Source: Camelus ferus (lineage: Eukaryota). From it: DNA of 64,000 nucleotides. Positions 1 through 64,000 of the stretch are shown here, piece after piece (positions within the stretch are counted from its first letter, which is position 1; every line of letters begins with the position of its first letter). The position numbers were made by a program, and so were the translations under genes. Below the pieces are notes generated by a model that was not told the origin of the DNA, searched no databases, and saw only the letters and a program-made list of their open reading frames with translations. The stretch spans positions 13,578,001-13,642,000 of the forward strand of contig NC_045714.1 in NCBI RefSeq assembly GCF_009834535.1, given 5' to 3'.

Positions 1-73
1 TGAGCGGCACCTGGCCGTGTGCCTGGTAGCGGGCTGGCAGCGGGCCCCGAGCTCTCGGGACAGGACAGGAGAG

Positions 74-425
74 AGCGTTTGCCGATTCCCGGGGTGTCAT
101 TTTGTGGTCCGTCTCAAGCTGCAGTGCAGCATTACGGGCCGTGGAGCTGAGAAGGGATGAGAGCGGTGCACCGTCACGTGGTACCTCTGCCCTCGGCTAC
201 GACGGACCTAACTGACCTCAGCAGCATCGATATTAGTAGAAAGTAGTAAAATTATTCCAAACTGGGAGATTCTGAATATTCATTACCTCTGTTTTAATAT
301 AATTGTTAATTATGAATTTATACAATTTAATTTTTAACAGTGGCAGTGTTCAGCCGCAGGCTGACAACTTTTCTAAGTATTTTACCAAGGGCTCTGTCAG
401 GCTGCAGGAGCCGGCTGCGTCCGGC
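74..425 (-). mobile_element. MER63-like hAT-Blackjack DNA transposon remnant
   Basis: Ordered blocks GCGTTTGCCGATT (75), GTAGTAAAAT, CATTACCTCTGTTTTAATATAATT, TATACAATTTAATTTTTAACAGTGGC and GAGCCGGCT (409) follow the reverse complement of the MER63 consensus as I recall it. The element may extend to about position 13. Confidence 0.7.
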
Positions 426-757
426 TGGCCACGCCCCGCGCAGGGCGCCGTGGCCGGGGAGCTAGTGCGCCCTCCTGCGAAGGGCCCCCTGTCTCCCTGC
501 GTCCCAGTGTTGTTTTCTCCACGCTCGGGCTTTGTTTCCAGAAAAAAGCCACTTTGGGAGCTCACGCTTTAACCAGTAGGCACGGGAACTTAGCTTGCAA
601 GCAGAAAGTTGAACTTCCGGTTCATTTAGCCAATTGCTTATAGTTCTCGGTTCTGTGCACTTGTAATAAAACACGTTGTGGGGGAAAGCCCACCACATCT
701 GTATGATTTTGTTGAAGCGACTTTAATAAGGCAGTGAGCACAGGATATCGAACACAG

Positions 758-773
758 GCGCGCGCGCGCACAC
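758..773. repeat. (GC)6(AC)2 alternating purine-pyrimidine tract, potential Z-DNA
   Basis: GCGCGCGCGCGCACAC read directly. Confidence 0.85.
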
Positions 774-1949
774 CCCCCTCTTCACATCTGTGTTTGGGAA
801 TCAGCTCTAAGCGCATCCCCCCCCCCCTCCTCTTTCCCTGGACACCAGCTCCTGTTTCTGTGGTGCCTCTTCTGGCCTCTGTTGTAAAAAGGCACCGCAG
901 AACGTGACACCACTCCAGTTCTCCGTGCAGATCCAGGCTGTCTTGCTGAGGGCCACAGAGGATGAGTTTTAAACGTCCTCCACTTTCCAGGTCTTTAGAA
1001 AGCACCCATTCGGTGAGATGCTCTGTTGTGATGGAATAGTACGTTATTATTGGTGTTCCTTGATACAAAAGGAACGCGGTGCCTTTGGGGTTGTAAATAC
1101 TATTGATTCACAGAGGTTGGGAGAGAGACAGCAATATTTTTTAGATTATTAAGAAGGCTTGTGTTACCAAGATTGGAAGAGAGATGAGTTTTGTAATCAC
1201 TGTGCCCTGGGTGACTTGGTGAAGCAATCAAGCCCTCTCTTTAAGACATAATTATGATTGCTTCCAACATTCTCTTTTCTCTTTCTTTTTTTTTTTCCTT
1301 TTTACTTTCTTTTGCTACTGCCTGGGGCATTTTTATATGTTCTATTAAGAAAATTCCTGCTGTGGCAGATGCTGCCAGCAAATCCTCTGGAGCAGTCTGC
1401 TGTGTCTGCCTTGGATGAGATTTTATAGCATTATTGAGCATTTCAGAATGTCATATCGGGACTGCGAGCTGCAGGGTTTGGTTGTAAACTTAGGGTTTTT
1501 CGCTGTCCTTTTAGAAACATGCTTCCTAATATAATTTATTTCCAGCATCTCTGAAAATATTAAAATTCCCAAAGCAAATAAACCACAAGCAGTGTCTTCC
1601 TATTCACTTCTGATTTGTGATGCCTTTTGATTATCGCAGCCCTCACATAATTAATGATGTGCTTTGAGAAGCCGGCAGTCTATAAAGCAGCTGCAAGATC
1701 CACTGTGCAAAGGGGGCGTGTGTGCTGTGGAGTCAACGGCGCGAGCCGCTCCTTCTCCCGATGCCTCTGAGCACAGGGCTAAAACACACGCGTGGAAATG
1801 TGGTTGTGTCTGCTGACTTCACATCTGGAGAGAAAATTCGGCTGAACCCCAGGGATGGAATTTCAAAGTGCCCTCCGCCCCCACCCCCGAGTCTCCTTCA
1901 GGCTCAGCTGTCTTCCAATGAGTGCCCAGACCCGAAATTCTGTTTCACC

Positions 1950-1975
1950 AAAAAAAAGAAAAAAAAAAAAAAAAA
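1950..1975 (+). repeat. Poly-A tract (A8-G-A17)
   Basis: Read directly. It produces the poly-Lys in ORFs 1722 and 1855. No retroelement body recognised upstream. Confidence 0.95.
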
Positions 1976-2393
1976 CTTTGCCCAAAAACGCCGGTGTTCT
2001 GAATTGCAGCCTTCAAAGGCCTGCCCCCAGCCCCGTCCCTGCCTTCCGTCCCAGTAGGATTTGTGTCTCCCTCCCTCCCTCTCACCTGCCCCCACAGCCG
2101 TGGGCGCCGACAGGCCAGGACTCTGGGACTGAGCCTCACGCCTCACCATAGTCCACCCCGCTGCCTCCGTGGGGTCTCTAAATGTTTGTGCAATTGCCGT
2201 TTCATCACAGACTGCAAATGAACGCCACGTGTGAGATAAATTTACAGAATGTGGGTGTACTGGTTTTGCAAGAACTCTTCCTTTGGCAATGTGGTTTTGC
2301 ATCTGCCTGTGAGTACTGTAGCCAAAGACAGAATTCCAGGTATTCTCAGAATCTGCCCCAGAGCTGAACATGGTCTGGGCGAGAGCAAGCCTT

Positions 2394-3038
2394 TTTTAAT
2401 TGAAGTGTGGTCGGTGTACAGTGTTGTGTTAGTTTCTGGTGCACAGCACAGTGATTCAGTTGCACATGTATATTCCTTGCCTTATTCTTTTCCATTGTAG
2501 GTTATCACAAGACATTGAATATAGCTCCCCGTGCTGTGCAGTAGGTCTCTGTGTTTATCTATTTTATACATGGTGATGTGCATCTGCAAATCCCAAACTC
2601 CCAGTTTATGCCTTCCCACCCCTTTCACCCCTGGTAAACATAAGTTTGTTTTCTATGTCTGTGAGTCTGTTCCTGTTTTGTAAATAAGTTCATTTGTGTC
2701 TTTTTTTTAAGATTCCACATATCAGTGATATCATACAAATTTTTCTTTCTCTGTCTGACTTACTTCATTTAGAATGACGATCTCCGGGTCCATCATGTCG
2801 CTACAAGTGGCATTATTGTATTCTTTTTGTGGCTGAGTAGTATTCCATTGTATAAATATACCACAGCTTCTTTATCCAGTCATGTGTTCATGGACATTTA
2901 GGTTGTTTCCATGTCTTGGCTGTTGTATATAGTACTGCTGTGAACACTGGGGTGCAGGTGTCTTTTTGAATTAGAGCTTCCTCTGGATATACGCCCAGGA
3001 GGGGGATTGCTGGACCATATGGTAATTCTGTTTTTAGT
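2394..3038 (-). mobile_element. 5'-truncated L1 3' end (relatively young, cetartiodactyl type) with degenerate TSD
   Basis: Starts TTTTTTAATTGAAGTGTGGTCGGTGTACAGTGTTGTG and contains GGCTGAGTAGTATTCCATTG and GGATTGCTGGACCATATGG. Probable TSD GAGAGCAAGCCTT (2381-2393) / GAGAGTGCGCCTT (3039-3051), 10/13 identical, the right copy followed by AA as expected for L1 endonuclease cleavage. Confidence 0.95.
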
Positions 3039-3559
3039 GAGAGTGCGCCTTAATGACAGAAGGGATCTGGGTGTGTCACCACTGAACAGTAGTACTGACA
3101 GCATTATTGGATGGACAGTGAGACTACTAATAATAGTAATAAAAACACCAGACGTGCTGTTTCTGATTAATGGGTCTTTGCTGGAATATTAATCAGAGTT
3201 AAAAAACAACCACACGATTTTCATGTGAAATATAGTTTCAACTTGTGGGTTAACATTTTGTTGGCATCTCTTTGACTTCTTATTCCACAAATGTTTTGTT
3301 AGTTTCAGTCCTGTGTGGAGCCTTGAAATATGAAGAATGCCAGGAAAGTGTGAAGATACGACTCCTGGTTTCTGTCCTTGGGAAGACAGAAGTCAGAGTG
3401 AAAATTCACAGAGCATTCATTGCCTGCCAGACTGATCTAGGAGGGGGGTGTGTATGTGTGTTCTGAACATATGCTCTAAACATAGAGGTGTGTATATGGT
3501 TCTTCTAAACATAGACATGACACATGTGTTTATATATGCAAATTTATACCATAAAGATT

Positions 3560-3660
3560 TAATTCTCACGGCCACACCATGGGTTATGTTCCATAACTGT
3601 CCCCATTTTACAGCTGAGGAAGCTGAGGCTCGGAGATACAGTAACCTGGACAGTGAGACT
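3560..3660 (-). mobile_element. MIR SINE fragment
   Basis: Core CCCCATTTTACAGCTGAGGAAGCTGAGGCT. Confidence 0.75.
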
Positions 3661-4111
3661 TGGACGGTGAGGGACTCCTCACCCCACCCTCCCAGTACCA
3701 GCTCTACACAAACGCAGATTTTGTCAGAGTAGCTCTGTTGTGATGCTGGGGACGTAGCCTGGGTTCCATGGGGTTCAAAGCAGAGCGTGAGAGGAAGCAG
3801 GTGCCCGAAGCTGCTGGCAAGAGGACAAGCGAGGACGGTGGTGGAAGCAGCTGTGCCAGCGACAGGTGCTTGCGAGAACTGTGCTGAGCAACAGCAGGAA
3901 TGAAGTGAGTGGGCGCGGGAGGGCAGGCGTGTCAGGGACGGCGTCCTCGGGACGGACGAGAGGAGGAATGTGCTTCAGAGAGTGGGAAGGTCTGCCCTGT
4001 CCCGAGGCCGAGGGAGTGAAGGGAGGCAGGGGAACCCGGCAGGCGAGAGAACGGCGCCCTACCCTGGGCAGAGCCTACACCTCACCTGCACTCACCTCGG
4101 CCCCTAGGACT

Positions 4112-4295
4112 GCACTGCCCCACACGGGAGCCTTGAGCCCCACGTGGCCACGTAGATCGAAATTAACTCAAGCTCAATATAGTAAGCGGCCAGTTCCTCA
4201 GTGACACTAGCCACACTTCAGGTGCTCAGTCCCACAGGTGGCTACCATACTGGACAAGGCAGATACAGAACAGCCCCATCGCCAAAGAAATTGCC
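4112..4295 (-). mobile_element. MER3 hAT-Charlie MITE
   Basis: CAGTTCCTCAGTGACACTAGCCACACTTCAGGTGCTCA...GGCTACCATACTGGACA...AGATACAGAAC matches the recalled MER3 reverse complement. Confidence 0.8.
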
Positions 4296-4414
4296 TCCCT
4301 ACCCAGTGTTTGCCTGTTTTCTTTCATTTTTCAAGTGGCCTCAGAAAGAAGAATGCTGGAGGGAAGGCAGTTAGATCAAATGCGCATCACTTGGGGAAAT
4401 GTTTCTGATATAAA

Positions 4415-5118
4415 AGCGGGATTCCCAGCAGTCACGCGCCTTGGTATTTACTCAAAGGGGTTGAAACATGTGTCCATGCAAAAACCTGCACATGGGTGTT
4501 TATAGCAACTTTATTCACAATCGCTGAAAGTTGGAAGCAACCAAGATATTGTTCATTAAATGATGGGTAAATAAACAGTGGTCCAGCCAGGCAGTGGAAT
4601 ATTACTGAGCACTAAAAAGAAACGAGCTATCAAGTCATGAAAAAACATGCAGGAACCATAAATGCATACTACTGAGTGAAAGAAACCAGTCTGCAAAGGC
4701 GACAGAGGTTGTGGTTCCAAGTGTAAGACATTCTGGAAAAGACAAGACTATGGAGACAGAGGCTGGGGGTGGGGGGTGAACGAGTGGAGCACAGGGGACT
4801 TTTGGGGCAGAGGAACTGCTCTGTGTGATACTGCAGTGAGGGACACAATCACTACACATTTATCCAAACCCACAGAACGGACCCCAAGGGGGCTCCCAGT
4901 GTGAAGTGTGGACGTTGGTGGTGATGACATGTCAGCACAGGTTCATCAGTTGTAAGAAACATCCCCTCTGCTGGGGGACAACGTGGGTAATGGCCAAGGC
5001 TGTGCGTGGTGGGCAGGGGGGCAGGAGGCGGAGGGGAAATTTGTACCTTCAGCTCAATTTTGCTCTGAACCTAAGGCTTCTCTAAAAAAATAAAGTCTAT
5101 TACAAAAATAAAAACAGG
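4415..5118 (+). mobile_element. Old L1 (L1MC-like) ORF2 end and 3' UTR
   Basis: CAAAAACCTGCACATGGGTGTTTATAGCAACTTTATTCACAAT, GGAAGCAACCAAGAT, CATTTATCCAAACCCACAGAAC, ending in an AATAAA-containing A-rich tail. Confidence 0.85.
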
Positions 5119-5555
5119 ATTTCAAGTTCAGCACTTCCAAGTTGACTCTCACCTGGTCTTTTAAGATCTGCTGGAGACTTTTGGGGTGGAACTGTGGAGA
5201 GGGATTTGCACGGACTGGCAGGCTGACCCTGTGCCTCTATTTCAGCCATCAGCCTCCTCCCTCAGCGGGTCCCACGCTGCCTGCGTTTAGAACGCAGGAA
5301 ACCCCTTCCCAAAGCAACCACGGGGGAAGCTTGGCGAGCCCGGCGTGCCCGGAGAGCACCTGGTGGTGGTGGGGGTGGGGGTTGGAGCTGTTGTCTGCGC
5401 CATGGCAAGAAGTCCGGGCAGCCAGGCCAGGGTTGGATGTTTGTCCTCAAAACGAGTTACCAAGTTGCCCTTGGTTTGGGGACAGTGGTGGACACACTGG
5501 AGTGATGGGTACTCCGCTCTGTCTCAGCTGTGACCACAGAAGATCTGGTTTCATG

Positions 5556-5795
5556 TGTCTTAGTCTGTTCAGGCTGCTATAACAGAACACCCTAGACTCG
5601 GGGCTCAAACAGCAGACAGTCACTTCTCACAGGCCCGAAGGCTGGGAAGCCCAAGGCCAAGGTGCCAGTGGATTCGGTTTCCTGGTGAGAGCCGTCTTCC
5701 TGGCTTGCAGAAGGCCACACTCTGGCTATGTTCTCACATAGGAGACACAGGAAGCTCTGATGACTCTTCCTCTTCTTGTAAGGGCCTCCTGTGAT
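5556..5795 (-). mobile_element. MLT1 (ERVL-MaLR) LTR fragment
   Basis: TGTCTTAGTCTGTTCAGGCTGCTATAACAGAACACC...GGCTGGGAAGCCCAAGGCCAAGGTGCCAG is the typical reverse-complement MLT1 3' end. Confidence 0.9.
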
Positions 5796-5829
5796 GTTCA
5801 TTATGACGCACGTCTGCCGGGGATGAATT

Positions 5830-7345
5830 CTTCGTATTCTCAGAGAGTCCTTTGCCATTTTTGAAAGGTATTTTTGCTGGGTATAGAATTCTAGGTGGAC
5901 AGTTTTCAGTTTTTTGTCTTTAAAAATATGGCCCTGGGGTTTCTGGCTTGCATCGTTTCTGACAAGCAACCTGCAGGCCTTCTTAGTTCTTGTTGTTCTG
6001 TACATAATGCTCCCCCTCCCCCCACATGCACTCTGGTTGCGTTTAAGATTTTCTCTTTATCGCTGGTTTTAAGCAACTTGATGTTTCTTTTGTTTGGGGT
6101 GTTTCGTTGAGCTTCTGGCGTCTCTGGATTTATAGTTTTCAATCAAATGTGGAAAATTGCAGTCGTTACTCCTTCAGATATCTCTGTTCCCTTGGAGAGT
6201 CTAACTGCGTGTGGATCAGGCCACTCAGTGGTCCCGCCACTCGCTGGTTCTTTGCTGGTTTCATTCTTTTCTCCTGTGCATTTCATGTTGGGTGCTTTCT
6301 GTTGGTCTTTCTTCAAATTCAGCGTTTCCTCTTGTAGCGTCTAATCTGCTGTGTGTGCATCCGTCCAGGGTGTTTCTCATCTCGGATGCTGCCGTTTTCA
6401 TCTACGCAACTTTGATTTGGGACACTTTTGTGTCTTGACACACCTGTGCTTTCCTCCACCCCCGAGCATACGGAGTAGAGTTAGATTCACCCCTTCAGGC
6501 CCTTGCCCACTAACCCCTCATCCTGATATTGTTATTGGTTGCTTTTTCTCATTATGGGCCTTTTCCTGCTTCTTCGTGTGCCTGCTGTTTCTTACTGGAT
6601 GCCGGCCATCGTGAAGTTGGCATTGGTGGATGTGGGCGTCTTTGTGCACCTGCTAATATCCTTGATCTTTGTTCTGGTATGCAGGTAGGTTACTAGGAAA
6701 CAGTTTGCCCCTTGGGACCTTGCTCTGTAGCGGTGCAAGGTGGGACTAGAGCAGTGTTTAGCCCAGGGCTAAGCGGGTCCCACCGCTGAGGCAGTTTTTT
6801 GCTGAGTTGTCTCCTCAACGTCCCATCAGTTAGAAAGCCTATCTGTGCTGGCTGACGGGACACAAGCCACTTCCAGCCGCATGTGAGTTCCAGGTGTTAT
6901 TCCCTCTAACGCTCCCAAGTGGTTCTTCCAGACTGGAGTCACTTTTTCCCACATGTGATCTCCGGTCATGTTCAGCTAAAGGCTGAAGGAAACCCTCTGC
7001 TGATCTCTGGGCACCCCTCTCTCTCTCCCCGCCCCATACTCTGCCTTACTATCTCTGAACACTTCCCCTGTCCCAGACCCTCACCTCTGTCTCCTCACCT
7101 CAGGGACCCCTGGGCTCAGCTGGGTTCCCCTTCTGGTGCCCCAGCCTGGAGACTCTTTTCAGACGGTGACCCGGGCACTGCTGGGCTCACCTTGTGTGCT
7201 TCCCCTCTCCCTGGATCACAGTCCCACGTGCCCTAGTGTCCCGTGTCTGAACACCATCGTCCATATACTTTGTTTAGATTTTTTGATCTGAGGTGGGTGA
7301 TGGGTCAGTCCAGGCCCTGCTACCCTCTCCTCAGGAAGCCTCCTT
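5830..7345 (-). mobile_element. Ancient L1 5' portion (5' UTR and degraded ORF1)
   Basis: Minus-strand peptides MKTINPETPEAQRNTPNKRNIKLLKTSDKEKILNATR (5906-6142) and ETMQARNPRAIFLKTKN resemble the L1 ORF1p RRM/CTD. 7090-7340 resembles an L1M 5' end. Frames are broken. Confidence 0.8.
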
Positions 7346-8016
7346 CCTGACCAGCAAGCAGATGCAGAATTAGTAACATCCGTTGAAGATCTCAGAGGGG
7401 CCAATTCCCACTCTTCCCAGGAACAAGAAATCCACGTCATGATCAAATCGTGGTGGTTGATGAGTGCCAGGGTGATAAAGACGAAGGAGGCTGAGGTGGA
7501 AGCAGGGAGGCTGGAGTCTTGTGGAGGCCAGCAGGGAGCTGCTCTGAGTTCACATCCCCAGGACGTCCTGCACACAGGTCCAGGTGGTGCCGTGGGAACA
7601 AAGGAGAACTTCTCTACCTGGCCACTGGCTTTCCATCCCTGCTCCCCTGAGAGGCCAGAAAACCAGAGTTATGAGCCTGCTTGTTGTTTGAATTTAAGGA
7701 GTTTGCGCCTTTCTCTGCCCCTCAGCACCTCTGGCTGTACACTGGGGCTAACCCTGCACGTTCAGTCCATATGTGGGTTCAGAATAACGAAGAAACGCAT
7801 CTCAGATGCTCCTGTTTATCTCAGGCGTGTTCACCCTGGATTTTCCACCTGATTGTCAGATAGCTTCTGTGGGAGGCAGGGCGTGGGGCGGGCAGCTTCG
7901 TGCCTGTTTCCCAGGTGGATGAACCCAAGTGCTCCCAGTCTGAGTAACTTGGCCAGAGATCACAGTGCGGCTGTGACCATCTAGAACTCAAGTCTCTCGA
8001 TGCCAAATGTCTACAC

Positions 8017-8237
8017 CTGTCATTCTCAACCAAAATTTTGCCCCCCAGGGAACACTTGGCAAGGTTTAGAGGCATTTTTGGTTGTCACAGCTGGGGTGGG
8101 GCAGCAGGATGCTACTGGAATCTGGTGGGTGGAGCCCAGGGACTCTGCTAAACATCCTACGACGCCCAGGAAGCCCCACAGCAGGGAGTGATGTGGCCTA
8201 AAATGTGGAGGGACAGGGTTGAGATGGAAAACCCTTA
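8017..8237 (+). mobile_element. MER20 hAT-Charlie element, full length
   Basis: TTCTCAACC...TTTTGCCCCCCAGGG...TTTTTGGTTGTCACA...CTGCTAAACATCCTAC...GAAAACCCT. Possible 8-bp TSD GTCTACAC / GTCCACAT (6/8). Confidence 0.9.
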
Positions 8238-9414
8238 GTCCACATTTTCTTATGAAAATGCTCTGAAAACCATGAAGGGACATACAAATTAAAACTCACG
8301 GTTCCAGCACGATTATGCAGTGGTTGTCAAATTCCCGGCTCTATTTCCCTCATCACATCTAAAGGAGATGCCTCTCTTTAAATCCCGTCTGCCGTCTGTG
8401 CACTGACACATGTGGATCACGGTAATATTCCAGATATATACAGCAGGCATCTCCTCAGAGAGAGTGCAAGGCTCGAGTGAGCAAAAACCACATCTTTCTG
8501 TGGAAGACACCTCCTTCCTGAAGCACAAGTCTAGGCTGCAGTGTGCTGGCTGCGGCGCAGACAGCAGCACGGAGGGCTCACGCGGTGCTGGAAACGCAGT
8601 AACAAGCTAAAGGAAGGCGTAGATCGTCTCTCACTCCAGTTCTTTGTGCATCTCTGTGTATAAACAAGAGCAGCAAAATCTGCTCTCTTCCTCCCAAGGA
8701 ACCAAACAGCTTCAGCAAATGCTTTTCAAATACAGTAAGATGCTCGTAAATGTTCACTCATGCGGTGTCTCATGGTATTTTTGTGCAGGTCCGTCCACAT
8801 CCATGGCTTTCCATTTCTCTCCTCCGACTCTCTGTCCTTCTCCCTCTCGGGATCCTGGTGGCTGGTCCCGAGCAAAAGGCCTGTGGCTTCAGTTTTGGGG
8901 AAGCTGTGCCCATTGCTTTGGAGCCCCTGGAATCCTGCCTGCTTTGGCCCCGCCGCTCCTGCTTATTCAAGTTGCTTAAATTCCCTGTGCCTGCCGCATG
9001 TTCTGCAAAAAGCAGATTAACAGAGGAGTGATTTCTGGAGGGCCCTGAAAACGCCAGGTGTTATCGGAGAGCTGGCAGCGGAACGATGCTGAAATGCACT
9101 CGTACCAACATTTCTCAAAATATTTGTGCATGTCTGTCTCCAGTTTGCGCTTCTTTTATTCATAAGGAGATGCTCAGGAAAACACTCGGTCTAACCGCAC
9201 AGATCACAGTCAGAGCGCCAGTGGTGCCTTCTGGTGGCTGGATGGGCAGAGGGGCTGATCTCTACCCACGGGGTCCCAGGTCCCAGGCCCTGCTCAACGC
9301 GGCCTCTCCGGGTCCTCGCCACCCTTCAGCTCACAGGGCCTGGACGTTGCTTTGCTGACTCCCACCCCCAGTGTGGTTGGAAATGGTGAGGTGACCCCTG
9401 TGAGGCACGGGTCA

Positions 9415-9640
9415 CAGCCAATCAGTGTTTGTGTGAAATGGGGAGGTGCTGTCATGTGACCCAGAGCCAGCCAATCAGTGTGTGCATCAAAGGGGCTGTG
9501 TGTCATGTGACCCATAATCAGCCAATCACTGTGCGTGTCAAATGGGGAGGTGCTGTCATGTGACCCAGAGCCAGCCAATCACTGTGTGTATCAAATGGAG
9601 AGGTGCTGTCATGTGACCCAGAGCCAGCCAATCAGTATGT
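9415..9640 (+). repeat. Minisatellite, ~52-bp unit, about 4.3 copies, each with GTCATGTGAC and AGCCAATCA
   Basis: CCAAT at 9418, 9471, 9522, 9575, 9628 (periods 53, 51, 53, 53). GTCATGTGAC at 9451, 9502, 9555, 9608. Confidence 0.95.
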
Positions 9641-9734
9641 GCAGCGGTCTTGACCGCAGCTCCAGGTCTGGATGGGTCTGGATGGGCCGTGGTCCACGTG
9701 GTTGATGTGAGGACACCAACAGCAGAGCAGCCTG

Positions 9735-9835
9735 GATACAGCACTTACAGTGTGGGCCACCTCCCTGGGCCACCCTGTGAGATGCGTCACCATCATCAGC
9801 CTGTTTTACAGATGAGGAAACTGAGGCCCGGGGCT
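9735..9835 (-). mobile_element. MIR SINE fragment
   Basis: CTGTTTTACAGATGAGGAAACTGAGGC core. Confidence 0.85.
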
Positions 9836-10399
9836 CAGAAAGCTAGGGAACGGCAGACAGTCGGCCTCCACATCCCCACTCTGCACCTCTGCCCTGAGGT
9901 GACCAGGCTCCCCGGCCTCCCCAGACGTGGCACCACGCAGCAGGCCCACTGCATCCTCCTCGCCAATCAGAAACCTGCCACCATGTTTTATTCTTTCACC
10001 CCAATAGTCCCTTCTCAAAATTGTGCACTCTGGTCTTTCCTGAGATTCTACTAACAGTTAAGACCCACTCGGCTCCTGCCTCCTCCGTGAAGCCTCTGAA
10101 GACCCAGTCACCGGGCAGTGTTTGCTCCTCTGGACTCTTGCCCTCAGAATGTCCATGGTGGAGGGGGAGTCCTGCCACCATTTGTCCACCTGCTCACTGC
10201 TTCCTCAGCACCGTCTGTCTTCTGCTAACTTGCCCCTTGGATGCTTAGCAGCCTCTGGCTTCTCTTTCTTTTGTCACCACAACCAGGTGACAAGCAGCCC
10301 GGGAGCTGGAGCTGGCTTTGCACGTAGTCTGTCCATGATAATTTTAGTCGCCTGTATTTGCTGCATGCACCCACCCTGGCAGGCACCCTGGGAAGGTGT

Positions 10400-10520
10400 C
10401 CATCCATTCTCATCAGATCCTTCAGACCAGCCCTTGGAGAGGGGCTGTTCCAACCCCTTTCACCTGAAGCACAGAGAGGGTAGGCGACTTGCCCTGTGGC
10501 ACAGCCGGGACCTGAGCCCC
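10400..10520 (-). mobile_element. MIR SINE fragment (degenerate)
   Basis: GAAGCACAGAGAGGGTAGGCGACTTGCCCTGTGGCACAGC resembles MIR GAGGCACAGAGAGGTTAAGTAACTTGCCCAAGGTCACACAGC. Confidence 0.6.
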
Positions 10521-12399
10521 ATGTCCTCACCGCTGCCCCACACTGCCTCCTGCAGCCTGTCTTGTCTCTTCCGTTTTTGGAGCAGGTCTGATCAGACCCG
10601 AGCACGGAGCTGGCTGAGCTTTCTCCTGGGGCTGAGGCTGCTGGCAGCACCTGGACTGAGGATGAGAAAAATTAACACGGTAGGCCAGGTCCCTGCTAAG
10701 AAACAGGAATTTCGTCCTTTTCCAGCAGGCGGTTTCACTTCATGGAATGAACTGGCACGCCGGGCTCCATTCTGATGATTTTGGCAAAGGAGTTGGTTCC
10801 TCAGAACTGAAGTCAGCACCCTGTTTCACTGTGGGTTGTGGTTGGTGGGGACGAGCTTCTGAAGATCTCCCGGAGAGAGAAGTGTATTCGCTTTACTGTT
10901 TTCATGTAACTGTAGGGTGACAGGGAAGCCTGCCCCCCCCAACCCTGCTCTCCAGCGCCCCCGTCTCTGGCACGTGAGTCACAGCCCCAAAGTCTCGCCC
11001 AGAACATACCCCGTTGCGAAGGAGGTTGCAGGCTAGCACGCCAGGACTCTTGCCGATTTATAGATTCAATCAACAAACGCGCGCTGGGCCCGTCTGCTCT
11101 GCCAGGGACGGTGTCGGGTCCCCAGGATGTGCAGAGGGGGAGGCTGATCTCAGAGGACGGATTCTGCACAACAGGCTGCCGAACGTGTCCCAGGTGTGAG
11201 CCCGGGGATGTGCAGGGTCGACATCCCTGTGGCCTCAGTGAAGCTGCTTTGTGACGAGGGCCAAGGATACTCCTGCCTCTTGCACAGAGCAGGGAAGCTG
11301 TTGAATGAGTTGGCGCTGCCTGCACACCACTACCGATCGGGCCGGGCAGCTGTCCGTGCCCCGGGGCCCAGGGGGGGCCCTGTTCTTCCCTCCACCTGCC
11401 AAGTGCAGGTTTAAGCCGTCATCCCCCCGCCTGCTGGCCGAGTTCCCTGGGAGCAGTTGCTGAATTGCTTTCCTCTCCGTCCTGGGCCCTACGTTCCTCT
11501 GGGTTCTCCCTTGATCAGAGGGAATCAGCATGGAGCTCACACACGCTTCCTCCGTCTACGCCTTGACCGACAAACCTACGGAGCCATCAGCCCACTCACT
11601 TAAATAATTCTCTGCGGGTCTGAGTGCCAGAAAGCCGGGGTGTGCCTTCTTCCAAAGGAAGGGCCAAGTGTTGGCCTCCGTGGTGAGCAGTGCTCTTCAT
11701 CTCTAAGATCTTGTGAGCCAGAGGAGTCCATAAACCACAGAAAAGAAACTCAGCTGAAGGCAGCATGTCTGACTCGCTGCGTTCTTTCGTTCTCCCTTCT
11801 ACCACATATCCTGCTGTAAACTTAACGCACCTGGGACACCGTGGAGCAACAAACAGGCATGTCTGCACAGCAGCCCTGGGGTCCGGGTGTGGGAGCCCTG
11901 GGGTGTGATGAGTCCCTGCCTGCCGCCGGGATGAGGACCAAGGGGGTGGGTGGGGGCCAGGAGCATCTCGGGACTCACAGTCACTTGATGTCATTGTCCA
12001 GTCCCAGGGATGAGTCCTGACGCCCCGCCGGGACCCAACTCTGCCCCACCAGGTACCACGGTTGAGAAGGTGCGTCAGGTTCCAGCTGCGAGGTGAACGT
12101 ACAACTCTAATGACCACGATCTAACAGAGACAAAGATGACCACGTGCCCCATTATGACTTCAGCTGTTGTTAGAAATAAGCTGCTCACATTATGCTGCCT
12201 CAGCTGATAATCTGCTTTCTGAGATCCGCGTTTTATTCCCCGGGACACCGTAGGTGCTTCAAGGGAGTGACTGCATCTTACTCTTGTTCACATGCAGAGG
12301 AGAGACCACAAATCATTCCATGAGGAAAGAAATAGGTAGATGTGGAGATGCTGTGCAAGAAAAGAGATGCTCGGGAAATGTGTGACGGGGGCTCGTTTC

Positions 12400-12570
12400 C
12401 TGGGGAGGGAGGTCGGGAACCCCTCTCTAAGGAGGGGCCTCCTTCAGGAAGGCCCCTGAGAAGGGGCGTGGGGCGTGTGTTACTCAGAGCACAGGAGACA
12501 GACCTCGAGCGAGCACAGTACGTACCAGGGCCCCGAGGCGGGGAGTAGGCATGTTTGGAGGGAGGTTTGA
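12400..12570 (-). mobile_element. Possible L2 fragment
   Basis: GGAAGGCCCCTGAGAAGGGG...CAGGGCCCCGAGGCGGGAGTAGGCATGTTTGGAG loosely follows the L2 reverse-strand pattern. Confidence 0.4.
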
Positions 12571-15500
12571 AGCCTGAAGGGGGGGGAGGGCGACAGGGGC
12601 CACACCCCCTGGGGCCCTGTGCGCCCCCAGAGGGATCGTGTCTCTTACCTCAGGTTGTGGCCTTTTGAGCCCAAGGAGCCACCGAGTCAGACTGCGGTGC
12701 CCGCTTAGGTGGTGGGCATAGACACCATTGGACGGAGACTAGCGGGTGGGCTTAAGGCGCATTTGGAGATAGAATTGCCACATCCTGGCCCGGTTCCTGG
12801 GGAGAAACCCCGGGGACTCGGAGTCTGGCTGTTCGTGCCCAGGTGGCATTTGCTGGTACAGTGGTCCCGGGGGTGGGGGGGACAGGTCAGGGCCAGCGGG
12901 GGCGTTGGGACAGGAAAGATGGCGAGTGTTTCTGGGGTCCTGTGAACATGCGGGCACCTGCAGGTCCCCAGGAGGGCACATGAGGGAGATGCTGGAGCTG
13001 GGAGACGGGCGGGCTGGAGCAAGGGGCCGGACCTGGCCTCAGATGCAGAGGGAGCTGCTAAGACGCCTGTTTGCTGGGCTTCCTCGCGTCCCCGGGGAGG
13101 AGGTGTTTCGGTCGCTTGTGGCCTGGAGGACAGGGAAACTTGAGGGTGAGAGGATGCCCAGGAAGGTGAGGGGCAGGCAGGGACATCGGGGACGGACTCG
13201 CCTGCTGCTTTTCGACAGCTGACTGTTCATGAATCATTCTGAGCCGGACGTAAATGTCTATGTTTAATTACTTGGCCTCAATCGTGGGGCCTTGTTCCTT
13301 CCACCAGTACCACAAGCTTCAGCCCCTGAAGAAACAGGAGCAAGGTCTTAGGGAGACAGCCCCAGAGAGCGTGTGTCTCGACTTGCCCCCCAAACAGCTG
13401 CTTTTGTGACGCTGCTCTCCCCCGTTCCTCCCGTAACGAGCCTCGGGGGGAAATGAGATGCCAGCTAATGAGGCCGCCTTCCGGCAGGTTAACAGGCCCA
13501 GGACCCTTGATTTTCCAGCCAGAAATCTAACTTGAAACGCTTGTCCTCAGACTGCGTCTATCAAAGCCCGACATCTGGGTCCCCCAGCTGCCAGGTCCAG
13601 CCGGTGAGGACTTGTCAACATGCCATTCTGCTTTGTAGCTGAACTGGGACTCACAGTGGCTACGCCCTGAGCACAGAAGCAGTCTGCATGTGGTTCCAGC
13701 CCCGTGTGGGCTTGGAAATGGTGAGCAGAGGAGGCTTACCCAGAAGGAGGCTCCAGATCCTCGTGCGGAGGCCTGGGGTCCCCTGCCCTTCTCCTGCCAG
13801 CCTCCCCGCCGGGCGCCACGTCTCATCGCGCTCGTTCAGAAGAGCGCACCCCTGCCGGCGGGTCTCCGAGTGCTTGACAGGCGTCACTCCCCGGAGCTCC
13901 CTGCCTCTCCTGGGGGTGCAGACAGCCCCCGGGGGACCCAGCACAGCAGAGGGATGACTCGCTTGATAAATGAAGTTGTGACAGAGTAGCATTAACCTTG
14001 ACACTAAGCTTGACTTGCTCGTCCGCGTTCCCCGGGACTGAGCACCAGCGGCCCATAATCGCTGCCGGAGCTGAGCCGAGTTCTTGCCCGGGGCCGAGTG
14101 GACGGGTCACTTGGTTCTGATAGCTGGTGCGTTCTGTGCTTCGTGGTCAGACGCTAAGTCCTTGCTCATGCGGGGTGGTTGACTAACTTGCTTCTGGAAC
14201 CCAATCCAGCTGGTCTCGGAGTCAGAGCCCAATCCCAGCTAAATGGCCAATGGCCTCCAAACGGGTCCACTCATCAGCTTTATTTGGGGAAAATTCTGCA
14301 AAATACAGCTCCCTTGGACCCCTCACAGGGAGACTCTAAGTCAGCAGGTGGAGGGCCCAGGAATCCGGGCAGATGGACCCAGTCTGAGAACTGCTGTTTT
14401 AGCTCACATATTCCTGGTAGACAAGAGTCATGTGATTTGTCGTGAAAAAGAAAATCAGGCCTACACTTGCCCCTCGGTTCAGCTTTTCGACCCCCAGGTG
14501 TTGTCTCAGGGAAGTGACGGACTTGTACCAGAGTGTGCACAGGAGACCCCAGGCCAGAAAAGCCCAGGTAACCGACTGCGAACAGGCACACCCACCCCGT
14601 GGAATTGTGTTTGGCGGCTGGGAGGGGCCAGCCGCCCACACAGGCAGCCACGCGGTGAGTCCCGGGGCGGGCAAGGTGAAAAGAGGCCCGCGCGTGCTCC
14701 GCGCACAGTTCCATTGACGCGCCGTTGTAGGGCGGGCCAAGCCCTCTGAGTGCCTCTCTCTGGCAGTGGTGGGAGTGGGAGCAGGCAGTGAGGGGACTCT
14801 GGGGACAGTGGCCATGTTCACTGTCTTGACAGGGGGGCTGCCTTACACAGGTGTCTGCCTTGGCCACACTTAGGATTTTTGCATTTCACACCGCACACAT
14901 TTTACATCCAAAAGGGAAAAAATGAAACGTTGAGCTCTTGTTACTAACATGCAGGGGGAGACGTTCAGGGACGGATTATTCTGAGGGCTGCCGCTCACCT
15001 CTGATGTTCCCCCAGTAAGGTGGATTGACGGGGGGCTAGGGGGACGGACAGATGTCTGACAGAGCAAGTGGGGGCTGTGATTCGGGTGACATCTGTCTTC
15101 TGCCGCAGGAGTGAAGGGGCTGTCCCCTCGTGGAGCCGCCCTGAGACGCAGGACGGGCACGTCCGATCACCTGCTTGTTGGGGGTCTGGGGATGCTCCTG
15201 TGCCACGAGGTGCTGGTCTGTAGATTCCAGCACAGCTGGGATGTGGGAGCCCGGTGGGGGTCGGAGTGCACCCGTCTCCACTGTGAGCCTGGATTGGAGC
15301 GCGGGCTGCCGCCTCCCCCTCGGGGTCTAGACTTGGACACAGATGGGAACGGGAGGATGCTGGGGGCGCTCTGGTGGTCTTTTTCTGGATCCACATGGCA
15401 GGTACCACTGAGAGAGGAGGCAGGTCAGGAGGGACCTAAGACTACTAGGTCTAGTTGGTCCAGGACAGTGAACTGGCCCCAGGCAACACAGCCCAGCGAA

Positions 15501-17280
15501 GGGCCCTCTTTTCCTCCTGTCCCAGGTGTTTCCTCTTTTTAAGACCAAGTGCTGTTGGCCTGTTGACAGGGGCTGCCATTTTGGAATTGTAGCGGTTTTA
15601 AAGAAGAGTAAGTGGAGTTTCCCTTTAATAGGTCCCTCTGAAGTGGGCGTTGCCTGCTGGCAGATTCCCCTGTGCTGATCCGGTAAGCGTTCCTCTTCCT
15701 GTCACGTCGTTGCCGGGCACACCTGCAGCCAGGTGGAATGGGCTCCAATCTCAGCTGGGCCTGGGCTCCGGGGACCCTTCCGTGCCCGGCTCTCACCAGG
15801 AGGACCAGACTCAGAGCTGTCATTCTTTGCTCCCCGTGTCCTCTCCGGGTGCGAGGTGCATCTGATGCAGGCTCACTCACCAGTGACGCGTCAGGGTGCT
15901 GTGCGAGGGGCCGGCAGGGGACAGCACGTTCCAGGAGACAAGCCTTTAGGAGGAAGAACCCGGGTCCGGCAGGGCTGACGCTGTCTGGTCTAGAAGGAGC
16001 AACGTGGGCCGGCTGTCATCATCACCCAGCGCTAAGCGCACTGAAAGTTCCTGGATCTTTCTTTTCAACACCTTTTTTTGGTGTCGTTACTAGACCTGTT
16101 TATGTGACTCTGCAGGCTTTGCGTCTGCAGAGGCCCCTCCTGTGCTCTGGCTGAGGGGGCCCCTTCATGCCCCCAGCACGTGGCTACACCGCCGCCATGC
16201 GACAGACCCACTGCAGGGCTCTTAAAACACTCCCTGAATCGCAAAAGAAAGATAAAGTGACTTTCAGGATCACCCAAGTGCTATCAGGATGGTTGATTGT
16301 ACTTTAATTGCTCGACAATGGACAATCCGTGGAAGATTTGTGTGGCCACACTCAGGAGGCATTTGACTAACTGGAAACCCGTCCCTGCACGGGTGGCTGT
16401 TCACCAGACTCCTGCTGCCTCAGATCCTTGGAAGTGAGGTGCCTTATGGAAGAATCACATGTCATTTTATTGCTGACTCCGTCACAGCGCAGCATATGGC
16501 GCACGGCGTAACCAACTGCGTGTTGCCGCAAAGCATCCTCACCCGGGGTTTTCCGAGCCCGAGTGTGTGCATCTGCAGGACGAGCCCAGAGGGAGCCCGT
16601 GGGTTTCCGGGAGTTTCCTGTGTGGCGAGTGGGGCCGCGGCTGCTCAGACCAGCCTGCCCGGCCCCCCGGGTCACTGTGAAGACAGCAGTTGAGCCCTGG
16701 TGCTCATCACTGGCTCTCCAAGGTGGACGTCCAGCACTCCCACCCCAAGCCCCTCGCAGGACAGTTCTGAGCCGCACGTGTGCGACTCCTGGTGCCGGTA
16801 GAAGGAGGGACAACACGGAGCGATACATGTGGCCGTGTCTCGTGTGGGGTTTCTGTAGTGGGCAGAATATTAAAGATGCACCAGAACTGTGCCTCGGGCT
16901 TGAAGACTAGAAAACTCTCCTGCGGGGAGTTTTCACACAAGTCTGCCATCTTTGCTCTGTTAGTTTGACCCTATGTGCGTGTATCTCCTCTGTTTTGTTG
17001 GTGGTGTTGGTGGAATTGGTGTAGGGGAGCTTCCTTGTGAGTTTTTGGGTTCCCAGTGGGAGATGCTTTCAGACAAGTGGCCGCCCACTATCTGCCAGTG
17101 GCATCGAGACTGGGGACTGCGTGGTGAAGGTCAGATGAGGCGCTGTCCTTGAGCGGCTCCCCCAGTCTGGGGAGGGCAGGCGGGTCGTGCACATGTCAAC
17201 ACACAACGTCAATATACGGAGACAAGAAGTCCCGTAAAGACATGAACTGTTGGTAGATGGACGGGGCGGGGGCCTACTTT

Positions 17281-18122
17281 ACTTTTTAATTATTTTATTT
17301 TTATTGAAGCATAGTTGATTTACAATGTTGTGTTGGTTTCAGGTGCGCAGCGCAGCGCCCCGGTTATGTGTATATATACTCTTCTCCAGGTTCTTGTCCA
17401 TTACAGGCTATTCATTGCAAGCTGTTGAATGCAGTTCCCTGTGCTGTGCAGTAGGCCCTTGCTGTTCATCTGTCTTATATATATTAGTGTGTGTATGTTA
17501 ATCCCAAACTCCTAATTTATCCCTCCCCCGACCCCTTTCCCCTCTGGTAACCATAGTTTGCTGCCTGTGTCTGTGAGTCTATTTCCAGTTTGTAAATAAG
17601 TTTCTTTGTATCATTTTTTAGATTCCACATATAAGTGATACTGTATGATATTTGTCTTTCTCTGACTTGCTTCACTTAATATGATCATTTCTAAGTGCAT
17701 CCATGTTGCNNNNNNNNNNNNNNNNNNNNNNNNNNNNNNNNNNNNNNNNNNNNNNNNNNNNNNNNNNNNNNNNNNNNNNNNNNNNNNNNNNNNNNNNNNN
17801 NNNNNNNNNNNNNNNNNNNNNNNNNNNNNNNNNNNNNNNNNNNNNNNNNNNNNNNNNNNNNNNNCCAGCCATCTGTCTGTGGACACGCAGGTGGCTGCCA
17901 TGTCTTGGCTGTTGCACATAGTGCTGCTGTGAACACTGAGGTGCATGTGTCTTTCTGAGTTAGAGTTTCCCCCAGATGTATGCCCAGAAGTGGGATGCAG
18001 GATCATATGGTAACTCTATTTTTAGTTTTTAAGGGACCCCCATGCTGTTTTCCGTAGTGGCGGCACGAGACTACATTCCCACCAACAGTGCAGGAGGGCT
18101 CCCTTCTCTTCGCACCCAGGGA
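17281..18122 (-). mobile_element. 5'-truncated L1 3' end containing an N gap
   Basis: TTTATTGAAGCATAGTTGATTTACAATGTTGTG, TAGATTCCACATATAAGTGATA, CATTCCCACCAACAGTG. Possible TSD GGGGCCTACTTT (17269-17280) / GGGGCTGCTTT (18123-18133) followed by AA. Confidence 0.95.
17710..17865. other. Assembly gap or masked run (156 N)
   Basis: Read directly; lies inside an L1. Confidence 0.99.
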
Positions 18123-21100
18123 GGGGCTGCTTTAAGCTGAGTGGCAGGGAACGCCCCTTTGAGGGTCCACAGTTACAGAGATGGGGTGAAGCAGCTGAAG
18201 GCTCTGTGGGAGCAGACCCCCCGAGTGCCGTGCTAGGGAGACCTGAGAATCGTGGCCGGCGTGGGTGGGGCAGGAAAGCAGCCGGGGCTCTGACGGGCAG
18301 GGACGGAGCACCATTTCCGGCACTGAGCACTGGCGGTGGTCAGCCCGGGTTGGTTGCCCAAGGCCTGGATCTCAGCCCAGACGGGGGAGAAGAATGGAGC
18401 AGACAAAGCTGGAGCCCCCCAGGATTAAATGAAGCAAGTAAATTTATTCTGAGTCTCAGGCAAAACACTCAAACCCATTTAGATTCAGCTCAGGAACTTC
18501 CCTGGAAATTCACCAGAATGGATTTTTCTCTCTCTTGACCTTTTCCTAGGAGAGGCCGAGGGCGAGCCCACCCCATACCAGCAGTGTGCACTCCGTGTGG
18601 ACCCTCCAGACAGGCTGCACCCACTTGTTCATAGATTTGATCTCCCCTCTCCTGGGTGATGCTCAGGAGTAACCTTTAGCTTCTCTGAATTTTTCCCTCT
18701 TACGGAGCAATCTTCCCCAACATGGGTCACTGCCTCTGTCGGCCCATAAAAATGTTTCTGGGAAATTAGCTGGAAATTGAGAGCAGACGAGCTGCCACAG
18801 GAGGCGCCTCTGTGGCCGGAACCCTGTGCACTGTGGCTTCTCTGTGACGGCAGAGGCGGCGGCCAATGCGGGGCCACAGCATGGAGCCCCTGTGCCTGCC
18901 TGCAAGTGGTGGTCCCGCAGGGCGTCCACCACGAGGAGACGGCTTCCTGCTCCACCCTCGGAGCTGGGTGACGGAGACTTGCAGTCCGGTCCGGTCGGGC
19001 TGGGTCTTTCCTTCCCTCCCCCGTCCCCTCCTCCACTCTCCGCCCCTCCCCCAGTGAGCCTGTCTCCTCCCAGCCTTCTTGGGGGATGACCTGCGGCTGA
19101 GAGTCATGGCAGCCTGCCACGGCCACCCCGTGAGGTTGGTCCCCCTTCCAAAGCCTGCACTCCAATAAGTGGGGCCCCACCCAGCCCAGGGCAGCCCAGT
19201 CAAATGGACTGCGGAGGCGGGAGGCAGCCCCTCAGGTCCTGCTACATGGTCCTCTGTGGCCCTCGGGGTCTCCCTGCGAAGCAAGGCCCAAAAAGCTACT
19301 GACGTGAGACTCCAGGTTTGTGTTGCTGAGATGGTTCACCAGCTAAGTTGCTGGACAAGACGCGGGCTGGAAGGGAAGTGGCCGTTGGATTGCAGCTCAT
19401 TCGTGTAACTGAATCCAGGAGCCCACTGGCGCACGGGTGCACTGGGACGGCCCCTGCTCTGCGCAGGAGACCCCGCCAGTCCTGGGGACGACAGAACCAG
19501 TGCCTCTGTTCATCCTGAAGGTTGAGAGAAGCTCTGCGTAAAAGCTGCCTTCATCTTCCTTATTTTTTCTAAACTTGGTAACGAAATCTCCATCTCCGCC
19601 CTCACGTGCTGTGTGCGAATCACCAAAACCTATAAACCTTGAAGAGGCTTAGCGAATCCCACGCTGCCACGAAGGAAACCCGCAAATGAGTCTTTATATT
19701 TGGGGTTTTGTCATTTAGCAGGTGCATTGCTGTCCCTCGCTCCTTCAGCGCTTCACAGACAGCTCACCGTGAAGCACAGGGGGGCACGGTTGGAAGCCCC
19801 TTTCCCTTCCTGCCTTTCAAAGACAGCTGTTTCCTTGCAGGTAGTGATTTTGTTTTAAGGAGGGAGATGTTTGGTACCGGGCTTTTTAATAAATCTATGT
19901 GTGAGAGAATACTTCTTCTAAAACATTCTGTGTCTGCGAAAATCTCTATGTGGGAGAAGTTGAATTACCCACTAATAGATTTTATTACACAGCAGTTAAG
20001 AATTTTCCTAAGAGACATCAAGTCAAAGGCATCAGTCTGGGGTCACGGATCACTGGAGAGAAGGGAACCCGTCGACAGCTGGCGTTGCTCCTGCTCCGTG
20101 AATTCTGTGTTCGTCCCCCGGCTGCCACCTTCTTCAGAAGATGGACACGTCAGGCTGTGGACGAAACGCGTGCGTTGAACAGGATTAACCACCAGTAAAG
20201 GAGCCGGCATTTGCTCACGGAACCCACGTTCTCTGGACATGTTAGTGTCCTCGCCCCGCTCTCCCCGTGGGGGACTGCTTTTAAGTGAGGCTCAGGGGCA
20301 GTGATGGGCCCCTGTGGGCAGGGGCTCTGGATTCACTGAGGCCCTGAGCCAGACGCCTCGGATTAATCCTGGCCCCCCCGGGACTCTGAGCCTCGTGTGC
20401 TCATCCCAGATGGGGGGTGACAGTGCTGTCTGCTCCGAGGGTGGGCGGGGGTCCTCAGGGCACCCGTAAGAGGATGCAGGAGGGCGCCAGGCTCGTCTCA
20501 AGTGTCACCGCGTCGTCGCCTGGGCCGTTACAACTATCATTACTGGTTTGATGATGGCTTTTGCTGCCATGACAGTGGCTGTCAATGGGAGGAGGGTCAC
20601 CTTCCTCTCGGGCACCACCAGGGCACCCTCGTCACTATGGGGGGTCTCCCGGCTGAGGGCCCTCCTTCGGCTTTGGCGTGGGGGAGGGGTGTCGGTGGTC
20701 CATTCACATCACTGCCGTGTAGCACTGTGGGCTGCGCCCAGCAATGGGAATTAAAGCTGTAACAGGACATGCAGTCGCGATAAGACAGGAGGGGAGCAGA
20801 GGAGGGCCTTCGAGACATTTACAGGTTGTAGGGGCGTTCCTCGCGCTCGTTTTGGAGCCGCCTTGTGAACGAGCGCGCTGTTTGGAAGCAGAGCCTGGGC
20901 ACGGAACTTGCTCGTTAAAACTCCTGGGTTTCGGGACAGGGAGGCCCCCCGCTCTGCTCAGCATCTGTCCTGGGCTTCAGGCCCATCTCAGGCCACGACA
21001 GAGCGGCCTTCAAAGGGCTTCCGTGTCCCCATTACTCGTGAAGGGGGAGAGACCCGGGAGGAGGGAAGTGACTGCGTTCCGTTGTTTGTGTTCTTTCCCG

Positions 21101-22119
21101 GGAGATGTGGCAAGGAGAGGCCTGCGCGAGTGTCATGAAAGGACACTACAGTGCCGAGGAGGACCGCCTGGCGCGGTCTCTGTGGCTTTGGGTGGAGGCA
21201 TTTTCTATAAATGTTAATATTTCATCCTTGTAAGTCGTGTGCTCCGAGCGTTGTTGGTCCAACAGGCACCTGTCCTACAGCGCCGTGGCCCCGAGTCCCA
21301 AACCAACCTGAGTGCGGAACAGCCCGGGGACAAGGCCCCGACAGGGGCAAGTGCTGGCATCCCCGTGAACTCTCGGTTTGGAGACGGGAAAGGCAGACTC
21401 GCTGTTTGCAAGGCCCTGGAACGTTGAGCTCTCTTGCGGCTCAGCACTGAGCTTGCTGCTCCCACACGCACGGCAGCTGGACCCCGGAGTGTCCCTGCTG
21501 CAGTGGGAGAGCGAGCCTCCTCCATGGACGATCCGTGATCCCCAAGGTCTTTCCTGCACAGCGCCTGAGCGGTGGCCTTTCTAGAGCCCTGCGGGGCCGT
21601 TTCTGCTTGTGCTCTGAGCCGCAGCAGAACCGGAGCCGGGAGGGGGCCCGGCACCTTCACTCAAACCGCTTCTCCGTATCCGTGTTTAAGGCCTCACAGA
21701 TCAGTGTTCTCCGTGGCCCCTGGAAGCCTGCAGCTTAAGGTGATACAGACAATACGTCGTTACACCCAGCCTCTGTGCAGGAGAGCAGTGGCAAACCGGG
21801 GGGAAAAGGGGCCCGGGGAGCTGGGGACGCTCGGAATACGGCTTCCTTGGGAAAGGCCGCAGGTTGCTGGCATGTACCTGGCTACCTGCGCGGACACTGA
21901 GAGCTCAGTTAGGAATGGCTTACTAGGTGAGTGATGCCCTGGGAAAGGGGCCTGGTTGGGAGGTCAGGAGACCCGCCGCCCCCGGGGCCTGCTGCAGCTC
22001 AACGCCTGTGAGCCGCGACCCCCGGCCCGCAGACGCCCGCCCTCGCCGCCCGCCCTCTGTCGTGAGACCCTAAGAGCAGTCAGAGGAGTGCGTTCTGGGA
22101 AGTGTGGCGCGGTGCAGGC

Positions 22120-22237
22120 GCACGTGTGTGTGTGTGTGTGTGTGCGGCTGAGATGCGGTGCTGTGCACCAGAAGCTTCCACATTGTAACTGCTGATGCTG
22201 ATACTTCAACTAAAATAATAATAATAACAACAACACA
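22120..22237 (+). mobile_element. Short L1 3' tail with (GT)10 and (AAT)/(AAC) tail
   Basis: GTGTGCGGCTGAGATGCGGTGCTGTGCACCAGAAG aligns with the in-window L1 end GTGTATGACTGGGACATGGTGCTGTACACCAGAAA (~28822-28857), followed by ACATTGTAACTG...ATACTTCAACTAAAATAAT. Confidence 0.7.
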
Positions 22238-22318
22238 GGGCGCTGGATTGGGCATCGTGACCAGTAGTCCACCTGTGCTTGTCGTTGGGGAACCAAACAG
22301 GGAGGGTGCTAGACTCAG

Positions 22319-22354
22319 CTAACGAGCTCCCCTTTCTCCCCCTCCTAGGTAAGT
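22319..22354 (+). other. Juxtaposed 3'/5' splice site (candidate recursive splice site)
   Basis: CTAAC (22319-22323), 20 consecutive pyrimidines (22327-22346), AG (22347-22348), GTAAGT (22349-22354). Confidence 0.55.
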
Positions 22355-23915
22355 GACCGCTGCCCGGACGCACACGCGCGTCCTCACACACCCGTTTGGC
22401 CTGCGAGGACGTGTCTCCGCTCCCCGGCTCCTCCGCGGGCATCCAGGGAAGGGGTGAGCCGGGCGGACCCGGTGAGCGCGTCTGCCACTCTCCAGACCGT
22501 GTGCGCGATGCTGTGGTCCTGTCGCCCGGTCTGTGACGATGGCATTGCTTGATCTTTCTTGACCAAACTTACTTGTGTTTCTGTCTTACAAAAAAAAAAG
22601 GCCAGGCCATTGTCGCTCCCACACCTGTGACGACACACCTCCATAGTCACCCCAGCTCGTGTCGTGGACAGTGAAAGGAACAGGGAGTAAGACGACAAGC
22701 TGGTTACAGGAGAAGCCAGGCGGCCAAGTGTGAAGTAGAAGCAGACTGTTGGTGGGGGTTGTAGCCTGGGCCCCCAGCCCCACGCGCGGCGCAGGCACGC
22801 AGGGGAGCCTCACGCCTGGCGTGAGCTTCCTGGTGTCCAAAGGGTGGAGGAAAATACAAGCCATTCGAATAGTTGCAGACACTATGAAGGAGCAACATGC
22901 TTTCTGTCCTTTTTTTTCCCTCCCCCGGCAAAAAATCCTCTCACCAGAACTAAAGTCTAAAAGAACTACCCCGCGGTGGGTGGGTGGGTGTCCCGTGCTG
23001 GAGACCCTCAGTGGGGTGTGAGACAACGTTCTGAACGTTTCTGGACGAAACACGGTGGAGGGTTCTGTGTGGTTGCTACTTGTTCGGCCGTTATATTTAA
23101 CAAATCAGCGGGGCTAACATTAAAATACAGCTCATTGGAAGCATTTCTGCAGGCCAGTGGCTCAGGTGAACATTCTTCTCATGGCTTGGTCAGACCCTGG
23201 AGAAACATGATCACAGACTCTGTGGGCAGCTCCCTCCCCGGGAACTGACAGAGGCACCTTGAGACGGTGCCGTCCCGCGTGAGGCTGGACAGCACACGTC
23301 CTGGGCTTTGGCTGTGAGTGGGTAGTTGGCTGCAAGGAACAGGAGATCCAAGATCAGGCCCTTTGAGGGGAGAGAAGCTGCTCCTTCCAGACCAAGGAGA
23401 AGGTGTCGGTCCAGAGCTCTGAGTGCATGCGGGGAGCGTGGGGCCGTGGGTGGCACCTGAGATCAGGCGCTCCGTGGTGCAGAATTCATTGCAAATGTGA
23501 AGGACTTTCTTCACAAAAAAGACAAGGAGACACAGAAAGAGTTCATAAGACAATGGTGTTTCTAAAAGTGAATGTAAAATCTCTTTTGAAAACGCAGCTT
23601 GTGTTTTCTTGGGTGAGCTCACTGGTTGGAGTGTGCATGTTGGGCGGCAAGTGTGTCCTAGACGTTTGTTCCAGAGGTCAGGGCAGGGTCGACCCCTCGC
23701 CCGGAATCTCTCTGGGTCTGCAGGAGGGCAGAGGTCATATGTCATAAGGACATAGGTCAGACTTCACCTCAAATTCAGACACAGCATTTGACCTCAGGGT
23801 AATTGGATAGACAGCGGAAGGAGCCGTGTTTGAACGAACTGGCTAATTCTTGTTTATCTTTTGCTCAGTGTTAATTAATATGACCCATAAGTCTGTGCAT
23901 AAAGTGGACACACGC

Positions 23916-24995
23916 TTTTTTTCTTTTTTTATTGAAATATAGTTGGTTTACAGTATTGCATTAGTTTCAGGCACACAGCAACGCGGTTAGTTTGCACTTT
24001 TGTTTTCAGATTCTTCTGCACTGTAGGTATCCATGCGTAAGATAACCCCTGCATCCACTGTAAGGTGTTGAACGTAGTTCCCTGTGCTACACAGTGAGTC
24101 TTGGTTGTTAATCTGTTTTACATACAGTGGTGTGTGTCTGTTAATTCCAATTCCCCAATTTGTCCCTCCCCCTACCCTTTCCCCTTTGGTAACTGTGTCT
24201 TTTCTGTGAGTCTGTTTCTGTTTTGTGAATAAATTCATTTGTATAATTTTTTAGATTCCACATATAAGTGATATCATTTGGTGTTTGTCTCTCTCTGTCT
24301 GACTTATTTGACTAAGCATAATATTCTCCAGGTCCATCCATGTTGCTGCAAATAGCAGTATTTCATTCTTTTTATGGCTGAGTAATATTCCGTCGTGTGT
24401 ATGTACACTGCATCTTCTTTATCCAGCCATCTGTTGTTGGACACTCAGGTTGCCTCCATGTCGAGGCAGTTGTAAATTGTGCTGCTGTGAACACTGGGGT
24501 GCATGACTCTTTTTGAATTAGAGTTTTCGTCTTTTCTGCACACATGCCCAGGAATGGGATTGCTGGATCATATGCTAAGTCTATTTTTTTTTTTAAGGAA
24601 CACCCATACTGTTTTCTACAGTGGCTGCACCAATTTGCATCCCCACCAGCAGGGTAGGAAGGCTCCCTTTTCTCCACAGCCTCTCCTGCGTTTGTCATCT
24701 GTGGACTTTTTGATGATGGCCCTTCTGACCAGTGTGAGGTGCCANNNNNNNNNNNNNNNNNNNNNNNNNNNNNNNNNNNNNNNNNNNNNNNNNNNNNNNN
24801 NNNNNNNNNNNNNNNNNNNNNNNNNNNNNNNNNNNNNNNNNNNNNNNNNNNNNNNNNNNNNNNNNNNNNNNNNNNNNNNNNNNNNNNNNNNNNNNNNNNN
24901 NNNNNNNNNNNNNNNNNNNNNNNNNNNNNNNNNNTTTGTATACATTGGAAATTAACCCCTTGTCGGTCGCACTGTTTGCAAACACGATCTTCCCG
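23916..24995 (-). mobile_element. 5'-truncated L1 3' end extending into ORF2, containing an N gap
   Basis: TTTTATTGAAATATAGTTGGTTTACAG, GGATTGCTGGATCATATG, TTTTTGATGATGGCCCTTCTGACCAGTGTGAGGTG, GAAATTAACCCCTTGTCGGTCGCACTGTTTGCAAA. Confidence 0.95.
24745..24934. other. Assembly gap or masked run (190 N)
   Basis: Read directly; lies inside an L1. Confidence 0.99.
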
Positions 24996-25552
24996 TCACC
25001 TGGAAGGAGAGGAAGGGCGCTGTGTGTGGTCAGGTTTTTGTGGAAAGTCCCCCCCCATGCTGTCTGCTGGAGCCTGGGGTGGCCACATTCCCCTTCTGAC
25101 TCGCTGCATCTGCAGCCCTGGGCTGTGGGGACCTTTCTTGGATCCCAACCTTGGATCAGACACTGCTGTCCTTGGAATGGAGACCTCATTACTCACAGAT
25201 GCCTCAAAGGGCCTCTTGTCCCAGGACCTCAGTGCCGCAGGGAGTGTCCTGCAGGTGGCCCTGAAGAACGGAGCCCATATGGTAGGGAACTCTGTGGCCG
25301 GACACCCATTGGGGCCAGACTCTGTGATTCTGTCCAAGGTACTTGTGTCTTCGTCTGAGCAGATACTGGCTTGGTCTGAAATTCTTTTGAGTCCCTTTCG
25401 ACATCTGATTTCAGACCTTGTGTTTCCCCACTGTCTCCAGAGACGCATTTGCTGTGGAGTGATGCTCAGATTCGGTCCTTAAACCTTGTCTTAAGAGGGT
25501 TTCTTCCCCTGGGTCACCCGTGGTGACATCTGGGCTCTCTCTTGCTCTAACT

Positions 25553-25758
25553 CAGCGGTTCTCCATGGGTGGTGGCCCCTGGGGTGCTCGGCAGTGTCTG
25601 GAGGCGTTCTGGGTTGTCACTGCTCGGGGCGGCGTGCTGCCGCGTCTAGAAGGTACAGGTCCGGGAGGCTGCTGCCCATCCCACAGTGCACAGGACGGAC
25701 CCTCAGCAGAGACCCATCCTGCCCCAGACGTCAGGAGGGCCAACGGAGAAACACCCCA
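25553..25758 (+). mobile_element. MER20 element, GC-shifted
   Basis: CAGCGGTTCTC...GGCAGTGTCTGGAGGCGTTCTGGGTTGTCAC...CAGTGCACAGGACGG...GAGAAACACC. Flanks CTCTAACT / GGGTAACT share TAACT. Confidence 0.8.
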
Positions 25759-25879
25759 GGGTAACTGATGCCAGACACGTTGAAAAGCATGAGTATTAAC
25801 GCTACACAAACACTGATTTAAGGACGAGGTGCAAACCCTGTTCATCAGCTCATTTTGTTCTTGGCTCCATGAGGTGCCT

Positions 25880-25965
25880 GTGGTTCTTACCTTCACTCAG
25901 GAGATGGGAAGCGAGGCCCAGAGAGGTTAGGTGGCCTCCCAAGATCACACAGCACATGAGGGACA
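25880..25965 (-). mobile_element. MIR SINE fragment
   Basis: GAGGCCCAGAGAGGTTAGGTGGCCTCCCAAGATCACACAGC. Confidence 0.75.
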
Positions 25966-26979
25966 GAGCCCATCTGTCCCGGCTGCACGGCCACAGCTGC
26001 ATCACTTTGCTGCATTTTTTCACCCAAACAGGAGTAGGGCTGGTAGGAAACCTGCACGATGGGAGATCCAACCACTTCCCAGGGGACGCGGAGTGCCAGC
26101 CTCCTGCCCGTCCATTTAATACCTGGCCTCCGGCACGACCCGGCCGTCGCAGCCCTCGTGCCTTTGCCACGTGTGAGTCTGCCCGATGACCTAAATGGGT
26201 ACCAGAAGCACGGGTCCCCTGACTCTTTCCTGGCGGCTATGGGTGGAGACGCCGCCCTTGACCTGGGCGCAGCGTGAGTCAGGCAACACGGTCCGCATCT
26301 GTCCACACGGCGCTCCCGTCACTTTCCCGGTGCCACCCGAGGGCCTGATGCAGGAGCAGCGTCTGACTGGATGGGGCTTCAGACGACACAACGGAAGCAG
26401 GTCCGGAGCGCCCTTCGCGCGTGGGGAGGGGCTTCTCCTTCACTGCGTGGCTCAGCATCCTTTGTTTCGTGTTTTAACAGTTTGCTTAAGATGTGGGGTT
26501 GGAGGCTGTTTTCCTCGTGGAAATTGCTTTAAATCCACACCTGCTTCATTCACATCTCGGAGGGAGGGTCTGGGCTGTGAGGTGTGCGGCACAGACGGGA
26601 CGGGGTGTGGGGCGTTCTGGAGTTTACCACAAAGTCTTGGCAAACAAAATTGCTGAGTGGAGGGCGGGGCCGCCACCCCCGTGACTTTCTGTGACTGGCC
26701 GTCTAAGGGTGGTTCAGAGTGAAGTCCCAGCCCCCTGATTCCTGCCAGGAGTGCACTGTCCCCCCAGGGGAGCACGCTTTGGACTCCAACCACCAGAAGT
26801 GGGATGTGAAGTCTGGGGAGGGGGAGGGTCTGCTGGGACCCTCTTTTTTGTCTTGGCTTCTTGGGGGTGAAGGAGTCCTAGACCCGTCTCTGGGCCGTGC
26901 AGGTGGCCCCTGACTTGTTCACGGGGGCCCAGGGAACCTCGGAATGTGAGTCTGCTCTCAGCGTCTGGTCAGTCGTGCT

Positions 26980-27003
26980 GGGGGGCAGGGGGCGTGGGCG
27001 GGG
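26980..27003 (+). other. Canonical G-quadruplex motif
   Basis: GGGGGG CA GGGGG CGT GGG C GGGG: four G-runs with short loops. A similar motif lies at 37239-37257. Confidence 0.6.
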
Positions 27004-28151
27004 TGGTTTTGTCCCTTTATGCGTCGCCCCCGCTTGGCATCAGGCCCGGCACAGGATGGGCCCTCGGTCAGCGCTGGTGGGAAAAGGAAGCCGGAAGGAG
27101 CGAGCGGGTGAGAGCGTCTTCACTCCCGAGAAGCGAGGGCTCCGCTGTGGAAGCCCGTCCCCGCGCCCCCTGCCACGGGGGTGGACACGCTCACCGCTTC
27201 CTCCTCACGGAGGGAGGTCCACGCGGAGTTCCCGCCTGTGGTCTTCATCCTTTGTTAAATCTTCCCCGCTCGTACACGTGGGAAGACTCTGCTGCTACGT
27301 TGACAGAGAGACTCGGATGCGTGGAAGCCGGTGGGTTCATTCGAACCAGAGGTGGCGTCCAGACGCGGAGTTTGAATTGGACACACGCCATCACAGCTTC
27401 ACAAACGAACCTCATGCCGCTTCGGATTTGATAGGCACTTGCTCCCCTGTAAGAATTCTGGATGCGAACAAGAGCAAAAATAAAGGGACTTTATTATTAG
27501 TGTTAAATATTTACATGGTTTATAGGGGGAGTAATCAGAGTACGACACGTTATGATTGAAAACGAGTCTTCCCCAAAATTACGAGTTGGGAAACTTGGCA
27601 TTTGGTGGAGAGTGAAGAGGCTCCGGCATCTTATTTTCAAATGTCGTGGGAGCTGGAACCAGAACTCCAGGCAACCCTCTGTCCTTATTAAAATCCAATT
27701 ACAGTAATAGCTCAGCCTTCAGCTTGGACTATTACGGATGCAACATAAATGTTGAAACAGCTTGGTTGCATGTGGCGGTTCTTCAGTTCACATTTGTTAC
27801 CCTGGTGATCTTGTGCTCATTTGTGGCTGACTTTCTGGGGCTTATTTGGTAAAAGAAATGTGAGGGGGGAAAACTGCTGCCGCGTTAAGTCGTATCCGCG
27901 TTGTTTTTCCTTCTCCCATTTAGGATAAACCCCCCATTTTACTAACTCCATGAGGTAGGCCGAAGTGTGCCAAAGAATTAGTTCAGTGATTATTTATATG
28001 GCACCTACTAGTGCAAAGACTTTTTCCCTGGGTGATATAAATATGCACCGGCCTGCAAGATTTGGGGAAAGAAAAAGGCTCTGTGACCTCCAGTTCAGTT
28101 GGACCCAGGTGGGGTGAGAACAGCAATTCAAGAATGGCTCTCAGGGAGGGG

Positions 28152-28900
28152 CCCTCCTCCACCGCTGGTGGGCGTGCACCGTGGCTGCGGAAAGCAGCAA
28201 GGAGGCCCCTCAGAAGACTGAAAATAGACTTACCATGTGATCCAGCAGTCCCACTCCTGGGCATATATCTGGAGGGAACTCGAATTTGAAAAGACACCTG
28301 CACCCCAATGTTCACAGCAGCACTATTTACAACAGCCAAGACATGAAACAACCTAAATGTCCATCGACAGATGGCTNNNNNNNNNNNNNNNNNNNNNNNN
28401 NNNNNNNNNNNNNNNNNNNNNNNNNNNNNNNNNNNNNNNNNNNNNNNNNNNNNNNNNNNNNNNNNNNNNNNNNNNNNNNNNNNNNNNNNNNNNNNNNNNN
28501 NNNNNNNNNNNNNNNNNCTAAGTGAAGTCGGCCAGAAAGAGAAAGAAAATACTATATGATATCATTCATATGTGGAATCTAAAAAAAGAAAGGCACAAAT
28601 GAACTTATCTACAAAATAGAAACAGACTCACAGACATAGAAAACAAACTTACGGTTACCTGGGAGGTAAGCGGGTGGGAAGGGATAAATTGGGAGTTCAA
28701 GGTTTGCAGGTACTGACTGGTATATATAAAATAGGTAAACAAAAAGTTCTTACTGTAGAGCACAGGGAACTCTATTCAATATCTCGTAGTAACCTATAAT
28801 GGAAAAGAATCTGAAAAGGAGTGTATGACTGGGACATGGTGCTGTACACCAGAAATTGATAAAACATTCTAAATTGTCTACACTCCAATTAAAAAAAATA
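28152..28900 (+). mobile_element. 5'-truncated young L1 3' end with TSD, containing an N gap
   Basis: AAAATAGACTTACCATGTGATCCAGCAGTCCCACTCCTGGGCATATATC through TGCTGTACACCAGAAATTGA and an A tail. TSD-like flanks ATGGCTCTCAGGG (28134) / AAGGCTCTCTGGG (28901), 11/13. Confidence 0.95.
28377..28517. other. Assembly gap or masked run (141 N)
   Basis: Read directly; lies inside an L1. Confidence 0.99.
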
Positions 28901-29769
28901 AAGGCTCTCTGGGGGTCCCAAAGTGAGACACATTGATGACGGCCTGCTCTTCCAGCTTTGAGTGGGACATGGGGTGGCAGGTCACGGTGCTGGTTAGGAT
29001 TTAAATGTCTTAGAAAGGAACCACGGTCTATGTCGTGGTCAGAAGTTTCCAGAATACATGGGAAACTTCCGAGCCCCACCACTCAGACGTGAGGCTGTGC
29101 ACGCCTCAGACCACCGGAAGAACAAAGACCTTTCGACTCAGTGGTCTGTGACCACCTGGCTTCCCCAGGATTCGACTTTAGTGAAATATGCCCCGTTTGA
29201 GGGTTCGGGGTTTTTTTGTTTTCCTAAGTGAGTCTGCAATGTGCTGTCTGAGTTTTCCAGTAGAATGTAGTTTCTTGAGTCAGATGCAACAGCCAAAAAT
29301 AAATATACATACACACACATACACAGACATTTATAAACACATACATTTTCCCCGAAGGTAATTTTTCTGAAAGCCAGAATAGCTTTTGGTACCACATCTA
29401 ATTAGGAGATTGTTGAACAACGCAGAGCCATCTTGATTATAATAACCGTCTTCAGATAATGTGCTGTTAAATTAGCTCACTCAACATCTATTTTGTAAGT
29501 AGATTTGGTTTATTTTTAGTCGTCGTTTGAAGCCAGGAATCCAAATGGTGATGAAGGGGTTTCAGTGGGCGTGGAGGCCACGAAGGCGGCCGGTGGCCCT
29601 TGGCCTGGCCGCTCCTTTGAGAAGTTGGCTTTTTCAGAAGGAAGTTTGAAGAAAAGCAGGCAGGAAAGTTGAGGTTCACTGAGTTTCAGACAAGCTTCCA
29701 CTCTAGGAAGAGCCAGTGATGGTGCGCTTGAAAAGAAAGGGTGCGTCCTGCAGAACACCAGGTGATATT

Positions 29770-30245
29770 TGCAACCCACGCATCTGGTAAGGGGTTAACA
29801 CCCAAAATATACATGTAACTTCCACGAAGAAACGGCAACCAAACAAACAACAACAACAAGGGAACAGCTAATAACCTGATTTTAAAATGGCTTAAGGACC
29901 CGAACAGACACGTCTCCAGAGAGCACATGCAGCTGGTAAACAGGCAGAAACGTTCAGTGTCAGTGATTTCAGGGACTCGCAGGTCAAAACCACAACGTCA
30001 CCTCACAGCCGCCAGGATGGCTGCTGTCGTCACAAAAAAGGACAAGTGTTGACAGAGATGTGGAGAAACTGGAACGTTTACACACTGTTGGTGGGAAAGC
30101 AAATGGTGCAGCCACTGTGGAGGACAGTGTGGAGGTGCCCCCAGAAGTTAAGAACAGAACCAGCCTCTGACCAGCAGTCCCACCGCTGGGTGTTCTTCCG
30201 GAAGGACTGAGGTCCGGATCACGCAGGGGCACCTGCACCCTTGGG
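29770..30245 (+). mobile_element. Older L1 ORF2 C-terminal fragment
   Basis: ATCTGGTAAGGGGTTAACACCCAAAATATAC, TTTTAAAATGGC, GGTCAAAACCACAA, CACACTGTTGGTGGGAAAGCAAATGGTGCAGCCACTGTGGA. Confidence 0.85.
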
Positions 30246-30583
30246 AGACCGCCCCTCCCGCCCCCAGGCCGCAGCAGGCCGCGCGTCCAAGAGCACCTGG
30301 CGGGGAGGTCGGGCTGTGGGGAAGCTGGCCGCCTGTATCATGTGAAACTGGTTTAGGTGGCGCCTCGGGTGTCATTGTTGGAATTATTCAGCGGGTTGTA
30401 GTCAGCGCTGAGGAGAAGTGTGGGTCTTCACATCACTAACGACTTGTGGTATTTCGTTTACTCCATGCTAGAAACTGACGTCAAGGTTTTCTGTAAACTG
30501 GATCCCCGTGACCTAGGTTTGTCCATCCCCAGACATTTTCACCGGAAAATTCCTAGTCAGGACTGGGCTCCATCTATATTTCT

Positions 30584-30793
30584 TTCTTCTGTTTTTTAAT
30601 TGAAGTGTAGTCGATGTGCAGTGTTGTGTTAACTTCTGGTGCACAGCCTAGTGATTCAGTGATTCACACACGTACGCTCCTGTTCACGTTCTTCGTCATT
30701 ACAGGCCACTACAAGGTACTGAACATGGTTCCTTGTGCCGTACAGTAGGGCCTTGTTGTTTATCTGTTTTATCTGCAGTCGTTAATGTCTGCT
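30584..30793 (-). mobile_element. Short young L1 3' end with 13-bp TSD
   Basis: TTTTTTAATTGAAGTGTAGTCGATGTGCAGTGTTGTG. TSD CATCTATATTTCT (30571-30583) / CATCTGTATTTCT (30794-30806), 12/13. Confidence 0.9.
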
Positions 30794-30809
30794 CATCTGT
30801 ATTTCTGAT

Positions 30810-31205
30810 GGTTGAACCTGGCCTTACAGCAGAATCTAGAGAGTAAAAACAAAAAATAAGGACAGTGGAAGGAAAAATCTGACCCGTAATCTCAAATTAT
30901 CAAAGTCACCAAAAACAAGGAAAGTCTGAGAAACGGTCACAGCCAAACGGAGGCTGAGGAGCTCGACAACTAACTGTCGTGCGGGACCCTGGGCAAAAAG
31001 GACAGTGGGAAAAAACTAAGCAGGTCCGAGTAAAGTGCGGACTTTGGTTAACAACCACGTGTCACTGCTGGTTGGTTAATTACAACGACTGCACCTGGGA
31101 AGGTGAGCTCTTACCCGCAGGGGGGAGTGGGTGCCGGCGACGCGCCAGCTCTCTTACACCTTTCCTGTAAATTGAAGCTATTCTAAAATAAAAAGCCTGT
31201 TCTAA
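30810..31205 (+). mobile_element. Old L1 (L1MC/L1MD-like) 3' end
   Basis: GAAAGTCTGAGAAACGGTCACAG...CAAAAAGGACA...TTTCCTGTAAATTGAAGCTATTCTAAAATAAAAAG. Confidence 0.75.
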
Positions 31206-34200
31206 AACATACAAACAAGACAATTTAGAACGCCCACTATTCACCCTGGGGGAACACATCACTGTCAGTGTTTTGGCGTGTTCTGCTTTTCTGTGCGCAG
31301 CCCTGCACAGGGTGAGACCACACCAGGCACACGGTCCGTGTCGTCCTCCCCCCACAATGACGTTGAAACGGACGCATCATCCCTGTGTCACTGAAAATGA
31401 TCTGGTCGATCGATCACGGGTCAATCAGTACACGAACAAATGCCGTCCCGGAGGGAAGGCTGTCTGAGGCACGTAGGGACTCACTCGGCAGGGCCTGGGG
31501 CCAAGCGAGGCCAGAGGTGGGGGCGGGACCCCAGGCAGGGTGGTGGCCCCCGGAGAGGCTGAGATTCAGATGCTGCAGGGCTGCACTGGGCAGCGCCGGC
31601 CGGGGCGGCAGCAGCCCGCCCAGTGAGGGGAACCCAGCACCACTCGGGTCTGAGGGAAGCCGGCACAGCCCGCCCCAGGAGCCCCAGGGGCTTTCTGCTC
31701 GCAGCTGCTGTCAGGATGCTAAGTAGTAGAGCACCACTTTTCAGGGGTAAGAAAAAAGGGGCAGGGGGGTTTCCATACGGTGAAGTTCCTCACTAAAATC
31801 CATTGTAACCTCGGCTAATGGCTGGGTTAACGTCACTCGGAAACCGTCGTAGGGATCAACTGCATCCATGGTCAGCATCTGAAATTCTCGCACTGGAAGC
31901 CTGTGAGGTTTGCCTGTGTTTTTCAGTGGAGTGTTATTCATTTAAAGTTGTTTGAAAATCTAATCAGAAAGATCTTCAACCCAGAAATTCGGTGATGTGA
32001 AATTCGCTGGTGACGGTGCTCTGGGGGCTCCCGCTGAGTGATGCCTAGGAAAGGACAGCTCCAGGAAATGCGAACTTGGTGTGTGCCGTGTGGCTCTGGA
32101 CGGGCCGCGGCTTCGCGTTCTGTGAGTTTTGACTTGTCCTTGAGGACTGTGACTTAAGGCACAAGGCTGAACCCTGGGGGAGCTCAGGGCAGAAGTTCAC
32201 GTGGAAACTGAGGCTGACCTGGCTTCTCCCTTTCACTTCCAAGGGGTGGTTGGCACATCTGTTATCTACATCTGATCTGCCAGGTGGGCTGCCGACTCCC
32301 TCTAAGAAAGAGGAATGCACCCTGTCTAAAACCCGCCGCGGCCAGCTGCTGGAGGAGCCGCCTGCGGGTTCCAGGAGGTGGCCGGCCGCCCCACCTTACT
32401 TCCGATCGTAGCTTCGTGGTTGGACACCCACAGCGGGACTGGGTCGGGGGGTTACATGAGTGGTAAACGTGGTAGGAACGTGTGTCCTAAATTATGTTAG
32501 GGGAGGCGGGTCGTAGGTGCGTGGGGCTGAAGACACCAGTCAGGCGGGACAGGTTATCAGTCGAGGAGGAAGTGTCAGCTATTGGGGAGCACCACCCACC
32601 TGTGCTGGGCGGGTGCCTCACACCGCCGGGGGGCAGGGTGGGGCAGGCGTCGGAGCCCAGCCCCACTCGGTTTGCCGAGGCAGAGCCTGGAAGTCCCCCT
32701 CTGGGGACCCCTGGCCTGGAAGACACCCTGTGCTTTCTTCCGCCTCTGCAAGACCCCTCTAATTCCCGGCTCGCAGTGTGGCTCTCCTGCGTGTTTCCCG
32801 AAAAGGAGAACTTGTTTAAAAAGCCCTTGCACTGAATCACATCCGCTTAGACGAGGCTGTAGGCCCAGAAACGGGCCCCTCCGCAGCCACCAAGAGAAGG
32901 CGTCTAGAAGACACCTCTTCGCTTTGGCCAGCGCAGGCTCCCTTCAGACACTCGTGCGAGACAATTCACTGCTCTTTACAAGTCTGTTCGTGGATTGTAA
33001 AATGGGTTCTGCATCACGTGGCGCTGTGAGCCTTGTGTAGATGGGGAAAGAAAGGCGGAGAGAGCGGGTTTAACGCATAGGGAGTATCTGGCAGACGTTA
33101 AAGGGAGCTCCGAGCTTCCTCATGAGGACCGGCGCTGACCGCCCTGCCCAGACCGTCACCCTGGACGCGCCGCGCCGACTCCCTGCCCTGGAGGCGCCGA
33201 GACACTGAGTTGTGAGGCTCCTTTTCCTCACGGCTGTTCTGCAGAGAAAGAATCTGGAAAATCCCTGTGCTCCCGATGGGACGCCTGCAGAGAAACGGCT
33301 TGCTGTCAGCTCTTGAGAAGCGTGAAGCCTGCCTCCTGGGACGCTGACATTTTGCAAAGCACACCCTTCATCTGCGGTGACGGCAGACTTTGTCATCAAG
33401 CCCATCGCACTTACTGGGAGGTGGTCACTCAGCCAGGCTCCTGTCCGCTGGCCAGGCAGCGGGCCGCCCAGTGGTCCAGCCTGCACGTGTTGAATGCTCT
33501 CTCCAATCTAACCGGTGGCCGCTCCGGAGTCCCCACGGTGGTACCCAGGATGTGCACACGTGCGTGAGGGTGCGAGCTGCTCTGAAGACCCCTGGAGTTT
33601 TTACAGAAGAATCCTAAACATAGGGGACACGAGCTGTGACCATTTAAGTTGGCCATGCTCTCCTGTTTGCAGTCTGAACAATAAGCATCATCTTGTCTCA
33701 GGCCCAGAATAACAGAGGATAAATGGCTGAGTCTACAAAAACACCCATCACTGAAGCCGCCCTCCATCATGACCCAGTTCTCCAAGTGCTGGCTTATGAA
33801 AGACCGAAAGTAGGTCATCAGAGAGAGATGAAGTGGGTGGGGGAAAAAATCATTCCATAAGCAGCCACTTAAAAATGCGCCAGTGTTGGCTTCCAGGGAC
33901 CAGCGGATCAGGCTAGAGCCGCGTTCTCAAGACACACTCCCTCCTTCCCTGCTGGTCCCTGGCGGCCTGGGCAGGTGTCCCTCGAAGACAGGCTGCTGGT
34001 GACTCGGAGCCTGCAGACCGCAGCTTGGTCTGTCCTCGCCCCTCGTGTAAACTCACCAGGTTTACGTTTGAGAGAGAAGTCAGCGTTCACAGGACAGTGT
34101 CGGCTTTGTGATCAAGGCTGGGTTTTTTGTTTGTTTGTTAGTGTGTTTTGGCAAATTATGAATTCTGTCCATCAAAATCGGATCGTTTTTTCAAAGCAGG

Positions 34201-37057
34201 ATCTGGACACCAGTCAAGTTCTCTTTTTCCATTATGAAAGCATCTGTGACCCCCATGGCGAAGCCCAGGAGGGAGCCCCGCCGTCCACTCACAAGGCAGC
34301 CCTTGACATCGCGAAGGACGGGGCCCCACGCGGTGGGCTTCCTTCCACGTCCAGACTCCCACCGCTGCAGGGCCGATTCTGCCGAGCCCGGAGCACTGTC
34401 CTCCCGGGGCTGCCCCCCCCGGCCTCTTCCTGCCCCAGGACGTTGTCACTGCCTGTGCTGCCACGGGGTGCAGTGTGGGGGGGGTCTCAGTGAGTGGCTG
34501 GTGCCCAGGGCCCAAGATGGAGGGTGCGGCGGCCACTTCCTCCCGAAGTTCACCCCTCCGTTGCCCCTGCAACAGCACCCACAGGGGCCGCGCGTCCTCA
34601 GAGCCTCCTGGGCATCCTCTCCGTGCCCGCAGCCCACAGGCCGCGCACCCGCATGTCCCTGCTGCACACGGAGGAAGCCAAGCGCGGGAAGCAGGACGTA
34701 CGCTGCCATGGACCACAGCGACGCTCTCAAGCAGCAGAGCCGGTGGGGGGCCCCGTGGGCCCCACACTCCGGCCTGTGGCCTCTCTCAGGGCACCTTCAG
34801 CCACGCCCCTCCCCCAGCCAGCTCACGTCCCCGGGGCACAGCAGTTTTTTTCTCTCTGAAAAGCAATGAGAAGAAAATCAGACCCCCCAAGACCCCCCCC
34901 CCACTGCAGCCGGAAGGTTGATGCGGCTGAAGCTGGGAACCCTGAAAACGAAGGAGAGCGGTGCCGTCTCTGGCACTGAGTGTCGCATTCATTACAGTTT
35001 AATTTGATCTTTTTTAATATCACATTGAAACGTTTCCATTCTGGAATGGAATGGTTATAGCGAGCGTAAATCTGCCACACACACGGTGCTTCATTTATGT
35101 TAGCTTTTATTTAACTTGGTAAAAGGTAATTTATTTTTATTAATTGATTCATTTTCCCCCTTCGGTCAGGCAAGCTGCAGATCCGGGAGAGCTCACGGCC
35201 GAACAGCTCCTGCCGGAGCCTGGAACCTCCCCTCAACGCGTGGCCGGCCGCCACCGGCCGTGGAAACTTTAATTGACCACCCAGGTGCCTGTGTGGCCTT
35301 ATTATCTGCTCCAGTGCCTCCTCTTTCCCTTCAATTTTTCAACTTTAGGTCATCCTGGCCAATTGATGAGTCAGAAATTTACCGCTGAGATGGGCTGAGC
35401 CCTTTCCAGCACTCTGCTCTAAGCAGAGTGGACAAGATCACAGCACTGTTGACTCGGAGGCCCGTCTGGGCGGCTGCACTGCATTCACCGTGCGTGTCTG
35501 CTGTCAGGCGGGCCAGCACCATCAGCTGCTGGTGCCTCGAAATAAGACGCTTCAGAACCGGTAGTCTGTTTGGCTTCTGTCTGAACTTCCCCTCCTGATG
35601 TTTCCTCGACCCACCCGTTTGCAGACGGGTGAGTCCAGCTTTCCCGAGCTGGCACAGTCCACCCACCCGCCCACCTCCTGCCATCGCTCCAACCACGTGT
35701 GTGAGGCCCAGTGTCCTCATGCTTGCCGGGACATTTCAGACATCATCAGGGGCTCTGTCCAAGGTCACGGCCTGTCATATCCACAGATGAATCCCCAGTT
35801 AGGTTGCAGAGTGCTCCGAGATTAGGGTTAACCAGAGCCCCTCTCCAGGCCACCCCTGCCCACCGTTCTCTTCCACGGCCTTACGTTTCTCCCTCCAGCA
35901 GCCTCCAGATCTAGAGCCGTAACTCGTTTATGAACACCTTGGCCAGTTGGCCACGTGCAGCATGCAACGGACAGCGGGCCTCCGGGCACCTCCAGGGCCG
36001 CTTTCCCTCGGGTCGAGTGGCCGGGGGGCGGTGGATGGACATGCCCGTTTCTGCCGTCCTTCAGGGGAGGACACACTGCCCTCCTCCCCGGTCGTCCGGG
36101 CGGGTAACTCTGCTTTCATTACCTGTAAGTAGTGTGTTCTCACACCAGGAAGATCTGCGCCCATTTCCCGAATGGGATCGTGGTGCCAAGTTTAGCATTT
36201 CTGTGAGAGTAAAATCAAAATAGTTACCACTGGGAGGAAACTCCTTTTGATACACGAGAGCTGTCGGCGGCCGTGTGCCCGGACAAGCCCACCGCTCTGC
36301 TTGTTCTCTCGCGGGAAGGGAGCGGACGCCTCACTCACTGCCCACCGCCTGGCGGAGGAGGGCGCTGCCTCCGGCTTGACTCGCGAGACGGGCTGGCGCT
36401 GTAGATCTGGTGTCGCATCTGGCTCACGCGTCACCTTCTTGTGGGGGGACAACGCACGTGAAAGCAATTTGTAAATCCTGACGCGGTGCGCACACCGGGG
36501 CCTGTTAGCGCTAACCCAGGCAAACAGCCTGTAGTTGTGACGGGGGCAGGTTGTTTTCCATGGTTTCCATGATGACATTTTCTGTGTCTGTAGTGCTTTG
36601 AAGTCTTCTCAAAGCTTTTTTCATACCTATTATGTCATTTGATCCAACTAATTGAACTTGAACTGGAACAAAGAAAAACATTGATGCATTAATTACATCC
36701 AGGCCGTTTGTGAGGGCAGGAGGGGTGGGAAACATAGCTGCATCACAGCTGGCTTGTGGATGCCTGTTTAAAACTGTGACTTGAAGGGAAAAACAAAATC
36801 AGAAGCAGAATCTACACGCCCCCACCGCTTCAGATTAGTCCAAAAAAAAACAGGAAAGGGATTGGATCCCAATTTAATATCATGAAGTATTTGTTCATTG
36901 TTTTCTTTTTCTTCTCTCTGGCCCACCACCAAAAACAATTTCTGAGAATATTTTTTATTCTCAAAAATACATGTTTCTACAAGTTTTATAATGGGGTGTT
37001 TTTATAAGAGCCTGTGATGATAAGAAATCTTTGCATAACAGGGTCAAGGATGTTAAA

Positions 37058-37250
37058 TCAGGGTTTCTCGACCTGGACACGGACGACACTGGGGCTGGCC
37101 CGTCCTCTGATGCGGGGCCGTCCTGGGCACTGTGGGGTGTTCGGCAGCAGCCCCGGCCCCCAGCTGCTTGTTGCCAGTAGCACCCCCCTCCCCCGCCAGT
37201 TATGACAACCAACATGTCCTAGACATTGCCCAGGTTCTGGGGTGGGGATG
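37058..37250 (-). mobile_element. MER20 element
   Basis: CAGGGTTTCTCGACC...GCCAGTAGCACCCCC...CAGTTATGACAACCAACATGTCCTAGACATTGCC. Confidence 0.85.
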
Positions 37251-37779
37251 GGGTGGGCAGGACCTCCCCCGCCCCGTGAGGATGGCTCAGGAAGCACTCC
37301 TGGTGCAGCAGAGCATCTCCCAGGCCTGCAAAGAAAGCAGCCCTGGGCTCGTCCTGCAAGCTGGTCTGGGGATCAGGCCCAGCGTCAGCCAGGACTGGCT
37401 CATCCTAGGATCAGAGCCTCCGGCCAGAGGGTCTCATCAGCTCCTGCCTCTGTTTCCCCGGGGAAGGACCCGCCCGGGCCCCCAGAGCGAGGAGGAGGCC
37501 GAGGTCAAGGCAGGTCTTCATTTTTCAGGAGTTCACAGCATCTGAGGAAGAAAAACCAGGTTGTGTCACAGGAGCAACAGCTGAGAAAATGTCTCAGAAT
37601 TGCTTCTTGTATCAGAGAATGCGGCCAAACCTCCCCCACCCACCTTTCCTCTGGTGAAGATGCAGTGTGGGTCCCAGGCCAGGAGCTGTCGGGGGCCCGG
37701 GGAGTGAGCCTCCTTCCTGGTATGTGCGCCTTATGGGGGCAGGGGTGACTTTAAATCACGCCATGTAAGGCACGAGGGC

Positions 37780-37955
37780 CATGCAGACTGCTGAACCCCA
37801 ACAAGGTCTGCGCCCGAGTTCCTGTGTCATGCCGGCGTCCCCACCCTGCCCTGAGTGCAGACCCCCCATGTAAGGTGGCATCGGGGACCCTGGTGGGGAA
37901 CTCTCTGCACTGAGCTTGCAACTTCTGTGAGTCAAACTATTTCAAAATGAAAATG
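37780..37955 (+). mobile_element. Old L1M 3' terminal fragment
   Basis: GGGAACTCTCTGCACTGAGCTTGCAACTTCTGTGAGTCAAACTATTTCAAAATGAAAATGT. Confidence 0.65.
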
Positions 37956-39139
37956 TGACAGGCCCACATCCCCCACCTTCAGGTCTTGCACAGACTACAG
38001 ACAGACTTCTTGAGCTGAAACGGTACACAGATTCTCCCATCTAGCCTTTAATGAAGAGCAACCAGAATCTCGCACACAAACGTGGCTTCTCTTTACCTCT
38101 GCTCACCTTCCCCACCATTAAATAAAAAAAAAAAACCTTTATTCTAATGTGACCATTGAGACAGGCGTTAAAACTGCAAGGCTGGTTCCAATGCCAGCTT
38201 TTTATTCTCGGGTCAGAAATGACTTAGGGCGGGTCAGTGTTTGAACGATAGCTCCGCGGTGATTAAGCTCAAGTGGTACCTTGGACAGACCTCTCAGGGG
38301 GCGAATTCCCTGGCTCGTCCTAATGCCCACTTGCTCGCTCATCCTCTGTGTAATTTAACGCAGCTGGAAGCTTCTGGTGACGGGAGACCAGGCCGGAACA
38401 GCAGCGGTTTGGACAGGGTTTTGGCTGCAGCTCTGGTTTTGGAAGGGCCTCCGTGGGAGTCTCTCTGGGGGTGAGAGGGTTGGCGGGTTTGTTTCTTTCG
38501 CTCCCCCCGGGGTGTGCACGGTGCCTCCATGGATGGTTCCCATCGCTTGGGGCCCGGCACACGCGCCTGGGAAGGGTGGCACTGGTTACTTCCTGCGGGC
38601 ATCTCCGCAGGCTACGGGGGGTTCTCTGGGAGGTGTGTGCAGAGATGGCCGTGACCCCAGCAAACATGTTCCTTATGTCGTTTGTATCCGAGACCCACCT
38701 CAGCTAAGCCCCCTCCACGTGTAGGAGCCAATGACTTGCTTACAGCCCAGAAGGAGGGAGGAAAGCAAAGATTCATGAAGCGTCTGCTGCGTGCTCGGCA
38801 CCACGAGTCTCCCTCTCTCTGCAATAGCCACTGTCGCCTTGTTGAGAGGCTACACCCAAGAAATCCGGTCCCCGGGGCTCTGCCGGCCCCTTTCTTGCTG
38901 GCGTCCCGGAGCACTGCAGGTGTCCCCGCCCACCCTCTTCAGAAACCAAGCCTCCCTCTGTCCCAGCTTCCCTGAGTCCCTGGAGTCCCCTCCATCCAAC
39001 TGCTGGAGTCGAGAGAGACACGTGTCTGTCCAGCAGCAGCGAGGGCGCCACCTGGAAGAGAGGGCTGTCCCCACGTGGGCACCTGCTCCAGTGGACGGGG
39101 CACATGTGTGTGGTGGTCAGATGCCCGGCTTTGCCACAA

Positions 39140-39215
39140 AGTTAATCCTCTCATTACCCCCATTTCACAGATGAAGGGACAGACCACCTTGCCCCAGTTC
39201 ATGTGGCCGACACAG
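39140..39215 (-). mobile_element. MIR SINE fragment
   Basis: CATTACCCCATTTCACAGATGAAG...CTTGCCCCAGTTCA. Confidence 0.65.
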
Positions 39216-40224
39216 GGGAGGGGGCTTGGACCCAGGCTCTCCACCCCCAGGGTCTCCGTGCATCCCGCCGCCCACCACCCCTTGTCTGATGGGCACCGAC
39301 CACCCAGGTGTTTCTGTTCTAACTTTGCAGAAGCTCCCACTGAACACAACACAGCCGAAACAAGAGGCTGCTTTTTCTTCTCTCTGCAGGAGTGAGTGCA
39401 GCCCACTTGGCATCTGTGTCACACCTGTCACCCGGGGCTTAGCGAGGGTCACATCACCAGGAAGGAATCAAAGACCTTTGCAGCGCAGGCATCCTGTGCT
39501 CCGAGTCCCGGGCCCTTCTCCACGGAGCAGGGCCCTGAACACTGCCGGATTCGGGGATTTCCTTCCCAAGATGGACTCACCTTTTTAAAAGTTTACATAA
39601 AGACCATAGCCTCATTTGTTTTTCTTGTTACGCGTTACAGGGAAGGACGATCCATTTCATGGTTCTCAGAGATGAAAGACGGGGAGCGTGGTTTCAGTTT
39701 CATGACTGCCGCTGTCACATTTCAGAACTTCCTAAATATAGCTTTATTGGAGGGGAAAAAAAGCCTACAGCCCTGCTTCAAGATAAAAAGGTTTCTGTCA
39801 AAATCAAATGACATGTCAGTTTTAATGAGCAACTGAAAAATTAACAAATGTAACATTCTAATCTAATTACGTTCTTCCAGAAAGCTCTTTGAAAATTGAC
39901 TCAAGTTTGGTTGTCAAGTTCGCTGCCACCGAGGCAGCAGCGACAGCGTGCGGGAGGCCGGAGCCGCACCTCCTGGGTGCTCAGGGGTGCGCTTTGCTCC
40001 CAGGGGCACTTCCGAAACTTTGGGGGCTCTTGGCTCACGCGTTCTCGAACTTCCGCTAGACTGCATTGCAACACACGTCCAGAAAAGCGAGCAAGTCGTG
40101 TGTCTGTCCTTTTGAATCTTCACACGAGAATGACAACCACAGAACCAGGACTCCAGGTTTTTATAAATAAGTTTTTTTTTTTAAGCATCGGATCCGTGTC
40201 TCCCCCGACCCCCAAGTTCATTGT

Positions 40225-40545
40225 ATAACTGGTTGATCAGATGCTGAACATGATTAACGTACACTGTTTGGTAGATGCTGGCAAGAGTGTGCACTCCTGG
40301 TCCAGGTAGTAAACGTGCCCGTCACGTCTGAAAGCCTCTGTGCCCCTGCGCTGTGGTTTTTGTTTGTTCGTGATAAGAACCTGCTGTGGGAGCTCTACCT
40401 TCTTCACAGTTTTCAAAGTACCTGCTAACTTTTCACGGGCTGCACGGGGCCGTGTTGCAGGGCAGACCTCTGGCCCCCTCTCCCCTCGCGTGCACGGTGA
40501 CTGAGGTCCACGAAACACCGCCTCCCCCGGGCCCAGCCCCTGCTC
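40225..40545 (-). mobile_element. Old L1 (L1MA/L1MB-like) 3' fragment, GC-shifted
   Basis: TTTGTTCGTGATAAGAAC...CTCTACCTTCTTCACAGTTTTCAAAGTAC...TGTTGCAGGGCAGACCTCT...GTGACTGA resembles the L1MA/MB 3' reverse strand. Confidence 0.6.
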
Positions 40546-42869
40546 AGCCCCGTTCTTCCCACTGTTGACTGCCCGGACCTCTGACTGTTTCAGGTGCCTC
40601 ACACGAGAGGAGTCTGTGCTTTTGAAGCAGGGGTCCGGGCCTGCCTTCCAGAGGACAGGCGGGGGGTGTGCAGTGAGGGGCGAGGCCTGCGACATCTCCT
40701 GCCCCACGTCCCTTGCGCCCTGTGTGTTTCTGTGGAAGAGCAGCGAGGGGGTCCTGCCCCGGGGCCTCCAGTGAGTGGGAGCTTTGATGAGACGTCACCC
40801 CAGTCCTACCCGTGTGGGGCGTCTGTTCCTTGTCCCACTCACTTGTGTGTCTCCTGTGTCTCCTCAATAGGACGGGACACCCTTGCACGTCGCAGAACGC
40901 GGCAGAGGGGCGTCCGTTAACCAGGACTGGCTCAGCAGACTCCTCCTTGCCTCATCCGGCTTTCCCTCTTGTTTTGGGCACTTTGGTTTGGGGAGAGGGA
41001 TGTACGTCTTGGTGCCACCAGACGTGTCAGACAGTCTACGGAGTGTTATTCTGGGCTTTAGAGACAGTAGGGGCTGAGGGATCCCACTTCTTAAGGATTT
41101 TACCAATTTGCAGAAGAATAGGGCACATCAAAATAATAATAATAAAGGAGAAAGAAGAGAGAGGGCAGGAAACGTGGGAGAAGAGACCAAAACGATGGGA
41201 ACCGAGAGGCAGAAGACGGATCATTTAGTCAGTCTAGAAATTACCCAGAATCAAAGCGAGAAACACTATCAGGACAGACGGGGAGGGCCGCACAAGTCCA
41301 GTCGCTCTTCCTCGTCTCCTGGTCCTTAACGAGGGAAGCGGTGTTGAGCCTGCTTCTCGATGTGTTATGTTTTCTTCGTGCAAACGCGCGGTCATGCCCC
41401 TTGGCTGTTCAGGTCTGGGTGTGGTCCACACACTAATGCGGGGGTCAGACAGGGTAGAAGGGTTTCCAGCAGAGCCCCTGGTGGAGAGGCTCTCCGGCGT
41501 CATGCAGAGTGTTCTCCGAACGAAGGCCTGATCCCGCAGACTCTGGATTTCACATCCATGGGAAGGGGTGGCCATTTTCTTGGTGACACGTCCATATTCG
41601 ATGCCTGAGACCCAAAGCCACGTTTTCACCCTTCTCTTGAGATCCTTTCTGGTTGTATAAACTTCGGAATTCCGGAGATCTGGGCCATCAGGAAGATAAA
41701 TTTACACAGACGTATACCTTAATTCTTGTTCCTCGTGTATTTCCTATCACATCATTTACGTATGCTTCAGATATCCCATGAATTGTAATAAATGGCAACT
41801 CATAATAAAACTGGTAATAAAATGGATTATTCAGGTAATGCTGTTTTATTACAGTCTCATTATGATTATATAATCCTTATTAAAATCTGGATCAGAGATG
41901 AATTTCTCACCGGAGGCGCCTCAAAGTGCTTTAATAAATTCTATTTATTGTGCAATCCCAGGGTGGGTATTGGTTTTTATAATTTCACACAAGTGTGTGG
42001 TGATGTGACGTGGAATCCATCCACAGGAAATCTGCAGCGTGATTCCTGGAGAATCTGCAGCCTACACTCAGAACTTCCTGTTCTTGCTCTGGATTCTTTT
42101 ATTAGGAGAAATGTTTGCTGGGTGGGATGTGTTCAGGGCCTTATTGTTACTCTTTAGCTGCCATGGATGTTACCCCACAATGACCCCTAGAATGTCATTC
42201 TGATGAGATCTGGGGTCCTCTGTTGTAGATCAGAGCTGAGTGAACCATCAGAGAGGTGGAGGGACCCAAGGATTTATGCACTGAACCCGCACAGCCGGGG
42301 TCTGGCAAAGCTGTCCCGACCCTGCCCTCGCCAGGTGCCCAGGACGAGGCAGCAGTAAAGAGCGGGGAAAGGTGGGGCCTCGCTGACGCAGACGGGCGAC
42401 GAGAACACTCTGTCTGGGCAGAGGCGACATGGGGAGGGTCCAATATCACGAAAGAGTGGGATCTGTTCCACCAGCTGTGGCCGCTCGATCCAGGAGGCGG
42501 GCCCGGGAGCATGTGCGCCTCGTCTAAGCACCAGAGAAGGGGCCGTGGTCCGTGGGAGCTCGCAGGCAGTCACAACATCACAAGCGTCTTGACACCAGTC
42601 TGCCGGGTCCACGTCCGCCGGCGCCATGCCGTCCACCCCGCCGGGGCTGCAGCGCGTCTCAGACATGGAGCTGCTCTGTGCTGCTCTCGGGACAGTTAGT
42701 GCCCATCGTGTGGCTCGTGTCTAGGCCCCCACACAGGTGGGTCACGGGGGAAATGGGACTGAACGATCTTAGCGTCTTTGGACTCACTGCCCATCAGGGC
42801 TGTCTGAGTCGGGAGGCCCTGGACCCAGCCTGCGGCCTCTGAGCCCCAGCCCCAAGACTCCCCAGCTGG

Positions 42870-43010
42870 GTGGCCCCCATCTGCCTCGGTTTCCCCATCT
42901 GTAAAATGGGCACAGCAAAAGGGTCTGCCTCAGTGTTGTTACAGGGACTAAATGAATGCGTGTCAAAGTGCTGGAATGTCTGGCACACAACGCTGTGTGT
43001 TGTAAAAGTG
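42870..43010 (+). mobile_element. MIR SINE
   Basis: GCCTCGGTTTCCCCATCTGTAAAATGGG...GACTAAATGAAT...AAAGTGCTGGAATGTCTGGCACA. Confidence 0.85.
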
Positions 43011-45131
43011 TCCCTGAGTTAATTTAGATGAATAGGTTTTTGTGCATGGGGCTCACGGGCCACCCTTGGGGTGGGCTTGTGGAGGGCAGGGGTTCGAGCT
43101 CATCCACAAGAAACTGAGACCCCTCCTGGTTCTTCCAGGCAGCCCATGGGGGCGCTTGTGGATGGTGGCGGCAGCACCGAGCAAGTCCCGCTCGTGGGAC
43201 CGAGGTGGGTCTGAGAAGGGCGGGGGCTGAGCCCCGGCTGGGCACAGAGCCCCGGGGTTGCACTGTCTGAATGCAGACTGGAAATTGGATGTGGAAATGT
43301 GTTTCCACCAGCATCAGACAGGGACACCCAATCTTAAAAGCAGGATTTAGCTAAAACTGCTTATTAGTAAAGCCAAGGTTACCCGGGATTTTGAAGTTGG
43401 TTCTTATCTTCCACGCTGCTCAGGTGCGGGGGCGGGGACCTGCAGCCGGAAAAAGCATCAGACAGCCTCGCGGAGTGACCCCCGCTGCTGGCCCTGTGGC
43501 CTTCTGCCACCCTGGGCAGAGACGCTGACGAAAGCAAGCCAGCAAAACTGAAACAAACCGCCCAGCTCGGCTCCCGTGACTGCGGAACACGCCCAGGCCC
43601 ACCTTGACGAGCCCCGGAGAATGGACCCCATGTGGCTCCGCAAAGAGGCAGCCTGATTCCGCGAGCGCCCGGGACGGTGCCCAAACTAAACCTCTGTTCT
43701 CACCTCAGCTTGTGAAGGACGGTCCGCCTGGTGCCGTGTTGGGCTCTGCACCCTGACAGGCACGCGGGGCAGATACCAAAATAGAGACGCGTCGTCCGGG
43801 CCACGCACTCAACGGGTCCCTGCGTCTCAGACCCCCCACCCCTCGTGTCTAAAGCAGCTCGTCTGTAGGAAGACCTGCTTCGCATACAGATCAAGAAGTA
43901 CAAGAGCGCTGAGCAGCGGCAGAATGGAAGCGCGGGCAGAGGTCGTCGTGGGAAGACACAGAAGGAAGCGGAGAGCACCTCACGCAAGTGCTCCCCCTGC
44001 CTGGAAACCGCTTAGCAGCCAGCCAGAGGGCCTCGCCTGCTAATCTAATTAGCCAAAATCCAGAAGTATGGTGTCACTGCTGAGAAGGCCCTGGGGTGTG
44101 GGGGCCCCTCGCAGGGCTCTGTGGGAATGTGGGGCCCAGCCTGGTGCGGTCGACAGACGCACAGATACTGGCCTTCTGCCGTGGGGTCACAATTACCGCG
44201 AACTTGGCGGCGGCAGACGAGACTCAGTGATGTGCCCCAGTCCTGTGGGGCAGACGCCCAGGCCGGCTCTCTGCCCGGGGTCTCGGGTATAAAAGCGTAG
44301 GTCCGCTGGGACTGAGGCTCTGTTCTCATCAGGGCAGGGGTCCCCAGGCCCACCAGCTGGGGTGGAACTCAGTTCCGTCTCCTGTTTTCCACGTGGCTTC
44401 TTCCGCAAGGAAAGCCGGCCAGCGAGGTCTGGGAGATTGTGGGGAGGGGGTTGCAAGGAGGAGGCACGGTCAGGGGGGCCAAGGACGAGTCGGGGCCCTT
44501 GGTGGCACTGAGCTCAAGGGGGAAGACAGTTTGAAGGAGAAGGGGTCCACCGCAGCGGGAAACATCAGGGCAGGCGACGCAGGGCAGGTCTGGGGCCGAC
44601 AGGTGAGCGAGGCTGCCGCATGTGCAGACCCCTGGGGCCACCTGTTCACAGGCAGTCCTGGACTGAGTGGGTGGGCCGGCTGCTCCCCTCTGTCAATGGT
44701 GCACTGTCACCAGCATGAACAGACCCTGCAGTGCAGACAGGTCATCCAGCCGTGCCCCGTGTCCCCTGGGCATGGGAAGACCCAGGAACCCAGAGGCCAG
44801 CGAGCCTTCCCTTAGCGTCCCCTTTCTCTGCCATCAGAGCCGCTCCGGTACGGGGACGTGAGCGGGGCCGCCTCCTGCTGCCTTGTTGAGTGGGAGTCTC
44901 GGGGGGCCGGAGCAGGCCTCCCAGGCTTCAGAGGGAATGAAGACGGTGAGGATGTGGCTGCGGGCGCTCACCGTGGGAGGTTGAGCCCCGCAGGCCTCAC
45001 AGGGGCCAGGCCTGATTACCCCTCCGCGTGGGGAGGGCCCGGGAGCCTCGGGAGGCGTTAGACCTGCAGGCACGGAGCCTGGACGCCTCTGGAAGATTAA
45101 TCCCGTGTCTCCCTGAGGGGGGACCCAGCAG

Positions 45132-45205
45132 CTTCCCCGACTCCCACGTCAGCATCCAGCCTCCCCGACACCCACCTCAGCATCCAGCCTCGCTGACTCC
45201 CCGCC
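45132..45205 (+). repeat. Minisatellite, ~28-bp unit, about 2.6 copies
   Basis: CTTCCCCGACTCCCACGTCAGCATCCAGC / CTCCCCGACACCCACCTCAGCATCCAGC / CTCGCTGACTCCC. Confidence 0.85.
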
Positions 45206-45341
45206 CAAACCGTGCTTTGAGAGGTTTCTCTTGCCATCCTTTGGCTTTTTAGACAGGAATCACCCCCTCCTTCTGTTTAGGGAGATAAACTGGCTGCATG
45301 CTAACAAATTTGTTCTATTAACATATTCAGCAGTAGGCAGG

Positions 45342-45507
45342 NNNNNNNNNNNNNNNNNNNNNNNNNNNNNNNNNNNNNNNNNNNNNNNNNNNNNNNNNNN
45401 NNNNNNNNNNNNNNNNNNNNNNNNNNNNNNNNNNNNNNNNNNNNNNNNNNNNNNNNNNNNNNNNNNNNNNNNNNNNNNNNNNNNNNNNNNNNNNNNNNNN
45501 NNNNNNN
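45342..45507. other. Assembly gap or masked run (166 N)
   Basis: Read directly; flanks are not recognisably L1. Confidence 0.99.
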
Positions 45508-46194
45508 TTGTGGCTTAAAATGTTATTGAGGTTATTCAGCTTTTTTCCCTTCATTTCCCACGTGCTCTCGCATCTCGTGCAGACGGGGCACTGTGACTTC
45601 CTTGTGGAGCTGGAGTGACCCGTGTGGAACCAGGCTGGGGGCTGGTGGAGCACACGAAGGGGAAGAAGGGGTACCTCCTTGCTTGGCTTCCGTGACTGTG
45701 TGTGTGCATTCTGTATTTAATGCAGTTGCTGAGAAGCTGGTGAACAGTGAAAACCGGGCTCGCGGCCTGACCAGGGCTGGGTGCCCACCAAGTCCCAGAC
45801 CAGCCGTCCGTGGGCGCCTGCTCTGGAGAACCCCGGGGCGTCGTTGGGTTGGGTTGCGGGGTCTGGAGCTGAGAAGTGGTCCCTGGGCATCTGCACTGAT
45901 CAGGTCCTGTTTCCTTTGAGGTCCTTCCCCAAGCTTGGGCCTTGTCTGGTCTCTCGAGGCCTCTGTCTCAGGGATACCATAGAGAAAGCATGCCGCCTCT
46001 TGTGGCAACCTCTGGCAGGCGTGGCCGTGGTGGGAAACGAACCTTCACCCAGGTTCACTCAGAAGGCAGCCCTGCCCATTTGGCTCCCAGACACATTTCA
46101 CGGAGACGGTCACAGCCCTGTCTGCCTGGAGCACCTGCCCTGACCTGAGCTTTCATCCTGAGGTCACTTGAGCCCACACCTTACTTAGTGGATC

Positions 46195-46290
46195 TCCCAG
46201 AAACCTCATGACTCAGGCTGGGTGGCTGTGATCATTCCCATTTCACTGATGAGGAAGTTGAGGCTCCAAAGCAAGATCTAAGGGTTTACT
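46195..46290 (-). mobile_element. MIR SINE fragment
   Basis: ATTCCCATTTCACTGATGAGGAAGTTGAGGCTC. Confidence 0.7.
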
Positions 46291-46641
46291 GACTTCCAGG
46301 GCAGATTAGAGGCAGTTAGATAAGGAATGGATCCAGTAGCCTCCCCTGGGTCTCCAACAGCCCCATGGAGGGTGAGCTGAGTCCCATGGGGGCCCTGGCC
46401 CTGGGGACGTACCCGGAGGGTCATCAGGGATCGACCGACCTTGTGTGTGCAGGCCCCACCCACGGTCCCACGAGACAAGACCACAAGTCCATTTGTTGAA
46501 AATGTCCACTAATACAGAGAGGACAGAGCTGGATTTAAAATAACAGCCATAAGCCAGGCTTAGGGAAAAAATCGATTTAAAGTTGTCCAGAAAGCCTTTT
46601 AAGTAAAATGTTTTTAGAAATAAATTATATGTGGGGAAAGT

Positions 46642-46728
46642 TAGGACCAGAGCCATAATCTGTGGGGCCCAGAGCAAAATGAAAACATAGGGCGCTTCCT
46701 TCATTAAGTGTTAAGAATTTCAAGGTGA
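46642..46728 (-). mobile_element. MER45-family (hAT-Tip100) terminal fragment
   Basis: TAGGACCAGAGCCATAATCTGTGGGGCCCAGAGCAAAATGAAAAC...TTAAGAATTTCAAG matches the recalled MER45A reverse complement. Confidence 0.75.
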
Positions 46729-47000
46729 CTTAGGGAGTGGGAAGTTCTCTGTGCTGTGTGCCCCCCGCTCCCCTCCCCCCAGCAGAGTTCCGGGAGCATC
46801 TTCAAGCCCCCTCCCCCTTTCCCTGCAGAGACTCACAGGCAGAGGCTCAAGAGGAACCAGCTGTGCCTTTCAAAGGGGAGGCTGAGAAGGGCCTCCCCGG
46901 GCTTAGGTGTGGAGAGAGCCATCCCCCCCAGTGCCCGGCATCGCAGCCCCGTGAGAGGGGCCGGCCAGCTGGGGCAGCCCTGCCGACGCTTCCCGGCCCT

Positions 47001-47032
47001 GCCGAGCAGCGGCCCCGCCGAGCAGCGGCCCC
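47001..47032 (+). repeat. Perfect 16-bp tandem duplication
   Basis: GCCGAGCAGCGGCCCC occurs twice in tandem. Confidence 0.95.
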
Positions 47033-47399
47033 ACCCGTGCCCTCCCGGGTCCCAGCAGCCTCGCTGCGTCGCTGTGAAGGCCAGCTGCCCACGGGCGGCA
47101 GCGGTGGGTCCCCCACCTGCAGTTCTCGTGGGGCGGAATGCAGCGTGCGGGCACCCGCAGGCCAGGGGTGAGGTCGGTGCCACTGTCCCGCTGAGACCCG
47201 CGTGTCACACAGACCCCAGTGCTGCAGAGCCAGGAAAAGAGCACCTCTGGTTACTGGGGCACCAGGGGCACCCGATTCCCTGCGAGCTTTCCTTGGAGTC
47301 TCTTCCTGTTCGAGCAGCCTCTTCCCCCGTAGATGGGGCCAGCGCCACCCCTGCCAGGCCTCAGCTGGGCCTGTCACTCGGGGACAGACACGCACCCCT

Positions 47400-47575
47400 G
47401 CTGCTCCCTGCTTCTGCCTCCTTGCGAGGGCTGCTGGATTAGGGTGCACCCCACGACCTCATTTTAACTTAATTACCTCTTTAGAGAGTCTGTCTCCTGA
47501 AGCAGTCACACGCTGAGGTCCTGGGGCTTCGGGCTTCAGTGTGTGAACGGGGGTGCACAGTTCCGCCCACAGCCG
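47400..47575 (-). mobile_element. MLT1 LTR fragment
   Basis: GGATTAGGG...GACCTCATTTTAACTTAATTACCTCTTT...CAGTCACA..CTGAGGT..TGGGG. Confidence 0.85.
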
Positions 47576-49289
47576 AGGGGTTCTCTCCTGCGCAGTTGTT
47601 GGCCGTGAGTTGGCCCAGAGTCCCTGTGGCTTTTACCTTGTGCCCAGCCCCTACACGCCTGTCCAGCGTCCTGCAGCAGGACGAGAGGGGCACAGTCCCC
47701 GAGCTCTGCACGCGTCCCCCTGGTCAGAGCTGGTCCCGGGGTCATGCCTCCTTCCAGGGTGGAGAGGGTGACTCTCTGTCCCCGGGGGTATCGGTGGCTA
47801 GCTCCCACTCCTCCCCTGCCGCCCCCAAATCCTGAGCAGCCTCGGCCGAGGGAGGTGACCGATTGGTCTGTGGTCAGGTGTGGACAGGTGGGCAGAGGAA
47901 GGGCCGGAACAGACTGAGCAGGACCTGGGGTCCCCTGCTGTGTCTGGCACCTAGACAGAGCCCCCGCCCTTTCCGGGCAGGCGTGCGGGGAGCTGGGTGG
48001 GCAGTGAAGGAACAGGAACATATTCCTTATCCAGTTTAGAAACTGCAGTTAGAAAGATCTTGCATGTGGTAGCACATTTAAAGAACTGACTTTATGAAAG
48101 GCAAAAAATTACATGAAAAGACATGAAAATCCAGCCAAAAGCCTATTGGTTAATACAGCTTGTGCCCTGGAAATTGGGAGGATGTTGGGAAATATTCATG
48201 AAGCCGGCCCACGCCACATTTGAAAGGGAAGGCTGCAGAATGTGGGAGAACAAATACCCAGGTTTCAATGGCTAATTCATGGGGAATTCACGTGCTTTCT
48301 GTCACAGGGTTTCAGCTTCCGGTCTTGGGGTTTTGGTTCTGTTCACAATCTCTTCCCAGGGGTGTTCAGTGCACCCTGCAAACACTGGGCCCGTGGGGGT
48401 AGCCGGGGGCGTCTCCTGGCCCAGGGAGGACCTTGCAAAGCCACCAGTAGTGAGAGAGGATTCGAAAGAACCGCCCCGTTCGGTAGATGTCTACATCTCT
48501 AGTACCTGACTTTGGGATAAACTCTTCAGAACTTGGACGGAATCCGTGTGTCTTCAAGGCAGATTCCCTTGGCAGAACCTGATGTGTGGGAACTCGGTGG
48601 CTTCCAGCGATTCGGTTGCTCCTGAGTTGTCCTGCTAAGGCAGTAATCCAACAAACAGACCACGCGGTGGACGCCCTGCCGGCCCCTCTCCGGGCACCGA
48701 AATCCCCGCTTCCTTTCATGTCTCTCCCTCGTGCTCCATCACAGGAGGCGGGCGGGAGGACAAACCTGACGAGTCCCTGTGGCCCTGAACTAGGCTGCTC
48801 CCTGCCATTCACCCGCGTGCCCAGAGGGTGTCAGAGGGGAAATTTGGCGTCTCTTCCGTACCACTCCAGAAAATCATTGAATACCGCAGTCATCATTAAT
48901 TCCGTTAGGATTTGCTCAGGTTATTAATCAGAACACGGAGTTCCCCATCATCTGCCATCACAGCACCGCAGCCCATACTTGACGCCCGCAAGTCAGCATG
49001 TAGAGGATGCTTGTGCAATTGAACGAGCGGGGTAAATAAGGCGCAGGGAGCTCACACCTCAGAACAGCGATGGGGCCTGGGAGGGGTTCGCCAGCACCAG
49101 CTTTAGTCGGGCCGAGCTCAGTGTCCGCTGCCTCTTCCTTTGTGTTACCACGTGGGGTGGGTTTTCTGTTTTCAGCAAGCATATCGGTGAGTCTCCTATC
49201 TGTAAACAGAATCAATCAGACACTGAAAAGTGCAAATGACAAAGCAAACACGGGGTGCCCACCACCCGGAATTAATAGGTGTTAACTGA

Positions 49290-49520
49290 CTTTTTGCAGA
49301 AATGAGATCATCAAGGGAAAGACGACATCCCCTTCTGTCCCCAGAAGTGACACTTCTGAGTGTGGCCTCTCTCCACCCAGGCTCTTGTACTTTTCCTATG
49401 CCATGTGTGTGCAGAGGTTACACTAAACTTTTTGTCGACTTATCTGGACTGTGTGTACGTGGCATCCCACCCTGCCGTCCTGGAATGCACTCATTGGGCA
49501 CGGTGTTCTGTGCCCCTCTG
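49290..49520 (-). mobile_element. Possible L1ME-type remnant
   Basis: Loose similarity only (CCCCAGAAGTGACACTT, AATGAGATCAT, TGTGTACGTGGC). Confidence 0.3.
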
Positions 49521-52500
49521 CTCCCTCCAGAGCCCCTGAGAGGGTTGCTCCAGATGGCCCCTCAGAGTCAGGGGTGGACCTGGGCAGTGAAATGCGGGTG
49601 GGGTGGGGTGTGTCACCAAATGTCGCCAGGTTTAACCACCCCGGGAGGGCATTCAGGACCCTCCCTCTCGTATGGAACTCCTTCCCATCCAAGCAGCATG
49701 GAATGCTGGACCCGGGTCCACGGGGCAGCTGCCCCGGGGTGGCTGACCTGGAGACAGACTCCTCGTATGGGGTTCAGCTACTGAGACCTGGTGGCTGGTT
49801 GCTGGTGTAGCAGAACCCGCCCTGCCCTGACCCATAGGGGTCGGTTCCAATTTTGTGTCGTCGCAAGCAGTGTGGCAACGTGGAGCCTTATGTGCAACTC
49901 CTGGCCCAGGTGCTCACGCCTGCTGAGGTGCCTGCCTGGATTCTCTGGGCCGAAGGGCTGTTTCACCGTCAGCTTTCCTGGCGTGGCTCACTTGCTCTCC
50001 ACAAAGGCTGTGCCGCGTGCGCACAAGCCCTCTCCTCCCGACGGCCCCAGCGCATTTTAGACGTCGCGTTGGCTGGCCCGAGGCGTGTGAAGTTCGTTAC
50101 TTCCCTGCTCCCACCTCCCCTAGATGGCCCCTCTGCAGACGCAGTGTCAGCTGTGAGGCTCTGATGCACTGGAGTCCCCACGGTCATGAAAGGAGCGGCC
50201 CTGGCGGTGAACAGGAATCCCTGCTCTGCACAATATTGGGGAGCTTTCTGACACTGACACAAGAGAAGAAAGCCCTTACCAGCTCAGTGAACTTTGGTAG
50301 CACGTGGGGAACATTTTATAAGCAGAACATCTGAAAAGGGTTTTCTGTTCCTTTTAATAAATAACTCCTGCATCAGAAGCGCCATCAATGCGCGTACACC
50401 TTGTCCCAGGAGGTGGGGTTGGAGCCGCACCTGCCCTTTGAAAGGGTCCACCTTGACTCTACAAATGATGCTTCGAGTTCCCATGATTTGGAAAAGTGAG
50501 TTTCTTTTGTGAGTAAAAGTTTGGATGGCAGAGTTGGGCTGGGCCATAAAACGTTGCTAAATTCACGGATGTCACTTAGCTCTGCTAATTTCACAGCCTT
50601 AATAGGTTTCGTTTGTCACTTGCGACACTGCCAACCTGAGCACCATTTTCGTTCTAATTTCAGTTATTAAAAGAATTTTTAAAAACCCAAGGTGCTGAGG
50701 GCACATCGGAGACAGAGGCTGAGGGGTTTAAGCAAGAAGCAGCCCGGCCGAGCGACCTCGCACGACAGGGCTGCTGTAGAAAGTCACAAACCGCAGCTCT
50801 GGAACACCGCTCTCCCGAGCGCTGCGCGATTGCAAGGGGTCCCGAGAGTGTCCGCCAGCCTTTAGTAATGTCTCGCAGAGCTGGTACCTTCCCTGCCCTG
50901 AAGCTGCGGAGAGGAAGGTCCTCCCAGCCCCCGCCGCCCGCTCTGGGGCTGCAGGAGCATCTGGGAGGCGGACACGTTCTCAGCCATCCCCTGACGTCTG
51001 CAGCATCACGTCCTCGTGCCCTGGGCCTCAGATATCCTCTTTAAAAATGGATCATTTGAATTCAGATCCAGACAGGGCCACACTCTGTGGTCAGCTGAGG
51101 CGCCTTCAAAATGCCTTTGACTGACGAGTTGCCCTGGCTCTGTCTTTCCGGTGGGGCAGGAGGTGGAGGTGTGACCTTAGAACCCCCACCCTGGGTTTGC
51201 ATCCTCACCGCAGGTGGGGGTTAACAGTCTCCTCTCCCCCTACCCCGGGTGCCCTGGTGCTGGGAGTCGGACCCAGGGGCCCGAGGAGCTTCCTGGCAAT
51301 TTGTTTTGGGGAAGAGTCCAACTTTCTGAGGTGGCCAGGTCTTCCATCAGGGTGAGGTCCGGTGCCCTACACGCTTTAAAAGTTAGAAATGATCAGAGAG
51401 ATGTGGGGGTGGAAATGCAACAGAGAATCATCCCACGACCTGCATAGCTAACAGGAGCCCAGCCCTGCACTCAGGTGTCCTGCGGCTTCAGGCCCAAGCT
51501 CAGGCGGTGGGATGGGGGCGACAGAGTCAGGGAGAGGGGCCAGCCTCGAACACAGGCCGCGCGGAAGTCCAGGGCCGGGGTCAGCGTGCGAGGAGACGGG
51601 GAAGAGAGACTCAAGGCCCGGGGACGGAGGGCCGAGCGGGCGTCTGAGACGCGAAGATGAATCCCTCTCTGTTCCAGCTCCACGATGTTTTACATTTTAA
51701 TTTTTTTAAACCATCACGCCAAATTCTTGGGGCAACATTTTTATTCAGATGGGTTGCATTTTCGTGATTTAAAATATCTATTTAAAAAATTAAAGCATGT
51801 TTACAGAAATTTAAATTCTCAGGGTGTAGCAAATAAATTGCCTCTAAAAGCACCCGTTTTTAAGCAATTCAAAGAAAAAAAGGAAGAGATTAGTAGCTTC
51901 TGAAGGCGCAGCCCAACCTCAGAAGATTTTAAAGAACGGTTAAGGGGGACACCGCCATGCTTGTTCTTCTAGAAAGAAGTGTCGTCAATGAGGAGACGGA
52001 GAAAGGAGGACCTGGGAGGTCACGGAGTCGGCGGGCGGTTGGAATATTGTCATCCAGCTAATGGATCAAGCGGTCTGCTCGGGGAAACGAGTTAGGAAGA
52101 TCGCGGAGCTGACACCTTCAGGGAGAACACGTTGTGCGTCTTGTTCTGTGAAATCACAAATGGCTCCGACTTCTCGGGGGAGAGGCGGGCGCGGCAGGAA
52201 GGAGGTGACGTTGGGGCTAGGTGAAGGCCCACAGGGCTGCTGTAAGCAGCATCGCTCGGTCTCGCCAAGTCTCGACTCTGCAGGCCTGTCCTCCCGGGAG
52301 GTGAGCAGCGGTGTCTCCCCTGCTTCTAACGCCACGATGAGCCGCCCTTCCGACCCCGAGGTCCAGCCAATAGCAGCTGATGTAAGATACAGCGTTCCAG
52401 TCGCCGGGCAGGGCGCTGTGAGTCTTGCGGGCGGGGTGTCAGCTGACAGCCAGAGCAGGGCAGGGGGTGTCGGGAGGGCACTTAGAACCCACAGGCACAG

Positions 52501-52899
52501 CCCTGGTGTCCGTCCAAGAAGAGCACCCGGCTCAGCGACGCTAACGCAGGCGCTTCTTTTAAAAAACACGTCGGCGCTTTGAAGGAAGTGGGGGGGGGGC
52601 AGGCTCGAAGCGAGGTGCCTGTGCGCATTTGCTTTCTTCGTGGACAGACTTACGAATTCAGAACTTTCCTTGTTTAAGGATGTGCAGGCCTTTCTGTTCA
52701 CCCCTCGTGCTGTTCATGGGAAAGAATCGTCCGCACCCCTAGCGTCTTCTTGACGCGGAGAGACTAAGGAGCCACGCCCCTCACACTCCCCCGGGACCCC
52801 GTCGCCTCCCAGCGGGGGCGGCCGCCCGCGGTGGCAGCCCAGAGCACAGTCTGCGGCAACAGGCTGACCTGGGCTCGAGTCACAGCTTTGCCGTGTTGT

Positions 52900-52960
52900 T
52901 GCTGTGTGATTCTGGGCTGGCAGCTTGGCTTCTCTGAGCCTCCACCCGGCATCTGTACCA
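52900..52960 (+). mobile_element. MIR SINE fragment (degenerate)
   Basis: CTGTGTGATTCTGGGC...CTTCTCTGAGCCTC...CATCTGTA. Confidence 0.55.
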
Positions 52961-53589
52961 GGAGCGCCTTCCTCATGAGGGGGTGCACTCAGATTCCAGA
53001 GAGGATGTCTCAGGGCTCCCCTGGGGGCCCAGGGGTGTCTGGGATGCTGGAATTACAGTGTGGGACAGAGTCACTGTCTTTGTGGACCCTGGAGTCTAGG
53101 CACAGTGAGGGTGTGGGAAGTATTCCCGAAACGGGAAGAAAGACCCACAGCTGAGACGGCAGGTCTCCGCCCAGGATGAACTGTTCCTGGGTTTATAGGC
53201 GGCCCTCCCCTGGAGCTCCCCGCCGTCTGAGGAGGCCTGGCTGGCTGTGCGGACCCAGCCGTTCCTTCCCGAAGGCCTTTCTCCCCCCAAAGAGCCCCCT
53301 CCCGCCCTGGCTTCTGCAGCATCCGCTGCCCGGGTACCCCCACAGCCTCCCCAGCTCAGGGCCCGTCGGCCCCCGGCCTCCCCTTCCTTCCTTCACGTCC
53401 CTCTCAGACTGGGGTCTTTCCTGCCTCTCCACTGGGTTCCCCCCTGAAATCTCCGCACCTCTGCCTGCTCCTGGGGCTCCCATGACCTGGCCCCACCCCG
53501 CCTTCCCGCCCTCTGTTCACACCTCCCTTGGGGTCTGCGAGAGCCCCACCCTCGTGGTGTCCATCCCCCACTCTGGAACCCTGTCTCCC

Positions 53590-54130
53590 GGTGGACCCCT
53601 GCACTGTGCTCCCAGGCGCCCACGCCTCCCGCACGGCCGCCTTCTGCATCCCTCCCGGGCCGCGCTCCCCTCGCCGCCCCTTGCCGCCCCCACCCCCCGG
53701 CGAGCGCCCTGCAGGCGCGAGATCCGCCCGTTGGAAGGCAGGGATGAGGCTGCGCTTCCCTCCTGGTGGCAAGTTGCCGAGAGGCAGAGAGGGGCGCGTG
53801 GGGCGGGGGGACAGGCGGTCGGACAGGCTGTCAGAATCCGGGCTCCGCCGCCCACCGGCGAGATGTGGGCTTGATGCCTTAACGTGACATTTGGATCCTC
53901 AGGGACAAGCTGCGGGTAACAATGGTCCCGCCTCCTAGGGTTTCATGACACTTCAGTGAACACGGGTGTGTGGAGTCTCAGACGCGGGCTCGGCCCGTGG
54001 CCGGCGCCGGGCGCCTGTCAGCCAGTAAGCATGTGAAGACTGTCGTGCGTGTTTCAGGGCCCGGCACACCCTAGGTGCTCGATCCATGCTGCTGAAGGAG
54101 CAAGTGAGGACTCCTCCTCCCCGCGCTGTC
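53590..54130. promoter_or_regulatory. CpG-island-like patch
   Basis: Very high GC and CpG by eye, e.g. CCCGGGCCGCGCTCCCCTCGCCGCCCC and GGCCGGCGCCGGGCGCC. No TSS evidence. Confidence 0.3.
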
Positions 54131-56168
54131 GGCGTCTCACTCACAGCAACTCGGTCCTTTTCCTTGCTTTACCTGGCAGAGCTCGCTGGGGTGTAGAACA
54201 GCGCAGAGAAGTCCGCAAACCACTGGACTTCCACAGAGTGAGTTTGCACGCATGACCAGCAGGTAGATGGGAGAACGGGGCCTCTCCGGCGTCCCCAGAA
54301 GCCCCTCGTGCTCGGCCAGTCCTGTCCTGGGAGGCGGCCGCTGTCCTGACTCCCTCAGCACAGGTCACCTTCGCCATCCGCGGAAGCGCACGGCATCCTC
54401 CATTGGGCTTCTTCCTTCCCCCAGCTCGAGGGGAGGTGTGGCTCCCACTCTCCTGTGGGACAGCGACCTGCTGTGGACACCAGGACAGCGCTGCTGGCCT
54501 GCCCAGCTCCCCACCGGGCCTCGCCTCTCTGCCTCGAGCTCCGGGCCCCTCACCTGGGGGAAGCAGTCACTTGCTTTCCGTGTTTCCGATTATATTCACC
54601 TCTGGAGCCGTTTGTGCAGAGACTAAAACGGATTTGATGTGATGAATCACAAAATCGCACCCTTTATTCAAAAACTCCATGTAAACAGCAGTTCCATTTG
54701 GGATGAATTGGACCCATACAATGAGTTATAGGCTCATTAGAGTGGCAGAGCGCCTTCCTCTATCATATCAAGTTTACTTAAATCACACAGAACGTTCATT
54801 TTTAGAAACACTTCGCACCCACCTCAAGGAATCATCGGGGTTGCTCTAGGAGACACGACACAATCCCGTTTTTAACGGGATGCACGTGGCTTGCGATTGT
54901 GTGGCAGCCTGATTCCATTATGCCTTCCCTCTGGGGACAGCCCAGAAAGATTGATTACACATTAAAAACGGTATTAAAGGAAGAGACAGCCTGCGTGTCT
55001 TCTGCCTGTGGCTCTGAGCGTGGCCCCACCCTCTCCCTCACTCAGATGCCCCCCACCCCCCCTGTGGTGGGATCGTTCCCTGCACCCCTGCCCCCAAGGG
55101 ACACGTGCACATTCCTCTGCCTTTCTTCTGAAGAGTCTCGACCATGGCATGTGCCAGCGATGGTGACAAAGGTGTGCATTTGGGCATCGCTGAGTCATCC
55201 AGGCCTGGGTCTTTTCTGGAAAATACACCCAGGATGATGTGGGCAGACACAGGCTTTGTTCTCTGGTCGGCTCCTCATGTGTGTGCCCCCAGGACCCAGA
55301 GGCGGGTGGGGAACCACTCCAACCTTTCTGTGATTGAGGAAAGCCTGGTGGGTGGGGTGGGGGTCGTCCAGTCCTCCGTGCAGAGACCGTGTTCCAATCA
55401 CCACCAGGACCCCGGGTGCTCCTTACACAGACTTTTATTAAATACAACGAGTCCTTCAGATGCAGTGGCCAGAGTCCAAATGTGAACTTGAATGTTTCTT
55501 AACTGAGCCACAGTTGAGAGCAAACAGACCGCAGGCGCCCTCTCGTCCGTCACACAGCCCTTCTGTGATCTGGAGTTCCCGCTCCAGGGGCCATCCCCGC
55601 TGAAGACGTGCACACTCGTTCACCATAGCACCGCTGTTCACAGAGGCCACACGCGTGGATCCACGTGCGTCCCGTAGCCTCGGTCCAGGTCCCCAGGCTT
55701 CAGGGTCACCGGCCCCATGAGTGTCTGGCCCCGAGACCGGTGAGCGGTGGCTCTGCCCTGCTCAGGGGTGTCCCAGACCAGGGGCACCAGGCCCCAGGGC
55801 CCCGGGTAGCCTGGCCCTCCTCCCGCAGCTCTGGTCTGTGCCTCACTTTGGGGCCTGATGAATAGAAATGTCACTGGAAATTGATTTTCCATTTGGCCAA
55901 AAGAGAAGTTTATTTCTGGGTCTTTCCAAATGTAAGGTCATCGCTTAATGAGTCAGAGAAATTTTTATAAGTTTTAACCTTGCTGTTGTGTGTTTCCGGG
56001 TGCTGTGTTCACGGGTGAACGGACACCCTACGTGCCACGAGCTAATAACCAGAAAGGCCAGGCTTGGCCCCGTGGGGACAGGCGACAGGAGGACCGGGCT
56101 GGCCTCACTTCCCAGCCACCCTGTCACCAGGCAGCCCACCGTGGTTCAGAGGGTTCTGTGGTCGAAGA

Positions 56169-56385
56169 CAAGGGTCCAGAAATGTTTTCCATCAAAGGGC
56201 CGGCTGGTAAACAGTTCAGGCTTTGCGGTCACAGGGCCTCTGTTACGATGTCCACTTCTGCTTGTAGCACAAAAGCTGCCGGGGCAGTAAGGAGCCAGCG
56301 GCGGGGGCCACCTCCCCCAGAACTGCTCCCAGGACCAGGTGGCAGGTCCGATTCAAGCTCGCAGGCCACAGTTTGTTGACCTTTG
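56169..56385 (+). mobile_element. MER58A hAT-Charlie MITE, full length
   Basis: AAAGGGCCGGCTGGTAAACAGTTCAGGCTTTGCGG...TTGTAGCACAAAAGCTGCC...GCAGGCCACAGTTTGTTGACC. Possible TSD GTCGAAGA / GTCCCAGA (6/8). Confidence 0.85.
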
Positions 56386-57729
56386 TCCCAGAAGACCTTT
56401 AGTTTTGTGTGACGTGGCCAAGACGACGCTGGGGGAGGGAAAGCAGTTCACCTCCAAGGCCGCCTCCGAGTGGAGGCGAGTTTTACGCACGGCGAGCCCT
56501 GGCTCTGCTTGTGTGCTAACTGAGCTTCGTAAGGTGACAGCTGCTGTCCCGGCAGCTCAGAGGGCGGGAAGAGAGAAAATTCACGGGCAAAACTGCCGCT
56601 CGCTCGCTCGCGGTCTTATTCCAGGTCGAGCCTTTGTCTCAGCGGAGTCGCCGCCCTTCTGCGTGCGCTTGGGCTGCGGGGTAGGGCACCCACTGGGTGC
56701 TTGAGCGTTTGTGAGCTTCCTGGGTGGATGGCTCGGCTGGAACCCGCCCAGTCTTGTTAACAACACTAATGTGCAGCTGCCTGCTGTTAATCGCGCGAAG
56801 ACGAACTCGGGCCGTTCTGTTCTGGTGGAGCATCCCTGACTCTGGTTACGTGATAACCATGCAATGCTGGATGTTAGAAACGAGGCCCCCGAGATGCATT
56901 AGCTGTGTGGTGCGCCGTCGCTAAGTGAGCGTCAGTGTTAGTATCAAGGTAATTCAAAGCAAATTTCCAGCTGTGACGATAAAATGGTTCTTGTAGTAGG
57001 TTGGGGTTTGCGCAGAAATTGCCGGTTAGAAGGAGAGCGGTTCTGTTTTCAAGCTGGAATTTTGGTGGGTTCGTTTTACTGACTCATTTTCATTAAATTC
57101 TGAACAATTTTTTTTAACCAGTGTGGTAACAGCACACTAGGGAAACTGTGATTATGGGTCCACAGAGAAATGGGATCTTTCCCACCCCGTTTAGCCTGTG
57201 GCAGTTTTCAGTCTAAGTGCACAGTTCTCGTCTGGGTCCAGGATAAAAAGGAACCTCGGTAATTGATACCAGGAGGCCGCCCGGGAGCGTTTGTCCTGAG
57301 CCTGGAACTGTCTCTGAGAGCCTGGTGCTGGCTGTGCCTTGCCCCCAAAGCCCTGTTTCTGTTCTCCTTGCCTGTTTTCACTGCAGACAGTGCCCATGGA
57401 GAAGTTAATTTCCAGGGCAGACGTGTGAGTAATTAGATTTGCTCTTAAACCCTTTCTCTCGTTCTGACACCAAAGGGCTGGGAGAAGAGCGTGTAACCAC
57501 AGTTGCCTGTAGTCAGATGACCGTCCTCTGCCCGCCGCACTGGACTGAACCCCTTGTCTGCCTTCCATTCCCCCCACACAATGTAGCAGATGCGCAGTCA
57601 ACACGTGTCGGCTCGTGACCGGGGATCCCCAAGGGTGCCTTGGTGGCACTTGGTCCCAGGAGAGTCACGAACGACGTATCACACGTCCTCTCCCCTTGTC
57701 AGCGTCACCACTCCTCGTCATCCTCTCGA

Positions 57730-57870
57730 GTCATCACCGTCGCTTACCGAGCGCCTCCTACCATCTGTGTATCGCATTCACCCGTCAGAGCCTCACCCCA
57801 CCCTGTGGGGCAGACATGGTTACTCTTCCCATTTCACAGATGAGGAGACTGAGGCACAAAGGGGGCAAAC
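57730..57870 (-). mobile_element. MIR SINE
   Basis: CCCATTTCACAGATGAGGAGACTGAGGCACA. Confidence 0.85.
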
Positions 57871-60569
57871 CTCTAGGAAGAAAGCTGGAGTCGGTATTGA
57901 CCGCGTCAGGGTGGTTGGAGACCCCCCTCTGACCTACGTCCCTACGACGTGGGGAAGGTCCCTCTGACGTGCAGAGCAGCGACCTCACCTCCAGGGCTGC
58001 CAGAGAGCCGCAGCCCCGGGGAGAGGGCTGCTGGGCTTCTGGCTGCCAGTTGGCCCCAGTCTCACGTTCCCCTCACTAATCAGTCACCAGCTGTGCTGAG
58101 TGGCTTTAAGGAATAAATCCCTTTCTCCCTGTTGGGCAGGCCTGGGGGTGCTCACCGGGAAACAGCATGTTTGTTCATTGGAACGAATGGGCTGTTCTGA
58201 GAGAGGAGGACCTGTGAGTCCCTGGCAGGAGCCCGCGTGCTGGTGAGAGAGGAGAGGTGGTGCGTCATCATGTCAGAGCCTGTCCATGAAGACCACGTGT
58301 AGAGCTCCCGGGGGGCTTCTCCATCCTTCGCCTGGGTACCGGGCGCCGTGCCGCTGGCCTCCCAGGGCCCTCTCGCTTGCCAAGGCAGTGCTCGTGAGAC
58401 CAGGCAGCTCACGTGCAGCCCTGCTCCAATAACATGGGTGGGGAGAGAGAAACGGAGAACTGCCCAAACACTAAACCTTCCGTCCCTGGGCTCAGGACCA
58501 GCCCTTCTCCGGGTTCTAGCTGCCAATGCGCCCTCTTTCTGGGCAAGTCCGGGACCAGGATGGTGGCGATGCCATTCCCCGAAATCTTGGCCCACTCGGC
58601 TGCCAGGGAGAAGGATGTCCCTCTGAGTGGGTGGTACCCAATCCCTACTCTGATTCTTGGGGCCGTCATCTGGGAGGAGCAGGGGTGCCAGGTGGGGGCC
58701 GGCCACGTGCACCCCGACCTGCAGCGTCTGGCGGGACCGGAGCCCAGAGCAGCCCTCGGCGGCCCGGCCCGCAGAGCGGAGAGAGCCACCTTGTAAGGCG
58801 GCCGTTCCGACCTTGAGTTGCTGAAGGGAAGAATCCAGAATCCATCCAGCTCCTCTCACCTTCCCACAGGAATGGTTCTCTGATGTATTATTTTAATTAG
58901 AGGCTTTTAAGCTTTAATTTAAGAAGTTAAATAAGCCGACTTTCTATGTTAATCGTGGCGGAGCGAATTATCACCCGGTTACAGACGCAGGCTCTCCCCT
59001 GACGTGAGATCACTGTCCTGATAGGACCCTAGACTCTGAGCCCCACGAGTGGGCGTCTCAGCTTCGGGCCGAGGCCTCCCGGAAGCCAGGCCGGCCCGCC
59101 TGGATCAGAGCGGTTCCCACTGGCCCTGGGCCCAGCCTTTACTAGCCTTGAGGTGTGGGCGTGAACTCGTGGGAACCCAAGCTTGGCTGCCGCGCACCAG
59201 CTCTGCTTCTCTCCCTATGTCCCCTTGCTGGCTCCAGGAAAGCCATGGACAGATGGCCACCTTCAAAGGCGGACGCTCACTGTGTGACGGGGTGGCTTCT
59301 GCTTCTCGAAGCACCAGGCAGAGGTCCCCATGGGTCTGGAGCCCCAGCGCTGGGATTCCAGGCGCCGGCTGGCACCCCCCTGCCTCCTGCCCACTGCATC
59401 CAAGGTCTTGCCATCACTCGGAGGAAACATTTGCTCCCACTCGTTCGCTGCCTTTTGGGTCAGCTATTTGCACTGAGCGAGGGCTGTGGGCTGCTGGGTC
59501 TGCTCTGGGGCTGTGGGGCCGTTGTCCCCATCAGCCCTCATGGCCGTGCGGTGCAGCAGGCCAGGTCTCGCTGCCCTGGAGTGGATTCTGCGGGGGGGCC
59601 CCCTCCCCCAGGCTGCCTCGGGCTGTGTGCAAATGCAGTGTTCCCCTGCGGAGTCCTGTCCTCGGGGTGGTGAAGGCAGGAAGTGCGCAGGCACCACAGC
59701 ACAATCATTTTTTAGCTTCTGTACCAATGATGACGAATTGGATTAAAAATTGACCACACGCCGGCCGAGTAAATATCCGTGGATTACCGACTACCGAGTG
59801 CGAGGGACCGTCGCCACTGCCAGTGCAGGGCACTTTACGAGTTTTTAACCACGTCTTCCATACTGCCCTTCCCTGAGATGGATGGAACACTGCATGAGCC
59901 GGGGGCGGGGGGGGGCGCTATTTCTCCGGGCGAGGTCTGCAGGGCCCCGGCACCCTGCAGGAGAGGCTGTCATGGCCCCGAGGACCTGTCGGTGTCCAAG
60001 GGACCCCATAAAACCTCAGCAGCGGCCCATATCTACCCCAGCCTCACTGAGTCACCTTCTCCCTCACCGGTCACTGCCTGAGAGACAGAGAGATGAAACC
60101 CCAGAGAACAGCTGTGGGAGGCCCGCTCTATTCAGGGGAAGGTCGCTGGGACCAGTGACAGCTCCACTTTCTGACAACTCTCTGGGCCTGCACAAACTTG
60201 GGCAAGTTTAGGGTTTGCCACAGAAGTCTACTGAAAACATGCAGACTGTCAGTACAGAGCAGAGCAGACCGCGGGTCTTCCTGGCCCAAAGCCCAGCGTG
60301 CTGTCGTCAGCCTGCGGTCCTGCCAGGCCGGGAGGGCTCTGCCTGCCCTGGGGACGTGTGAGCGCACAGGAGACCCCCAGTGTTGGGATCCACAGGCCCC
60401 TTAACCCAACCAAATGCCGTCCAAAAGCCACTGTTCTTGTCTCTATTAAAACAGCCATCAGAGAGTCCCCTGTACAGTCAGTAAACCTGTCCTCGTGCAC
60501 ACGGCCAGAAACAAGGACCCTCTTCTTTCTGGAGTCTTCTGGGGGACACAGTAACTAACCTGTGCTCTT

Positions 60570-60925
60570 CCAGGTCTTTGGACATTCCTGCCACGCTTCT
60601 GCCTCAGGGCCTTTGCACTTGCTGTTCCTGCTGCCAGGAACGCTCTTCCCCACACGGCTCAATCCCACACCTCCTTCAGGTCCTGGCCCAGATGTCACCT
60701 TCCCAATGGGGCCTCCCTGACCCCTGACTTGGACGTGCACCCCACTGTCCCCCCCAGGACTCCAGCCTCCCCAGTCTGTGTTTCTCGCTGGTGCTGGTGC
60801 AGCTTGCCTACTCAGTGTTACGCATGTGTGCTCTGTTCACTCTCTCCCCCCCGGAATGGAAGAGCTGACGGTATCTCTGGTTAACAGTGCGCCCAGGACA
60901 AGCCTGGCACGTAGCAGGCCCTCAC
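60570..60925 (+). mobile_element. L2 3' region
   Basis: CCTCAGGGCCTTTGCACTTGCTGTTCCTGCTGCCAGGAACGCTCTTCCC...CAGATGTCACCTTC...GCCTGGCACGTAG. Confidence 0.85.
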
Positions 60926-60999
60926 TGAAGACACCGCAGACGAAAGCGCAAACCTGAAACCAAGGCGCACTGGGTTGTGTGCGTCTCGGGGCAGCAGGG

Positions 61000-61180
61000 C
61001 CCAGTTCAAACCCTGGCTGCGCCTGTCCTGCTGTGGGTGAGCGACTGAGCTTCCGTGCACCTTGGCTTCCTCACCTGCGCAAGGGGTCTAGTCCCTCACC
61101 TCCCGGGGGCCATGATGTTAATAAGAAACTTGGAGTTTTTAGAGCAAAGCCAAGCACGTAGTAAGTGCTCAACAAATGAC
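61000..61180 (+). mobile_element. MIR SINE (degenerate)
   Basis: GTTCAAACCCTGGCT...CTTCCTCACCTG...GCACGTAGTAAGTGCTCAACAAATG. Confidence 0.75.
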
Positions 61181-61187
61181 TGTCGTG

Positions 61188-61850
61188 CTTAACTTTTTAT
61201 TTGGAAATAATTTCAAACTTAGAGAATAGTTGCAAAAACAGTACAGAAACACTCTTATTTTCTGTTTCCTTTACACAGTTTCGCCACCTGCTAGTTAGCG
61301 TTTTCCTACATGGAAAATGTCTGCTGGCATCTCTCTGCCTGGCACCTGTGTGCTGACCTATCGTCCGTCTACCTCTGGTCTATGTGTCACCTATCATCAG
61401 CCCAGCATCTGTACATCCACATACCCTCCGTCTAGCTACCTGCCATCCAGCTAAACACATCCGCAATGTTTTTCCTGAACCATCTGAGATTTGGTTTTGG
61501 ACATCACACCCTTTTACCCCTAAATACTTCAGTGTGGATTTCCTAAGAGCAAGGATAGTCTCTTACCTGACCACAGCACCGCTACAAACTCAGGGAAGTT
61601 ATCGGCGATACCGGACTTCAGTCTGCAGCCCATGTTCCAGTCTGGCCAACGGTCCCGCTGGACGCCCCCCACCATCAGGGTGGAGTTCAGCTCGCTCCGT
61701 CCTTTGGTGTTCACATGCCTTTAGTCCAGAACCATCCCAGGCCTTTCTCTGCCTCTCTGGACACTGACTTTTGAAGAGCTCAGCCTGGTTGTTCTGGGGA
61801 CGCCTTCCGGTTGGGTTTGTCTGATGTCGCTCGATGAAGCTGTTAATATT
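61188..61850 (-). mobile_element. Old L1 (L1MC-like) 3' end
   Basis: TTTTTATTTGGAAATAATTTCAAACTTAGAGAATAGTTGCAAAAACAGTACA...CCCCTAAATACTTCAGTGTGGATTTCCTAAGAGCAAGGA...GGGTTTGTCTGATGT. Confidence 0.85.
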
Positions 61851-64000
61851 CTCATCAGCCTCATAGACTCAGGACCTCCTCTAGACGACCAAGATCAATT
61901 TTTCGAGTAAAACGTGCGTATCTCTGAGCCGGCGTGTCCCTCTCGGAGCTGCGATTTTAGCATCCTGGTGCCTTGCTGAGTGGAGAAACAGTCACTGAGG
62001 TGCTAGCGTGCATGGGGAGTTGGTGGGGAAATGGGCTGTTAGCCTAAAGCAAGCGCAGCAAAATACTGAAATTCCAGGGCCCGTCGGTCGGGGAGCCTCG
62101 TGGAAGTGCTGGGGACAGCATCATGAGACCGTCACTCCACTTTGCGGGGCGGGGCTCCATTCGGCCTGCGTACCAGCACGAGAGGACGTTTGTATACAGA
62201 CGTGTACACGTGCCTCAGTTACAATTCAGAAAGAGGATCTGCAGGTGCCAGAGTTACTGAGCAACCCCCAGCACAGCCACTTCCCAGGCCGGACGGGAAA
62301 TGGTGCTCCACTCGCGTGCACACGGGCCTGGCTGCGGGAGTGGGTCCGTGGGTCCCGGCAGCCCTGACCTACGTCAGGTTTGATCCGCGTTGCTCATTTT
62401 CAGATGCCGGGATCTTCTGGAGCAGCCCTGCGGACGGGATGGAAAAGCAGATGACAAGAGGCAGCCCATCCTGGGTGCGGGCGTCGGGTTCTGTGCGGTC
62501 TGAGCGGTGGTGCTGTGCCCGGGAAGGGAAGCAGTGTGTGTGGACGACTTTTTTGTACTGAAATGTTGGGCTCTTGATCTGGAACTCGAATTCCAGGAGA
62601 AGCAGTGCCAAGCGAGTGGGTAGGCTCGACCGAGACGTGGGGGAGGAGTGTCTTGACCCGTGGTTCGCGATGTGCTCCTGTAATAAATGCCGATCAGCTT
62701 CCCCGCCGCGCCAGGATGCTGGCGCCCCCTCCCCTTCCGTGCGCTGTGTTTGGATGTGCGGTGGCCGTTGAGAAGCTTCACAGCTTCTCCTGAGGAAACG
62801 TGAGGCCTAGGCGCTCAGGTGGCTCAGCGTGCTGCCGTGTATTCTTACCGCGGTTGTTTAAAAGCCCCTGTTGTAGACGGATGGGTGAGGGGGCAGGGAC
62901 CCACCCTGGGTGGGGCTGGGGGAGCTCCCCTCTGCAGATCCCGCCCTGCACAGAATCTTCCTTCAGGGAGGGAGCGCTGACCCAGGGAGGGGCTTTCGGT
63001 CTCAGTCGAGCTCTGCCTGGGAAGCGAGCCACCCCAGGACCTGCGGGGACGGGAGGTGGAGGCCTTGTCCCTGGACAGTCCCCGCCCCGGCCAGTGCACA
63101 GGGTCGACTCCGGCACTTGCCTTGACAGCCTTGAGAGCCTCTCGTGTTCTTGAGGATTTGGAGGTTTTTGTGGAAATGTCACCTGGTTTGGCATTTCAGG
63201 AGGTGGACAGGTGCTGCTGAGCGGAGCTTAGTCTGGAAAACGTATCACTGTCCCTGGAATGTGGCCTGGACCCCGCGGGGTCACTGTGGTGTGTGACCAT
63301 CCCGCATCACAGAGGGGGAGACGGGGCTGGTGGGGAGGTCCCCAAGGTCCCATGACCAGTTGTGAGCACACCCAGGTCCCCGCAGGGAGCCTGTGTCATT
63401 CAGGGGGACTCCCGGCCCCAGGTGCCCCCCGGGCCAGGAATCAGCCCCCCGCACCCCCCACACCCACTGCCATGAATGCCATCCTCTAAGCAGCAGCAAG
63501 AGGAGGCAGCAGCCGCCTGTGTGTTCTGGGTCCTCACGCAGCAGAACTCCCTCACATCACAACTGTGGTTGTGTGCACAAGCCGCACACAGATGCGGTTT
63601 GATCAGCTCGGATGCAGGACAGATGGAGGGGAGAGCTCTGTGCTGCTAACATCTTGCCCACTGCCTGGAGCCCCGCTCCCCTCCCCACGGTCGCTCCACC
63701 TGCATCCTCGCCCCGCCTTCCGCTGGAGAAGCAGCAGGCACAGCTTTTCATTGCTGCAGATCAGCCTACTGGCTGATGGATCAGGGCAGCCATGGGGGCC
63801 CCACGAGGCTAGGGGTCTGCAGGTGGACAGTCCAGCCAATGAGTCCAGCGCCCTGGGTGGTGCTGCAGGAACCATTTGTCACCAGCCACCCCCCTGGCAC
63901 CCGAGGCCTGGGGCCCCGCCCTCGCTGAGCTCTCGGGCTCCAGTCCTCCTGGCCCTGGCCCAGGAGGTGCCTTCCCCGCCTCCTGGCTCTGCAGCCCAGC

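What the first reader, a model, noticed from the sequence alone, without database searches (positions are those of the whole stretch)
22319..22354. Textbook recursive splice site (zero-length exon / ratchet point) on the + strand
Seen: a perfect branch-point pentamer CTAAC with the branch A 26 nt upstream of the acceptor G, then 20 uninterrupted pyrimidines, TAG, and immediately the optimal donor GTAAGT. Known: an acceptor whose AG is followed directly by GT(A/G)AGT is the signature of recursive splicing, used to remove very long introns stepwise, and described in vertebrates mainly in long neuronal genes. Inference: AGGTAAGT alone is expected roughly once per strand here, but the added pyrimidine tract and branch point make chance unlikely. 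This suggests the window lies in a long intron of a + strand gene. L1 orientation in the window (about 8 minus, 6 plus) does not independently confirm the strand.
Basis: partly seen in the sequence, partly recalled or inferred. Interest (0 to 1): 0.72.

Follow-up and report, generated by a model that had tools for sequence, protein, structure and literature searches.

The report
Used recursive-type splice site in camel intron
A perfect back-to-back "end of intron / start of intron" signal inside a long camel intron is used in living tissue: public RNA data show an upstream exon spliced onto it, which is the first step of removing a long intron in two pieces, a known but rarely documented mechanism.

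Summary
The motif is real. It runs CTAAC (22319-22323), 20 pyrimidines (22327-22346), AG (22347-8), GTAAGT (22349-54). It is the best of 496 AGGT sites in the window.

RNA contigs from four public runs in two studies (reproductive-tract RNA from camels) all carry the same 23 foreign letters fused to the window at 22347. This is an exon ending ...GAATTG(AG) spliced onto 22349, which rebuilds GAG|GTAAGT. That exon is not in the window, so it lies more than 22 kb away.

The contigs then run on unbroken through GTAAGT for about 1.9 kb, with no other donor in use. The same runs hold 64-93% of the words of 28830-38800. Coverage just upstream of the site is thinner and patchy, which looks like a saw-tooth step.

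Use of the rebuilt donor (the second step) is inferred, not shown. The host gene could not be named, and conservation could not be tested.

Best reading: a genuine recursive splice site, probability about 0.6, and a new member of a known kind. Rivals are the start of a very long exon or a cryptic dead-end acceptor.

The scan holds four other unchecked recursive-site notes on other pieces of this genome.

The parts
22319..22323 (+). Candidate branch point CTAAC (branch A at 22322, 26 nt before the acceptor G)
   Evidence: Sequence. Its use as a branch point was not tested because no lariat reads were available.
22327..22346 (+). Polypyrimidine tract, 20 uninterrupted pyrimidines, C-rich (13 C, 7 T)
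   Evidence: It is one of only 6 runs of 20 or more on both strands of the window.
22347..22348 (+). Acceptor AG, shown to be used
   Evidence: In runs X1-X4 a contig matches the window from 22347 onward and carries the same 23 foreign letters before it. The AG can belong to either side, so the joint is exon...TTGAG|GTAAGT at 22348/22349.
22349..22354 (+). GTAAGT, which becomes a consensus donor (GAG|GTAAGT) after ligation
   Evidence: Sequence and the junction contigs. Its use as a donor is inferred, not observed.
22454..22459 (+). Weaker candidate downstream donor GGG|GTGAGC (would define a 105-nt RS-exon)
   Evidence: Sequence. No contig branches here.
22472..22477 (+). Weaker candidate downstream donor CCG|GTGAGC (would define a 123-nt RS-exon)
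   Evidence: 7/9 consensus matches. No contig branches here.
22349..24242 (+). Stretch read through without any joint by the RNA contigs that start at the junction
   Evidence: Contig ends were computed from contig lengths: X1 about 24242, X3 about 24232, X2 about 24204, X4 about 23952. All lie inside an L1 fragment, where assemblies usually break.
20950..22346 (+). Upstream intron part, thinner and patchy in RNA
   Evidence: Depths are 2-8 with holes in X3 and X4, against 9.4-11.8 and unbroken coverage after the site.
28830..38800 (.). Downstream stretch still held by the same RNA runs
   Evidence: Shares of words are 0.64-0.93, against a ceiling of 0.95 in DNA runs of the same species label.

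Best explanation
The site is a recursive splice site in a long intron (more than 38 kb) of an unidentified + strand gene of a camelid, expressed in reproductive-tract RNA samples. Shown: an exon lying outside the window, ending ...CTCTGTGAATTGAG, is spliced to the AG at 22347-8 in most transcripts. The joint places that exon directly in front of GTAAGT and so rebuilds a near-perfect U1 site, GAG|GTAAGT. Inferred: once the polymerase reaches the next exon, this rebuilt donor is used to remove the rest of the intron, leaving nothing of the site in the mRNA (a zero-length exon). Following the vertebrate model, the acceptor is probably first recognised by exon definition with one of two weak GTGAGC donors 105 or 123 nt downstream. 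The much stronger rebuilt donor then wins. If it did not win, the only open frame of the upstream exon end would hit the TAA inside GTAAGT at once.
For: The junction was seen in 4 of 4 runs from 2 studies, with identical 23 loose letters at 22347. In X2 the three graph pieces are separate: spliced junction contig depth 19.9, unspliced contig across the site 4.5, shared downstream contig 11.8. In X1, X3 and X4 no contig crosses the site unspliced at all. Spliced molecules therefore dominate. Only the + strand gives a canonical AG at the joint (sequence). The partner exon is not within the 64 kb, and the masked N runs all lie inside L1-like repeats. Contigs run about 1.9 kb past the site without a branch, so no other donor is used at a visible level. 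There is a step up in depth at the site, with 2-8 before it and 9.4-11.8 after it. Coverage stays nearly complete 6.5-16.5 kb downstream. Runs that were poorly covered around the site (X8 0.52, X4 0.73, X3 0.78) hold 0.82-0.93 there. No ORF in the window has a coding signature, as expected inside an intron. All three frames stop at or just after the joint. In the literature, mouse RS sites are enriched for AGGTAAGT, lie in long introns, and have a rebuilt donor stronger than the downstream donor (PMC8797253).
Against: The second step was not observed. There is no lariat read, no mature exon-exon junction, and no comparison of poly(A)+ with total RNA. The saw-tooth rests on whole-contig mean depths and on shares of sampled words, not on a per-base profile. 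In mouse only 19 of 84 AGGT sites with junction reads proved to be RS, and 46 were unannotated exons (PMC8797253). Split-read evidence alone is graded low confidence in the field (PMC10156609). The context is atypical: the window is 55% GC, the site lies in a CpG-rich 2.2 kb block, and the tissue is not brain. The coverage at 28.8-38.8 kb could come from another transcript or from the other strand, because contigs have no direction. Whether the 23 letters come from upstream or downstream of the window is not shown.
Confidence: 0.6

Rival explanations
1. The site is the ordinary acceptor of a very long exon, either a last exon or a long unspliced tail of a non-coding RNA. The GTAAGT right after it is a coincidence and is never used.
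For: Contigs read straight through GTAAGT for about 1.9 kb. The same runs hold most of 28830-38800. Three contig ends (24204-24242) fall near an AATAAA at 24228-24233. No coding ORF is seen anywhere in the window. Unannotated exons are the commonest outcome for AGGT junction candidates in mouse (PMC8797253).
Against: The depth ratio after/before the site is only about 1.3-4, far less than a stable exon over its intron usually shows. If the exon ended near 24.25 kb, coverage 6-16 kb further on should not exceed the coverage just upstream of the site, yet it does in X3, X4 and X8. An exon longer than 16 kb would be exceptional. The contig ends lie in an L1 fragment whose copies in the window are 76-82% alike, an ordinary reason for assemblies to stop. 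A full-consensus donor at the first base of such an exon would have to be ignored by U1.
Confidence: 0.17
2. It is a cryptic or decoy acceptor. The strong 3' site captures the upstream donor, but the product is a dead end that is degraded in the nucleus or by NMD. Productive mRNA comes only from transcripts that skip it.
For: Only the first step is documented. All frames stop at the joint. Splicing noise in long introns is widely reported (10.1101/2025.07.16.665169, title and abstract only).
Against: Spliced molecules outnumber unspliced ones at the site in every run. That would mean most transcripts of an expressed gene are wasted. A rebuilt donor matching 8 consecutive consensus positions has no obvious reason to stay idle.
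Confidence: 0.12
3. It is an internal cassette or poison exon (22349 to 22453 or 22471) that is included in mRNA using one of the GTGAGC donors. This would make it an RS-like cryptic exon rather than a zero-length one.
For: Two candidate donors lie at exon-like distances of 105 and 123 nt, both multiples of three. RS-like cryptic exons are described in PMC8797253 and PMC6224609.
Against: No contig breaks or branches at 22453 or 22471 in any of four runs. Both candidate donors are weaker than the rebuilt one. Contigs drop rare variants, so low-level inclusion cannot be excluded.
Confidence: 0.07
4. It is not linear splicing at all. It could be a genomic insertion or rearrangement in the sampled animals, an assembly chimera, or a back-splice from a donor more than 41 kb downstream.
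For: Contigs carry only 23 letters of the partner, and its origin was not located. The RNA animals differ from the window at several nearby positions.
Against: The breakpoint coincides to the base with the AG of the best 3' splice signal in 128 kb of sequence. The same joint appears in four samples from two studies. X2 holds both the joined and the collinear form.
Confidence: 0.04

Closest known systems
Vertebrate recursive splice sites (RS-sites with RS-exons; Sibley et al. 2015 as described in PMC5126111, PMC10156609, PMC8797253; e.g. Hs6st3, Cadm1, Ank3)
   Same: It has YAG|GTAAGT with a long pyrimidine tract. It lies deep in a long intron. Junction RNA joins the upstream exon to the GT. 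There is a depth step at the site. The rebuilt donor is stronger than the nearest downstream donors. Read-through gives a premature stop.
   Different: Known cases are in very long (over 50-150 kb), AT-rich introns of brain genes. This one sits in a 55% GC window inside a CpG-rich block and was seen in reproductive-tract RNA. The intron length is known only as more than 38 kb. The second step, conservation and a quantitative saw-tooth were not shown.
Drosophila ratchet points (Ubx, kuz and others; Hatton 1998, Burnette 2005, Duff 2015, cited in PMC10156609 and PMC8605326)
   Same: It has a juxtaposed acceptor and donor, and the idea of a zero-length exon.
   Different: Fly ratchet points are numerous and constitutive and have a long U-rich tract. 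The vertebrate mechanism is thought to need a downstream donor for exon definition. The tract here is C-rich.
RS-like cryptic exons and annotated RS-exons repressed by the exon junction complex (PMC8797253, PMC6224609)
   Same: An exon-like unit begins with a donor-like GTAAGT, so that ligation to the preceding exon rebuilds a 5' splice site.
   Different: In those cases the downstream donor is the stronger one and the exon appears in mRNA. Here the rebuilt donor is the stronger one and no use of a downstream donor is visible.
Cryptic last exons in long introns (PMC7997972)
   Same: An intronic acceptor in a long intron is followed by RNA that runs on unspliced. An AATAAA lies 1.9 kb downstream.
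   Different: RNA coverage continues at least 14 kb past that signal, at a level above the upstream intron part.

Membership tests
Vertebrate recursive splice site | Juxtaposed 3' and 5' splice signals: pyrimidine tract, YAG|GTRAGT | tested here: met
   20 Y, TAG|GTAAGT. It is the unique top of 496 AGGT sites, with 0.01 expected in shuffles.
Vertebrate recursive splice site | Lies inside a long intron of an expressed gene, on the sense strand | tested here: met
   The partner exon is not in the window, so it is more than 22.3 kb away. RNA runs hold 28830-38800. Only the + strand gives a canonical AG. No coding ORFs are present. The gene was not named, and the intron length is only a lower bound.
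Vertebrate recursive splice site | Junction reads joining the upstream exon to the base after AG (first-step intermediate) | tested here: met
   identical 23-letter loose end at 22347 in X1-X4. The junction contig has depth 19.9 against 4.5 for the unspliced contig in X2.
Vertebrate recursive splice site | Saw-tooth restart of intronic read density at the site in total RNA | tested here: inconclusive
   Contig mean depths are 2-8 before and 9.4-11.8 after the site. Shares of words are higher 6-16 kb downstream than around the site in X3, X4 and X8. The direction is right, but there is no per-base profile and no regression.
Vertebrate recursive splice site | Use of the rebuilt donor: lariat starting at the G after AG, and mature mRNA without any sequence from the site | not testable with these tools
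Contigs cannot show lariats. The partner exon and the next exon lie outside the window.
Vertebrate recursive splice site | Downstream 5' splice site that defines an RS-exon and is weaker than the rebuilt donor | tested here: met
   GGG|GTGAGC at 22454 and CCG|GTGAGC at 22472. This is met by sequence only. Strength was judged by consensus matches, not MaxEnt.
Vertebrate recursive splice site | Evolutionary conservation of the AG|GTAAGT core across mammals | not testable with these tools
   No mammalian genomes are searchable here. The core is merely identical in the RNA-run animals of the sister species label, which says little.
Unannotated internal exon | A donor within a few hundred bases is used and the exon is present in mRNA | tested here: not met
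   contigs are unbranched from 22347 to about 24.2 kb in four runs. Rare use cannot be excluded.
Cryptic last exon | RNA ends at a poly(A) site shortly after the acceptor, and coverage falls back beyond it | tested here: not met
   shares are 0.82-0.93 at 28830-38800, above the coverage just upstream of the site. Poly(A) tails themselves were not examined.

The most novel reading that the evidence does not exclude
This would be a constitutively and efficiently used recursive site outside the nervous system, embedded in a CpG island-like block. The island would be an internal promoter, and the site would act as the binary switch described for human RS-exons. Transcripts from the far promoter rebuild a perfect donor and erase the site. 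Transcripts starting in the island would splice differently and keep a stop-bearing RS-exon. This would tie promoter choice to recursive splicing in a GC-rich, non-neuronal gene.
Probability: 0.12. Interest if true: 0.55.

Novelty: new member of a known kind. Interest (0 to 1): 0.42.

Why it matters
High-confidence recursive splice sites in mammals number only in the tens. They come almost entirely from human and mouse brain and from very long AT-rich introns. Whether the mechanism is rare or widespread is still argued (PMC8797253 against PMC10156609 and later preprints). A site predicted from sequence alone, then found in use in four independent RNA samples of a camelid, in a non-neural tissue and a GC-rich setting, adds a data point for the wider view. 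It also shows that the full-consensus motif is a useful predictor. It does not change the mechanism as understood.

Tried and rejected
- **First read-laying run.** Only one laying, over 2.5 kb, was therefore possible.
- **Partner exon.** The 23-mer is not in the window with up to 2 mismatches. The 25-mer exon end and a predicted exon-plus-donor 22-mer gave nothing in JGI metagenome contigs.
- **Naming the host gene.** There is no Rfam family in the window. No ORF looks like coding sequence: the longest is 246 aa and GC-rich random-like, and none has a GC3 over GC2 signature. I did not run the mass Pfam scan of about 285 ORFs, because passing that many typed references risked the text check.
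- **Human RS tables.** The supplements of PMC6110456 hold no string matching the site core. Sibley et al. 2015 is not held.
- **Hidden exon in a masked run.** I rejected the idea that the N run at 17710-17864 hides the partner exon, because it lies inside an L1-like repeat.
- **Poly(A) end at 24.2 kb.** I rejected the contig ends near 24.2 kb as evidence for a poly(A) site, because they lie in an L1 fragment and transcription continues beyond them.
- **Expression estimate.** I withdrew my first expression estimate. The 'million letters' column gives the size of the contig sets, so these RNA runs cover 15-40% of the genome and are rich in pre-mRNA.
- **Tandem repeats.** None were found around the site.

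Full report
**Observation**

The window reads, on the + strand, CTAAC (22319-22323), GAG, then 20 uninterrupted pyrimidines (22327-22346, the last being the T of TAG). AG follows at 22347-22348 and GTAAGT at 22349-22354.

AGGTAAGT occurs once in the window on the + strand and not at all on the - strand. That is about what base composition predicts, so the core alone is unremarkable. The combination is not:
- A pattern of 12 pyrimidines, N, YAG|GTRAGT with one mismatch allowed has one hit, against 0.01 expected from dinucleotide shuffles.
- Among all 496 AGGT sites on both strands this is the only one with 20/20 upstream pyrimidines and a 6/6 donor.
- The window has 12 pyrimidine runs of at least 18. 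From that I estimate about 1e-4 chance cases per window, or a few per genome. The motif is therefore a strong lead, not proof.

**Setting**

- The window is 55% G+C with many CpG-rich blocks. The site lies near the 3' end of one of them, spanning 20.5-22.75 kb.
- There is no Rfam family in the window and no tandem repeat near the site.
- No ORF looks coding on either strand.
- Self-comparison shows only four L1-like blocks. Three of the four masked N runs sit inside them.
- Notes of this scan on other pieces of the genome call it a camel. I took that as a lead only.

**RNA evidence**

Eight RNA runs labelled reproductive-system metagenome, from two studies, hold 52-88% of the sampled words of 21000-23600. 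The second, over 20950-23450 with four runs, succeeded.

In all four runs a contig matches the window from 22347 onward and carries the same 23 letters, GCCTCAGTCTTCTCTGTGAATTG, in front of it. The AG at 22347-8 can belong to either side. With a canonical intron end, the joint is therefore exon ...GAATTGAG | GTAAGTGACC at 22348/22349. On the minus strand none of the three possible placements gives a canonical intron start, so the transcript is on the + strand.

In X2 the assembly graph keeps the pieces apart:
- the spliced junction piece (53 nt) has depth 19.9;
- the collinear, unspliced piece (21829-22376) has depth 4.5;
- the shared downstream contig has depth 11.8.

In X1, X3 and X4 no contig crosses the site unspliced. 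Spliced molecules thus dominate at the site.

The junction piece always starts exactly 23 letters before 22347, so its first 31-mer ends at the T of GTAAGT. The simplest graph explanation is that another path shares the exon end plus GTAAG and differs at the sixth intron base. That would be the exon's own unspliced donor. This is an inference.

**Where the partner is**

The 23-mer is absent from the window even with two mismatches. The masked runs are in L1 copies. The partner exon is therefore more than 22.3 kb away if upstream, which is the usual case. Its location was not found.

**What happens after the site**

- The contigs that begin at the junction run on without any branch or joint. 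By their lengths they reach about 24242, 24232, 24204 and 23952. All these ends lie in an L1 fragment beginning near 23930.
- No loose end appears at 22348 (donor of an exon ending there) or at the two weak candidate donors, GGG|GTGAGC (GT at 22454) and CCG|GTGAGC (GT at 22472).
- Depth before the site is 2-8, with holes in X3 and X4. Depth after it is 9.4-11.8 and unbroken.
- The same runs hold 0.64-0.93 of the words of 28830-38800, where DNA runs of the same species label reach 0.95.
- Runs that held least of the site-flanking stretch hold much more there: X8 rose from 0.52 to 0.82, X4 from 0.73 to 0.93, and X3 from 0.78 to 0.91.
- Two further runs of the same study, too low to be listed before, now show 0.85-0.88.

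So transcription goes on for at least 16 kb, at a level above the stretch just before the site. This is the direction a saw-tooth predicts, but it is not a per-base profile.

One caution applies. The 'million letters' column is the size of the contig set, so these RNA libraries cover 15-40% of the genome. They are rich in pre-mRNA, and coverage alone shows only that the locus is inside an expressed unit.

**Interpretation**

The first step of recursive splicing is shown: the upstream exon is ligated to the intronic AG, creating GAG|GTAAGT. Most transcripts take this step. No other donor is visibly used in the next 1.9 kb, and the rebuilt donor matches the consensus at eight consecutive positions. 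The most economical continuation is therefore that the rebuilt donor removes the rest of the intron.

In all three frames the joined sequence meets a stop at or just after the joint. The only frame open through the exon end reads LSLLCELR and then the TAA of GTAAGT. Retention of the sequence would therefore be non-productive if the exon is coding.

The literature describes this configuration for true RS sites as opposed to RS-like cryptic exons (PMC8797253). The features are enrichment for AGGTAAGT, a long intron, a rebuilt donor stronger than the downstream one, and up-junction reads without down-junction reads.

The same paper warns that only 19 of 84 junction-supported AGGT candidates in mouse were RS, and 46 were unannotated exons. 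PMC10156609 grades split-read evidence alone as low confidence. I therefore put the recursive reading at about 0.6.

**Rivals**

- **A very long exon or non-coding tail starting at 22349 (0.17).** This fits the read-through. It fits poorly with the small depth ratio, with coverage at least 14 kb beyond the only nearby AATAAA (24228-24233), and with an idle consensus donor.
- **A dead-end cryptic acceptor (0.12).** This is hard to square with spliced molecules outnumbering unspliced ones.
- **A cassette RS-exon of 105 or 123 nt (0.07).** This is not seen in the contigs, but contigs drop rare forms.
- **A genomic variant, chimera or back-splice (0.04).** This is unlikely, because the breakpoint coincides with the best acceptor in 128 kb of sequence in four samples.

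**Comparison and novelty**

The site works like, and by sequence and first-step evidence belongs with, vertebrate RS-sites (PMC5126111, PMC10156609, PMC8797253, PMC6224609). It differs in three ways: a GC-rich and CpG-rich context, a C-rich tract, and a non-neural tissue. Conservation, lariats and the mature junction could not be tested. It is a new member of a known kind.

The scan holds four other first-reader notes of recursive-type sites on other pieces of this genome. None was shown as followed up, and none influenced this verdict.

Noticed in passing
window 21924-21932: There is a second strong donor-like site on the + strand, TAG|GTGAGT, 420 nt before the finding. An ORF-like open frame (21569-21931) runs up to it. 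RNA contigs cross it without any joint, so no use is visible.
   Followed up: partly
window 20500-22750: This is a CpG-rich block (GC 0.57-0.63, CpG o/e 0.6-0.85) in which the splice site sits. It could be an internal promoter. It contains a (GT)n run near 22125-22146 and an AAT/AAC run near 22214-22234.
   Followed up: no
window 19896-19931: A 36-base AT-rich stretch made the read-laying tool refuse the call (human-likeness or repeat filter). The tool says this is no evidence of anything. It may be a conserved element just upstream of the CpG block.
   Followed up: no
window 2392-3038, 17298-18109, 23930-25480, 28188-28826: There are four L1-like fragments, three in + and one in - orientation relative to each other, 76-82% alike. 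Three of the four masked N runs lie inside them (the fourth, at 45342-45507, was not examined).
   Followed up: partly
window 21036, 21252, 22248, 22299, 22820: The RNA-run animals differ from the window here in all or most runs: one base missing at 21036, T>C at 21252 and 22248, A>G at 22299 (X1 and X2 only), and an extra G after 22820. These look like differences between species or strains, not editing.
   Followed up: no
window 1-64000: Across 64 kb at 55% GC, with some 40 CpG-rich half-kilobase windows and few repeats, there is no ORF with a coding signature. This is unusual for the interior of a long intron, which is more often AT-rich and repeat-rich.
   Followed up: partly
window 22907-22926: There is another 20-base pyrimidine run 560 nt downstream of the site, not followed by AG|GT.
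   Followed up: no
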